A DNA stretch of 59,637 nt, filler included. It is 8 parts of 8 records of this genome, joined end to end, with 100 filler letters (N's around TTAATTAATTAA, not from the genome) between each part and the next. Parts side by side here need not be neighbours in the genome. Positions count along the whole stretch, not along the records: positions 31,171 to 36,482 come from SRR31147125_61692; 7 more parts are not named here. One strand, given 5' to 3'. The notes under the pieces are model-generated. The model did no database searches. It was not told the DNA's origin and saw nothing but the letters and a program-made list of their open reading frames with translations. Made by a program: the position numbers and the translations under genes. Positions 1-59,637 of this stretch are shown piece by piece; positions within the stretch are counted from its first letter, which is position 1, and each line of letters begins with the position of its first letter.

Positions 1-121
1 TTTTTTATGTCACCCCCAATCTTTAACTTTCTTATTTCATAGTTGGACTATCTTATTCCCACTAACTCTTCACGCCCTATTAATGGTTTTATTTGCCCCC
101 CTCAACCATATGGATTTTTGC

Positions 122-129
122 TAAATTTG
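122..129 (+). promoter_or_regulatory. Bacteroidota sigma-A -7 element (TAnnTTTG)
   Basis: TAAATTTG 27 nt before the ATG at 156; supports 156 rather than the TTG at 93 as start. No well-spaced -33 element seen. Confidence 0.4.
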
Positions 130-155
130 TTGTGTACAAAAACCAAAAACTTATC

Positions 156-1325
156 ATGCTAAACAACAAAAAATCGTTTGGACTTTCTTCTAACTACAAA
201 GTCCTTTTCTTTTTAACATTTTCGATATTAATACAATTGGGATGTAGCCAACAGGAACCGGAACCAATTAAAGCATTCTGCCTGGATGTAAACTGGCGTG
301 CTACCGCTGATACCACCAAAAATAAAATTAACAACTTCGCACCTCCGGGAGCCTGGTCCGACCTCAATCCGGCGGAACATGTTCAATGGTGCAAAGAATT
401 GGGGGTAAACGTTATTCAAACATTTGCCGTTTCGTGCAATGGTTATGCGTGGTACAAAGGAGGAAATATTCCGGAACAGCCGGAACTTAAAAACGACTTT
501 TTAACTGAAATGGTGCGTTTGGGGCATCAGGAAAATATGAAAGTATTTGGTTATTACTGTGTTGGCTCAAACACACGCTGGGGACTGGAGAACCCGGAAC
601 TTAGCTACGACACACCATCTTACCCACACATTCCGTATACCAAAGAATACATCGATTTTTTGTGTGCATCAATAAAAGAAGCCATTGAAATCACCGACAT
701 GGATGGTTTTATGATAGACTGGTTTTGGAATCCGACAGTAGGTTTGGGTGAAAATGGTGCTTGGGGACGTCAGCAACGTTGGTTAGAATGCGAGCAACAA
801 ATGTTTACCGAGCTTATGTGCGAAAAATTTCCGGGAAAAGAAAATATTACCGATGAAATTCAACTGGAATATAACCGGCGTGCAATAGACAGATGCTGGC
901 AAGCAATAAAAACAACAGCAAAAACGACAAAACCAGAATGCACCATTTGGCTTTCGTGCTCCATTCTTGATCATCCGGAAATGATTGATCATCCTCTGAT
1001 AAAAGAGGTAGACTGGCTACAAAACGAAGCTGGAGATAAAGAAACATTAGATGCAATCAAACCATATATTGGAGAAAATACCCGTTTAATAACTACTTTC
1101 AGTCAAAACTTTTTCACACGCAATAACTTAAAAGGTGAAGATGTAGCTGCGTATGCCTTAAAAGAAAATATTGGTTTATATTGCTATGCCTCTCCTGGCG
1201 ATTACAGCTATTCCTTTCCTCCTGTTGAAGATTTTCTGAATACTCATTTAGATTCATTCCCTAATTTAGATGCCCGTAATATTGGTGTGTTAGCAAGGGT
1301 ATTTAATGATTTGCCTTTAGATTAA
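156..1325 (+). CDS. Putative lipoprotein glycoside hydrolase, GH29/GH151(GHL6)-like TIM barrel
   Basis: Lipobox-like LIQLG-C. The segment [30 protein letters not shown]...[21 protein letters not shown] and DGFMIDW parallel the strand/helix pattern and nucleophile motif of fucosidase-like barrels. Confidence 0.6.
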
Positions 1326-1440
1326 CCGCCATGAAGCGTATAAATAAAGGAACATCAATTATTTGTAATACGATCAAGACAAAGGAAGATTATTACCTTT
1401 GGATTGATTCGCTTTAACACCTTATTTATCCAATTAAAGA

Positions 1441-1893
1441 ATGCATAAAATAATAATTATAGGAACCGAACCTCCCTGCCCGAGATGCGGACTTTTAACT
1501 CATGTTATAAAATCGAAAGCAAAAGAACTTCATATTCAGGCTGAAATTGAACACTGGAGTTTTACTAATGAAAAGTCGAAAACTTATGCTGCCAAAATAG
1601 GACTTGAACCGGGAACTGCCAAAGATGTTGCAGCCAAAACCGGAATTGAAATTAACAAGGCTCAGCTTGCAAAAATTATGCAAAATCACGTTAAGGATGA
1701 AAACAATGAATTCTATTCATACAACAATTATAAATGGTCGCCCGAACTGGACGAATTTCTAAAACCACTTGAAGAAAAAGCAAAAGATGCCGGTATATTA
1801 ATGACTCCGGTTTTAATTATTAACGGGGAAGTAAAACATGCTGGGAGTGTGCCGGCGTTGGAGAAAACTTGTGGTTGGCTAAATGTTTTGTAA
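1441..1893 (+). CDS. Thioredoxin-family (MTH895/Thioredoxin_3-like) redox protein with internal insertion
   Basis: N-terminal IIIIGTEPPCPRC (CxxC) and C-terminal GILMTPVLIINGEVKHAGSVP (cis-Pro motif). Confidence 0.75.
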   Translation: MHKIIIIGTEPPCPRCGLLTHVIKSKAKELHIQAEIEHWSFTNEKSKTYAAKIGLEPGTAKDVAAKTGIEINKAQLAKIMQNHVKDENNEFYSYNNYKWSPELDEFLKPLEEKAKDAGILMTPVLIINGEVKHAGSVPALEKTCGWLNVL

Positions 1894-1919
1894 GCTAAAG
1901 AAGCTTTTAATTAGTACTA

Positions 1920-3509
1920 CTAAATCGACGCCAAATAATTCCCCAAACTATCTTCACGTTTCAGTTTTAGTTTTGTACGAATGCGCGAACGCGCCATGTG
2001 TACACTGTTAATTGAAATCCCCAACAGATGCGACATTTCTTTACAATCGAAATTCAGTTTTATCAGGGCACAGTGTTTTAAATCGGTTGGTGTCAGATCG
2101 GGATGCAGCTCAAGCAGGCGCTTGTAAAAAATATCGTTTGTTTGGGTAAAACGCAGGTGAAAATCTTCCCATATTTTTTTGTTGCTCTGTTTATATTTTC
2201 GCCGTAACGATTTGTAGACCTCCGGCGATTTTTCAAGAATAGTATCCAGCAGTTCTTTTACTGCCTGTTCTTTTTCAATAATTTGCAAGGCATTGGCCGT
2301 TAACTCCTTGTTTTTCACTCCCACAATCGTCTCATTTTTTTCATCGTTTAGCTTTTTCTCGAAAGAAATCCTTTTCATTTTCACACGCAGCCTAAATGCA
2401 AAAAATGCAATACCCGTTAATAACACAAAAATTGCAATTAACAATTTCAAACGCAACTTGGCCTTCTGGCTCAGATTTAACATTTCGCTTTGTACTGCAA
2501 GTTGTTCCTCCTGCTTGGCCAAGTCTTCTTTGTATCGGTTTTTAATTTCGAAAAGTGCCTTATTTTGTTTGCTTTGGGTATTAAATAAACTGTCGGACAG
2601 CAACTTTGCCTCCTGCATAAGCAAAAATGCTTTTTGCGATTTATTTACCTTGAAATATTCTTTTGCAAGTTCCTCCAACACAATGGGCTTCAATTTCAAA
2701 TTATTTTGAAGCGAATCGATTGCAGTAAGCGATTTCTGATAATAAAAAATAGCACTACCGCTTTTGTTTTGTGCCGAGTTTAAGTTTCCCAGAAAATAAT
2801 ACACAGAGGTTTGAAATCCATTTCCTCGTTGGATTAAAAACGGAATTACTCCATCAAGATATTTCTGCGCATTTTCGTAATCGCCAAGTGCAAGGTAAAC
2901 CTGACCGAAAACTCCGTCAACAAAAAACAATCGTTTTCCAGAGTTATCCGAGATATAACAGGAATCCAAATAACGTAATGCAGAACTGTAATCGTCCATG
3001 GCGACATATTGGATGGCTACATCTAAATAACAGGAAGTCAGGCGCCCCCGGTACAAACTATCTTGTTTTGCATATTTTTTTGCAATTTCCAGGCCGGCCT
3101 TTGTATGATTTAAAGCAATGTTGTCTTTTCTGTACACCGCATAAAGTATTCCCAGCATTTGATGAAACTCCAGCAAAGGCCTTTTGTTTGAAAGCAGAGA
3201 GGCCATAGGCAAAGCATCGAACAACAAATCGAAAGCACTGTTAAATTGCCCCTTTCGGTGTTCAATATCAGAAAGATGAACAATACAAAATAAGTGATGT
3301 ACAGAATCGCCTTTATTTTTAAAATATTCAGCGCCATTTCTAAAATAATCAGTTGCCTGTTCCGCATTACGCTGCACCATCAACTTACGCTCTTTATTAA
3401 ACCTTTCGATGTTATAAACCGAAGAATCAATTGCATTTTGAGAATCAGCAATAAATGGCACATTCACCAAAAGAAAAAATACAAAATAAAAATAATGGTA
3501 AAAACACAT
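1920..3509 (-). CDS. Membrane-anchored TPR sensor with C-terminal LuxR-type HTH
   Basis: Signal peptide, TPR-like helices, TM helix (LLIAIFVLLTGIAFFAF), C-terminal HPDLTPTDLKHCALIKLNFDCKEMSHLLGISINSVHMARSRIRTKL typical of Bacteroidota regulators. Confidence 0.85.
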   Translation of the reverse strand: MCFYHYFYFVFFLLVNVPFIADSQNAIDSSVYNIERFNKERKLMVQRNAEQATDYFRNGAEYFKNKGDSVHHLFCIVHLSDIEHRKGQFNSAFDLLFDALPMASLLSNKRPLLEFHQMLGILYAVYRKDNIALNHTKAGLEIAKKYAKQDSLYRGRLTSCYLDVAIQYVAMDDYSSALRYLDSCYISDNSGKRLFFVDGVFGQVYLALGDYENAQKYLDGVIPFLIQRGNGFQTSVYYFLGNLNSAQNKSGSAIFYYQKSLTAIDSLQNNLKLKPIVLEELAKEYFKVNKSQKAFLLMQEAKLLSDSLFNTQSKQNKALFEIKNRYKEDLAKQEEQLAVQSEMLNLSQKAKLRLKLLIAIFVLLTGIAFFAFRLRVKMKRISFEKKLNDEKNETIVGVKNKELTANALQIIEKEQAVKELLDTILEKSPEVYKSLRRKYKQSNKKIWEDFHLRFTQTNDIFYKRLLELHPDLTPTDLKHCALIKLNFDCKEMSHLLGISINSVHMARSRIRTKLKLKREDSLGNYLASI

Positions 3510-3553
3510 AGTCAGTTTTTAATTGAATACAAGATAAACAAAATGTTAGCGAA

Positions 3554-3757
3554 ATATAGTTTCTGTTAGAGGTAAAAACAGAAAGATATAGTTATAATAT
3601 AGTTGATTTTTCTTTCACAAGGTCTCCTCTTTGTATTTTTGAACAACTGTTATTCAATGCTTTATCATCAATTTACAAAACCACACTGCAAACTAAGCAA
3701 GGCAGCAATTAAGCAGTAAAATATAATGCCAATATTGTAAAAAATATAGTTGATTTT
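3554..3757. repeat. Intergenic direct repeats ATATAGTT x4, including two exact AATATAGTTGATTTT copies
   Basis: ATATAGTT at 3554, 3586, 3597 and 3744; 15-mer at 3596-3610 and 3743-3757; lies between the divergent regulator and GH29 genes. Confidence 0.6.
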
Positions 3758-3794
3758 AAAAGAATAATTTTTCAATATCTAACTAATAATAATC

Positions 3795-6045
3795 ATGAAA
3801 CCATTGTTATCGTTTACCTGTTTACTTTTCCTATTTCTATCGTGTAATAAACCAACAGAAAAATTTGAACCTTCTGTTGAATCGTTACAACACTACGAAA
3901 CACCCGAATGGTTTAACGAAGCCAAATTCGGAATTTGGGTATGCTGGAATGCCTACACCGTTCCGGCAGTTGGCGATTGGTATGCCCGCAATATGTATAT
4001 AGAAGGACATCCACATTATAAATACCATGTAGAAAATTATGGTCACCCCTCGGAAGTGGGTTACAAAGACGTTGTTGAAATGTGGAAAGGGGAAAATTTT
4101 AATGCCCGGGAACTGGTTGATTTGTTTGTTGATATTGGTGCCAAATACATTGTGGGCATGGCTAACCATCACGACAATTTTGATTTATGGAATTCGAAAT
4201 ACCACTCATGGAACTCGGCAAACCATGGTCCACAGCGCGATATTATGGGCGAGTTTTACGAAGCAGTTCGAAAATACGAAGACCAGGGAATTCGTTGGGG
4301 AGTTACCAGCCATGTTGAGCGTGCATCGTGTTGGTTTCAAACAAATAAAGGAGCAGACAAAACGGGGCCTTTCAAAGGAATCCCTTACGATGGCAACGAT
4401 AAAAAATACGAAGAATTCTATTTACCGCCCGCCCCCGATAGCGATGTAAAACCAACGCAGCCATCTAACGCTCCCGATTACTGGAAAGAAAACTGGCTGG
4501 CACGTTGCAAAGATTTGTTTGATAACTACGATCCCGATTTCTTTTACGTTGATGGCGGTGTGCCTTTCCCCGGTGACGACAAAGGACAAACCGGTTTGGA
4601 AATGATTTCGTACTTATACAACCAAAATATGGAGCGCCACGGTGGCAAAAACGAAGCCGTAATGTGTATAAAAGACTGGTACAAAAAAGCCCCAAAAGGT
4701 GAATGGGGATATTACTGGGATGGCATTGCAACGCTAAACCTTGAGCGCGCCCGCTTGCCTCAAATCCGCAAAAAGCCATGGCAAACCGATACTTCTATTG
4801 GCGACTGGACTTATGTTAGAGGCGGTACCTACCGACCTGCAAAAGAAATTATTCATGAGCTAATCGATATTGTTTCGAAAAACGGAAATATGCTGCTGAA
4901 CGTTAGCCCCAAACCCGATGGCACATTGGATGAAGCTGCCTACAACTTGTTAAAAGAGATTGGCGCCTGGATGAAAATAAACGGCGAATCGATTTATGGA
5001 ACAAAGCCATGGCTCACCAGCGGAGTTGGGCAACAAAGGCTGGTTACAAAAGGGGAAAACCTAATGTACTTAAGTTTGATGGAAATTCCAGAAAACAATA
5101 AAATTCATGTCCCCTACTTCGCTCCAATAACAGGGAAATCGCTGGGTATTTCGTCCATTTCAATTTTAGGGCATGAAAAAAACTGTTGCATGGGAATCGA
5201 ATGAAGACGGACTTTTTCTGGAAATTCCAGAAAATATAAAAAGTAAACATGCACTGGTTTTCAAAATTCTGGGAGATAGTTTTAAGAATTTCGATAAAAA
5301 AAACATTGACGAAATATTCGACCGCAGCGAGGAATTAACAGAATGGTACAACAATCAGGAAATTACAAAAGCTGAAACTGATTATATAAACGTAAGCACG
5401 GATTTCCAAAATCGTATTTGGGCCATTAAAGCCGACAATTCGTTGGTTGAATTGAAAGAGGGCAAAGAAATACCGCTGAATATTAAAGCCATAGATGTGG
5501 GAGCAAGTGCAAACGGATTAGTTTATATTGCAATGGATAGAAGTGTAAATCTACACACTTTCCATAATCTGGAATGGGTTGATTTGCCAGATGCATTGCA
5601 TACCGGCACCGATGGAAAAAAATGGATAAAACTACCAGGCATAAAAGCCAAATGCTGCGACATTAGTCAAACAGGAATGGTTTGGATTACCAACGAAAAT
5701 GGCATCGTAAATTATTACAACGATTTGGTGTGGAAACCTCTGGACAAAAAAGCCCAAGACATTGCCTGCGGAGGTGGCTGGGTTGGTTGTATAGCAGCCA
5801 TTAGCAATGGACAGCTCGAACGCTTCGATGGCACACACTGGACGAACCTTGGTGGTGAAAACTTTAAAGTCTTAGATATTTCCATTAAAGAAGAGGTAAT
5901 TGTAACACTTGATAAAACAGGAAAAGTTTCACTTTTCGACAGGATGGGAACGGTTAAGCTTAATACGAATGAAACTTATCAGGATGTGAGTTGTGGACTC
6001 AGCAATCAAAAAGAGACAATTATTCTCTCAAAATCAAACAAATAA
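3795..6045 (+). CDS. GH29 (alpha-L-fucosidase family) lipoprotein with C-terminal tectonin-like beta-propeller; split by one frameshift
   Basis: ETPEWFNEAKFGIW, DWYARNMY, NHHDNFDLW, YVDG, DIVSKNGNMLLNV motifs. ORFs 3795-5204 and 5173-6045 join if the A7 run at 5176-5182 is A6, giving a protein collinear with the paralogue at 6058-8340. Confidence 0.85.
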
Positions 6046-6057
6046 ACGCCATAAACT

Positions 6058-8340
6058 ATGCTTTCAAGAATCAATCAGTTAATCGTTGTATTTTGGGTAA
6101 TCCTATTTATTGGATGTACTCCAAAACAGGGTACTAAAAACCACGAAAAGTTCGAGGCTAATGTTGAGTCGATGCAACAGTACGAAACGCCCGAATGGTT
6201 TACCGATGCCAAATTCGGAATATGGATTTGCTGGAATGCATACACCGTTCCGGCTGTCGGCGATTGGTATGCACGCCGTATGTACGAAGAAGGGCACCCC
6301 CACTATAATTATCACGTTGAAAATTATGGGCACCCTTCAGAATTTGGTTACAAAGACATTGTTCAAATGTGGAAGGGAGAAAAATTTAATGCCCAGGAAC
6401 TGGTTGATTTATTTGTAGAAACCGGCGCAAAATACATTGTAACAATGGCCAACCATCACGATAATTTTGATTTGTGGAACTCGAAATACCACAAATGGAA
6501 CTCGGTGAATTATGGCCCCGGACGTGACATTGTTGGCGAAATGTATGCGGCCGTAAAAAAATACGAAGACCAAGGAATTCGTTGGGGAATTACCAGCCAT
6601 CTGGAACGTACCTGGAGCTGGTTCCAGACCAATAAAGGTGCAGACAAAGATGGCTCTTACGTAGGAATTCCTTATGATGGGAACGACTCAACCTATTGGG
6701 ATTTTTATCTTCCGCCCGACCCCAATGGCGATTCAAAACCAACGCAGCCGGAAAATGCTCCTGAACAATGGCGGCAAGAATGGCTGGCACGATGTAAAGA
6801 TTTAATAGAGAATTACGACCCCGATTTATTTTATGTGGATGGCGGCGTGCCATTCCCCGGTGACGACAAAGGGCAAACGGGCTTAGAAATGATTACGTAC
6901 CTGTACAACCAAAGCATAGACAGGCACAATGGCAGCAACGAAGCTGTTATGTGCATAAAAGACTGGACAAAACGTATGCCCAGTGGCGAGTGGGGCTATT
7001 ATTGGGATGGCATTGCTACGCTCGATTTGGAACGCACCCGCCTACCAAAAATTAGGAAAGAGCCCTGGCAAACCGATACCTCTATTGGCCCCTGGACTTA
7101 TGTAAAGGGCGCAAAATATCGGTCAGCCACCGATATTATTCACGAACTAATAGACATTGTTTCGAAAAACGGAAATATGCTGTTGAATGTTAGCCCAATG
7201 GCCGATGGTTCTTTAGATAAAAAAGCATACAATCTTTTGAAAGAAATTGGAGCATGGATGAAAATAAATGGCGAATCAATTTACGGTACGCAACATTGGA
7301 AAATTCCCGGGAACACATCTCAACGCATCGTAAAAAAAGGAGATAATACTTTATACCTAAGCGTACTCGAAGCACCGAAGGATAAAATAGTAGCAGTTCC
7401 ATATCTCGCGCCTAAAAAAGGCTCTTCACTTGGCATCAAGTCAGTTTCATTACCAGGCAGCAAAGTTGAGTTGAAATGGAAATCAACGGAACAAGGTTTA
7501 CTTTTAGAGCTACCTGCAGATATCACATTTAACCATGCACTCGTTTTCAAAATTGAAGGCGAAAATTTGAACAATTACAACGAAGGCCTTTTAAGTGAAG
7601 TCAACAATCGAAGTGACGAATTAAAAGTTTGGTGGGATACACAGCGTGTAACTGAAACTCCGGCAGGATACAAACGCGTGGCAAACGACGGACAAAACAG
7701 AGTTTGGGCCATTAAGCAAAATAATGATTTGGTACAACTAAAGGATGGCAAGGAAGTTCCGGTGGGAATAAAAGCACAAGATGTGGGTGCAAGTCCGGCT
7801 GGTATTATTATAGCCGATTTAGATGGGAATATCCTTATAAATAAGCATTGGAAAATTTGGTGGATAGAGTTACCCGATTCCAATAAAACGGCACACAACT
7901 CCGTAGATAAAAAATCGTGGATTCAACTGAATGGCATAAAAGCAAAACGTTGCGATTTAGGACGAAGTGGTGGCGTTTGGGTGATAACTGAAAACGACAA
8001 AGTAGCCTACTACTCGGTAAACAAATGGCGAATTCTTGATAAAAAAGCTGAAGATATTGGATGTGGATGGCCGGCGCAAATTGCAGTAATTGCAAACGGT
8101 CAGCTGGAAAAATTCGAAGGTAGCAAGTGGGAAAACCTTGGCGGTATCGACCTTACCTCTGTCGATATTTCCATAAGAAACGACGTTGTAATTACGCTCG
8201 ATAAAAAAGGGAAACTTGCAGCGCACGATGGTTTAGGGTGGTATTCAATTGATATGGATAATACATTTATTGATGTTTCTTGTGGACTAAAAAATGATGA
8301 TGAAACGGTAGCATTTATTTCGAGCAAGAGGAAGAATTAA
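6058..8340 (+). CDS. GH29 (alpha-L-fucosidase family) lipoprotein with C-terminal tectonin-like beta-propeller
   Basis: Lipobox ILFIG-C; same GH29 motifs as the upstream paralogue; C-terminal repeats of the type WxxLxGxxAxxxDxGxxGxVWxxxxxxxV. Confidence 0.9.
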   Translation: MLSRINQLIVVFWVILFIGCTPKQGTKNHEKFEANVESMQQYETPEWFTDAKFGIWICWNAYTVPAVGDWYARRMYEEGHPHYNYHVENYGHPSEFGYKDIVQMWKGEKFNAQELVDLFVETGAKYIVTMANHHDNFDLWNSKYHKWNSVNYGPGRDIVGEMYAAVKKYEDQGIRWGITSHLERTWSWFQTNKGADKDGSYVGIPYDGNDSTYWDFYLPPDPNGDSKPTQPENAPEQWRQEWLARCKDLIENYDPDLFYVDGGVPFPGDDKGQTGLEMITYLYNQSIDRHNGSNEAVMCIKDWTKRMPSGEWGYYWDGIATLDLERTRLPKIRKEPWQTDTSIGPWTYVKGAKYRSATDIIHELIDIVSKNGNMLLNVSPMADGSLDKKAYNLLKEIGAWMKINGESIYGTQHWKIPGNTSQRIVKKGDNTLYLSVLEAPKDKIVAVPYLAPKKGSSLGIKSVSLPGSKVELKWKSTEQGLLLELPADITFNHALVFKIEGENLNNYNEGLLSEVNNRSDELKVWWDTQRVTETPAGYKRVANDGQNRVWAIKQNNDLVQLKDGKEVPVGIKAQDVGASPAGIIIADLDGNILINKHWKIWWIELPDSNKTAHNSVDKKSWIQLNGIKAKRCDLGRSGGVWVITENDKVAYYSVNKWRILDKKAEDIGCGWPAQIAVIANGQLEKFEGSKWENLGGIDLTSVDISIRNDVVITLDKKGKLAAHDGLGWYSIDMDNTFIDVSCGLKNDDETVAFISSKRKN

Positions 8341-8406
8341 ACAACGTAAGAGAAAAATTTGTTATGAGAAAAGAACAGTAAAAAAAATCAGGGATATAGA
8401 CTGTAA

Positions 8407-11400
8407 TTATTTATACTGCTTCCCAAACTCCGAAGGGCTCATTTCAAATTTTTCTTTGAAACGTTTACGGAAGGTTCGGATGTCGTTATACCCTACTTCC
8501 CAGGCAACTTCCGAAACATTTAATTTGTTTTGTTTCAACAATTCGGCAGCGTGTTTTAGTTTAATATTTCGCACAAACTCAATGGTGGTTTCGCCGGTTA
8601 GTGCTTTAATCTTCCGATTCAGGTAAATGCGAGAAACACCGTAATCAGCTGCCAGCTGCTCCACCGAATAATCCGACTCTGAAAGGTTGGCTTCAATAAA
8701 GCCTAAAATCTTTTTAAGGAATTTTGAATCGGCTGGCGTGTTCGAAATAATTTTTGGATTTATCTCAATTTCCTTTTGAAAACGCTTACGAAGCTGCTCG
8801 CGGTTTACCACCAGCGATTTCACCCGCGACGTTAACACATCGATATTAAAAGGTTTTGCCACATAACCATCGGCGCCAAATTCGTAACCTTCAATAATAG
8901 TATCGTCGGTATTTTTTGCAGTTAACAACATCACCGGAATATGGCTCGTTTCCTCACTCTCTTTTAACCGTTTGCACAATTCCAGACCATCCATTTTTGG
9001 CATCATTACATCGGTAACAACAATGTCGGGTTGTTTATCCTTACAAATTTTCAACCCGGCAATTCCATCTTCAGCTTCATAAATACGATATTCGTTTCTG
9101 AATATATTTTTTATCTGCTTGCGCAAATCGAAGTTGTCTTCCACAATCAACATTTTTGGCAAATTCTGAGTATCAATCTTTTGTTCTTCTTCCGAAGATT
9201 CTGCCTTTGGCGATTGGTATTTAGGAGCTGCCAGCGAACTCAATTCCTGCGTTTCAACCATCATTCCCGATGTAAAATGGGCATTCCCCATCCTTAGTTT
9301 TACAAAAAATACAGTTCCCTCATCCACATTCGGATAAAAGCCAATTTCGCCCTGGTGTAAATCGACAAAACCTTTGGCAAGTGCCAGCCCAATTCCTGTT
9401 CCACTTATATTTCGGGTTTTCTTATTATCAGATTGGTAGTAACGTTCAAAAATATGTATTTCCTCATCTTCAGCAATCCCAATTCCGGTGTCGCTAACCT
9501 TAATAACAAACTGGTTCGATTCTAAATCAGCTTCAATCTTCATAACAATCCTGCCATTTTCATTGGTATATTTAAAGGCATTAGAAAGAAGATTGTAAAT
9601 CACCTTTTCCATTTTGTCCACATCAATCCAAATTTCGTCGCCACCTTTGTAGGGGTAAAAATTATAGGTAATATTTTTCTGTTTTGCCAGCACCTCGAAA
9701 GCATGATAAATATTTTCGAGGAATTCGTTTAAATTCTGTCTCGAAGGTTTTAATTGCAACTTATTTTGGTCGAGTTTTCTGAAATCGAGCAGCTGAGTTA
9801 CCAACCTCATCATTAAGCCAACATTGTGTTTTATGAGGTTCAAATTATATTGCTGATTTTTTGAATAGTATGTTTCCCCTTCTTTTATAAGTTGCTCGAG
9901 TGGGGTGCTTATTAACGAAAGCGGAGTACGGAATTCGTGCGAGATATTGGTAAAAAATTGCAGTTTCAACCTGGAAATCTCCTCTACCCTTTCGCGCTCA
10001 ATGTTGGCCAGCATTACATCGCGCCGACGTTGCGTAATTTCTTTTACGATACGCGCAATTAATACCACCAAAATAATCAATAAAATGCCATAAATAGTAA
10101 TAGCCAACGGGCTTCGATACTTTGGAGGTTTTATACTAATTTTCAATTCTAACGGCTCGTCAATCCACAGATTTTCGCTATTGGCTCCCATTACTTTAAA
10201 GGTATATTCGCCATCGGGGACGTTGGTATATTTTGCCAGGCGATAATCGGGCGAGGCTTTGTACCATTCCTTATCGAAACCTTCGAGAATGTAGCGGTAA
10301 TTATTTTTTTGTGGCGAATTGTACTGAATGCCCACAAAACCGATGGAAAAACTATTGTGGATGTAATCGAGTGTAATAGATTTTGTGTATTCAATGGTTT
10401 TATCTAAAATCTGTTTGCCATCAACCAAATCGCCACGCCTTACGTCTTTATTCAGAATCAGGAAATCGGTAAAGTACAGTTTTGGCTCTACCTTATCTTC
10501 CTGTAAATGTTGACTTTGAAAAACATTAAAGCCATTTATTCCTCCCAAAACGATGTCGCCATTCTTTCTTTTAATTCCACAAATTTCGCTAAAAACAAGG
10601 TCTTGCACCCCATCTTCCAAATCGTAATTAATAATATTTCCATCATTCGGATTATATTTGGTAACGCCCTTATTACTGGCCAGCCACAAAAAACCATCGT
10701 TATCTTCTACAATCGATTTTATGGTATTGTTAGGCAAACCTTCATTGCCGGTAATTGTGGAAAAAGAATAGTTGCCGTTAACTGATTCGGTACATTTTAT
10801 CAATCCTCCACCCATGGTTCCAATCCAGATTATTCCGTTTCGAGCTTCCATTATTTGCAGAATATAATCGTGGCTTAAATGCTCTGCTCCTTCACCAATA
10901 GAAAATTGCCCGAAAACAGGATTCTCTTTTAACGATTCTCTTTTCGACAAATGATTTAGCCCCTTGTCGGTTCCAATCCAAATATTGCCTTTGCTGTCTT
11001 TAAAAATACTTCTGATAATGTATGATAACACTCGCGAACCATTTTGTGGAATAAAATTTTTCGTTTTCAGAATATTGCCATCATCGCCGAGCGATAAACG
11101 CCACAAACCATTACCGTAAGTCCCAATCCACAACACCGAATCATCCTGGTTTTCCAAGGCAAAAACATGGCCGATATTGACAAGTTCCGAAGGCAAAGTA
11201 AGCTCCCCGAAAGTTGCAGGATTAAAAGCCGCCAGGTATTTCGGATGGCTGGTTCCGGTCCAAATTAAACTTTTATGATTGCGCGAAGCCGGAGTTAAAG
11301 TCTCTTCCACTGCATAAACCCGGTCTTCGCTACCGTACGAGTTAACCACAACCGGTATGAAACCGTCGGCATAATTTCGCCCGTTAGGCAACACATTAGC

Positions 11401-12546
11401 ACCGCACTCTTCAGTTCCTAACCATAAATTCTCGTGCGAATCTTCGAATATGCACATTACAAGGTTATTGACTAACGAACTGCGTTTTGTAGTATGCTTA
11501 AAATGCTGAAAACGTCTCGGTTTTGTATTAATTACATTTATTCCTCCACCGCGGGTTCCCACCCAAATCTGCCCCACATTATCGTTAATTATCGATGTGG
11601 TAATGTTACTGTTCAGGCTTTGTTCCGAAAAATCGTTTTGAAAATGTTTGATCATGTCCCAATCCCCATTATCATTCTCTCCGTAACAAAAAACGCCGGT
11701 GCGGTGTCCACTCCAAATTCGCTTATCTTTAAACAGAACTTTTAACGATCTTTCTTCCCGAATATGCTGAACCCGGTACAAATCGGAATTATCGGGTTTG
11801 GTTATGGAATTTATTTCGAGGCCTCCAACCAAAATGCCGTTTTCAAAATCACAAATCGATTCGGCATGGCAATCGTAATACTCAATCTCCAGGTTATCGG
11901 GACTACTGTGAGGATTTACCAATCGCAATGTTACCGCGTTTGTTCCCACCCAAATATTTTTTTGCTTGTCCTGAAAAATCGTTTTTACGTTAAAATTCAA
12001 TCCTTCAACATTTTGTTCAAAAGGAATTAAATCAACGCTTTCAACCTTGCACAATGTCGAATCAAATTTCACTCTTGTAATGCTCGACCAGTTCACGGTC
12101 CACAAATAATCCTCGTCGTCAACTATTAGTGCGGTTACATCGTTCGATATTCCATTGCCATCATTGGATTTATTTTCGTAACTGGTAAACTCATCGGTTT
12201 CAGGATTTAATTTGCACACTCCTTTTCCGTAAGTGCCAATCCATATATTCCCTTTCGAATCTTCATCGATAGCAATAATAAGGTTACTCGAAATCGAATT
12301 TTTATCTTGTTCAATGCGGTAGGTTTTGTACGAATAGCCATCGAAACGGAACAAACCGTCGAGGGTGCCAATCCAAATAAAACCTTTACTGTCGTGAAAA
12401 ATGCAATTCACATCCTTGGCCGGTATATCTTTTAACGAATTTATCTGGAAGTCAGCAACATTAAATTCGGATTTTGCGCAAACATTTGTTGTACAAAAAA
12501 AAACAGCAACTAATAAACCTGATATTACTCTGAGATATCTCTTCAT
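8407..12546 (-). CDS. Hybrid two-component system sensor kinase/response regulator (HTCS)
   Basis: Reg_prop propeller repeats (DSKGNIWIGT), Y_Y_Y domain, TM, HisKA (FFTNISHEFRTPL), HATPase (NLLSNAFKY, GTGIGL), receiver (DVMMP) and AraC HTH. Confidence 0.95.
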   Translation of the reverse strand: MKRYLRVISGLLVAVFFCTTNVCAKSEFNVADFQINSLKDIPAKDVNCIFHDSKGFIWIGTLDGLFRFDGYSYKTYRIEQDKNSISSNLIIAIDEDSKGNIWIGTYGKGVCKLNPETDEFTSYENKSNDGNGISNDVTALIVDDEDYLWTVNWSSITRVKFDSTLCKVESVDLIPFEQNVEGLNFNVKTIFQDKQKNIWVGTNAVTLRLVNPHSSPDNLEIEYYDCHAESICDFENGILVGGLEINSITKPDNSDLYRVQHIREERSLKVLFKDKRIWSGHRTGVFCYGENDNGDWDMIKHFQNDFSEQSLNSNITTSIINDNVGQIWVGTRGGGINVINTKPRRFQHFKHTTKRSSLVNNLVMCIFEDSHENLWLGTEECGANVLPNGRNYADGFIPVVVNSYGSEDRVYAVEETLTPASRNHKSLIWTGTSHPKYLAAFNPATFGELTLPSELVNIGHVFALENQDDSVLWIGTYGNGLWRLSLGDDGNILKTKNFIPQNGSRVLSYIIRSIFKDSKGNIWIGTDKGLNHLSKRESLKENPVFGQFSIGEGAEHLSHDYILQIMEARNGIIWIGTMGGGLIKCTESVNGNYSFSTITGNEGLPNNTIKSIVEDNDGFLWLASNKGVTKYNPNDGNIINYDLEDGVQDLVFSEICGIKRKNGDIVLGGINGFNVFQSQHLQEDKVEPKLYFTDFLILNKDVRRGDLVDGKQILDKTIEYTKSITLDYIHNSFSIGFVGIQYNSPQKNNYRYILEGFDKEWYKASPDYRLAKYTNVPDGEYTFKVMGANSENLWIDEPLELKISIKPPKYRSPLAITIYGILLIILVVLIARIVKEITQRRRDVMLANIERERVEEISRLKLQFFTNISHEFRTPLSLISTPLEQLIKEGETYYSKNQQYNLNLIKHNVGLMMRLVTQLLDFRKLDQNKLQLKPSRQNLNEFLENIYHAFEVLAKQKNITYNFYPYKGGDEIWIDVDKMEKVIYNLLSNAFKYTNENGRIVMKIEADLESNQFVIKVSDTGIGIAEDEEIHIFERYYQSDNKKTRNISGTGIGLALAKGFVDLHQGEIGFYPNVDEGTVFFVKLRMGNAHFTSGMMVETQELSSLAAPKYQSPKAESSEEEQKIDTQNLPKMLIVEDNFDLRKQIKNIFRNEYRIYEAEDGIAGLKICKDKQPDIVVTDVMMPKMDGLELCKRLKESEETSHIPVMLLTAKNTDDTIIEGYEFGADGYVAKPFNIDVLTSRVKSLVVNREQLRKRFQKEIEINPKIISNTPADSKFLKKILGFIEANLSESDYSVEQLAADYGVSRIYLNRKIKALTGETTIEFVRNIKLKHAAELLKQNKLNVSEVAWEVGYNDIRTFRKRFKEKFEMSPSEFGKQYK

Positions 12547-12744
12547 TACACCACCAAATTAATGGATTTTTTCTTCTAAATTATTGATTTTGCACCAAAA
12601 AACTAAAAACCAACTATATTTTATATACCTAATTATCAAAGCAGTTATCAAACAAACACCCTTTGTTTTCATACACCTCCCCTGTTTTCAAATGCATACA
12701 TTTTATCAGAACAATTGCGCACCATCAAACACACCTTCTCCATA

Positions 12745-12752
12745 TAGATTTG
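12745..12752 (+). promoter_or_regulatory. Bacteroidota -7 promoter element for susC
   Basis: TAGATTTG matches TAnnTTTG, about 65 nt upstream of the susC ATG. Confidence 0.45.
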
Positions 12753-12817
12753 TATACGGTTTAATTTAACCAAACTAAAAAAAATTGAGACTAAAATTAA
12801 TTCAAAACTAAAGTGTA

Positions 12818-14040
12818 ATGAAAGAACTTAAAACTGTTTCATGGCGGCTAATGCTTTTATTGGTATTGCTGCTTGCCATGGGTGGACGTTTGTTCGCACA
12901 GGAAACGAATGTTTCGGGACAAGTAACTGACAACGACACAGGTGAGCCTTTGCCGGGTGTTAGTGTTGTTGTAAAAGGTACCACTAACGGTACTGCAACC
13001 AACTTCGATGGAAACTATTCGTTAGCTGTACCAAGCGGCGCAACCCTGATTTTTACTTTTGTGGGATACACCCAGTATGAGGTAGAAGTTACTAACCAGA
13101 CTTCTATTAATGTAGAACTTAAAACCGACATGGTTGCTTTGGAAGAAGTAATTGCGGTTGGTTACGGTGTTCAGAGGAAAAAGGAACTAACCGGTGCCGT
13201 TGCCCAGGTAAAAGCCGAGGAAATGACAAAAATTGTTGCTTCCGATTTTACCAAAGCTTTACAAGGGCAAGTTGCCGGTGTTAGTGTTATAGAAAGTAGT
13301 GGTCGCCCGGGAGACCAGGCCAACATCCAGATTCGTGGTTTGGGTTCTATTTCCAGCGATGCAAGTCCGCTTTACGTTGTTGATGGAATTCCTTACAACA
13401 GCAACCCGAATATTCCGTCAGAAGAAATTGCTACTGTTGATATTTTGAAAGACGGTGCTGCCGCTGCGGTTTACGGAACACGTGCATCTAACGGTGTAAT
13501 TCTTATTACTACCAAACGTGGTAAAGCAGGCGAAACAAAAGTTAGCATGACAGCTTATTATGGTATTCAAAATATTACTTCGGGAACAGAATTACTGAAT
13601 ACACCTGAACACCTTTATGTTGACGAAATGATACAGGTTTCGCAAGGTTCTCATTCAAGTATTCTGTATTACAACCCGAATGCTATGGATTACGACACCG
13701 ATTTTGTTGGTGCCATTACCGAAGATAACGCGCCAATTCAGAATTACAACCTAACACTTTCGGGTGGTAAAGAAGATGTTACATTTAATGTAAACACCAA
13801 CTATTTTCAACAGGATGGTATTTTGCGCCAGTCGGGTTACGACCGTTTTACAACCCGCGCCAATGCCACTTTGAAAAAAGGCAAATTCGATGCCTTTGCA
13901 AGTATCGGCATGATGCACTCGAACAAAGAAGTTGAACCCTGGGGATTGTATGAGTTTGCTATTTTTAATGGTCCTTACCGTCGCCCGCTTGGTAGTTTAG
14001 AAACTACCGACAACTCCGTAATTATTCCGGGAAACAATCC
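12818..14040 (+). CDS. susC: SusC/RagA TonB-dependent transporter (N-terminal part, truncated by contig end)
   Basis: Carboxypeptidase-like N-domain (GEPLPGVSVVVKGTTNGTATNFDGNY); plug domain (PLYVVDG, LKDGAAAAVYGTRASNGVILITTKRG). Confidence 0.93.
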
Positions 14041-14140
14041 NNNNNNNNNNNNNNNNNNNNNNNNNNNNNNNNNNNNNNNNNNNNTTAATTAATTAANNNN
14101 NNNNNNNNNNNNNNNNNNNNNNNNNNNNNNNNNNNNNNNN
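14041..14140. other. Artificial contig spacer (N44-TTAATTAATTAA-N44)
   Basis: Six-frame stop linker flanked by Ns; gene style and base composition change across it. Confidence 0.98.
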
Positions 14141-14278
14141 GAAAGTGGAAAAATATAGAATTTAATTTGCTCTGGTACTTATGGAGTTTTGACGCGATTT
14201 ATCGGTTGATGCAATGGATGGATCGGTGGCAATCAATATCATGTCCTTTTGAAAATCTTAAAATCGAGGAGAGTGAGT

Positions 14279-16838
14279 ATGAAAAATCTTAAATTGGGAT
14301 TGAAAATCTCATTGGGTTTCGCACTTCTGATCCTTATTGCAGGGTCACTGGGGTTGACTGCGATTTGGGAGATGCACAAAGTGGAGATAGAGAGTACAAT
14401 GCTGGCCCAGGAGTATGTACCTGAAGTGGATGTGGCTGTTGAGCTGAGGGGGGCTGCAAACCGTGTGATGTATGAGATGAGGGGATATGGATTTACCGAG
14501 GAAGAGAAATTCTATGCAAATGCCCAAAAAGAGCTGAAGGCTGTGGAGACGGCACTGGAAGAAGCGCGCGAGCTTGAGGCGAACTCCCCCACCTTGTGAA
14601 GCTCAAAGGACAGATTCAGTCGGCAACCGATGCAGTGAACGCGTATGAAGAGCTGGTTCAACAGACGGTGGATACCAATTCAAAACTGGCTGAAAATAGA
14701 AAGGTGCTGGATTCGTCGGCGTTGCAATACATGACGAGCAGCAATGCATTTCTGGCGGGGCAGAATGACAAATTCAGGATTGACCTTGGGGAGCGCCAGG
14801 AAAAGATAAGAATTGTCACAGAGCTTGTACACACGGGTTCCGACACAAGGGTGTTGAATTTTAAATCCCAGGCCCTTGATGATTCGCAGCTCATGGAGCG
14901 TGCCATAAAAACCATCGACAAGGTACCGGCACTCCTCGATGAGCTGAGGAAAATTACCCGGGACAAAGAGGACATTCAACGCATTGAAGAGACGGAATCG
15001 GCTGCTGAAAATTACCAGACCGCCATGCGCCAGTTTCTGATGGAATATCAAAGGGGGAGCATGGCGGATTCCGTTATGATGGCGAAACACCGCAGGGAAA
15101 TGGACAAAAATGCCGGAATTTATGTGAAGAACTGCGATGAATTTCTTAAAGGCCAACAGGAAAAACTGACAAAGGACATGCTGGAAAGACAGTCCAAGAT
15201 CACTTTGGTCAATGATATCATCGACCTTGGAAACGCAACCAGAATCAGTGCGTTTAAATCCCAGGCCCTTCGCAATCCGGAACTGATGGATGCGGCACTG
15301 AACAATTTTCCGAAAATAGACAACAAGTTTGACGCGCTGAAAAAGATAACCCGTCTTCCGGAGGATCTCAAAAGAATCGATGAGGTGAAGGCCGCAGGGA
15401 ATTCGTATAAAAATGCCATGGTTGCCTTCCTTGACAACTGGCAGATTCTGCAGAAGCTGGGGGGCAAAGAGACGAAAAGGGTAAAGCCCTCATCGATGCC
15501 TGCAAAATTACGGCTGCCGCAGGCCTGGAGGCAACGGACAGGATTGCCAAGGGGGCGCTGGCGTCTCTTTCCAATGCCTCCACCATCATGATTATCGGAT
15601 TGATATTCGCAGTTTTGGTTGGTATTGTCATATCGTTCCTGATCACCAAAAGCATTACAGGTCCGGTTTTGAAAAGCGTGGGATTCATAAAAACCGTTGC
15701 CCAGGGAGACTTGAATGTCACATCCGGTATTGATCAGAAGGATGAGATCGGTATCCTGGCCGAGGCCCTGGACAAAATGGTGGACAATCTCAAAGATACG
15801 GTGAAGGTGGCGGAACAGATCTCCAACGGAAATCTTAGGGTAAATGTGAATATCCTCTCTGAAAGGGATGCCCTGGGCCATGCCTTGGATAAGATGATCA
15901 CGGACCTGAAAAACACCGTAACGGAAGTCAAGGCCGGATCCGACAATGTGGCTGCCGGCAGTGAACAACTCTCATCTTCCTCGGAAGAGCTCTCTTCAGG
16001 TGCCACAGAGCAGGCCTCATCCGCAGAAGAGGCCTCGGCTGCCATGGAGGAGATGACCTCCAATATCCGGCAGAATGCTGAAAATGCCCAGCAGACCGAA
16101 CGTCTGGCCATCCAAGCCGCAGATGATGCTCAAAAAGGGGGAGAGGCGGTGGAGCAGACCGTTGATGCCATGAAGGAGATTGCCGAAAAGATTTCCATCA
16201 TTGAAGAGATCTCCCGCCAGACCAATATGCTGGCCTTAAACGCAGCCATCGAGGCGGCAAGGGCCGGGGAGCACGGCAAAGGGTTTGCCGTGGTGGCGGA
16301 TGCCGTGAGAAAGCTGGCCGAACGGAGCCAGGCAGCCGCGGCAGAGATCAGTAAACTCTCGGTCTCCAGTGTGGAGATCGCTGAAAATGCAGGAGAAATG
16401 CTCGGCAAGATCGTGCCGGATATTCGGAAAACATCGGAACTGGTCCAGGAGATCAATGCCGCATCCAACGAACAGAATACCGGGGCTGACCAGATTAACC
16501 AGGCCCTGCTCCAGCTGGATCAGGTGATCCAGCAGAATGCCTCATCCTCCGAAGAGATGTCTTCCACGGCAGAAGAGCTGTCTGCCCAGGCAGAACAGCT
16601 CCAGAATGCTGTGGCCTTCTTTAAGGTGGACGACGAAAGAAATGTTACTGTCTATCCGGAAACATCCCCAAAAAAGCCTGACATCCGAAAGCCGGCCAGA
16701 AGAGTTGAGAGAAAACCGCCGGACCATTTACCGGATGACGAGCCACAGGAGTCCAGGGACGGCAAGGGAATCCAGATTGACCTTGCCGGAGACACCTCGG
16801 GCCGGGATGCTCTGGACAGTGAGTTTGAAAAGTACTAA
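14279..16838 (+). CDS. Methyl-accepting chemotaxis protein with large helical periplasmic sensor; two apparent frameshifts
   Basis: RBS AGGAG before ATG 14279; TM1, helical sensor, TM2, HAMPs, signalling domain ([23 protein letters not shown]), C-terminal EFEKY pentapeptide. Frame breaks near the C-run at about 14586-14590 and near 15466. Confidence 0.88.
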
Positions 16839-16859
16839 CCGTACAAAGGAGACACCAAA

Positions 16860-17420
16860 ATGGCCGAGAACACCATGGCAGGTCAATATCTGACGTTCAA
16901 ACTGGAGCGGGAGGTCTATGCCCTGGAAATCAGGCAAGTTCGGGAGGTACTTGATTTTACGGAGATCACCCAGGTGCCGGGGATGCCCGAATTTACCCGG
17001 GGAATCATCAATCTGAGGGAGAGTGTGGTCCCTGTGGTGGATCTGAAGCTGAAATTCGATATGCCGAAAACCCAAAAGAGCATGGATACCTGCATCATCA
17101 TTATTGATTTTTCCATTGACGGAGAAGCCTCTCTGATGGGAGTTTTGGCCGATTCCGTCCAGGAAGTGCTGACCCTGGAGTCAGACCGGCTGGAGCCGGT
17201 CTCTAAGATGGGATCCCGTCTAAAGTCAGGCTATATCAAAGGCATCGGAAAAAAAGAGGGGCAGTTTATCATCATCCTGGATCTGGAAAAAATCTTTTCC
17301 CTGGAAGAGATTCAGGAGGTCGCCCCCACGGAGATGCACCTGCCTGAAGGAACCGAAGCACCGGACAGCGACCAGCCGGAAAAAGAGGAGGAAACATCAG
17401 GGAATCAACGATCCATATGA
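16860..17420 (+). CDS. cheW: Chemotaxis coupling protein CheW
   Basis: QYLTFKL...YALEIRQVREVL...GIINLRESVVPVVDL. Confidence 0.93.
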   Translation: MAENTMAGQYLTFKLEREVYALEIRQVREVLDFTEITQVPGMPEFTRGIINLRESVVPVVDLKLKFDMPKTQKSMDTCIIIIDFSIDGEASLMGVLADSVQEVLTLESDRLEPVSKMGSRLKSGYIKGIGKKEGQFIIILDLEKIFSLEEIQEVAPTEMHLPEGTEAPDSDQPEKEEETSGNQRSI

Positions 17421-18256
17421 CGACACTACCCAAACTCTCCGACAATGATTTCCAGAGGCTGGGGAGCTTTATTCATGAACGGCTGGGCATCAAAATGCCC
17501 GGCCAAAAAAAGGGTATGGTGGAATCCAGGCTCAGAAAAAGGGTGACCCAGCTGGGAATGGGGTCCTACTCCGAGTATACAGCGTATTTTTTCAGCAAAA
17601 GAGGGTTCCACCAGGAGCTACCCCATCTCATTGATGCCATTACCACCAACAAGACCGATTTTTTCCGGGAACCCAGGCATTTTGACTATTTAACCGCCCA
17701 TGCCCTTCCTGAATTGCTCGCATTGAAAAAAGGAGGAAGGCAAAAAATCAATGCCTGGAGTTCCGCCTGTTCCCGGGGAGACGAGCCCTATACCCTGGCC
17801 ATGGTGCTGGCGGACTATTTAAAGGACAGATCCGGGTTTGATTTTTCCATCCTGGCAACGGATATCTCCGAAAAGGTGTTGAATATTGCCCAAAAAGCCG
17901 TATACGACCACGATGCCATTGAGCCGGTTCCCCAGGATTTCAGGAAGAAATACCTGCTCAGAAGTGTGGACAGGTCAAAAAAACGGGTCAGAATCGTACC
18001 CGGACTCAGGGCAAGGGTCACGTTCAAACAGCTGAACCTGACAACCGGCTTTACCTTCCAGTCAAAATTCGACATTGTCTTTTGCAGGAACGTGATCATC
18101 TATTTTGACAAACCCACCACCAATCGCTTGATTTCGCGAATCTGCAGTCAGATGAACAACAAAGGATTTCTCTTTATGGGACATTCGGAGATATTGGAGC
18201 AGCGTCTCTTCCCCCTGCAAGCCGTTACATCCAATATTTATCAGAAGAACGGATAG
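17417..18256 (+). CDS. cheR: Chemotaxis methyltransferase CheR
   Basis: [45 protein letters not shown] motifs. Confidence 0.95.
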
Positions 18257-18269
18257 GATAGAAACTGGT

Positions 18270-19333
<1,064 letters not shown>

Positions 19334-19341
19334 TACGGGCG

Positions 19342-19934
19342 ATGGTCATCCACTATGTGAAGAACATCCGGTTCAACCGGAAGATAAAAAATGAGGTCAG
19401 GATTCATATCGGAGACTATTATACCACCCGGGACCCTGTGATCATCAGCACCCTTCTGGGATCCTGTGTGGCGGTCTGCCTCAGAGACCGGGAAAACGGA
19501 ATTTCCGGTATGAATCATATCCTTCTGCCCGGGGAGGCTGATTTGAGAAAACTCGGCATGCAGACCCGTTACGGCATCAATGCCATGGAGGAACTGATCC
19601 ATTCCATGATGCGAAAAGGGGCGGACCGGCAAAGACTTACTGCAAAGGTCTTCGGAGGGGCCAATGTCTTACCCTCCATTGTCAAGTATGGCGCCGTCGG
19701 CCCCAAAATAGTAAAATTAGTCACTCGATTTCTTCGAATTGAAAAGATTCCGGTCCTGGCCCGGGATGTGGGGGCACCAGGGCAAGAAAAATATATTTTG
19801 ATACCGATGTCGGAGATGTCCATGTGAAGAAGTTAAAACCGGTAAAATTTCTCAAAGTGACCCCGGCAGAAAGAGAAAACGAAAAAAAGATCTAACTATC
19901 CGTTAAAAAGAATACGGATATCACCTTTATTTAA
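19342..19934 (+). CDS. cheD: Chemoreceptor glutamine deamidase CheD; frameshift(s) in the 3' part, end approximate
   Basis: TLLGSCVAVCL, GMNHILLP, RYGINAMEELI, AKVFGGA. The frame breaks in the G-run near 19770 and resumes as RARKIYFDT. Confidence 0.85.
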
Positions 19935-19951
19935 TCTAAGGGAGGTGGCAT

Positions 19952-20452
19952 ATGTCCGCCAACGAAGAGATATTCGCATCAGGTCAATACCTCTCATTTC
20001 TTCTGGACAATGAGACCTATGCATTTAACATTCAAAGGGTCCGGGAAGTGATTGACGTCCCCCGGATTACCCATGTACCGCGAATGCCGAAGCACATATT
20101 GGGAGCCATCAACCTCAGGGGCGGGGTCGTACCGGTCATTGACCTCTCCCTCAAGTTCGGACTACCTGTAAAAAAGAGAAGTGTCGACACCTGTATTATC
20201 ATAGTTGAACTGATTCAGGCAGGGGAGATGGTTGTCATCGGAACCCTTGTGGACGCCATTAAAGAGGTGTTGACCCTGGATAAAGATGAAATCGAAGGAA
20301 CACCGAAAATCGGAATGCGGATCGAGACGGATTATGTGACGGGCATTGGAAAAAGGGATGACGATTTCATTATTATTCTCGATATAAATAAGCTGATGTT
20401 TCAAGAAGAGTATGCCGCATCAAAGGAAACTGTATTGGAACAATCTGAATAG
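19952..20452 (+). CDS. cheW: Chemotaxis coupling protein CheW (second copy)
   Basis: GQYLSFLL, GAINLRGGVVPVIDL; RBS GGAGG. Confidence 0.93.
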   Translation: MSANEEIFASGQYLSFLLDNETYAFNIQRVREVIDVPRITHVPRMPKHILGAINLRGGVVPVIDLSLKFGLPVKKRSVDTCIIIVELIQAGEMVVIGTLVDAIKEVLTLDKDEIEGTPKIGMRIETDYVTGIGKRDDDFIIILDINKLMFQEEYAASKETVLEQSE

Positions 20453-20523
20453 GCGATCACCATGGGAGTGCAGAAAAACCGCTAAAATCGCTTTTCACAA
20501 CTACCACAATGTGAGATAATCCA

Positions 20524-20552
20524 TTGACAAGCATTCCATTGTGGAATAGCTT
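20524..20552 (+). promoter_or_regulatory. Sigma70-type promoter with embedded palindromic operator
   Basis: TTGACA (20524-20529), 17 bp spacer, TAGCTT (20547-20552); ATTCCA-TTG-TGGAAT inverted repeat at 20533-20547. Confidence 0.6.
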
Positions 20553-20696
20553 TTCCACTGTTTTAAAATATTCTTTGGGAATTGTTCGTATATGACAGTC
20601 CATGACTTTGCAAGTTCTCGGATTTTCATGTTTGTTGTGTCAGTTGGCCTGACATGGCTGTTATTCCCTAACACATAACGGAAAAGACACCATCCC

Positions 20697-21080
20697 ATGG
20701 ACAGCACGGCGTTCAAAAAAATTCGAAGCGATTTCGGCAAAACCCAAAAGGAGATGGCACAACTTCTGGGTGTTTCTTTAAAAGCCATTCACAGCTACGA
20801 GCAAGGATGGCGCACCATTCCCTACCATGTGGAGCGTCAGCTTCTATTTATTCTTGCCAGACTCCATCAATACAACCATGACAACGAAAAGTGTTGGGAA
20901 CTCATCGACTGCCCTGACTCGCGTCGGGAAAACTGTCCGGCATGGGAATTCAACTGTGGAGACATGTGCTGGTTCATCAACGGCACCATTTGCAGCGGGA
21001 AGTCTCTTAAAGATTGGAAAACCAAGATTGCTTTGTGCAGAGAGTGTGATGTATTTCACCAATTTTTCAATCAGAAATAA
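20697..21080 (+). CDS. XRE-family HTH regulator with C-terminal Cys-rich two-CW domain
   Basis: KTQKEMAQLLGVSLKAIHSYEQGWR HTH, then CWELIDC...CPAW...CGDMCW...C...CREC. Confidence 0.8.
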   Translation: MDSTAFKKIRSDFGKTQKEMAQLLGVSLKAIHSYEQGWRTIPYHVERQLLFILARLHQYNHDNEKCWELIDCPDSRRENCPAWEFNCGDMCWFINGTICSGKSLKDWKTKIALCRECDVFHQFFNQK

Positions 21081-21132
21081 CGGGCTTGTCACCCTAGATG
21101 TCAAATAACGGCCATGTCAGGCCACCTGACAC

Positions 21133-21232
21133 NNNNNNNNNNNNNNNNNNNNNNNNNNNNNNNNNNNNNNNNNNNNTTAATTAATTAANNNNNNNNNNNN
21201 NNNNNNNNNNNNNNNNNNNNNNNNNNNNNNNN
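21133..21232. other. Artificial contig spacer
   Basis: N44-TTAATTAATTAA-N44. Confidence 0.98.
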
Positions 21233-21261
21233 GGAATAATGACACAGTCATTATACTCCAA
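21233..21261 (-). promoter_or_regulatory. Operator-like palindrome ATAATGAC-ACA-GTCATTAT within a putative minus-strand promoter
   Basis: 8-bp inverted repeat at 21236-21254; near-identical element at 26344-26362; minus strand reads TTGGAG-17-TATTCC, pointing off the contig end. Confidence 0.6.
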
Positions 21262-21360
21262 AAGAGGGAATGATTATAGATGCGGCGGGTGGTCTTTTTT
21301 TACCAGTATAAATGCAGTTTTACCCGCCGCGATTAAAGTAGTTATATATTTTTTGTCTGG

Positions 21361-22311
21361 TTACTCCAGAGGAATACGATCTTTGTTTTTCGACAGCCAC
21401 GAAGAAAAGGTCTGTAATGATTGATTTATTGATCTGGAAAAGTCGAGGTTACGCGCGCCACAAAAGTTGTTTTCGAAATCACGTTTGAATTGAAACATAT
21501 TACCGAGATCGTCTGCTCCGGGAAATCCAAAGCTGCGGTAAACCTCGGGTTCGACTGCATTATAGACCACTTCCTGCCCCAAAGCTTCTGTGAGAGCCCG
21601 GGTCATTTGTGAACCTGTCAAGTGTTCTCCGGCAATTCCAACTGTTTTTCCGATAAACTCACTGCCTCTTTTAAAAATGCCATAAGCACATTTGCCGATA
21701 TCTTCGGCAGCAATGCCCGGAAGTTTTTTATCACCCATTGGTAATGTAAAAGCCAGCTTGCCATCAGGCCCCTTTTTCGGTCCCATACCGAAATAGATCA
21801 GATTATCCCAGTAAAAAGAAGTCAGCAAAAAGGTTACAGGTACACCGGCTGCGGTAAAATAAGAGTCTGATTCTCCTTTTGCGTCAAAGTGCGGTACCTT
21901 GTACTTTTCCATAAGGGTTGGCATGCGGGTGTCACTGAGTGGTACCCATTTGCGTGTATCTTCAAGGGTGGACCAGATGACATGCTGAATGTCAGCCTCT
22001 TTTGCAGCATCTGCCATAGCTTTCACCTGTGCCAGTTCCTTTTCGGGTGAAAAGTGCTCCCAGAAAAAAGTAACACAATAAACGCCATAAGCACCTTTGA
22101 ACGCGTTTTTTAAACTTGCCGGGTCATCGACATCGACAGCCACGACCTCTGCACCCAGCCTGGCCAATTCCTTTGCTTTGTCAGAATTGACGTTTCTTGT
22201 GAGTGCCCGGGCCGTAAATCCACTACCCGGATCACTCATAATAGCACGAACAAGCCCGCCACCCTGTGCACCGGTAGCACCTAACACGGCAATTATTTTA
22301 TTATTAGACAT
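21361..22311 (-). CDS. NmrA/HSCARG-family NAD(P)-binding protein
   Basis: IAVLGATGAQGGG Rossmann motif; VPHFDAKGE; GFPGADDLGNMF. Confidence 0.92.
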   Translation of the reverse strand: MSNNKIIAVLGATGAQGGGLVRAIMSDPGSGFTARALTRNVNSDKAKELARLGAEVVAVDVDDPASLKNAFKGAYGVYCVTFFWEHFSPEKELAQVKAMADAAKEADIQHVIWSTLEDTRKWVPLSDTRMPTLMEKYKVPHFDAKGESDSYFTAAGVPVTFLLTSFYWDNLIYFGMGPKKGPDGKLAFTLPMGDKKLPGIAAEDIGKCAYGIFKRGSEFIGKTVGIAGEHLTGSQMTRALTEALGQEVVYNAVEPEVYRSFGFPGADDLGNMFQFKRDFENNFCGARNLDFSRSINQSLQTFSSWLSKNKDRIPLE

Positions 22312-22768
22312 AGAAATCTCCTGTTTTAGTCATGTTAATATGTCAATTTAAACCTGAAGGATCCTGTGCTGTCTATGGCTGAATAAACCAGCAAGTGTTG
22401 GATCTATTGCTTTCTTTAAAAAGCATGTCCGGTTCTGTTTTTTCAAAGTGATTGTATCAACACTTTAGCTGTTCTCACCATATCTGTTCTGGAAAAACCG
22501 CGGTGAATCTTGTCGGCCCAACAGAGTTAATCAGTTTTGCTAAAATTAATACACTTTGTTCCGCGTTTTAATTCCCGTATGTTTTCTAATTTAATGGTGA
22601 CTGCCATATTTTGAGTGTTTTATAAAATATTCAGGATGGAATTTGCGTTGTTTTATTGCGGAAAGGAATCGTGAATAGTATCAATACTCCGGAGGTTTTA
22701 AAAGGCCGGGTCAAAATCGAGGAGAAATACTGAATCACCGGCCTATTGGAACAACTAGTGCAGAACTA

Positions 22769-24193
22769 TCATTTATGGTCTGTGCGACGGCGATAACGTT
22801 TGTAACGAGAGCCGGATTTTTTTGGTTTTTTAGGTGAAGGTGATTCTGCGGGTTGCGGCAAAGGCGCATGTAATATTTGTTGATAATAATCATCCAGTAA
22901 CATGGCGATAATGGGCGACTCGTCTTCGTTTTCTGCGAATGCGCGGCCAAGTTGTACGAATCGCTGACTGCGTTCTGTTTTTATTCTATCACGTTCGCGA
23001 AGGCGGGATTCAAGCAGGGCTGTCATGCGTTCCGTAACGATGGCTTCCACATCCGCATCTGTTGGCAGAGGCCATTCGTGCAGGTCAATGCTGTAGCGCT
23101 TGGCTATGCGGTCGAGAACGAATCTCTCAACGTGGGTTACCAGTGATATGGCGACTCCGGTTGCACCGGCCCGGCCGGTTCGTCCGGCTCTGTGGATATA
23201 GGCTTCAAACTCTTCAGGTGGCTCGTATTGAATGACATGAGAAAGGGAAGGAATATCAAGTCCACGTGCCGCGACATCCGTGGCCACCAGGAATTTAAGT
23301 TTTCCTTTCCGAACCCGCTCCAGAACCCGTTCGCGTTTTTTCTGTTCAAGGTCAGATGTCAATTCATCCGCGTCATATCCGAAATTTTGCAACACGACTG
23401 TTACATAATGCACAGTGGCTTTTGTGTTACAAAAAATGATAGCGGAGGCCGGATTTTCAATTTCAATGATACGAACAAGACTGCGATCTTTGTCCATGCC
23501 GGGTATCGTGTAAAAGACATGTTCCGTATCAGTGACGTGAACCTGGTCTTTGCTAAGGGAAATAAAATCCGGTTCATCGATAAATTCTTTGGCAGTGGCA
23601 AGCACATAAGACGGGAATGTTGCCGAAAACATACAGCCATGCAGTTTGCGTTGTGGCAGGTATTTCTGCAGCTTTTTCATATCAGGATAAAATCCCATAG
23701 ACAACATACGGTCAGCTTCATCAAAGATGAGCATGTCGAGTTTTTTAAGAGAGAGTGTCTCCCTGAGTAGATGATCCAGCACGCGACCTGGTGTGCCAAC
23801 CACAATGTGTGCGCCTTTTCTGAAGGCATCAATTTGCGGACCATAGCCAACGCCACCATAAACAGCCACGGTACGAAAACCGGATTTACCGCATAGTGTT
23901 TCAGCTTCCTGACTCACCTGGCGGGCGAGTTCGCGAGTAGGAACCAGGATCAGTGCCTGGCAATGATTTTTTGTCGAATCAAGTCGCTCCAGCATGGGTA
24001 ACAGGTATGCGCCGGTTTTTCCGCTTCCCGTACGAGCCTGGATCATCATGTTTCGCGCTGCAAGCAGATAAGGTATGGCACGCGCCTGCACAGGCATAAG
24101 AGTTGTCCAGCTTGCACGTCCGGCTGCTTCCTGTAGCCGTTGGGGAAGTTGGTTCAGGGTTACATCTGGTAATTGTTCGAAAGAGTCTTTCAT
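22769..24193 (-). CDS. DEAD-box ATP-dependent RNA helicase
   Basis: ARTGSGKT, PTRELA, GTPGR, DEAD, SAT, ARGLD, HRAGRTGRAG. Confidence 0.96.
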   Translation of the reverse strand: MKDSFEQLPDVTLNQLPQRLQEAAGRASWTTLMPVQARAIPYLLAARNMMIQARTGSGKTGAYLLPMLERLDSTKNHCQALILVPTRELARQVSQEAETLCGKSGFRTVAVYGGVGYGPQIDAFRKGAHIVVGTPGRVLDHLLRETLSLKKLDMLIFDEADRMLSMGFYPDMKKLQKYLPQRKLHGCMFSATFPSYVLATAKEFIDEPDFISLSKDQVHVTDTEHVFYTIPGMDKDRSLVRIIEIENPASAIIFCNTKATVHYVTVVLQNFGYDADELTSDLEQKKRERVLERVRKGKLKFLVATDVAARGLDIPSLSHVIQYEPPEEFEAYIHRAGRTGRAGATGVAISLVTHVERFVLDRIAKRYSIDLHEWPLPTDADVEAIVTERMTALLESRLRERDRIKTERSQRFVQLGRAFAENEDESPIIAMLLDDYYQQILHAPLPQPAESPSPKKPKKSGSRYKRYRRRTDHK

Positions 24194-24437
24194 GTTATCC
24201 TCAATAAATATACTTAATACCTGACGATTGGTACCGCAGGATTATAAAAATGTAATATACTAAATATATAGTTAATATCCGGTAAAAATGTTTGTTATGT
24301 TCCTGATAACAGTGCAATATTAATATTTTTTGTTACCAGTTCGAATAATAACATTTGGATCTCGCAGATGCAACTATTTAGGAGTTGAATCCCTGGTAAA
24401 TCCTGGATTACCTTCTTCATCCCGGCGGCGAATCGAA

Positions 24438-25334
24438 TTAGTATTGATGAAATGCCTGAGAAACAAACTTTAATACCTCTGGCAGTGCTGTACGCCAATA
24501 AGTCCAATTATGGGCGCCATCGCGTACACGGTATTCATGGGGAATGTCCTTTTTACGCAGTGCAATATGTATTAATGAATTTCCCTCATAGAGAAAATCA
24601 TCATCTCCGCAATCAATATACCAGCGAACGGATTTTAGCTGCTTTTTTGGTAAATTATCTACCAGGTAAAGCGCGCTTTGGCGTTTGTAATAATTATTTA
24701 AAAGACTATCAGGTAAATTATCAGTGTCATATTGATGATAGCGTTTGACATGCTTACTGACATCCTCAACACTTTTGGGGCCTGTAGCAGCACTAAGAGG
24801 GCAGGCAGAGGAAAACATGTCCGGACGATGCAATGCATATGTGAAAGTACCTTCACCGCCCATTGATAATCCAGCTATGGCCCGGTAACGTTTTTCGTTT
24901 TTGATTCGGTATGTTTTTTCAATAAAAGGAACAAATTCCTCAAAGAAAAAATCTTCATAACGCCATTTCCCGGATATGTCATTCCAATAACCCCTTTGAC
25001 CGGTATTGGCATCGGGCATGACAATGATCATGGGTGTTACCTTGCCGTCTTTTATGGTTTTGTCAGCGATATGCAGAACTTCACCAAACTGAATCCATCC
25101 GGTTTGGTCATCACCGCTACCGTGTAAAAGGTACAGAACCGGATAGGATCGTTGTGATGTTTCATAGTCGGGAGGAACATAAATGGCATATTTGCGCACA
25201 CTTTTAAGGATTTTGCTTGTCATGGACAGATTATCGTAAACCTGTCCGGTTTGACTGAAAAGTAAGACAGGAAGTAAAATGATAAAAATTGCTGGTATCC
25301 ATATTCTTTTTTTTGTCAAGCCCCTCAAAATCAT
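24438..25334 (-). CDS. Secreted alpha/beta-hydrolase esterase (CE1/enterochelin esterase-like)
   Basis: Internal ATG at 25334 with AGGAGG RBS, signal peptide, YPVLYLLHG, GLSMGG nucleophile, DCGDDD, GAHNWTYW. Confidence 0.85.
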   Translation of the reverse strand: MILRGLTKKRIWIPAIFIILLPVLLFSQTGQVYDNLSMTSKILKSVRKYAIYVPPDYETSQRSYPVLYLLHGSGDDQTGWIQFGEVLHIADKTIKDGKVTPMIIVMPDANTGQRGYWNDISGKWRYEDFFFEEFVPFIEKTYRIKNEKRYRAIAGLSMGGEGTFTYALHRPDMFSSACPLSAATGPKSVEDVSKHVKRYHQYDTDNLPDSLLNNYYKRQSALYLVDNLPKKQLKSVRWYIDCGDDDFLYEGNSLIHIALRKKDIPHEYRVRDGAHNWTYWRTALPEVLKFVSQAFHQY

Positions 25335-25374
25335 GAAAAGTCCTCCTGTGTATATACCGTTTTTATTAACACAT

Positions 25375-26186
25375 TTAGTTTTTTTATTTGATTTTTCGCT
25401 CAGTTCAAGATAGCGAAAACAGATAAAAGTCATGATAATAAATAAAATGGATAAACTGAGAAATAATCCCATTCCAGCCATGTCCGTTGGCATTTTAAAC
25501 AAGACTGGTTTTAACATTTCGACCAGAGCTAACGGAGCAAGTAAGGTAAAGCCAAGGACAAATAATGCTGGTGTCAACAATAATCCTGTTCCTTCATTTT
25601 TTGCCGTTTTAAAGGCGAGAATAACAAACAATGGCATAATAAAACAGAGATCCAAAATATAGATAGAATAAAAAAATTCAATTTTTTGTCCAGTTTGAAT
25701 CAAAGGTAAAAGCTGACTGATCCAGAGTGGATAAAAAATGAGAGGATTTAGTAGTAAAAAACAGACGGATACAATTCGAATGGTTTTAGGTAGTTTAATT
25801 GCGCATAATTTTTCATTGCCTAAATTGATAATACCGTATATGATGGCATAAAAAGAAAGTCCAAATATGGCCATATAAATAAAGTACAATGGATTGTAGA
25901 GCCGTTCAATTGTATAGATTCCATAAGCATAAAATAAAAATCCGAGGATACCCAAAATGATTATGTGGTTTTTCCAGCTTTCTTTTCTACTTCGAAAAGT
26001 GAGGATGAATAGAACTAAAGCTGCAATAATGGTCATGAAATCCTGAGCGAGGACACCCGGTAATACAGTTTGACTCACTATACCATCATAAATAGTTGAA
26101 TGAAAAAATCCAATCGTTGCAGTAAAAAGTGATAATAGGGCAACCAGCAGCCATAGGATTCTGTTTCCATCGAGATTTCGTATCAT
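25375..26186 (-). CDS. Multi-pass membrane protein of unknown function (about 8 TM)
   Basis: Hydrophobic N-terminal 270 aa of ORF 24438-26186; one extra A in the run at 25379-25385 would give a TAA stop at 25377-25375. Confidence 0.7.
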
Positions 26187-26340
26187 TGTTTTTACCTTTT
26201 AATCCAGGAGTGTGAGTTTATATAATTGAGGGAAAATGATTTTTACTATGTAATAATTTAAAATGTATGGAAATAATGTATTTTTTTCAACTTTTGTTAT
26301 TCTTGAAATCAATATTTTACAACTGGCAGGGCCGTGAACA

Positions 26341-26369
26341 AAGGTAATGACACAGTCATTACACTTCAA
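26341..26369 (-). promoter_or_regulatory. Putative promoter TTGAAG-17-TACCTT with palindromic operator GTAATGAC-N3-GTCATTAC
   Basis: 8-bp inverted repeat at 26344-26362 lying between and overlapping the -35/-10 boxes, about 155 bp upstream of the membrane protein/esterase genes. Confidence 0.65.
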
Positions 26370-26663
26370 ATAAATCGTGAAAACCAATTGAGTTCACGTT
26401 GTGGTATTGTACGGGTGGGAGTATCAAACCAGTAAATGAGGCGGGTGATCATTTTTGTGTGGACTTTTTAGTCAATTTTTTTTTAGTCCTGATTAATAAT
26501 TCGGTCTCTTTTTTCCAAAACTCTAATTCTTCGGTTTTGGACAATTTGGAAATAGTTATTCTTACTTTATCTGCGCCTTGATGTTGCATTTCCACACAAT
26601 CAAATTTTTTATTCATATTTAATAACCTCTGAAGGAATATTTGTTCATTCTATATTTACTATT

Positions 26664-27143
26664 TCACTTCTTTTTTGATTTACCGGAGTATTTTGAAAAG
26701 ATCCTTCTGATTTTTCCGGAAAACATGACAATATCCCTGGAAAACTGAATAAGCCCGGCGCGTAAATCAGTGTAATCTTTAAAAAATGCATAAATGCCGC
26801 CTCCAACAACAGTGATGGCAACCCAGATTTCAATAGAGCCTTCGGTTAAGTGGGTTACTTTAAGCTTGAATTTAAATTCAGGTATATCCGGTTTTCGTCT
26901 TGTTTTTTCAGCCGCATCAAGCAGGATACGGCGAATATTTCGTTTTAACCGAGCTCTTGAGCGACCATAAGGGAAATTATAAATATCCGAATAAAGGCGA
27001 ACTTCGCCCAGGTGGTTCTGAGCGACCGGAGCGCCCTGTTCTATTAGAGCGAGTTGAATAACAATATCCTGCACCTTTTCAGAGATGATGGATTTAGCAA
27101 AATATTTGTTTTTGAGGTACAATTCCCAATGATCGTTCTGCAT
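26664..27143 (-). CDS. Hypothetical protein with a single C-terminal hydrophobic segment
   Basis: 159-aa ORF with AGAGGA RBS; no family recognised. Confidence 0.55.
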   Translation of the reverse strand: MQNDHWELYLKNKYFAKSIISEKVQDIVIQLALIEQGAPVAQNHLGEVRLYSDIYNFPYGRSRARLKRNIRRILLDAAEKTRRKPDIPEFKFKLKVTHLTEGSIEIWVAITVVGGGIYAFFKDYTDLRAGLIQFSRDIVMFSGKIRRIFSKYSGKSKKK

Positions 27144-27295
27144 TTGTATGTGATCCTCTAGGGTCTATTAAAATAAATAATAGTTATTTCATTTATGTGC
27201 CAAGCCGTCTGTAAGACTGAAACTGAATTACCATATTAATAAAATCCAGGGAAAGATTCCCGGTACATATCAGGCAACGAACCTTAGCATAGTTA

Positions 27296-29200
27296 TTACG
27301 GATCAGGCGAGGATTGATTTCCATACTCTTCAATTAATGTAGATGCATCCCAGCCTATGTCTTTATCTTTACCGATATTCGTAATCTCTGTACGAAGTAT
27401 TTCCTCCAAATCTTCAATTCGCTGTTTCGTTCCGCTGATGAGTTGTTTTTTATCATGGCGCATGGCCACCAGTTCACGCAAGTATTTATCGTCATGTTTT
27501 CGGAATGTTTTTACAGCACGGAAAACATGATATCGCCTGTGACCTAATCGGCAAAGCGCATCGGCTGCCATTCGAAGTGAGGAATCAAGTGATTCTCTAT
27601 ACACATCGTTTATACCGCTGTCAATTAAATCATATGAATCATTCCACCCGTTGGTGCGTACCATAATTTTAATATTTGGAAAATGTTTTTTTACTGTATT
27701 CACGATTTCAAATGTTTTATCCGGATTATCAACAGCAACGATGATTAACTTTGCTTCCTCCGCACCTGCAGCGTGAAGCAGATCATGTCTGGAGGCATCA
27801 CCGTAAAAAACTTTGAATCCCATTTTACGCAACAAATCGACATTGTCAGGATCCACATCCAGATATGTTGCCTGTACACCATTTGCCTGTAAAAAACGAC
27901 CAACAGTGCTTCCTACCCGCCCAAAACCGGCAATGATGACTTTGTTTTTTTCGTTTATGTCGTCAGCTGTTTTTCCCTCAGACTCTCTGGTTCCGGTTCG
28001 GGGAAGTATCACTTTTTCATTAATTAACATCATTAATGGTGTGAGTGCCATGGATAAAGCAACTACGGCTATTAAGGGATTAGCCAAAGATGAATTGATC
28101 ACATTATTCTGAACGGCAAAGGAAAATAACACAAACGCAAATTCCCCGCCCTGGGCCAATGAAAAGGAAAGTAAAAAGCGATTATCCATACCCATTCTGA
28201 AAAAAGTGCCGATAATATAAAGAACCAAAAATTTGACAACAATGAGGATGAGGACCAGCCCGCTAATGAGTAATGGTTGTGAAAGGATCAGATTAAAATC
28301 AATTGATGCTCCTACGGCAATGAAAAACAAACCCAGCAACAGACCTTTGAACGGCTCGATATCTGTTTCCAGTTCATGACGGTATTCACTTTGGGCCAAA
28401 ACAACTCCTGCGAGAAATGTACCAAGTGCCGGACTCAGACCGACCTGTGTCATAAGCAGGGCAATGGCAATAACCAACAATAAGGCTGCTGCCGTAAATA
28501 ATTCTCTTAACCTGGTTTTTGCGATGGAACGAAAACCGGGTGTAATGAAAAATTTTCCAATTAAAATAATCGATACAACAACGCCCAGGACGACAATTGT
28601 CTGACCCCAGATCGGTAATCCATCGATCCATGTTGTTGTATGGTGTGCCTGTGATTCCGTAGTGGAATGCGATGCATTTCCAACTGCCAATAATGGCATA
28701 AATGCCAGAATGGGAATTACAGCGATGTCCTGAAATAAAAGTACGGAAAAAGAATTTTGTCCACCCTGGGTTTTTAGCAGGCCTTTTTCATTTAATGTTT
28801 GTAACACAATAGCTGTAGAAGATAGAGCGAGGGTAAGAGCAATAGCTAAAGATGTCTGCCATGCCAGACCGAATGCTATGGCGATAATCATGATGATGGC
28901 TGCGCTGAGTCCGACCTGAAGTCCACCCATACCAATTATGGGCCCTCTGAGTTTCCATATCATTGCTGGTTGTAATTCCAGGCCTATCAGAAACAGCATC
29001 ATCACCACGCCGAACTCGGCAAAATGCAAAACATCCTGACCTTCCTGGCCAACAAATCCGAAAACAAATGGTCCAATGAGAATACCGGCAATCAGGTATC
29101 CTAAGACAGAGCATAAACCAAGTTTTTTTGCGATCGGCACGGAAACAACAGCCGCTGTTAAATAGACAAAGGCCTGATAAAAGAAACCACCTTCCTGCAT
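27296..29200 (-). CDS. kefC: CPA2 K+/H+ antiporter of KefB/KefC type with TrkA-N (KTN) domain
   Basis: HFAEFGVVMMLFLIGLEL, SEYRHELETDIEPFKGLLLGLFF, QGGEFAFV, IIAGFGRVG, FYGDAS. kefB versus kefC cannot be resolved. Confidence 0.88.
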   Translation of the reverse strand: MQEGGFFYQAFVYLTAAVVSVPIAKKLGLCSVLGYLIAGILIGPFVFGFVGQEGQDVLHFAEFGVVMMLFLIGLELQPAMIWKLRGPIIGMGGLQVGLSAAIIMIIAIAFGLAWQTSLAIALTLALSSTAIVLQTLNEKGLLKTQGGQNSFSVLLFQDIAVIPILAFMPLLAVGNASHSTTESQAHHTTTWIDGLPIWGQTIVVLGVVVSIILIGKFFITPGFRSIAKTRLRELFTAAALLLVIAIALLMTQVGLSPALGTFLAGVVLAQSEYRHELETDIEPFKGLLLGLFFIAVGASIDFNLILSQPLLISGLVLILIVVKFLVLYIIGTFFRMGMDNRFLLSFSLAQGGEFAFVLFSFAVQNNVINSSLANPLIAVVALSMALTPLMMLINEKVILPRTGTRESEGKTADDINEKNKVIIAGFGRVGSTVGRFLQANGVQATYLDVDPDNVDLLRKMGFKVFYGDASRHDLLHAAGAEEAKLIIVAVDNPDKTFEIVNTVKKHFPNIKIMVRTNGWNDSYDLIDSGINDVYRESLDSSLRMAADALCRLGHRRYHVFRAVKTFRKHDDKYLRELVAMRHDKKQLISGTKQRIEDLEEILRTEITNIGKDKDIGWDASTLIEEYGNQSSPDP

Positions 29201-29212
29201 GTTAATCCTCTT

Positions 29213-29800
29213 TTAATTTATATAGTCGTTAAAGTAGCTGAAAGAAGTGATCCTGGATAGGTTAATTTGATCATCTCGTAATAATGTTAAAATTTTATGA
29301 TAATCTTGTTGATGCTGCTGAATTTGTATCTCGGTAATGGAATGCGTTCCATGGATAACAAAAGGGGGCAGGTAGATCATTTTACAAAGATTTGCCGTTT
29401 GCTCAATTGGTGCCAGCAATTGTCTTATTGTAAAATGATTATGGCCCTTTTCAGCATAAGCCTCCCGGCGACCTCCTGTTGTTAAAACATTGAAAAATAT
29501 TTTGCTTTTTAATGAATTTCCCTTACTACCATAAGCCCAGTTATGTGTCAGTACCAAATCCTGCCATTCCTTAAGTATTGCCGGAATACTGTACCAGAAA
29601 AATGGATGATGAAAAATAATAACGTCGTGTTCTGTCAAAAGATGTTGTTCATTATGTACATCAATATCCATCTCGGGATAAGACTGGTACAGATCATGAA
29701 ACGTTACGCCGTCAATCTTGCCAAGATCCCTTACCAGGATTTTATTCACTCTGGATTTATGAAATGCCGGATGCGCGAAAAGGATTAATATGTTTTTCAA
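29213..29800 (-). CDS. kefF: KefF/KefG-type flavodoxin-fold NAD(P)H oxidoreductase (Kef ancillary protein)
   Basis: ILILFAHP, HPFFWYSIPAILKEWQDLVL; directly upstream of the Kef antiporter; TTG start. Confidence 0.82.
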   Translation of the reverse strand: MKNILILFAHPAFHKSRVNKILVRDLGKIDGVTFHDLYQSYPEMDIDVHNEQHLLTEHDVIIFHHPFFWYSIPAILKEWQDLVLTHNWAYGSKGNSLKSKIFFNVLTTGGRREAYAEKGHNHFTIRQLLAPIEQTANLCKMIYLPPFVIHGTHSITEIQIQQHQQDYHKILTLLRDDQINLSRITSFSYFNDYIN

Positions 29801-30042
29801 GAGTCACCTCAACGTACCAATAATGCTAGGGATATCGCTGTTTAATTTTGTATAGAAAACACATTGGTTTACCATTCTGTTCCTTAAATGTGCATATACT
29901 GTCTGGCTTTTAAACAGTGTATTTTAGGGGGTGATTTTTATAGTAAGATCGTTGCAGCATAAGATCAGCCAGGATTCATCATCAAGACGATTTGCTTCTT
30001 GTGGTGGGCTTTTTAATTGTCCACACATGAGATCAAAGGTCT

Positions 30043-30080
30043 AACAAGAGGCTTCAGCCCCTTGATTTGAGCCCCTTGTT
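30043..30080. repeat. REP-like imperfect hairpin with duplicated right arm
   Basis: AACAAGAGGCT-TC-AGCCCCTTGATT followed by a second AGCCCCTTGTT arm. Confidence 0.45.
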
Positions 30081-30110
30081 ATGTGGAATATCAGAATGAA
30101 AGTATATCAT

Positions 30111-30764
30111 CTAGCTCCGATTTTTATTATAATTTCCAGTGATCGGAATGGGATCTCCTAAATATTTTGGCTGTGGCCGGAATAATACTTCCAAACCGGC
30201 TTTCAGGAGGGCAAAATACTCCCGTATTTTAAACTGGTCGGCCTTTTTATATTTCGACAAGTTTGCTGAAAAACCATAGGCTTGTAGGCCAAAACATCGG
30301 GCGATAAAAACAGCGCGATAAAGATGATACCTCTGCGTCACGATAATAACATCATCAACAAGAAAGACTTTTTTAGCGCGCACAATGCTATTATAGGTGT
30401 TAAATCCGGCATGATCCAGAAAAATAACGGAATCCGGGACGCCCTGTTTGGTCAACCATACTCGCATATTGTTTACTTCATCATAGTTCGTCTGGCCGTG
30501 ATCACCGCTGAGTAAAATACGAGTGATTTTGCCGCTTTTATAAAGCTCTTTTGCATTGATCAATCTATCTTTTAATACCTGAGAGGGCTGTCCATTTCTA
30601 TAGACTCCGGCACCCAGAACAAGGCATGTGTAAGAGTGTGGTAGTTGGTTTTTTTCAGGTTTTATGTACTTTAACATAAAAGCCCGAATTAAAAAGGGGG
30701 ACAGGATCCACGTAATGGATATAATCGTAAAGAACAGGAACGTTATTTTGATATATTTAATCAT
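30111..30764 (-). CDS. SanA/YdcF (DUF218) family protein
   Basis: LVLGAGV, LLSGDH, YDEV, DHAGFNTYNS, VTQRYHLYRA, REYFA motifs. Confidence 0.9.
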   Translation of the reverse strand: MIKYIKITFLFFTIISITWILSPFLIRAFMLKYIKPEKNQLPHSYTCLVLGAGVYRNGQPSQVLKDRLINAKELYKSGKITRILLSGDHGQTNYDEVNNMRVWLTKQGVPDSVIFLDHAGFNTYNSIVRAKKVFLVDDVIIVTQRYHLYRAVFIARCFGLQAYGFSANLSKYKKADQFKIREYFALLKAGLEVLFRPQPKYLGDPIPITGNYNKNRS

Positions 30765-31070
30765 TTTTACTCAAATCCCGGGCATGCTCATAGTGCAGAT
30801 GTATATTTTTTCAATTTTAAACGCTGTATCAGCAAACAGTGCCGAGTACACCCCTAAGATAATACAAATTGGATAATTATGCAAATAATTCCCTGTTATG
30901 GTTATGGCCATACTTAAGTGAGTAGGGAAAGGCGTGGATGTTGAGTGAAAAATAATTTTATCCATTGTCATTGTTAATGGATTTTTAAACAAGTATGACT
31001 AATAAAAGGGACCGTGTCCGGTATATTTCTGTTACCCATACCTGGCATCGAGTGTGTCCATATCCCGGGG

Positions 31071-31170
31071 NNNNNNNNNNNNNNNNNNNNNNNNNNNNNN
31101 NNNNNNNNNNNNNNTTAATTAATTAANNNNNNNNNNNNNNNNNNNNNNNNNNNNNNNNNNNNNNNNNNNN
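31071..31170. other. Artificial contig spacer
   Basis: N44-TTAATTAATTAA-N44. Confidence 0.98.
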
Positions 31171-31171
31171 A

Positions 31172-32473
31172 AAATGCATTATTGCGGTCAAGGATATTTC
31201 AGGATCCGGCTTCTGCATGAGGGAGGAAGAGAGGAAGTCGGTCCTTATCCCAGGGCTTATTCTACCGGATATGGAACTGGGGCTCCCCGGAGGCCGGGCT
31301 CTGAAATGCAGGGTTCAGATCATCTATCGAAAACCGGACAATGAGGATGTCCGTCCTTCGGTTATCTGCGGAGCCGCCATTCTGGACATGAATCCTGTTC
31401 AGCACGCCCTGCTTCTCAACTTCATCCATCAGGAAAAGGACAGCCATGCCTTTGTCTGTAACCCGGTGGATACCTCAGCCCTCTGGAAGTTCTTTTTTGA
31501 ATCCGGTTTTATCTATCCCGAGAAGTATAAACATCTCTCCCGGAACAGGGACAGGATCAGGGAACTTTACGACAAACTCTATACAAAGAGTCCGGGAATC
31601 GCCCGCCACTTCATTTATCAGGAAGGGACCCATATCCAGGGCCATATGTCCATGCTCCGCTCCTACGAAGAAGCCTGGCTCCTCCATCACCATGCCGCCA
31701 GTACAAACCACAGCCAGAATGCCGGCCTCCACGTGCTTAATCAGGTCGGAAGCTTCGGGAACAATTGTCACCGGATTAAAAGCCTGCATATGCTCTACCT
31801 GATGTGCTACTACCGGGAGGAAAATAAATTCCCCCGCCGGGTCTTCGGCGATATCGCCCGGAAGATCGGCAATCCCTCCCACTGCTCACTGGATACCTGG
31901 GCTTACTATCATATATACAGAGATGCTGCCGGTTCCGTCGCGGCGAGCAAGCCGATTCTTCCGGAAGGCTGGTCTCTGAAAAAAACAGGCAAAGGGGATC
32001 TCAAAGATTTGGACTGTTTTTATAGAAAACACTCCAATGGTCTCCTTCTCAAAGCCATGAACCTGACAGGTGCCCGCTCCTCGGATGCAGAACTCTATAC
32101 CGAGTATGAGAAAGCAGGATTCAACAGGTCTATTGAACTTTTTTCCCTGAAGAAGGAGGGAGAGGTCCATGGGGTTATCATGGCGGATCAGTCGGAAACA
32201 GGACTCAATATGTCCGATCTCACAAACTCCATAAAAATCTTCATCACCAATACGAAGGAACTGACACAGGAGATTGTAAACACGGCTTTAAATACTGTTT
32301 CCGACCGTTTCAATGAAGAAACCAGAATCCCTGTTCTAATGTTCCCGGAGGAAGCGGCAACAGAGTTTGATATTCCCGTAGAAAAAAGCTATACCTTATG
32401 GGTGATTAATATGGAAGCAAGTGATACCTATTTCAGATATTTAAAAACTCTCTTAAAAATAATTCATCATTGA
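31172..32473 (+). CDS. PilZ-domain protein with large C-terminal domain (possibly GNAT-like); 5'-truncated
   Basis: Frame is open from the contig edge: KCIIAVKDISGSGFCM carries the PilZ DxSxxG motif; the PilZ barrel ends near CGAAILDM; an alpha/beta domain follows (LWKFFFESGFIYPEKY...GHMSMLRSYEEAWLLHHHAA). Confidence 0.7.
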   Translation, partial: KCIIAVKDISGSGFCMREEERKSVLIPGLILPDMELGLPGGRALKCRVQIIYRKPDNEDVRPSVICGAAILDMNPVQHALLLNFIHQEKDSHAFVCNPVDTSALWKFFFESGFIYPEKYKHLSRNRDRIRELYDKLYTKSPGIARHFIYQEGTHIQGHMSMLRSYEEAWLLHHHAASTNHSQNAGLHVLNQVGSFGNNCHRIKSLHMLYLMCYYREENKFPRRVFGDIARKIGNPSHCSLDTWAYYHIYRDAAGSVAASKPILPEGWSLKKTGKGDLKDLDCFYRKHSNGLLLKAMNLTGARSSDAELYTEYEKAGFNRSIELFSLKKEGEVHGVIMADQSETGLNMSDLTNSIKIFITNTKELTQEIVNTALNTVSDRFNEETRIPVLMFPEEAATEFDIPVEKSYTLWVINMEASDTYFRYLKTLLKIIHH

Positions 32474-32497
32474 CTCAGATTCAATTAGGAGAGCTTA

Positions 32498-34449
32498 ATG
32501 AAGGAGCTTGAGACATTTTCACGGCCCTACAACAGCCGGATTATTGATGCTTATGTAAAACTGATATCGGTCCAATATCCGTCGGTGGATATTGAGGCCC
32601 TGCTGAAATTCTCGGACATGGAGACCTTTCAGGTAAAGGATCAGACCCACTGGTTTACCCAGGAGCAGGTCGATCTCTTTTACGAACGGGCCGTCCACCT
32701 GACGGGGAACAAAAACCTGGCGAGAGAAGCAGGACAGTATTTCGCCTCATTTCAGGAAGAGAACCTGATGAAGAAGTATTTCCTCAGCCTGATCGGACCG
32801 GTCCACGCCTTTGAGAAGGTGGAGTATGTTTCCAGAAGTTTTACAAATTACACTGAATATAAAGTAAATCGGCTCAGCAGGAATTCTGTGGAGGTGGAAA
32901 TCCACCTGAAGGGGGATGTCGAAGAAAAACCCTATCAATGTGAAAACAGAATCGGAATGCTTGAAGCCATCCCCATGCTCTTCAACCCCAAACTTCCCCG
33001 GGTGGAACACCCCAAATGCCGCTTCAGGGGAGACAAGGTCTGCCGTTACATCATCAGCTGGGAAAATTCCCGCTCCTCTGTTGCCAGAAGGATCGAAAAT
33101 TCGCCCTTCCCCTGATCGCAGCCGTTAATATAGGTCTGGCATTTTACGCCCCGTCGACCACTCTTCGCTATATCTTTCCCGTGTCCGCTTTCCTTTCCAT
33201 CCTTTTCTACGCCCTTGTAAAACGGCGGGAGGTCAAGGAGTTGAACAGCAAAGTGAGGTCGGCCCTGAAAACCACCGATGAACTGATTCATCAGATAGAT
33301 CTGAATCACAACAATACAAAGATCTCCCAGGAGCTGGGTGAAGCAGTCAATATCGAGTTATCCGTCGACTCCCTCCTCCAGAAGGCTATTCGAATCATAG
33401 AAAAACGGCTGGAGTTCGACCGGGGACTTATCCTCCTGGCTAACGGGGATAAATCAGCCCTGGAGTTTAAAACAGGTTACGGGTATCATGCAGGCTACCA
33501 GGAACTCCTCAATACTACGGCCTTCAACCTCAACAACCCCCAGTCCCGGGGAGTGTTTGTCGTCTGTTTCAGGGAACAGCGGGCCTTCCTGATCAACAAT
33601 ATAGAGGATATCAAAAAGGACCTGAGCCTTCGCTCCATTGCCTTCACTAGAAGCCTGGGCAGTAAGTCCTTTATCTGCTGTCCCATCGTCTGCGATAGTG
33701 AACCCATCGGCATCATATCCGTCGATAACCTTCACTCCCAGCGGCCCCTTATCCAGACCGACATCAGCCAGCTATTGGCCATTGCCTCGCTCATCGGTAT
33801 CGGGATCAAAAAGGTGAGGCTCCTGCAGGCCCGGGAACTTCAGTTCCAGTCGATCATCAAGGTCCTGGCCTCGTCGATTGATGCCCGGGACCCGCTTACC
33901 GCCGGTCATTCGGAAAAGGTGGCGGAGTATTCGGATGAGATTGCCCGTCGGATGGGATTTTCAAACCAGGAGCGTTCGGTTATCCGAATAGCCTCCCTGC
34001 TTCACGACTATGGGAAAATCGGAGTTCCCGACGATATCCTCAAGAAAAACGGCCAGCTGACCCTGGATGAATTCGAGATCATCAAGACCCACGCGGAGAA
34101 AACCAGTGATATCCTGGAACAGATAAACTTTGAGGATAACTACTCCTCCATCCCCGCCATTGCCGGCGCCCACCATGAAAGGCTTGACGGCCGGGGATAT
34201 CCCAAAGGACTGAAGGGAGGTGAAATACCCCTGGCCTCCCGCATTATAGCCACTGCCGATTTCTACGATGCCATCACATCCCAGCGTCACTACCGGAATC
34301 CTATGCCCAACGGAGAGGCCCTCTCCATCCTGCGACAGGAGGCCGGAGCCCACCTGGACCCCAAGGTGGTCAAAGTTTTTTGTGAATATCTTGCTGATGA
34401 ACAGAAGCAGTCTGCAGAAGATCAGGAAAAAAGAATTCTCAGCTTTTAG
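32498..34449 (+). CDS. V4R/HNOB-like sensor-2TM-GAF-HD-GYP c-di-GMP phosphodiesterase; one apparent frameshift near 33093
   Basis: CENRIGMLE...VEHPKCRFRGDKVCRY (V4R Cys pattern), two TM helices, GAF (FICCPIV...IGIISVDN), GHSEKVA, LHDYGKIG, HHERLDGRGYPKGL. Confidence 0.85.
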
Positions 34450-35262
34450 TGAACTCTGCTTTCGGAGTTTTTCCCCGGCAGATAATAAGGGGGGTATAGG
34501 TAAAACGGCGGGGATCCTCAAAGAAATCCCTGCACTCCTGGTAGAACTCCTTGAAACCCCCGGGGTATTCAGGGTAGGTGTAGCCCGAATCCCGGCCGGC
34601 AACAGCCACTTTCTGAAGCCAGTTAAAGGCCTCCCCCTCTTTCAGTTCACCGAAAATCAGGTGATGGTGTCCGACCCGAACATCGATATCCTCCAGGTTT
34701 AAATCGTACATATGGGTGTAGAGTTTCCGGCCGGCGTACGGGTCAAAATCATGATCCCTCTCCAATGCCGCAATACTGGATTCAATAGCCTTCTTCAAAC
34801 GGGGAGAGTGGCCGTAATGATTCATGCTGTTGTGATCCAGATCGATAAGACAGAGGATTCCCCCGGGAGTCAGAAGTTCTGAAAAACGGCGGACGAGTTC
34901 CGGTTGAGACTCTCTGTGATATTCCAGAAAAACCGGCACCAGATGAAATCAAATCGCCCGAGGTCCGAGAGATTTCCGTAGATATCCCGCTCTTCAAATC
35001 GGATTCCCTCACCTCCGTACGTCTTACGGGCGAACTGAATACGTTCGGAAGAGCGATCAACACCCACCACCTGACCATCAGCTCCCACAAGCTCTTTCAG
35101 AAAAGAGGTGGTTCTCCCGCTGCCGCATCCGAAATCCGCAACCCGCATCCCGGGCTCCAGTCCCGCCCAGCCAGCCTGCTCACAAACGGCCTTAAACCCG
35201 GTTTTCTTCTCAAGCCTGGTAAGCTCATCACAGCTTTCCATTATATAGGACGACTTTTCCAT
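34439..35262 (-). CDS. Class I SAM-dependent methyltransferase; one apparent frameshift near 34930
   Basis: VADFGCGSG motif I, VGVDRS, FDFIWCRF/FLEY, LTPGGILCLIDLD across ORFs 34870-35286 and 34439-34939. Confidence 0.85.
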
Positions 35263-35266
35263 TCCG

Positions 35267-36482
35267 CTATCTATCCTCATCTGCAAGTGTGTGTGGAAAC
35301 TTTGAGTAATACCAGGATTTCATCCAGCTCCTCTTCATGGCCCGGTTGAACATAAGCAGACAGAGCAGGCGAACAGGAATCCTGATGGCCGCCAGGGTCT
35401 TTATCGCCCGCCGGATCATCCCTGTTCCGGAATAGATCCTTTTCTTGATGTAGTTGTCTCCCCGGTAGACATTTTCTGCCGTAATCCCTTCTACCCGGTG
35501 AACCACCCTGGAGAGCCTGTACTGCGCCCAGTCCTTAGGAAAATCCTTCTGGACCAGTCGATCTTCGGCCTCCATCTGATCGAAGAGCTCGGTACCGGGC
35601 AGGGGCGTGAGGATGGCAATCTGAACAACATCGATCCCCGACCGAATGAGAAAGGACGAGAACTCCCGGTAGTAGGAGGGGGATTCAAAATCATTCCCGA
35701 TGATAAATCCTCCCATGACACCTATGCCGAAGCGGTGAAACCCCTTTACCACATTCCGGTAGTTATCCACCCCGATTTCAAAATTCACGCCCTTATGCAG
35801 CTGCTTCAAACCATCCTGATCGATGGTTTCAAAACCGACAAAGGCGATAAAACAGCCCGATTGGGATGCCAGCCGCAGGACCTCCGGATCTTTAACAGCG
35901 TTTATGGAAGTCTGCATCCACCACCGTTTGTTCATCTTCCGTTCAATCATCCCCCGGAAGATGGCCTTGGCGCGCTCCCGGCTGGCAGAGGTATTTCCAA
36001 TCAGATTATCGTCAAGGAAGGCGATATACTTCCCCGGCAGGGTTTCCAGCTCATCCAGAACATCCTCCGCCGTCCTCTGCCGGAATTCACGGCCCAGATA
36101 GCGTGTGACGGAACAGAAGGTACAGGCAAAGGGGCATCCCCGGGATGTCTGTATAGACTGCCAGAGGTAACGTGGGTCGAGGACATCACGCCGCGGCCGG
36201 GGCGGAGAATCCTTAAGGTCAATCTGTTTCCCCCGATAAATCTTTTTCAGGTCTCCGGCTTCGAAATCCTCCAGAACCCGGGGCCAGATCTCCTCCCCCT
36301 CGCCGACGACCAGGACATCGGTAAAATTCTGAACCTCATCGGTCACCATGGAGGCATGAATCCCTCCCATGACCACGGGGATACCCGCCTCCCGGTAGAT
36401 TCGGGAAATTTCATATCCCCGGTTTATACTGCTGGTAAACCCGGTAATACCGACGAGATCGGCGGATTCAAATTCAAAGGGG
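35267..36482 (-). CDS. B12-binding-domain radical SAM protein (5'-truncated)
   Basis: DLVGITG...VVMGGIHAS...VGEGE cobalamin-binding region; SRGCPFACTFC CxxxCxxC; FLDDN, GFET, LTPLPGT. Confidence 0.9.
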
Positions 36483-36582
36483 NNNNNNNNNNNNNNNNNN
36501 NNNNNNNNNNNNNNNNNNNNNNNNNNTTAATTAATTAANNNNNNNNNNNNNNNNNNNNNNNNNNNNNNNNNNNNNNNNNNNN
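36483..36582. other. Artificial contig spacer
   Basis: N44-TTAATTAATTAA-N44. Confidence 0.98.
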
Positions 36583-36584
36583 TG

Positions 36585-38768
36585 GTTGAGGATACCCAGC
36601 TGACCCGCGAGAAGCAGGAAGAGGCGGCTGCCGCTGTGCCGTTGGTTTACGAGTATGATCGCCTGTCGGGGACAAGTGCGATTGAGCGGATCGGAAGCGG
36701 GTTGGAACTTCTTCTGCAACATCAGGAAGCGGAAGAGAAGCAGGAACGTGAAGATTTTCTACTGCAACTGGAAGAAAAATTCGGGGTTCCCCTGACCGAT
36801 GACGACTATCTTCCTTTGAGTCGATTGCCGCTCGATCAGGGCCTCGCGGCCTTGACGGTCGATCTGCTGGATCCGATTTTCTCCCGACCGATTGTCGCCA
36901 ACTTGAATTCTTTTCAGGAGGACCGTAGTCAGGGATTGACCCTGACGGATCGCAATGACGGTCAGGATCTCGGATCCTCACTGCTGGATCGGACGATCGG
37001 TCTCAGTGAAGCTCTGGGCCAAGCCCAGGATGAGCTCTCCCAGATTGTCGATATCACCGCCCTGCAGAAGCAGACCCTGCTGAAAATTGTTCAGCAGCAG
37101 TTACGACCCAATCTGGCCTTTAATCAACAGGAAACGGAACGTCGTCGCCAAGCCGCTTCGGATGAGGTGACACCTGTTCTGTTCCAGGTCAAGAAGGGGG
37201 AAATGGTTGTCCGGGAAGGGGAGCGGGTGACCGCAGACCAGATCCTGAAGCTGCGGGCGATCCGCGACTCAGGGCGTGACAACCGGAGCCTGCAGACGGC
37301 GGCAGGTCTGGTCATCTGTATTCTTCTGTTGATTTACATCGGTTTCTTCTTTGCCCAGCAAAACGTCAGCAAATTCGGACCGGATTCGCGAGACCTGCTG
37401 TTCCTGACCGTGGTTTTTATCGCCCTGTTTGTGCTGATCAAGTTGTCGATTGTGATCAGTGCGGGAATGGCAAATACATTTTCGTACTTTGACTCGTCCG
37501 TCTATTTTTACGCCATCCCCTTTGCTCTGGGGGCGATGCTGGTCCGCATTGTTCTGAACTCCGAGACGGCTTTTCTTTTTGCCGTCTGCTGCTCTTTTCT
37601 GGTTGGTGTTCTCTTCGGCAATAACTTGCTGATGACGCTGTTTGCCCTGTCTGGAAGCCTTGTGGGGGCTCACGGGGTCCGGCATTGTCAGACTCGGACG
37701 ACCCTTTATCGGGCCGGATTGTGGATCGGCCTCACCAATATGGCCCTGATCCTGGGGATGCACTTTCTAAGCGGCCGAGTGTTTGAGCTTGAGCTGTTAT
37801 GGAAGCTGGCCTTCGGGTTCTCCGGCGGTGTTGCCAGTGCCATTGTGGTCAACGGCACCGTTCCTCTGGTTGAGTCGTTTTTCAAGTACACAACGGATAT
37901 CAAACTGCTGGAACTGGCCAACATGAACTCACCGATCCTGCGCCAGCTGATGATTGAGGCCCCAGGGACCTATCACCATTCGATCCTGGTGGGCAACCTC
38001 GCGGAATCTGCAGCGGAATCGATCAATGCCAATCCGCTTCTGGCCCGAGTCGCATCCTACTATCACGATATCGGCAAGATTAGAAAACCTTTGTATTTTA
38101 TCGAGAATTCCGGCGGCCAGCGGAATAAACATGACAAGCTGGCGCCTTCCATGAGCGCCCTGATTCTGACGTCTCATGTGAAGGACGGTATTGAACTGGC
38201 TCGGGAGCACAAGCTCGGAAGTGAGTTGATCGATATTATTCAACAGCATCACGGGACGACGTTGATCAAGTTCTTCTACGATCGGGCGAAAAACCAGGCT
38301 AATCCTGGGGTTCAGCAGATCGATGAGCGTGACTACCGTTATCACGGACCGAAACCGCAGACGCGCGAAGCCGCCCTGATTATGCTGGCGGATGCTGTAG
38401 AGGCTGCCAGCCGGACTCTGGCAGATCCAACGCCGGCCCGGATCCAGGGAATGGTTCAAAAACTGATCAATAATATTTTTATCGACGGGCAGCTTAACGA
38501 GTGTGATTTGACCCTGAAAGATTTGAATCTGATTGCGAAGAGTTTCAACCGGGTTCTTTCAGGCTCATTCCATCATCGCGTCGATTATCCGGAGCCGGTT
38601 CACATTGTCAAAGAAAAGGTCGAACCGGATGCGACTCCGCAGGCAAATGAAAGGCCGAATCTGAAAAGTGCGAATTCCGATCGAAAACCGTCAGAAGAAA
38701 ATACGAGTCCTGAAGCGGCCGCTGAGACAGATAGCGCAGAAGATCTTAAACGTCTTGGGATTTCCTGA
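36585..38768 (+). CDS. 7TMR-HDED/7TM-HD phosphohydrolase, PgpH-like (c-di-AMP phosphodiesterase family); 5'-truncated
   Basis: Extracellular domain, 7 TM helices, EAPGTYHHS, YYHDIGK, QHHGT, YRYHGPKPQTREAALIMLAD. Confidence 0.9.
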   Translation, partial: VEDTQLTREKQEEAAAAVPLVYEYDRLSGTSAIERIGSGLELLLQHQEAEEKQEREDFLLQLEEKFGVPLTDDDYLPLSRLPLDQGLAALTVDLLDPIFSRPIVANLNSFQEDRSQGLTLTDRNDGQDLGSSLLDRTIGLSEALGQAQDELSQIVDITALQKQTLLKIVQQQLRPNLAFNQQETERRRQAASDEVTPVLFQVKKGEMVVREGERVTADQILKLRAIRDSGRDNRSLQTAAGLVICILLLIYIGFFFAQQNVSKFGPDSRDLLFLTVVFIALFVLIKLSIVISAGMANTFSYFDSSVYFYAIPFALGAMLVRIVLNSETAFLFAVCCSFLVGVLFGNNLLMTLFALSGSLVGAHGVRHCQTRTTLYRAGLWIGLTNMALILGMHFLSGRVFELELLWKLAFGFSGGVASAIVVNGTVPLVESFFKYTTDIKLLELANMNSPILRQLMIEAPGTYHHSILVGNLAESAAESINANPLLARVASYYHDIGKIRKPLYFIENSGGQRNKHDKLAPSMSALILTSHVKDGIELAREHKLGSELIDIIQQHHGTTLIKFFYDRAKNQANPGVQQIDERDYRYHGPKPQTREAALIMLADAVEAASRTLADPTPARIQGMVQKLINNIFIDGQLNECDLTLKDLNLIAKSFNRVLSGSFHHRVDYPEPVHIVKEKVEPDATPQANERPNLKSANSDRKPSEENTSPEAAAETDSAEDLKRLGIS

Positions 38769-39129
38769 CGCAGAGCTTTCGATCCTTCTGCTCGATAACG
38801 CAGGTATTCATGAGATTAATCGTGACTATCTGAACCGGGACCGACCAACCAATGTCATCTCTTTTGCGATGCAGGAGGGGGATGGGGCCGGCGTCAACCC
38901 ACAACTGCTTGGCGATGTCGTAATTTCCGTTGAGCGGCTCGCCGATGATGCCGCTGAGGCGGGGATCCCTTTTGAGCATGAGCTCTGGTTTCTTTTGCTT
39001 CACGGGATTCTTCATCTGCTCGGCTATGACCATGAGCGGGGAACGGACGCGCAGGCTGAAGAGATGGAAGCGAAAGAACGGGACGTTTTTGCATTGCTGA
39101 CCTCGGAATTTGACGCTACAGTTTCCTAA
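38668..39129 (+). CDS. ybeY: rRNA maturation endoribonuclease YbeY
   Basis: NRDYLNRDRPTNVISF, LGDVVIS, HGILHLLGYDH. Confidence 0.95.
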   Translation: MRIPIENRQKKIRVLKRPLRQIAQKILNVLGFPDAELSILLLDNAGIHEINRDYLNRDRPTNVISFAMQEGDGAGVNPQLLGDVVISVERLADDAAEAGIPFEHELWFLLLHGILHLLGYDHERGTDAQAEEMEAKERDVFALLTSEFDATVS

Positions 39130-39162
39130 CGCGATAAATCGATACACGGGAGAAACAGACGG

Positions 39163-40020
39163 GTGGACAACGATCAATCTTTATCGGAGCCTGACAGTTG
39201 GTTGAAAAAATTGACGGACCGGTTCCGGAACAGACCGCAAGCAAACAGTGAAGAAGAACTTCAGGAGCTGATTGATGCCTCGGAGCAGCAGGGCATCATC
39301 GATGAAGAGGAAGGGGACATGCTCCAGTCGATCCTGGAGCTTGATGAAACAATCCTGCGTGAAATCATGGTGCCCCGCACGGCGATGGTCTGTGCCGATG
39401 CGGAAACGCCGTTCAGCCAGATTCTTGCAACCATTCTCAAGTCGGGCCATTCACGGATACCGATCTATCAGGGCAACATCGATAACATTATCGGACTGGT
39501 CTACGCCAAGGACCTGCTGCACTTCTGGGGGCGTCCCATCGATGATATCGCTCTGGATGAAATTCTGCGTCAACCTTACTTGGTCCCGGAGTCGAAACTC
39601 GTCAGCGAGCTGTTAAAAGAACTGCGTGAGACCCGGGTTCATATTGCCATCGTGATCGATGAATATGGCGGGACCTCAGGGCTGGTGACGATTGAGGACA
39701 TGCTTGAGGAGATTGTCGGCGAGATTCAGGATGAATATGACCGCGAAGAGGAATGGCTGATTGAGCAGCCTGATGGCACGCTGCTGGTGGATGGCCGGCT
39801 GAATATCGAAGATTTTGAAGAGTACTTCGATGTCGAGGTTGCTCGCGAAAAGTTTGACTCGGTCGGCGGCTATATCGTCGAACAGTATGGCCGCGTTCCG
39901 GCCGTTGGTGAAAAAATAGAGGTTGATGAATTTTCGATGCTGATTGTCAAAAGCGATGAACGAGCGATTCGCCAGGTGCGGATCTTCAACCCGACCGCCA
40001 AGAGGCAAGAACAGCCGTAA
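39163..40020 (+). CDS. corC: CBS-pair/CorC-HlyC domain protein (CorC/YbeX)
   Basis: REIMVPR, GHSRIPIY, AIVIDEYGGTSGLVTIEDMLEEIVGEIQDEYD; ybeY-corC-lnt synteny. Confidence 0.88.
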   Translation: MDNDQSLSEPDSWLKKLTDRFRNRPQANSEEELQELIDASEQQGIIDEEEGDMLQSILELDETILREIMVPRTAMVCADAETPFSQILATILKSGHSRIPIYQGNIDNIIGLVYAKDLLHFWGRPIDDIALDEILRQPYLVPESKLVSELLKELRETRVHIAIVIDEYGGTSGLVTIEDMLEEIVGEIQDEYDREEEWLIEQPDGTLLVDGRLNIEDFEEYFDVEVAREKFDSVGGYIVEQYGRVPAVGEKIEVDEFSMLIVKSDERAIRQVRIFNPTAKRQEQP

Positions 40021-40023
40021 CAG

Positions 40024-41539
40024 ATGTCTCGACTCCCGATCGACAGAACTCTGGTGATATCGGCCTGCTCAGGGGCTTGCTGGCGCTTGCTTTTCCCCGG
40101 CCCGATCTTTATCCGCTAGCCTGGTTTGCTCTGGTCCCCCTGCTGCGGGTCATGCCAAAGCGTCCCTTCGCCAGTGGCTTTACGGCCGGGATTACTTTTT
40201 TTGCAGCGGTTCTCTATTGGCTGAACATTGTCATGACCACCTACGGTGGTTTGGCTCCGCTCTTTTCATTGATCGCCTACCTGTTTCTCATCGCTTACCT
40301 GGCCTGTTTTTTCGGGGTTGCAACCTGGCTGTCTGAGCAATTGTGGCTCCACCGGAGAATTCCTGTGCTGCTGACGCTTCCCTTTATCTGGGTTGCGTTG
40401 GAATATCTGCGCGGTGTGCTGTTGACCGGATTCCCCTGGGCCCTGCTCGGCTACTCGCAGCAGAGCTTTTCCGCTGCTATTCAGAGTGCTGACGTGACCG
40501 GGGTCTATGGTGTCAGCTTTCTTCTGATGGCCGTCAATTGCGCACTTGCCTGGCTCTTGTCTGCACCGAAGAACAGGCTGAGTTGGCTTGGAGCTCTGGC
40601 CGTTTTCTCGATGACCGTGAGCCATGTCGGCTATGGGTTCTGGAGGCAATATCAGCCCCTCGATCAGCGTTCCGAGAGCCTTTCTGTTTCCTTGATTCAG
40701 GGCAATATCGATCAGGCTCAGAAGTGGGACCCTGACAATCGCCAGGCGACGGTTGATACCTATCGCCTGCTCTCAGAACAGGCACTTGAAAACCAGTCGA
40801 TCTCTTGATTTGGCCTGAGGCGGCAACCCCCTTTTTTATTCAGGATGAAACCCGCTCGCGCAGCAAGTACGTGCTTTGCCTGAACAAATGCAGACGGCGA
40901 TTCTTCTTGGCAGCCCGTCCTATCAGTTATTGGAGGATGGGCGTTATGACTATTTTAACAGCGCTTTTCTGCTGCCAGACGGGGATCGCTGGCAGCGATC
41001 AGACAAAAAACACCTGGTCCCTTTCGGCGAGTATGTTCCCTTAGGTCGCCTTCTGTCTTTTCTTGATAAGCTGGTTGTCGGCGTTGGTGATTTTTCTCCC
41101 GGGACAGTTAGTCCTCTGGATTTTAAGGGGCATCCTCTGGGGGTTCTGATCTGCTACGAAGTCATTTTTCCTGAGTTGGCCCGGGACTATGTCCGTCAAG
41201 GCAGCCATCTTCTTGTCAATCTCACCAATGATGCCTGGTTCGGGCGCTCCTCAGCACCGTATCAGCATTTATCCATGGCCCGCCTGCGCGATTGAAAACC
41301 GTATCTGGTTGGTCCGTTCGGCCAATACCGGCATCTCCGGATTCATTTCTCCATCAGGGGCGCTGACGTCAACCAGCCCACTCTTTGAACCCTCTGTGCT
41401 GAATGCAGGCGTCGGTCTCGGTTCCGAGAAAACATTTTACACCCGCTTCGGTGATGTCTTCGCCTATTTTTGTCTGCTCTGGACTGCTGTGCTCGGTGTT
41501 CTTCTCTGGCGCGGTCGGTCCTCTTCAGAGACCTCCTGA
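40024..41539 (+). CDS. lnt: Apolipoprotein N-acyltransferase; about four apparent frameshifts
   Basis: GFPWALLGYSQ, QGNIDQ, WPEAA, KKHLVPFGEYVP, LICYEVIF, TNDAWFG, RSANTGISG distributed over consecutive ORFs. Confidence 0.9.
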
Positions 41540-41616
41540 CCTTACTTAAGTTTCCGTCTCCATCGGCTATACTTGTAACAGAACACCATCCTCTTGTTTT
41601 TACAGGAGTCGTGCTG

Positions 41617-41752
41617 ATGTCTGTTGCCCCCGCTCAGCTTGTTTGTCTGCTGGTCGCTGCCGCTCTGGCTCTATGGCCTGGAACGTCAATCGGCGCGGTG
41701 GGTTCTGCCCCGACTCTGGACTGGGTGTTGATGGTGACCGGGACAGGAGGGG
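41617..41752 (+). CDS. N-terminus of a membrane/secreted protein (truncated); possibly a Na/Pi cotransporter
   Basis: AGGAG RBS and signal-like hydrophobic peptide ending LDWVLMVTG at the contig end. Confidence 0.3.
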
Positions 41753-41852
41753 NNNNNNNNNNNNNNNNNNNNNNNNNNNNNNNNNNNNNNNNNNNNTTAA
41801 TTAATTAANNNNNNNNNNNNNNNNNNNNNNNNNNNNNNNNNNNNNNNNNNNN
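41753..41852. other. Artificial contig spacer
   Basis: N44-TTAATTAATTAA-N44. Confidence 0.98.
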
Positions 41853-44800
41853 GAAGCCCTCCAGATCCTTGAGACGGAACTTGGCAAGGATGAACTGACG
41901 GGGATCAAAACCCTGGTTGATTTTCTAGGCGAGGATGTTCCGCTGGTCTTTCCTGCAAGCTTTTCCCTTCCCCAAGTAGCCGATTGTCTTCAATCTTTTC
42001 ATTCCTTTGTCACGGGCTCCCGCAAAAAAACGGATGTCACCGTGATTAAAGGCCGTCTAACCGGGCATCATTTACTCTTCGCCCGGGCTCCTAATGTTCC
42101 TCACCTCCTCGATTCAATTCAAGTTTTTCTGCGTCGCCAGGGGATAACTTTCCGGGTGATCGGTCATCCGACCTTTACCGTTCGCCGCGATAACGGTACG
42201 GCTTTTTTCCAAAGAGGGGATGTCGGACTCTTTTCTTCTGATCGATATTATCGAAAAAGAGAGGTTTTCCGGTTCCCAACTTGAAAAGGGGATCAGGGCT
42301 CTTGTGAAGGATGTCCTCTCGCTTGCTGCCGAACGTCGGGTACTCGCGGAAAAACTTGAGGAACTCGGTAAACATCCCGGATTAGATGCGCACCGGGATT
42401 TTCTCGACTGGCTCGGCCAGGGCAATTTTCTCCCTTTTTCCTACCGCCGCTTCTCTTTCCGAGGGCGCGGAGGGAAGGCGACTTTTGAGCGCGGGGAGGA
42501 AGCGGCTCTGGGGATATCCAGATTCTTCGATGCCCTTATTCCTGCTGCAAGTAAATCTCTGGAAGAGTGCGACAATCAGGTTGGGGAAAGATTTCTCCGC
42601 AAGGGCGTTGCGGTGGTTGAAGAGTTGGACATGGCCAGCCCCATCTATCGTCTGGAGAACCTTTTTTATCTCGGTTTTCGTACTCCGAACGGGAAAAACG
42701 CCTGGCATGAACACGCTTTTATCGGGCTTTTCACACAGCGGCGGCGGGAAGAGGTGAATACCCACATTCCAGCTCTCCGGGACCGGCTCATGGTGGCCAT
42801 CGAGGAACTCGGATTTTCCGAGGAGACGTTCGATTTTCGCAAAACGTCTGAAATTTTCAATCTTTTGCCCAAAGTTGAATTATTCTTCATGGAGCCGGAA
42901 GAGTATGTTCACATGGTGCGCTCATTCAGGCTCCTGTTCCGCTTCGGAGCGGTCAAGGTTGTCGCAACACGGAACCTGTCAGCCAGGGCGCTGACGGTCC
43001 TTATCATCATGCCCCGCGAATTTTATCAGTCGCAACGTCTTGAGCGCATGGAAACCTATCTTTGTCGCTTTTTTCATACCCAATCAGCGCCTCTGCACAT
43101 TGTCCGCATGACCGATGACTACTTGAGTATGCACGGGTATATCACGCCTGCGAAACCTGATGAAAACTTTGATATGGAAGGTCTGGAGCGCGCCCTGACC
43201 CGTATTATGCTCCCCTGGAACATCAAATTCAGCCGCCTTCTGGCCCGCCGCTACGGCGAAAAGAACGGGGCGCTGCTGGCGGCTAAATACGGCGACGGCT
43301 TTTCCGAAGGTTATCGCCCGCTGGTGCATCCCCGCTTTGCGGTTCGGGATGTGGAGAGCATGGAAAGGTTGTTCCAAAACGGAAATGAGAGCGCCGGCCT
43401 CTGGGGGCCTTTCAGGCTTAAAGATCGTTTTTTCCGTCTCCAGGTGTACAGTTTTCGGGAGGTGAACCTCAATGAACTGATGCCGGTGCTGGAGAATCTC
43501 AACCTTCACGTTCTCAACGAAGTCGATTTTCAGGTCGAGGTCGCGGACCGGGAAATTTTTATCAAAAGTTTTTCCATCCACATCGATTTCGAGGAAAGCA
43601 ATGGCGGATTAAGGGAGAGGCTTCTCGATGCTTTTCAGGCCCTTCGTGAGAACCGCCTGGAAGACGATTACCTCAATCGTCTCATTGTTTCGACCGGTCT
43701 TTCCTGGAAAGAGGTTGATGTTCTGCGAAGCTACCGGAATTACTATTCTCAACTCGACTCCCCTTTTTCCAAACTGCGGGTCGATATGAGCCTGGTCAAT
43801 AATTTTCGGGCCGCCGAACTCCTGTTTCGTTATTTCGAGGCCCGCTTCCGCCCCTTACCGGAGTGGAAAGATTTTCTCGATCGCGAGGAGCAGGCTCTTT
43901 CGCCTCTGCGTCTGGAATTCCTCCAACTGCTCGACTCCATTGGCGACATAACCGAGGACAAGATCATCCGCACCCTTTTCAACCTCATCGATTCCACGGT
44001 ACGAACCAATTTTTTTCAGCGCGAGAATGCACCTGAATTTTTCATTTCCTTCAAAGTCAACGCCCTTGGAATTATCGACATGCCCGCTCCCCGTCCCCTT
44101 TACGAGGTTTATGTCCACGCCAGGGATATGGAGGGGATTCATCTCCGCGGAGGCAAGGTCGCTCGTGGTGGAATTCGCTGGTCCGACCGCCATGATGATT
44201 TCCGTACTGAAATACTCGGGCTGATGAAAACCCAGATGACGAAAAACACGCTCATCGTTCCCGTCGGCTCCAAAGGCGGATTTACGGTCAAGCTTCCGTT
44301 TTCCGGACGTGAAGAGGGGGCTGAACTTTCCCGCCGAGCCTATGAGCGCCTTATGCGCGGGCTTCTCGATCTTACCGATAACCTTGTAAATGGGAAAATA
44401 AAGCGGCCCGCTTCTCTCATTGTTTATGACGATGAAGATCCCTATCTGGTCGTTGCTGCCGACAAGGGGACCGCTCATCTTCCGGATGTGGCCAATGGCG
44501 TCAGCGAATCCTACAAATTCTGGCTGGGGGATGCCTTTGCGAGCGGCGGAACCCACGGCTATGACCACAAAAAATTAGGGATCACCGCCCGCGGCGCCTG
44601 GGTATGCGTGCAGCGTCATTTTCGTGAACTCGGCACGGATATTCAGGAAGAACCGATCAGCGTTGTCGGGATCGGGGATATGAGCGGCGATGTGTTCGGC
44701 AACGGCATGCTCTGTTCCCGCAAAATCCGCCTTCTCGGAGCATTCAATCATCGCCATATTTTTCTCGACCCGAATCCTGATCCCGAGGTCTCCTTTAAGG

Positions 44801-46549
44801 AAAGGAAGCGTCTCTTCAAGCTGCCACGTTCCTCTTGGGATAGCTACGATCCGGGACTGTTCTCCCCCGGCGGCGGTGTTTATTCCCGCAGTGCCAAGGA
44901 GATCCAACTTTCGGAAGAGGTACGCAACTGGCTGGGGACCCGACATGAAACCATCGACGGGGACGGTCTCGTCCGTCTCCTGCTTAAGGCCGAAGCCGAT
45001 CTGCTCTGGAACGGCGGCATCGGTACCTATGTCAAGGCGAGCTCTGAAAGTAACGATGAAGTCGGAGATCGCAGTAACATCGCGACCCGCATTAACGCCA
45101 ATGAACTCAATGTTCTGGTGGTTGGTGAGGGTGGTAATCTCGGTTTCACCCAGCTTGCGCGTTTGGAATATGCTCTCCAGGGTGGTCGCATCAACACCGA
45201 TGCCATAGACAACTCCGGCGGGGTCGACTGTTCCGACCACGAGGTCAATCTGAAAATTTTCCTTGGCCAGATCCGCTATAAGGGCAAGAAAGGGATGCCC
45301 CTTGAAGAGCGAAACCGTCTGCTCGAAGAGGTGACCGAAGAAGTCTGCGGCGATGTTTTGCGCAACAATTACCACCAGAGTCTGTGCCTTTCCCTCGATC
45401 AGCTGCGCTGTGCCAGGGATGTGTATTCATTCCTGGATCTAACCGACTATCTGGTCAACAAAGGGTTGCTGGATCGCGGCGGGGAGTTCCTGCCTTCCAA
45501 TAAAGAGGTCCTGTCCCGATCCGAGAGGGTCCTCTTGCCGCCCTGAGCTTTCTATTCTTCTGGCCTACAGCAAGATGGATCTTTATCAGGAACTGCTCAA
45601 GAACGATCTCGCCGATCTTCAGGAGTCTCCCTCTTTCCTGCCGGCCTATTTCCCCGAGCCTGTGGGGCGGGTTGCCGGTCCCCAGGTCGGGGCTCACCCC
45701 CTCGCCCGTGAGATTACCAGCACCATGGTTACCAATTATGTCAGCGACCGGGCCGGGTGCACCTTCGGTTACCGGATGGCCGTTCAGACCGGCACCTCGC
45801 TTTTCGAGGCGGCATCCACTTATCTGGTTTTTGACGCGGCATTGCGGGGTGAGGATATTCGCAATCAGCTTTTTTCTCTCGACAACAAGCTTCCTTCCGA
45901 GCGTCAGTACGACATTCTTCTGCAACTGGAAGAGATCCTCGGATTTCTCTGCCACTGGGCTCTCAGGTACAGCCGACCGCTTCCTTTCATAATATCGGTT
46001 TGTGAAAAAATCGAGGCGGAAATGGAGGATTATTTCAAATCTCTGGCTTCCCTTGTGGAGGAAAGCACTTGGCGCAAGACCAGGGAAGAGGCTGAAGAGT
46101 TGGAAGAATCGGGAGTGGCGACGGAAGCGGCTACGAGAATTTCCCTTCTTTCCTATCTCAAGGATTTCCTTCCGGTGGCAACCCTGGTGGAAAAAACCGG
46201 AATGGATTTCTATTCCATCGCCCAGACGTACAATGAACTTCATGAGCGTTTTGAAATCGACGATGTCCTCAACCGCCTGGAAGGGATACCGCTGCGCGAC
46301 AACTGGGACCGGATGGCCAAAAAGACCCTGGTGGCAAAAGTTCTTTCTGTGGGCTACCAGCTGACTGCCGAGATCTGGGAAAATTCCAACGGCAATCTGG
46401 AAAACTTCCTGACCCGAAGGCGACCGCAGTTCGACGCTTACCGCAAACTGAAAATGGAGCTGAACCGCACCAACTCCCTCAACTTCAACCCATTTGCGGT
46501 CCTGATCCAGGTTTTGGAAGAGGTCTTGCCTTCCGATTTCGGGAGTTGA
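41853..46549 (+). CDS. gdhB: Large NAD-specific glutamate dehydrogenase (Bac_GDH type); 5'-truncated, two apparent frameshifts
   Basis: EGIHLRGGKVARGGIRWSDR, DPYLVVAADKGTA, GIGDMSGDVFGNGML, GEGGNLG, INTDAIDNSGGVDCSDHEVN; N-terminal ACT-like VPHLLDS; breaks near 42220 and 45540. Confidence 0.92.
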
Positions 46550-46669
46550 GGATAGCGGCGTTTGTCGGAATCAGGGATGGGGCTTCTGAACATGAGGCAT
46601 TTTTTCCTCCACATCTGGAAATTTCTTTCAGTCTGTGGTACATTCCCAGAGATTCAATAAAAATTATGG

Positions 46670-46780
46670 TGCCGTGGGGCCCGGAACCTGTGCCGGAGCC
46701 CGATTCGGCAATCTCTTTTTGTTAATCGTTTTTCAGCGGAAGCCCATACCGCCTGGATCATCCGACCGGGACGGAAGGCC
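46670..46780 (+). ncRNA. pan RNA motif (two hairpins with bulged adenosines) in the panB leader
   Basis: Hairpin 1 GGGC-CCGG-A...CCGG-A-GCCC (46677-46701); hairpin 2 CCG-CCUGG-A-UC[AUCC]GA-CCGGG-A-CGG (46749-46774) with bulged As on opposite strands; directly upstream of panB-panC. Confidence 0.8.
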
Positions 46781-46828
46781 ATACCAACGGACCCCTTGGA
46801 GCGACTTCTTTTCGGGGTGAACACCGGT

Positions 46829-46864
46829 GCCTTTCTGACTCTGTCGGAAAGGCTTTTTTATTTT
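46829..46864 (+). terminator. Intrinsic terminator/attenuator in the panB leader
   Basis: GCCTTTCTGAC-TCT-GTCGGAAAGGC stem followed by TTTTTTATTTT, 40 nt before panB. Confidence 0.85.
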
Positions 46865-46904
46865 AAACCGGGTTATTTGTTTCCGAGTGGAAGGATTGTT
46901 GATT

Positions 46905-47705
46905 GTGACTGGACCCAAGACCATTCTCGATATTCAGCGCCTCTATGCCGAAGGCCAAAAAATCACCATGTTGACGGCCTATGATTATCCGATTGCCCGC
47001 CTTCTGGACCAGGCCGGGATTGATATCATTCTTATCGGCGATTCCCTCGGTACGGTTATGGCGGGTCATGACACGACCCTTCCAGTGACTCTGGAGGAAA
47101 TGATCTACCATACCCGGGCCGTTGTGCGCGGAAACCGAAACGCCGTCATTGTTGCCGATCTTCCGTTTTTATCCTACCAGATCGATATCCCCGAGGCGCG
47201 GCGCAGTGCCGGCCGTCTGGTCAAAGAGGGGGGCGCTCATGCCGTCAAGCTTGAGGGTGTTCATGTCCAGGAGACGATTCGGGCTATTGTCAACATGGAT
47301 GTACCGGTCATGGGTCATGTCGGCCTCACTCCCCAGTCGGTTCACCGCATGGGCGGATACCGGGTTCAGGGCCGCGAGGAAGAGCAGGCGGAAAAAATTC
47401 TCGCCGATGCCCGGGCCGTGGAAGAGGCCGGTGCTTTCTCCATTGTGCTTGAGGGTCTGCCCAAAGGTCTTGGCGGGCAGATTACCGCTGAGCTCAATAT
47501 CCCCACCATCGGTATCGGCGCCGGGGTTCACTGTGACGGCCAGGTGCTGGTGACCCATGATATGCTCGGGCTATGTGATAAATTTGAGCCCAAATTCGTG
47601 AAAAAATATGTCGATCTGAAGGAGATTCTCCATCAGGCCTTCGGTGCCTATATCGAGGACGTCGGAAATGAAACTTTCCCCGCAGACGAACACAGCTTTA
47701 AATGA
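46905..47705 (+). CDS. panB: 3-methyl-2-oxobutanoate hydroxymethyltransferase
   Basis: MLTAYD, LIGDSLG, ADLPFLSY, VKLEG, GHVGLTPQS, IGIGAG, DGQVLVTHDMLG; GTG start at 46905 preferred. Confidence 0.96.
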   Translation: MTGPKTILDIQRLYAEGQKITMLTAYDYPIARLLDQAGIDIILIGDSLGTVMAGHDTTLPVTLEEMIYHTRAVVRGNRNAVIVADLPFLSYQIDIPEARRSAGRLVKEGGAHAVKLEGVHVQETIRAIVNMDVPVMGHVGLTPQSVHRMGGYRVQGREEEQAEKILADARAVEEAGAFSIVLEGLPKGLGGQITAELNIPTIGIGAGVHCDGQVLVTHDMLGLCDKFEPKFVKKYVDLKEILHQAFGAYIEDVGNETFPADEHSFK

Positions 47706-47724
47706 TATCCACCTGGATCGGGAT

Positions 47725-48390
47725 ATGAAGATTATTCATGATCCGGATGAGATGCAGACTTGCGCCGCGGAACTTATTGCGCAGGGCAAACGGATCGCTT
47801 TTGTTCCGACCATGGGTTATCTCCATGACGGCCATCTCTCCCTCTTGCGGGAGGGGCGCAGGCAGGGGGATGTTCTCGTCCTTTCCATTTTTGTCAACCC
47901 GATTCAGTTCGGCGAGGGGGATGACTTCAGTGTCTATCCACGGGATTTTGATAATGATAGTGAACGGGCACGTTCCGTAGGCGTCGATATCCTGTTTGCG
48001 CCGGATGTGGAAGATCTTTACCCTGGCGAATTTTCGACCTACGTCGAAGTCGGTGGCTTGACCGATACCCTGTGCGGGAGAAACCGTCCCGGCCATTTCC
48101 GGGGCGTGACCACGGTTGTGAGCAAGCTTTTCAACCTCGTTAAGCCATGGGTCGCCATATTCGGGCAAAAGGATTTTCAGCAGGCTCGCGGTTATTCGCC
48201 GCATGACCCGCGATCTCAATATGGACATCAAGATCTGCGGCATGCCGATCGTGCGCGAAGAAGACGGGCTGGCCATGAGCTCACGTAATGTTTATCTTGA
48301 TTCCGACCAGAGAAACCAGGCTCTGGCTCTTTCCGATGCCCTGCGCCTGGGATGTACCCTGGTCGGGGCAGGGGAGAGGATTTCCGGCGA
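47725..48390 (+). CDS. panC: Pantoate-beta-alanine ligase (3'-truncated, one apparent frameshift near 48184)
   Basis: [49 protein letters not shown]. Confidence 0.94.
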
Positions 48391-48490
48391 NNNNNNNNNN
48401 NNNNNNNNNNNNNNNNNNNNNNNNNNNNNNNNNNTTAATTAATTAANNNNNNNNNNNNNNNNNNNNNNNNNNNNNNNNNNNNNNNNNNNN
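48391..48490. other. Artificial contig spacer
   Basis: N44-TTAATTAATTAA-N44. Confidence 0.98.
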
Positions 48491-51400
48491 GAGAATCTGA
48501 TTCGGGAACTTCTTATCCATTACGAAGCATTCAGTCGATGTGATGCCGCCTCTCTCTCAAAAGGGCCGACAGCAGTGCCTCAGCCGCTGTCTCCCCTTCC
48601 CTTTCACTACAAAGACTATGTGGCCTGGCAGGAACGCATGGAGGAGCAACCGAAAATGCAGGCTGCCAAAACCTACTGGGAGCAACGATTGTACGGAGAA
48701 CTTCCCCTTCTCAATCTGCCGACGGATCTCCCCAGGCCCATGTTGCAATCTCCCCATGGAGCTCGACAGACCTTTACGATTGCTCCGGATCTGTACCGAG
48801 AGTTGACCGAATTTGGAAAATCCCGTCATTCGAGTCTCTTTATGGTGTTGACAACGATTCTCAAACTCCTGCTTTATCGCTATACCGGCCAAAAAGACAT
48901 CATTTTGGGAACGCCCGTTGCTTCCCGGAACCATCCCGATCTGGAAAATCAGATCGGACTCTATATCAACATGCTGGCCCTTAGAGATATCATCGCTCCG
49001 GATCAGAGTACCGACACTCTTTTAAAAGGGATTCGCCAAACCTGCATAGAGGCCTTTGATCATCAGATATATCCATTTGACCGGTTGGTCGGCGATCTCT
49101 CTTTGGAGAGGGACCTAAGTCGAAATGTCGGATTTGACGTCATGATCGTTTTGCATCATCAGGAACCGGATCTCCCTTCCGTTTCCGGGTTGACGGCATC
49201 TCCCCTTGAGTTTGAAAACCCGACGGCAAAATACGATCTCACCTTTACCATTTTTGCCGGTAGCGATTCCCTTTCCATGGAGATAGAATACAATACAGAC
49301 CTCTTTCTCCCGGATCGCATCATAAGGATGGGGGCTCATTTCGAGACCCTTGCCGCAGCGATCCTCACCAACCCCACCTGCCCTGTGGGACAACTGGAGA
49401 TCATGCCGGTGGAAGAAAAAAGGCAGGTGATTTCCAAATTCAACGCCACGGAAAGGGATTATCCCAAAGATCTAACCATGGCCGATCTGTTTGAAAGACA
49501 GGCAGCAAAACGGCCGAACGCTACGGCCATTGCCTACGAAGACGTTCGAATTTCATATGCCGAACTCGACCGTTTAGGCAATAGGCTTGGACAATATCTG
49601 ATTGAAACGCATGGCGTTCAGCCCGAAGATAAAGTGACGATCCTGATGGAAAAAAGTCCGTGGGTGCCTGTTGCCATGCTTGGTATTCATAAAGCAGGTG
49701 CGGCGTATCTCCCCATCAATCTAGCCACGCCGCCGGAGCGCATTCGGTACATTGTGGAAGATTCCGAGTGCAACGTGTTGCTCACGGATGAAAATGCAAT
49801 CAATAACCAGTTGATCGATTTTCGCACGGGTGAAGACAATTCTTTCACGCTCCCCTGCCCGGTGACGGATCTACCGCAACTCTTCTCTGAAGAGATGTCC
49901 ACTCCCATTTATCCACCCAAAGTTGAACGACGAAGTAATCAGGTAGGCTTTGTCATTTATACGTCAGGGTCCACCGGTCTTCCAAAGGGAACACTGCTGG
50001 AGCACCGTCATATGATTCGTCTGGTATACAATCCCATTGACGGGATGATCAATCCGGGTGAGTGCATGTCTCAAACCACAGCCTTTTCATTCGATGTCCA
50101 TGTGTTCGAGATCTGGGGCGGATTGATCAACGGCTGCTGTCTCTGTATTCCGCCGGAAACTGCCATTGTGGAGGCTCCCCAAATGCATCGATACATTCAG
50201 GGACACGGTCTCGACATCATGTGGATGACCACCAGTCTGTTCAATCAGTTTGTGGAGGTCGACATCGAGATGTTCAAAGGGGTTAAAAAGTTGATCGTGG
50301 GAGGAGAAAAGCTCTCTGCGCCTCACTTAAACCGGGTGAAAGACGCTTTTCCGGAAATCCGACTATTCAATGGATATGGACCGACGGAAAATTCCGTTTT
50401 CACGACCCTGTTCGAGCTGGAAAAGCGATACCCCGACGATGTCCCGATCGGTCCACCAAGTGCCAACTGCAAGGTCACTGTCCTGGACGAAAACGACCAC
50501 CCCGTACCCATAGGGATTCCGGGTGAACTGTGTGCTTGGGGAGACGGTGTGGCCCGGGGATATTTGAACCGCCCCGAGCTCAATGAGAAATGCTTTGTCT
50601 CCCATCCGCTGTTCCCCCAGGAGCGCATGTACCGCATCGGTGACATGGGCATGTGGGATGCCGACGGTATTTTGCACTATTTCGGTCGTAACGACGATCA
50701 GGTGAAGGTACGCGGCTATCGCATAGAGCTTGGGGAGATCACGAACGCCATCCTGTCCCACCCGGACATTCCCCAGGCCATCGTAATGATTCGCACCCTG
50801 GAAGACGGCTTCAACAAGGAGCTGGTGGCATACTTCACAGCGACCTTGGAGGCACAAAAAGAACTCACCCCATCTGCCATGCGCACCTTTTTGTCGGACC
50901 GACTGCCGGGTTACATGGTTCCCGCCCACTTCGTGGCTTTGGAAAAAATGCCTCTCAATCCTTCCGGAAAGGTGGATCGAAGCAATTTACCTGCTCCGGA
51001 GCGTATTGCTGCCGCATCTGATTCAGATATCGATTACAATGCCCCCCGAACTTCGGAAGAGACGATTCTGGTCAAAGTGTGGCAGAAAATATTAAACGTT
51101 CCAAAAATCGGAATTTTCGACAACTACTTCACCCTTGGTGGGGATTCCATCAAAGCCATTCAGATGGTCTCCCATCTCTCCAGGGAAAATCTGGTGGCTG
51201 AGGTGAGGGATATTTTCCAGAATCCCACCATTGCAGATTTAGCCCGCTATGTTCAGCCTGCAAAAATCACCATCGATCAGGATGCGGTCATAGGAAAAGT
51301 CCCCCTCACGGCGGTTCAACACTGGTTCTTCAATCATCATGAAACGACGCCTCATCACTTCAATCAAGCCCAGCTCATCCATTCAAAGGTTCCCATGGTG

Positions 51401-52903
51401 CCGGACGCTGTTGAAAAAGCCATCATTGCCGTTCAAGCGCACCACGATGCCTTGAGGATGACCTTCTCGCTCTCCGCTCTATCAGAAAGCGGAAAAAACG
51501 ACTTTCAGAGTGAATCCGCCGATCATACCCTTCATACGGATACCGGACCCGGCAACATTATCCAGAAAAACCGGGCCATCGACCACCCCCTTGATTTCGA
51601 ATTCATTGATTTCAGCCGGGAATCAAATCCGGTTGAGGCACTAAATCGTCTGACCGAAGAGATTCAATCGGGTATCGATCTTGAGAACGGTCCGCTTTTC
51701 AAAAGTCGATTGATCCGTATGTCTGATGGTGATCGCCTTCTCATGGTACTTCACCATTTGATTGTGGACGGCATCTCATGGCGTATTTTAGCCGAAGATA
51801 TCCAGACCGCCTATCAGCAGCTGCTTGAAGGAGAGACCATCCTCCTTCCACCGAAAACCCACAGCTTTAAAACATGGGCTGAAAAGATCCAATCCTATGC
51901 TGCTGAAACATCTTTATTGGATGAGCTGGATTACTGGCAGGAAATCGAAAATGCTCCGGTTGCATCATTTCCTTTGAATTCTTCCTTCAACAATCCGGAA
52001 AGTGACTCCGGCAATGGAGGTGCCTTTGATGCCGAAACAAATTCCCATATGCTGTGCGCCTGTGGCGGGAGAATCAAAAGAAAAGATACGGAAACGGTGG
52101 AAGCCTACCTGGGACCTGACGAAACGGAACTTTTGCTGACCACGGCCCATCAGGCACTTCGAACCCAGGTAAACGATTTACTGTTGACCGCCCTTGCACA
52201 GGCATTTTCATCTTGGCACGGGGGAGCCGCCACCAGGATCGTTCTTGAAGGGCACGGTCGAGAGGAGATCATTCAAGGGGTGGATATTTCCCGAACCGTG
52301 GGATGGTTTACCACCATGTATCCGGTACTTCTTGATCTGCCGAAAGGACATGATATTTCCTACCAGGTGAAACATATCAAGGAGACACTCCGTAACGTGC
52401 CGAACAACGGATTTGGATATGGCATTTTACGGTATCTCTCCCCATCAGATACACCATTTCCATCGAAGCGTCTTGAAACGGAAAACGGAGCCAACCATGC
52501 ATCACCGAAAAGTCGCTCGAACAGACCGATTGAGTGGGGACCGCTCCCATCTGTCAGTTTTAACTATCTGGGCCGATTCGATACCGAAACGACACCTGGA
52601 TTCGCCATTGCCCAGGAGAGTGCCGGAAACTGCATCGGGCCGGATGTGGAGATCACCCAGGACATCGATATCAATTCCATGGTAACCGATCGTGGACTTC
52701 ACATCACTTTGACCTACAACACCAAAGCACTCTCATCCCATGAAATGAGAAATCTGATCCAGGCGTTCAAATCGGCATTGGAACTGCTTATCACTTACCT
52801 TGTCGATGAAGCGGAAAGCGACATCACGCCCAGTGACATCGATTTTGACGGTATGGATATGGATGAACTGGATCAAATGCTGAATAGTATCGGAGATAAT
52901 TAA
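48491..52903 (+). CDS. Non-ribosomal peptide synthetase, last module (C)-A-T-E plus COM donor tail; 5'-truncated
   Basis: C-domain C-half; A domain (YTSGSTGLPKG, NGYGPTE, NPSGKVDR); T domain GGDSI; E domain HHLIVDGISW, EGHGRE, RTVGWFT, FNYLG; terminal TPSD...ELDQML. Confidence 0.95.
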   Translation, partial: ENLIRELLIHYEAFSRCDAASLSKGPTAVPQPLSPLPFHYKDYVAWQERMEEQPKMQAAKTYWEQRLYGELPLLNLPTDLPRPMLQSPHGARQTFTIAPDLYRELTEFGKSRHSSLFMVLTTILKLLLYRYTGQKDIILGTPVASRNHPDLENQIGLYINMLALRDIIAPDQSTDTLLKGIRQTCIEAFDHQIYPFDRLVGDLSLERDLSRNVGFDVMIVLHHQEPDLPSVSGLTASPLEFENPTAKYDLTFTIFAGSDSLSMEIEYNTDLFLPDRIIRMGAHFETLAAAILTNPTCPVGQLEIMPVEEKRQVISKFNATERDYPKDLTMADLFERQAAKRPNATAIAYEDVRISYAELDRLGNRLGQYLIETHGVQPEDKVTILMEKSPWVPVAMLGIHKAGAAYLPINLATPPERIRYIVEDSECNVLLTDENAINNQLIDFRTGEDNSFTLPCPVTDLPQLFSEEMSTPIYPPKVERRSNQVGFVIYTSGSTGLPKGTLLEHRHMIRLVYNPIDGMINPGECMSQTTAFSFDVHVFEIWGGLINGCCLCIPPETAIVEAPQMHRYIQGHGLDIMWMTTSLFNQFVEVDIEMFKGVKKLIVGGEKLSAPHLNRVKDAFPEIRLFNGYGPTENSVFTTLFELEKRYPDDVPIGPPSANCKVTVLDENDHPVPIGIPGELCAWGDGVARGYLNRPELNEKCFVSHPLFPQERMYRIGDMGMWDADGILHYFGRNDDQVKVRGYRIELGEITNAILSHPDIPQAIVMIRTLEDGFNKELVAYFTATLEAQKELTPSAMRTFLSDRLPGYMVPAHFVALEKMPLNPSGKVDRSNLPAPERIAAASDSDIDYNAPRTSEETILVKVWQKILNVPKIGIFDNYFTLGGDSIKAIQMVSHLSRENLVAEVRDIFQNPTIADLARYVQPAKITIDQDAVIGKVPLTAVQHWFFNHHETTPHHFNQAQLIHSKVPMVPDAVEKAIIAVQAHHDALRMTFSLSALSESGKNDFQSESADHTLHTDTGPGNIIQKNRAIDHPLDFEFIDFSRESNPVEALNRLTEEIQSGIDLENGPLFKSRLIRMSDGDRLLMVLHHLIVDGISWRILAEDIQTAYQQLLEGETILLPPKTHSFKTWAEKIQSYAAETSLLDELDYWQEIENAPVASFPLNSSFNNPESDSGNGGAFDAETNSHMLCACGGRIKRKDTETVEAYLGPDETELLLTTAHQALRTQVNDLLLTALAQAFSSWHGGAATRIVLEGHGREEIIQGVDISRTVGWFTTMYPVLLDLPKGHDISYQVKHIKETLRNVPNNGFGYGILRYLSPSDTPFPSKRLETENGANHASPKSRSNRPIEWGPLPSVSFNYLGRFDTETTPGFAIAQESAGNCIGPDVEITQDIDINSMVTDRGLHITLTYNTKALSSHEMRNLIQAFKSALELLITYLVDEAESDITPSDIDFDGMDMDELDQMLNSIGDN

Positions 52904-52918
52904 AAAGAGGTAAATTGA

Positions 52919-53971
52919 ATGAAAACAACCCTTACGGGTATTGAGATACATTCCATTGCAGCGGCAATCCCCTCGGATACCGAAGATCTGAACGATCTTG
53001 ACATGATTTTCGGGGATGTCGAGACCACCCGCATCATTAAAACCAACGGCATCGACACGCTCCGAAAAGCACCGGATGAGATGTGCGCGTCCGACCTTTG
53101 TACTGCAGCGGCAAATCACTTTCTCACACCGGATCTTATTGGTGAGATCGATGGAATTCTCTTTGTCAGTCAGACACCGGATCACATTATGCCGGCCACA
53201 TCGTGTATTCTTCAACATCGATTGGGGCTTTCCACCGATACGGCAGCCATCGACATCAACCACGGCTGCAGCGGCTACGTGTATGGCCTCTATCAGGCTG
53301 CCATGATGGTGGCTTCAGGCGGGTGCCGGTCGGTGCTTCTCTGCGCCGGGGATGTCCTGAGCCGTCATGTCAATATTATGGACAAAAACGAACGAATGGT
53401 ATTTGGAGATGCCGGGAGTGCCACACTGATCACCCGGGGAGAAGGAAAAATTTCATTTGCTTTTCATACCGACGGCAGCGGTGCAGCGCATTTAATCATT
53501 CCGGCCGGTGGATGCCGCCACCCTTCCTCTGAAGAGACCGGCATGGTGGATGTGCGTCCCGACGGTGGAATGCGTTCAGATGAAGATCTCTTCATGAACG
53601 GGATTGAAGTGATGAACTTCTCCCTTCGGGAAGTGCCCAAAGCCATCGATCAGGTTCTTGCAACAACCGGCTGGGAAAAGGAAGCGGTGACCATGTTCGG
53701 TCTGCACCAGGCCAACAAATTCATTTTGGATTATCTTCGAAAGATGCTGAAAGTGACAGCGGATAAGGTTCCAGTAGTCATGGAAAAGACCGGAAATACA
53801 TCTGTATCATCCATACCTCTGATGCTTTGTATGGAGCATGAGCGGCTGAAGAAAAATGATATGCTGCCAAAGTCTGTTCTGTGCGGATATGGTGTAGGGC
53901 TCTCCTGCGGTGCGGCAACGGTGGATCTTTCAGATACCTCATTTCATTCTCCCATTGAAGTCGACGAATAA
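52919..53971 (+). CDS. 3-oxoacyl-ACP synthase III (FabH-like) family protein
   Basis: Cys-His-Asn triad: DINHGCSGYVYGL, LHQAN, GNTSVSSIP; FGDAGSAT, PAGG. Confidence 0.9.
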   Translation: MKTTLTGIEIHSIAAAIPSDTEDLNDLDMIFGDVETTRIIKTNGIDTLRKAPDEMCASDLCTAAANHFLTPDLIGEIDGILFVSQTPDHIMPATSCILQHRLGLSTDTAAIDINHGCSGYVYGLYQAAMMVASGGCRSVLLCAGDVLSRHVNIMDKNERMVFGDAGSATLITRGEGKISFAFHTDGSGAAHLIIPAGGCRHPSSEETGMVDVRPDGGMRSDEDLFMNGIEVMNFSLREVPKAIDQVLATTGWEKEAVTMFGLHQANKFILDYLRKMLKVTADKVPVVMEKTGNTSVSSIPLMLCMEHERLKKNDMLPKSVLCGYGVGLSCGAATVDLSDTSFHSPIEVDE

Positions 53972-54033
53972 GAAATATCGGAGCATGATTCATCGATAAA
54001 ATACGGCATCTTTCATCTACTTTCAAAAGTAGT

Positions 54034-54133
54034 NNNNNNNNNNNNNNNNNNNNNNNNNNNNNNNNNNNNNNNNNNNNTTAATTAATTAANNNNNNNNNNN
54101 NNNNNNNNNNNNNNNNNNNNNNNNNNNNNNNNN
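54034..54133. other. Artificial contig spacer
   Basis: N44-TTAATTAATTAA-N44. Confidence 0.98.
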
Positions 54134-54192
54134 AAAAACATCCGATATTATACATCATCGCAGGTGCCGTTCTGGGCATCCTGTTTCTTTAG
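54134..54192 (+). CDS. C-terminal fragment of a membrane protein, resembling the chromate transporter (ChrA) C-terminus
   Basis: KHPILYIIAGAVLGILFL-stop. Confidence 0.45.
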
Positions 54193-54203
54193 GAGTAATA
54201 ATC

Positions 54204-54641
54204 TTGGGAAGAACACACAACATCCCCGCCAGCTACCTGATCCTGCTGCGGGAGGACGAAGTCCTGCTGCTGCAGAGAAAGAACACCGGATTCCGGGACG
54301 GCATGTACAGTTTTATCGCCGGCCATGTGGAAGAGGGAGAATCCTTTACCGATGCGGTCATCCGGGAAGCGGAGGAGGAAGCGGGCGTGCTGATCCGTCC
54401 CGAAGACCTTTCGGCAGCTCATATAATGCACCGCCGTTCCGACGACTCGGTCCGGGTGGACGTCTTTTTCACCGCCCGGGAATGGACCGGCAGCGTGGAG
54501 AACCGGGAGCCCCACAAGTGCGGCGACCTCTCCTGGTTCCCCCTGGACGCCCTGCCGGACAACACCATCCCCTATATCCGGGAAGCCCTGGACCATATCG
54601 GCCGGCAGTCCCACTACAGCGAGAACGGCTGGACCGCCTGA
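54204..54641 (+). CDS. NUDIX hydrolase
   Basis: AGHVEEGESFTDAVIREAEEEAGV Nudix box; NREPHKC; AGGAG RBS with TTG start. Confidence 0.92.
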   Translation: MGRTHNIPASYLILLREDEVLLLQRKNTGFRDGMYSFIAGHVEEGESFTDAVIREAEEEAGVLIRPEDLSAAHIMHRRSDDSVRVDVFFTAREWTGSVENREPHKCGDLSWFPLDALPDNTIPYIREALDHIGRQSHYSENGWTA

Positions 54642-54682
54642 GTCCGGTGCCTTATGCAGGAACCGGAGGTTTCGTAAAAGAT

Positions 54683-55473
54683 CTACCAGCCTCCCGAGGA
54701 ACCGCCCCCGCCGAAGCCGCCGCCTCCGCCGGAGAATCCTCCACCGCCGCCGAAACCGCCGCCTCCGAAGCCGCCGCCCCCTGAGGTCCAGCCTCCGCCC
54801 CGGTGGCGTCCCGAGGAACTGAGAACATTCCCCCAGAACAGCATCCGCCAGAATCCGCCCCGCCGTCCCAGACGGCCGAAGGAATCAGGAACAGGATGAT
54901 CAGGATGACGATGAAGTTTATGGGCAGAGACCGCCGCTGCGACCGGGATTCAGAGGATTCGTACCGGACCAGGGTCTCGCCGGAGATGTCCTCTCCCCCT
55001 GTTATGACCCCTGCGATGGACTGCATCCCCTCCAGAATTCCTCCGGCATAATTGCCGTTCTGAAAGGACGGGACGATGATGTTCCGGATGATATACCCGG
55101 TTTTGATATCCGTCAGGCTCCCTTCCAGTCCGTATCCGACTTCGATGCGGATCTTCCTCTCCTCCAGGGCGACCAGAAGGAGGACGCCGTTGTCCTCCCC
55201 CGCCTGCCCCAGTTTCCAGCTGTCGGTCACCCGGATGGAATACTCCTCCAGATCCTCCCCTTTCAGGGAGGGGATGGTCAGAAGCGCCGCCTGGGCGCCC
55301 GTCGACTGTTCCAGGGCGGCCAGGTAGTTCTCCAGCTCCCGGGTCTGGGAGGAGGAAAGGAGATGAGCCGTATCGTTCACCCGGCCCTCCAGGGGAGGAA
55401 CCTTCAGTGCGAACACCGAAAGGGGCAGCAGAAGAAAAAGGATCAGAAAAAATTGCGTTCTTCCGGTTTTCAT
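54683..55473 (-). CDS. TPM-domain protein (YgcG-like) with Gly-rich tail; one apparent frameshift near 54880
   Basis: GRVNDTA, WKLGQAGEDNGVLLLVA, IRIEVGYGLEG; the shifted frame ends GGGFGGGGSSGGW-stop at 54683. Confidence 0.88.
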
Positions 55474-55474
55474 A

Positions 55475-56149
55475 TCAGGACTCCAGGATATCGACACTGT
55501 CGGACAGTTCGTTGGTGTCGTCTTTTTTGATGGGAAAATGCTTCGCCAGACGGGCTCCGCAGGCCTCCACGGACCGGACCAGGCCCTCTGCCAGCTCCCC
55601 CCGTCGTATATGGCCGGTCAGATCCCCGACAATGGAATCCCAGTCACTCTGAGGAATTTTCTCACTGAGCCCGCTGTCCGCCAGGATCTCCACCCGCCGT
55701 TCCAGGAGGGAGACGAAGACCAGGATTCCCGTATGGTCCCGGGTGGCGTAAACGCCCGATTCGGTAAAGTGGCGCAGCGCCCGGCTGCGGACCTCCCGGT
55801 GCATGATCCGCTTCGGCACGATCAGCCGGTCCAGAACGGGCAGGTTGCTGAAAAAATAGACCAGCCCGGTCACAACCAGGGTGGACAGGCCGTAGAAAGC
55901 GGTGACATACCAGGCCGGAGCGTTCCAGAACAGTCCGGAAACAGCGGCCTCCAACCGGGGATAGAACAGCAGCAGGACGAGGAACCAGAGGATTCCCGCC
56001 CCCAGGGAGGCTGCCAGCTCATAGACGGCATAGTCGGAACTCTCCCGGATCACCGCCGTGGCGATCTCTCCGGAGGTGTTCTTCTCAGCCTTGCCGACAG
56101 CCGCGGCTATCCGTTTCCGTTCTTCTTCCGTCAGGATTTCCCTGCTCAT
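55475..56149 (-). CDS. TPM-domain membrane protein (DUF477-like, LemA operon)
   Basis: AEKNTSGEI, TRDHTGILVFVSLLERRVEILADSG, DTNELSD. Confidence 0.88.
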   Translation of the reverse strand: MSREILTEEERKRIAAAVGKAEKNTSGEIATAVIRESSDYAVYELAASLGAGILWFLVLLLFYPRLEAAVSGLFWNAPAWYVTAFYGLSTLVVTGLVYFFSNLPVLDRLIVPKRIMHREVRSRALRHFTESGVYATRDHTGILVFVSLLERRVEILADSGLSEKIPQSDWDSIVGDLTGHIRRGELAEGLVRSVEACGARLAKHFPIKKDDTNELSDSVDILES

Positions 56150-56159
56150 AGGTCCTCCT

Positions 56160-56768
56160 TCAGAACGAGACCGCCGGAGCCTCGGATGCGCCCTCGGAAG
56201 CCTGAAAGTAACTCTTTTCCCGGAACCCGGTCATATTGGCCAGGATCACCCGGGGAAACTGCTTGATGTATGTATTGTAGGATTTCACCGCTTCGTTAAA
56301 CCGTTTGCGTTCCACGGCGATGCGGTTCTCCGTTCCCTCCAGCTGATCCTGGAGTGCCAGGAAATTCTGGTCCGCCTTCAGCTCGGGGTAATTTTCGGTC
56401 ACCACCAGCAGCCGCTGCAGGGCGCTGCCCAGTTCACTCTGGGCCTGCTGGAACCTCCGGAAGCTTTCGGGATCGTTCAGTACCTCATCGGAGACCTGAA
56501 GGGTGCCTCCCGCTTTTGACCGGGCGTCGGCAATCATGGTAAAGGTTTCCTTTTCATGAGCGGCATAACCCTTGACGGTTTCCACCAGATTGGGAATCAG
56601 ATCATACCGCCGCTGGTAGACGTTTTCCACCTGGCTCCACTTTTCCTTGACCGTTTCATCCAGCCCCACCATGGAATTGTATGTCCCCTTGAAGGACGAA
56701 TACCCCATAAACAGAATAACAACTGCAACAATCAGAACCACTAGACCGGTTCTGGCACCTTTCTTCAT
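56160..56768 (-). CDS. lemA: LemA family protein
   Basis: YQRRYDLIPNLVETVKGYAAHEKETF, ENYPELKADQNFLALQDQLEGTENRIAVER; GGAGG RBS before ATG 56768. Confidence 0.95.
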   Translation of the reverse strand: MKKGARTGLVVLIVAVVILFMGYSSFKGTYNSMVGLDETVKEKWSQVENVYQRRYDLIPNLVETVKGYAAHEKETFTMIADARSKAGGTLQVSDEVLNDPESFRRFQQAQSELGSALQRLLVVTENYPELKADQNFLALQDQLEGTENRIAVERKRFNEAVKSYNTYIKQFPRVILANMTGFREKSYFQASEGASEAPAVSF

Positions 56769-56886
56769 AAGTACCTCCGATTCAAATATATAAAATGCCC
56801 GGACTATCGTCCATCGGGAAAAGGAACAGATTGTTTCCGCTCTGTTCATGCTTTATAGTATCAGTAACCACCAACAAGGAGTTTTT

Positions 56887-57290
56887 ATGGCAAAGAAAAC
56901 CATCAGCACAGCTTTTTCCTGCAGCTGGCCCTGGCCCTGACACTGATATCATTCGGAATACTGGCTGTACAGGGGTACAATTCCTCGGGCGCCGAAGCGA
57001 TGAGGGGACTGAACAGGATGTTCGGCAAAAGCAACAACCTTTTCCCCATCATTTTCGGTATCATTCAGCTGGCCGCCGGTATTTTCCTCTGCGCCGAACT
57101 GTTCGTTCCCATCCCCGGGAATCTGGCAAAGATTCTCTACATCGTCATCTGTGTCTTCTGGATCATCAGCATCGTGATGAACTTCTTCATGGACCGTTTT
57201 ATGGAACCCGATTTTTTCCGCTGGCTGGCCGCCATGGCGCCCCAGCTTGTCATACTCTTCTCCCTCTGGCTTGTGGGAGAGAATCAGTAG
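56887..57290 (+). CDS. Small 4-TM membrane protein of unknown function; one apparent frameshift near 56915
   Basis: AAGGAG RBS, then MAKKTISTAF; continues in another frame as LQLALALTLISFG...WLVGENQ. Confidence 0.65.
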
Positions 57291-57361
57291 GATTCCGGCC
57301 GCCGCCTCTCCCGGCAGGCGGCCTCCCGGCTGTCCATCCGATCCTTATCAAAAGAAATATA

Positions 57362-57389
57362 TTGATTTCTGCGCATATTCTGCTAGAAT
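57362..57389 (+). promoter_or_regulatory. Sigma70-type promoter (extended -10)
   Basis: TTGATT, 16 bp spacer, TAGAAT preceded by TGc; 20 nt before ATG 57409. Confidence 0.5.
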
Positions 57390-57408
57390 TCACAGTAAGG
57401 AACGGAAT

Positions 57409-58052
57409 ATGGCACATCTGACTTTCCGCGAATCCGTCAATTATCCTCCCTGGATAGGCCGGCAGTACGGCCGTTCCGACTCTCTCCGCCTGCTGGCCGT
57501 CGGCAGGAGCTACTATGACGCCCGTTATCAGGACAGCACGATCAATGATTTCATACAGGGAATTGCCAAAGGAGGAAAACAGGACCACTTCTTCACCTCC
57601 CTGGAGATGATCCTGTCGGACCGCCGGCACTGGAAGAACTCCGGCAGGGGGCCCCCGTTTTCGACCGGAAAAAATTCTGGAACAGCATCTGCTACCATCA
57701 GTTTCTCCAGGGAATCCTGGAAGAGTCCTGGTCTCAGCCCGGACGGAGCATGTGGAAATCCTCCCAGGAGATATACAAGAAAGTTCTGGTCACCCTGGAG
57801 CCCGACCTGATCGTGTTTCTGGGATTCGACATCTACGACAAAATGCCGACCCTGGGAGGAAAACGGGGCCTGGATTTTGAAGAGGCCGGAGACACCCTGA
57901 AAAGCTGGATTTTCGATATCGGTGACCATCCCGCCATGGTCTGCCGGATGATGCACCCCCGAGACAGCGCCTTCCGGATGCAGATCTGGAAAGATCTCTA
58001 CTACCAGTTTCTGGGTGATTACAAGAGCCGTTTCGGCAGAATAACCTTCTGA
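57409..58052 (+). CDS. Uracil-DNA-glycosylase-like fold protein; one apparent frameshift near 57655
   Basis: PWIGRQY...LLAVGRSYY, FWNSICYHQFLQ, LEPDLIVFLG, MMHPR follow the UDG-superfamily motif order. Confidence 0.55.
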
Positions 58053-58070
58053 AAAGAGGTTCCGGACCGG

Positions 58071-59429
<1,359 letters not shown>

Positions 59430-59438
59430 TCAACACTG

Positions 59439-59452
59439 ACCGACCGGTCGGT
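59439..59452. promoter_or_regulatory. Perfect 14-bp palindrome ACCGACCGGTCGGT upstream of gdhA (operator-like)
   Basis: Self-complementary; 27 nt upstream of the gdhA start codon. Confidence 0.5.
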
Positions 59453-59515
59453 TTTCAGGCCGGATCCGGCAGAACAGCCCCCCTGCCGACGGCAGGAGTT
59501 CCATTCTGATATTCC

Positions 59516-59637
59516 TTAATTCCCTACCGTCTCCGGTTCGGAAATAACAGCTCTGCCGCTCTTCCCCTCCATCAGAACCCGGAAGGGCGAGTCCAGTCTG
59601 ATATGACGGAAGAACCGTCCCATCCCGTATTCGGGCA
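59516..59637 (-). CDS. C-terminal fragment of a PEP/pyruvate-binding-domain (PEP-synthase-like) protein
   Basis: PEYGMGRFFRHIRLDSPFRVLMEGKSGRAVISEPETVGN-stop resembles the C-terminus of this family, often encoded just upstream of gdhA. Confidence 0.5.
   Translation of the reverse strand, partial: PEYGMGRFFRHIRLDSPFRVLMEGKSGRAVISEPETVGN

Follow-up and report, generated by a model that had tools for sequence, protein, structure and literature searches.

PilZ-GNAT, methyltransferase and H-NOX-like sensor genes as a candidate conserved module

Do four neighbouring genes encoding a PilZ protein, an HD-GYP sensor, a methyltransferase and a B12-binding radical SAM enzyme act together, and on what? 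They lie within a 59,637-nucleotide stretch of joined contigs (the window), and the original prediction read them as a circuit in which a c-di-GMP-gated synthase makes an acyl or lipid signal sensed by the phosphodiesterase. Its observations are confirmed and its interpretation is partly supported. We document folds, motifs, gene order and co-occurrence over two phyla and in a second, deeply diverged form of the module; from these we infer c-di-GMP binding, acyl transfer, a substrate shared by the enzymes and a ligand for the sensor. The contig probably encodes one conserved functional module with the enzyme and sensor roles proposed below, a judgement that covers the module as a unit and these roles rather than any particular product. 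The gene set is widespread yet unstudied.

A single contig with four genes

Seven linkers, each an N run, TTAATTAATTAA and a second N run, are spread across the window, against 0.01 expected. One lies at each end of positions 31172-36482, so this region is a single whole contig of 5.3 kb and its flanks in the window are not genomic neighbours (Table 1). The PilZ gene and the radical SAM gene are both cut off by the contig ends. Re-deriving the coordinates confirmed the predicted places and spacings of the four genes: the HD-GYP gene starts (32498) 24 bp past the PilZ-GNAT stop (32473), the end of the methyltransferase gene (34439, minus strand) overlaps the HD-GYP stop (34449) by 11 bp, and 4 bp separate the MEKSSY start of the methyltransferase (35262) from the radical SAM stop codon (35267-35269). 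As the methyltransferase and radical SAM genes converge on genes 1 and 2, the four do not form one operon.

Two genes are split over two frames in the window, gene 2 at 32498-33115 and 33016-34449 and the methyltransferase gene at 34870-35286 and 34439-34939; each is a single ORF in relatives. The frameshifts result from one base missing behind 33096 and one behind 34927, the latter within a run of Ts on the coding strand. One extra base at each of these places, restoring the reading frames, is found in the Logan contigs of run X1, the probable source, which were assembled independently and contain 98% of the words of the stretch at a depth of ~54, and the extra base at 33096 is also present in run X3 from a second study. 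Because the independent assembly lacks both omissions, the organism probably has intact copies of all four genes.

Table 1 Positions of the genes, domains and linkers in the window.
Feature	Position	Strand	Basis or remark
Artificial linker (TTAATTAATTAA flanked by N runs)	31071..31171		Contig start; joins unrelated contigs
Gene 1, PilZ-tandem-GNAT, 5'-truncated	31172..32473	+	Last 433 codons of ~680-aa (PilZ)n-tandem-GNAT protein P0001
PilZ beta-barrel, C-terminal part, residues 1-92	31172..31447	+	D-I-S-G-S-G motif; structural matches
Predicted tandem GNAT fold, residues 93-433	31448..32470	+	Predicted structure, conserved motifs
Gene 2, H-NOX-like sensor, hydrophobic segments, GAF and HD-GYP	32498..34449	+	
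Putatively haem-less H-NOX-like sensor domain, 191 aa	32498..33070	+	Model; invariant C148/H171/C174/C182
Two hydrophobic segments	33100..33219	+	Hydropathy
GAF domain	33364..33807	+	PF01590, E 6.6e-11
HD-GYP domain	33862..34368	+	PF13487, E 1.2e-40; LLHDYGK (HD) and DGRGYP (GYP)
Gene 3, class I SAM methyltransferase, ~270-280 aa	34439..35286	-	Likely start 35262 (MEKSSY)
Gene 4, B12-binding radical SAM enzyme, 5'-truncated	35267..36482	-	ORF runs to the contig end
Gene 4 B12-binding domain	36278-36469	-	
Gene 4 radical SAM core, CxxxCxxC motif	35663-36154	-	
Artificial linker	36483..36582		Contig end

Predicted folds of the gene products

Full-length relatives of P0001 have 680-716 aa. In the P0001 model (pLDDT 91.9), residues 1-92 match the PilZ barrels of MrkH (Z 8.9, rmsd 2.2 over 90 aligned residues) and YcgR (Z 8.6). 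The window retains the D-x-S-x-x-G half of the PilZ signature alone, the position of the arginine motif being upstream of the contig start; across 113 sequences the D is D or N in 112, the S is kept in 110 and the G in all. The relatives carry an R-rich variant of the arginine motif, with R333 and R336 in 112 of the 113, and the canonical RRxxxR in some only, such as P0002.

Residues ~88-430 resemble tandem GNATs, including histidine acetyltransferase 9emd (Z 14.1, rmsd 4.4, 270 aligned) and glucosamine N-acetyltransferase 5kf1 (Foldseek E 2.4e-10). Twenty-six P0001 residues are invariant over the 113 sequences, the majority of them in the first GNAT lobe, which holds the invariant residues of LWxFFFxxGFIYPxKY, HFIY and WxxHHHA and an A-G-L loop; conservation over the same sequences revealed no glycine loop in the second lobe. 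The enzyme-like domain originally predicted here is thus borne out as a tandem GNAT with an almost invariant first lobe, and the model supports a catalytic-type fold for the C-terminal half. Pfam and NCBIfam GNAT models do not match P0001, so the case for catalysis is built on fold and conservation. The gene 1 product probably joins a c-di-GMP receptor to a double acyltransferase, and would bind c-di-GMP and transfer acyl groups.

The sensor domain of gene 2 (model pLDDT 89.9) superposes on H-NOX proteins (Z 15.8, 15.7 and 14.1; best rmsd 3.0 over 170 aligned residues) and, over residues 8-191, on the non-haem, drug-binding N-domain of VirS (Z 12.8). C148, H171, C174 and C182 are invariant in all 44 sensor sequences, and the quartet aligns with H161/C164/C172 of Shewanella H-NOX. 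The YNSRII...HWFTQxQ motif is likewise invariant across the sensor family, so that both motifs picked out originally, this one and LWxFFF...GFIYPxKY, are family invariants. At position 103, the proximal histidine site, most of the 44 sequences have K, T, N or R, no YxSxR precedes the first zinc cysteine and Pfam HNOB does not match the domain, all of which makes haem binding unlikely. The V4R-like pocket of the original prediction is correct only as regards the wider fold group; the Pfam V4R model gave no match and we rejected that assignment for an H-NOX-like one; weak Pfam matches are Arabinose_bd (E 0.15) and DUF2378 (E 0.046). The model supports a pocket of small-molecule type in a domain that belongs to the H-NOX/VirS-N/V4R fold group and has no haem ligands. 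Largely polar invariants (Y11, S13, D48, W52, Q55, Q57, E132, E143, Q147 and R151) do not suggest a purely greasy ligand. The second of the two hydrophobic segments (33163-33219) scores 1.81 on the Kyte-Doolittle scale over 19 residues and the first is weaker; the pair is a probable membrane anchor. Both the HD and the GYP motif are intact.

By sequence, the nearest solved relatives of the methyltransferase are 3mgg (1.7e-17), phosphoethanolamine N-methyltransferase (1.8e-15) and, over positions 37-247 of 270, juvenile-hormone acid methyltransferase (1.9e-14).

Recurrence of the gene set

We collected 80 PilZ-GNAT loci, 58 of them with at least 4 kb downstream, and counted partners within 6 kb. 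The methyltransferase is present in 50 of the 58, the sensor in 38 and the radical SAM enzyme in 7, while 2 have none of these. Gene order is variable (PILZ+ HDGYP+ MT-; PILZ+ MT- HDGYP-; others), most commonly with the methyltransferase convergent, and the flanks differ. The methyltransferase therefore recurs as anticipated, but no ACP, fatty-acyl, precursor or exporter gene is recurrent in the flanks of the 80 loci.

Among 301 Desulfobacterota genomes, PilZ-GNAT was found in 33, the sensor in 30 and the methyltransferase in 28, with PilZ-GNAT accompanied by the sensor in 28, by the methyltransferase in 26 and by both in 23, counts inflated by the relatedness of the sampled genomes (Fisher values were computed without regard to shared ancestry). 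At the thresholds used, PilZ-GNAT genomes had no match to the sensor in 5 of 33 cases, two of them at contig starts, and none to the methyltransferase in 7 of 33. Five out of five genomes whose locus has no adjacent sensor carry one elsewhere. Seven of the 301 genomes, each with PilZ-GNAT, have a radical SAM match at 53-58% identity, and B12 radical SAM paralogues are common (104/301 at E <= 1e-50). The set is present in Spirochaetota and several Desulfobacterota orders; Geomonas silvestris, G. limicola and Desulfurivibrio sp. are cultured carriers of the PilZ-GNAT protein. A distant version, with PilZ-GNAT at E ~1e-44, comprises a methyltransferase, a sensor kinase with an H-NOX-like domain (hhalign probability 98.2%) and a radical SAM enzyme 55% identical to that of the window. 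Co-occurrence across genomes and phyla upholds the functional linkage that had been proposed.

In many genomes with the enzymes, this sensor module is joined not to HD-GYP but to a PAS-histidine kinase-receiver. This PAS-HisKA-HATPase-REC form (~960 aa; HD-GYP form ~650 aa) often still lies beside the PilZ-GNAT gene. Degradation of c-di-GMP is therefore not essential to the partnership, and the c-di-GMP feedback originally envisaged cannot be its general logic.

Possible roles and known relatives

We propose that the C-terminal tandem GNAT of a multi-PilZ protein would be an acyl-CoA-type transferase, and that the class I methyltransferase would work on the GNAT's own substrate or product. The B12-dependent radical SAM enzyme, in the window lineage, would be translationally coupled to the methyltransferase and share that substrate or product. 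A membrane-anchored sensor, with its haem-less zinc-site H-NOX-like domain and GAF, would read a ligand tied to the chemistry of the enzymes and respond by c-di-GMP hydrolysis through HD-GYP or, in other genomes, by phosphorelay. A small metabolite is our tentative candidate for the substrate; a substrate of some other kind is possible though less probable, and a peptide or protein is rather doubtful.

That the originally proposed circuit holds in full seems unlikely to us. In it, a c-di-GMP-gated GNAT with tailoring methyltransferase and radical SAM would make a small molecule, N-acylated and methylated and perhaps lipid-like or diffusible, as ligand of the H-NOX-like domain, and the phosphodiesterase or kinase would close a feedback loop. 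The partnership does track the sensor input module regardless of output, the methyltransferase's nearest solved sequence relatives are small-molecule enzymes, an amino-acid N-acetyltransferase ranks first among the structural matches to the GNAT, the VirS N-domain that the sensor resembles binds ligands, and a FadL/TodX porin adjoins the methyltransferase in 6 of 80 loci. However, the flanks hold no recurrent product gene, nor any of the others sought, and the only lipid-related neighbours found, this porin and a GDSL lipase/acylhydrolase cluster (8/80 loci) of one Desulfobacterales synteny group, are lineage-limited. The sensor invariants are largely polar, and matching folds do not identify substrates. 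Both an acyl or lipid signal as the product and the product as the sensor's ligand are speculative.

Less probable again is a c-di-GMP-controlled post-translational switch, in which the GNAT would acetylate a lysine or N-terminus and the methyltransferase and radical SAM enzyme would methylate a protein or peptide, perhaps the sensor or a partner. N-myristoyltransferase, Eis and PatZ are among the tandem-GNAT matches, gene 3 also matches the peptide methyltransferases LahSB, BamL and CypM as well as PCMT (E 1e-8 to 1e-5), and gene 4 matches the MCR glutamine C-methyltransferase model at 1.2e-19, far under its cutoff, but all these matches are generic. In 2 genomes a PmbA/TldD-type peptidase lies between sensor kinase and radical SAM; NERD and Ser/Thr protein-kinase domains at the N-terminus of the family members P0161 and P0173 fit such a switch too, yet are rare (2 among the 150 representatives listed, extra domains being examined in the three longest). 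PixB, also a PilZ-GNAT protein, affects motility and development signalling via its acetyltransferase domain, as published (PMC8316039). Against the switch stands the lack of a conserved target or precursor peptide gene, for which the contig has no room. Inherited synteny of four unrelated signalling and housekeeping genes, neighbours by chance, we regard as very improbable: the relatedness of the genomes and a convergent methyltransferase that is not co-transcribed in the commonest arrangement would suit it, but the set is kept across phyla and orders with different flanks and shuffled internal order, with an only distantly related PilZ-GNAT, and at genome level where partners are not adjacent, and 266 of the 301 genomes have neither PilZ-GNAT nor sensor, 28 both and 7 one.

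The proposed module can be set beside several known systems. RpfG, an HD-GYP enzyme, is associated with a signal-synthesis locus, and PhcB is a SAM methyltransferase that makes a methyl-ester signal. The likenesses to RpfF/RpfC/RpfG and PhcB are analogies only: there is no crotonase-type RpfF or RpfC-type kinase partner here, the HD-GYP is fused directly to the sensor, and the synthase candidate is PilZ-GNAT. H-NOX sensors partner with c-di-GMP enzymes and kinases; those of Shewanella, Nostoc and Caldanaerobacter, and soluble guanylate cyclase beta1, share the whole-domain fold and aligned Cys/His zinc quartet of our sensor, which lacks their conserved proximal histidine. The VirS N-terminal domain of M. 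tuberculosis (8rcx, 8rcw) offers a non-haem small-molecule pocket of the same wider fold. The V4R/XylR-type phenol sensors (DmpR 6iy8, PoxR 5fru, MJ_1460 2oso) have such pockets too and match at Z 8.6-8.7 over ~125-138 residues, confined to the C-terminal two thirds of the domain. Neither VirS nor V4R proteins show a significant sequence match, and our sensor feeds GAF-HD-GYP rather than a transcription factor.

Cellulose synthase BcsA and Alg44 are PilZ-gated enzymes. Together with a cAMP-gated mycobacterial lysine acetyltransferase they resemble gene 1 in that a receptor domain for a second messenger gates a transferase or is fused to it, but they use other catalytic folds or messengers and are not known to have methyltransferase, radical SAM and sensor partners. 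The closest studied relative, compared here by its published description, is the Myxococcus xanthus acetyltransferase PixB (MXAN_2604), which has a PilZ-PilZ-GNAT architecture and an unknown substrate, binds c-di-GMP in vitro and needs its acetyltransferase domain for function; its authors, who cite the cAMP-gated enzyme, propose that c-di-GMP boosts its activity (PMC8316039). The main text mentions no methyltransferase or H-NOX-like partner of PixB, whose neighbourhood is given in a supplementary figure (PMC8316039). Its acetyltransferase domain was recognised by the authors as a GNAT family member, whereas P0001 carries a predicted ~340-aa double GNAT without a Pfam GNAT match; in both, as far as that description goes, PilZ domains stand N-terminal to a GNAT-fold transferase.

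Make-up of the record and its reading frames

The window contains seven copies of TTAATTAATTAA with N runs on both sides, where 0.01 would be expected, and is a chain of eight unlinked contigs, not continuous DNA. The locus described here, 31172-36482, corresponds exactly to one of these pieces (5312 bases, G+C 0.51). The genes to its left (DUF218, KefF/KefC-like) and right (7TM-HD, YbeY, CorC, Lnt-like) lie on other contigs and are uninformative for it. G+C of the eight pieces ranges from 0.39 to 0.58. Bacteroidota-style genes occur on those with low G+C (a hybrid two-component regulator with Reg_prop/Y_Y_Y/AraC domains, and two alpha-L-fucosidases), so the record may mix organisms. One further contig holds an NRPS fragment and a KAS III-like gene and, as far as linkage can tell, has no relation to the locus.

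Features of the four-gene locus and of the record around it
Feature	Position	Strand	Description
Gene 1, PilZ-tandem-GNAT	contig's first base to stop at 32473		433 residues; start inside PilZ domain (…KDISGSGF…)
Gene 2, H-NOX-like sensor/GAF/HD-GYP	32498-33115 and 33016-34449		two frames in window; starts 24 bp past gene 1
Gene 3, class I SAM methyltransferase		minus	two frames in window; 11-bp overlap with end of gene 2
Gene 4, B12-binding radical SAM			CxxxCxxC (CPFACTFC); 5' end cut by contig end
Linkers (N/TTAATTAATTAA)	14041-14140, 21133-21232, 31071-31171, 36483-36582, 41753-41852, 48391-48490, 54034-54133
NAD-glutamate dehydrogenase	42220-46549		two ORFs (1108 aa; 324 aa, the latter with GDH_C domain)
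NRPS fragment, then KAS III-like gene	48575-53971		separate contig; condensation, adenylation and carrier domains in the NRPS fragment

Of the words sampled from the stretch, 98% are present in the sequencing run X1, its probable source. The Logan contigs of this run cover 32429-36482 in one piece at a depth of about 54, and differ from the window by one substitution (T in X1 contigs at 33846, depth 54.1 of 54.1; C in the window) and two insertions. With a G after 33096 the frame of gene 2 is restored (…RRIE-KFALPLIAAVN…), and with an A after 34927, which extends a coding-strand T5 run to T6, that of gene 3 (…WCRFF-LEYH…); both restored readings agree with the relatives. The extra G at 33096 is also present in a diverged relative from a run of another study (X3), and a third run (X2) has an extra T three bases beyond this site. 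The two frameshifts are thus errors of the deposited assembly, and a reading of genes 2 and 3 as pseudogenes was rejected because the independent X1 contigs restore both. These contigs also extend about 14.9 kb past the 31172 end and about 4 kb past the 36482 end, so the truncations of the outer genes are assembly limits. The split NAD-glutamate dehydrogenase on another piece is probably an assembly error of the same kind, which suggests that the record holds more of them. With these corrections, and with the sensor being other than V4R, the four genes and the 24-bp, 11-bp and 4-bp spacings of the original prediction were confirmed.

Domains and predicted folds of the four products

Relatives of the gene 1 product are 680-716 aa long and match it over its whole length, with up to 72% identity; the window copy therefore lacks about 250 residues at its N-terminus. 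The structure of the 433 residues present (P0001) was predicted with a 113-sequence alignment (pLDDT 91.9, pTM 0.91). Residues 1-92 match the six-stranded PilZ beta-barrels of MrkH (5ejl; Z 8.9, rmsd 2.2, 90 aligned) and YcgR (5y6f; Z 8.6). The D/N-x-S-x-x-G motif is present as DISGSG at residues 8-13, and is well kept in the 113 relatives (D in 103 and N in 9, S in 110, G in 113). The RxxxR motif of PF07238 was sought about 20-30 residues upstream: in the window this region is cut off by the contig start, and in the relatives it comprises R326, K/R330, R333 and R336, with R333 and R336 in 112 of 113. A canonical RRxxxR is found in some relatives only, the motif being non-canonical in most and its Pfam alignment varying between them. 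PF07238 does not match the window's fragment and scores 23.2-33.4 bits in all 6 full-length relatives tested (gathering cutoff 22.5), in which Pfam detects no domain besides PilZ. The PilZ part is a putative c-di-GMP receptor.

Residues about 88-430 adopt a tandem GNAT fold in the predicted model. Foldseek returned 219 PDB chains at E ≤ 1e-3, those listed being mostly tandem or double-domain GNATs; matches include a glucosamine N-acetyltransferase (E 2.4e-10), VipF, MAB_4324, Eis and N-myristoyltransferase. The best VIA-align match is the histidine acetyltransferase 9emd (Z 14.1, rmsd 4.4, 270 aligned), with further tandem GNATs at Z 9-11.5. At the level of sequence, Pfam and NCBIfam give no GNAT family match to gene 1 even at E ≤ 1, a PDB profile search with the PilZ-GNAT alignment gave 0 matches at E ≤ 1, and NCBIfam holds no family for the PilZ-GNAT protein. 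ESM Atlas searches with the GNAT part returned only unnamed "hypothetical protein" clusters; one of them, with 18% Acetyltransf_1 (score 0.86), is a lead only. An exhaustive search with this part gave 662 clusters (50% identity). Nearly all of the 150 listed have it at the C-terminus of proteins about 680-720 aa long, and two proteins among these 150 (P0161 and P0173; 1209 and 1220 aa) carry NERD and Ser/Thr protein-kinase domains N-terminal to the PilZ-tandem-GNAT.

The first GNAT lobe holds most of the invariant residues (LWxFFFxxGFIYPxKY, HFIY, WxxHHHA, an A-G-L loop, CYxR and NxFP), located on the elements from which GNATs build their acyl-CoA and substrate site. The pyrophosphate-binding loop of GNATs, Q/R-x-x-G-x-G/A, follows strand 4. 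As read from the alignment, G185 of the first lobe is kept in at least 90% of sequences, in the A-G-L context directly after the WxxHHHA strand; in the second lobe the same reading, which is not a structural superposition, finds no equivalent of the glycine loop. One active and one structural lobe would thus be expected, as in many tandem GNATs.

Gene 2 is one ORF of about 650 aa in relatives. Its C-terminal 477 aa contain GAF and HD-GYP domains (PF13487, HD_5: E 1.2e-40, 139.5 bits) with both HD-GYP signatures intact (LLHDYGK, residue 330, and DGRGYP, residue 394, in the numbering of this ORF), and are preceded by two hydrophobic segments, one strong and one weaker. The N-terminal 191 aa, to which the original prediction assigned a V4R-like pocket, match no Pfam family (only weakly DUF2378, 0.046, and Arabinose_bd, 0.15), give no match to V4R (PF02830) at E ≤ 5, and have no family in NCBIfam. 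The fold of this domain was predicted with 44 relatives (pLDDT 89.9). Every Foldseek match listed at E ≤ 1e-3 is an H-NOX or guanylate-cyclase chain (TM 0.53-0.71), and in the all-against-all structural search with VIA-align, H-NOX proteins rank first (Z 15.8, 15.7 and 14.1), followed by the non-haem, drug-binding N-domain of VirS from M. tuberculosis (Z 12.8). The V4R-type proteins DmpR (Z 8.7), PoxR (Z 8.6) and MJ_1460 (Z 8.6, 124 aligned) rank below these and match only residues about 42 to 191, the C-terminal two thirds of the model. All 11 sequence-level PDB matches are H-NOX proteins as well (E 0.026-1).

C148, H171, C174 and C182 do not vary among the 44 sensor sequences, and the last three line up with the zinc-site residues H161, C164 and C172 of chain 4u9b from Shewanella. 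A haem-binding H-NOX was rejected on two grounds. No His is conserved at positions 90-140 of the 44 sequences that could be the proximal haem ligand (position 103 is K in 12, T in 7, N in 6 and R in 5). The YxSxR propionate-binding motif, which stands just ahead of the first zinc cysteine in H-NOX proteins, is absent there: window residues 140-147 are D-V-E-E-K-P-Y-Q, and across the 44 sequences E143 and Q147 are invariant and position 140 is G in 38. The remaining invariant residues are mostly polar. What the original prediction called a V4R-like pocket thus belongs to a haem-less H-NOX-like domain; a small-molecule pocket is plausible in this model, but by its sequence the domain is not V4R.

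Relatives of gene 3 are single ORFs of about 270 aa. The N-terminal part in the window matches Methyltransf_31/25/11 (E 2.7e-13 to 2.4e-9), the full-length relative at locus L001 matches a methyltransferase model at E 1.5e-14, and the GxGxG loop reads DFGCGSG in translation. A 56-sequence profile indicated no specific family, and all NCBIfam matches are far under their own cutoffs. The nearest solved protein is the uncharacterised archaeal methyltransferase 3mgg (1.7e-17); phosphoethanolamine N-methyltransferases match at 1.8e-15 and juvenile-hormone acid methyltransferases at 1.9e-14, nearly over the full length, with peptide and protein methyltransferases lower in the list. Gene 4 ends 4 bp before the likely methyltransferase start. 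It matches Radical_SAM (54.1 bits). The B12-binding model, with a cutoff of 32.1 bits, gives 31.3 bits for the truncated copy in the window and 45.4 bits for the complete one at L001. Gene 4 reaches no NCBIfam equivalog: the best, HpnR, HpnJ, ApyD and BchE, are each under one sixth of cutoff (HpnR 88.5 bits versus 650). In a Spirochaetales MAG (L022:14069-15479), the radical-SAM gene is broken up into ORFs of 237 aa and 236 aa, a sign that a frameshift or an assembly error is present there as well.

Conservation of the gene set

With one genome scanned per species, at least 447 gene 1 relatives were detected, from which the 80 best loci were kept. These belong to Spirochaetota (the closest among the 80, at 51-72% identity), Desulfobacterales, Geobacterales, Desulfobulbia and Desulfatiglandales, with Geomonas, Desulfurivibrio and Desulfatitalea as cultured carriers. 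ORF clustering of the 80 yielded only three widely shared families: PilZ-GNAT (79), methyltransferase (59) and sensor/HD-GYP (49). For the 58 loci in which the downstream sequence extends over at least 4 kb, tblastn placed the methyltransferase within 6 kb in 50, the sensor in 38 and the radical SAM in 7, and 2 loci have none of the three. Gene order within the set is shuffled (PILZ+ HDGYP+ MT-; PILZ+ MT- HDGYP-; PILZ+ rSAM- MT-; others), and the flanks are unrelated housekeeping genes that depend on lineage (M48 peptidase, S1 protein, AsmA, ABC/FtsX, YchF, aldolase, HemD/CobA, MoaA, NUDIX and others). ACP and fatty-acyl genes were sought in the flanks of the 80 loci, and none recurs there. 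Lipid-related neighbours among the 80 are limited to two. A GDSL-like lipase/acylhydrolase (ORF cluster 11, represented by L023:17592-18287) occurs downstream of the methyltransferase in 8, all of one Desulfobacterales synteny group (order MT, S1 protein, ABC, FtsX, GDSL), and is lineage-limited like the other flank genes. A FadL/TodX outer-membrane channel for hydrophobic compounds adjoins the methyltransferase in 6, mostly Geobacterales (L019, L020, L031, L036, L047 and L048).

We also surveyed 301 genomes drawn evenly from one carrier's phylum, with completeness not reported, and detected PilZ-GNAT in 33, the sensor domain in 30 and the methyltransferase in 28. PilZ-GNAT and sensor occur together in 28, PilZ-GNAT only in 5 (2 at contig starts, 3 from a distant group), sensor only in 2, and neither in 266; PilZ-GNAT and methyltransferase are both present in 26, and all three in 23. 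The corresponding Fisher values, 1e-23 to 1e-32, treat the genomes as more independent than they are, since related ones have genes in common; the co-occurrence pattern persists across orders. Paralogues of the B12 radical SAM are frequent (104 of the 301 at E ≤ 1e-50), and a radical SAM 53-58% identical to the window's is found in 7 genomes, all 7 with PilZ-GNAT.

The most telling support for the linkage is a deeply diverged second module, in which a PilZ-GNAT of 950-967 aa (E about 1e-44) is again found with a methyltransferase (E 1e-36 to 1e-44) and an H-NOX-like sensor (hhalign probability 98.2%, E 2.9e-14). Its radical SAM is 55% identical to the window's in one genome, and in the other is a different B12 enzyme (29%). 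All four genes are clustered at L094 (G081:C6:80000-92000), with sensor, methyltransferase and PilZ-GNAT co-directional and the radical SAM divergent; the flanking short-chain dehydrogenase and enoyl-CoA hydratase are seen in this genome only. Two Geomonas loci have a second H-NOX-like sensor domain about 4 kb upstream of PilZ-GNAT (L020:5742-6287 and L036:5739-6284; minus strand), additional to the HD-GYP copy downstream. At L092:3080-4402 and L093:4217-5512, a PmbA/TldD-type metallopeptidase separates an H-NOX-like sensor kinase from the radical-SAM gene; as a fifth member it was rejected, being present in only 2 of 94 related loci.

Genomes without an adjacent sensor carry the H-NOX-like/GAF module elsewhere (5 of 5, E about 1e-75), as part of proteins about 960 aa long in which PAS-HisKA-HATPase-REC is the output. 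Many sensor matches in the 301-genome survey likewise fall in ORFs of about 940-1250 aa, often adjoining PilZ-GNAT (G202, G203, G269 and G299). This exchange of output domains indicates that the partnership is between the enzymes and the sensor input module, not HD-GYP as such, which argues for a ligand tied to the enzymes' chemistry. The same exchange speaks against a universal c-di-GMP feedback loop, since a kinase output replaces HD-GYP in many sensors.

Proposed circuit and comparison with known systems

To our knowledge, few c-di-GMP effectors have enzymatic outputs, PixB being the one studied PilZ-acetyltransferase. The literature searched, which yielded PixB, HfsK and a PilZ-domain survey (10.1101/814665), contains no description of a tandem-GNAT/methyltransferase/H-NOX-like set, with PixB the closest system. 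In the PixB model, c-di-GMP on PilZ is proposed to control acyl transfer, and the substrate is not known (PMC8316039).

By analogy with that model, c-di-GMP on the PilZ part may control acyl transfer by the first GNAT lobe. The methyltransferase, plus the radical SAM in this lineage, would act on the same molecule, and the haem-less H-NOX-like/GAF sensor would read a related ligand and lower c-di-GMP. The original prediction of a gated synthase making an acyl or lipid signal for the phosphodiesterase is upheld in its linkage, by co-occurrence, and in its enzyme fold, a tandem GNAT; its lipid signal and its feedback loop stay hypothetical, and nothing in the analysis identifies a lipid product. 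The nearest solved relatives of the methyltransferase and of the GNAT lean towards a small-molecule substrate, and the kinase fusions and the biology of PixB lean towards a protein. That GNAT, methyltransferase and B12 radical SAM together make a new N-acylated, C-/O-methylated metabolite, switched by c-di-GMP and serving as cognate ligand of a new haem-less H-NOX-like receptor class, is a rather unlikely reading. Its variant in which the enzymes make the sensor's own non-haem cofactor is very improbable. If a new metabolite were made, the set would form a self-contained circuit that couples a first messenger to a second one and is widespread among Desulfobacterota and Spirochaetota that are anaerobic, with c-di-GMP hydrolysis or phosphorelay as the receptor output.

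DSF/Phc lipid quorum-sensing systems differ from this gene set: they combine the crotonase-type synthase RpfF or a PhcB-type methyltransferase with a cognate sensor kinase, and the contig encodes no crotonase. The likeness to PixB-type PilZ-GNAT proteins was drawn from their architecture. The locus adds a widespread form to the PilZ-gated enzymes, one that is directly testable as cultured carriers exist (Geomonas, Desulfurivibrio). Compared with PixB, the PilZ-tandem-GNAT family is large, with those at least 447 relatives in species-representative genomes and 239 clusters (50% identity) at E ≤ 1e-30. Its partners are fixed, which limits the likely chemistry to acylation and methylation, with or without radical methylation, and it has a dedicated sensor with a gas-sensing fold but without haem ligands.
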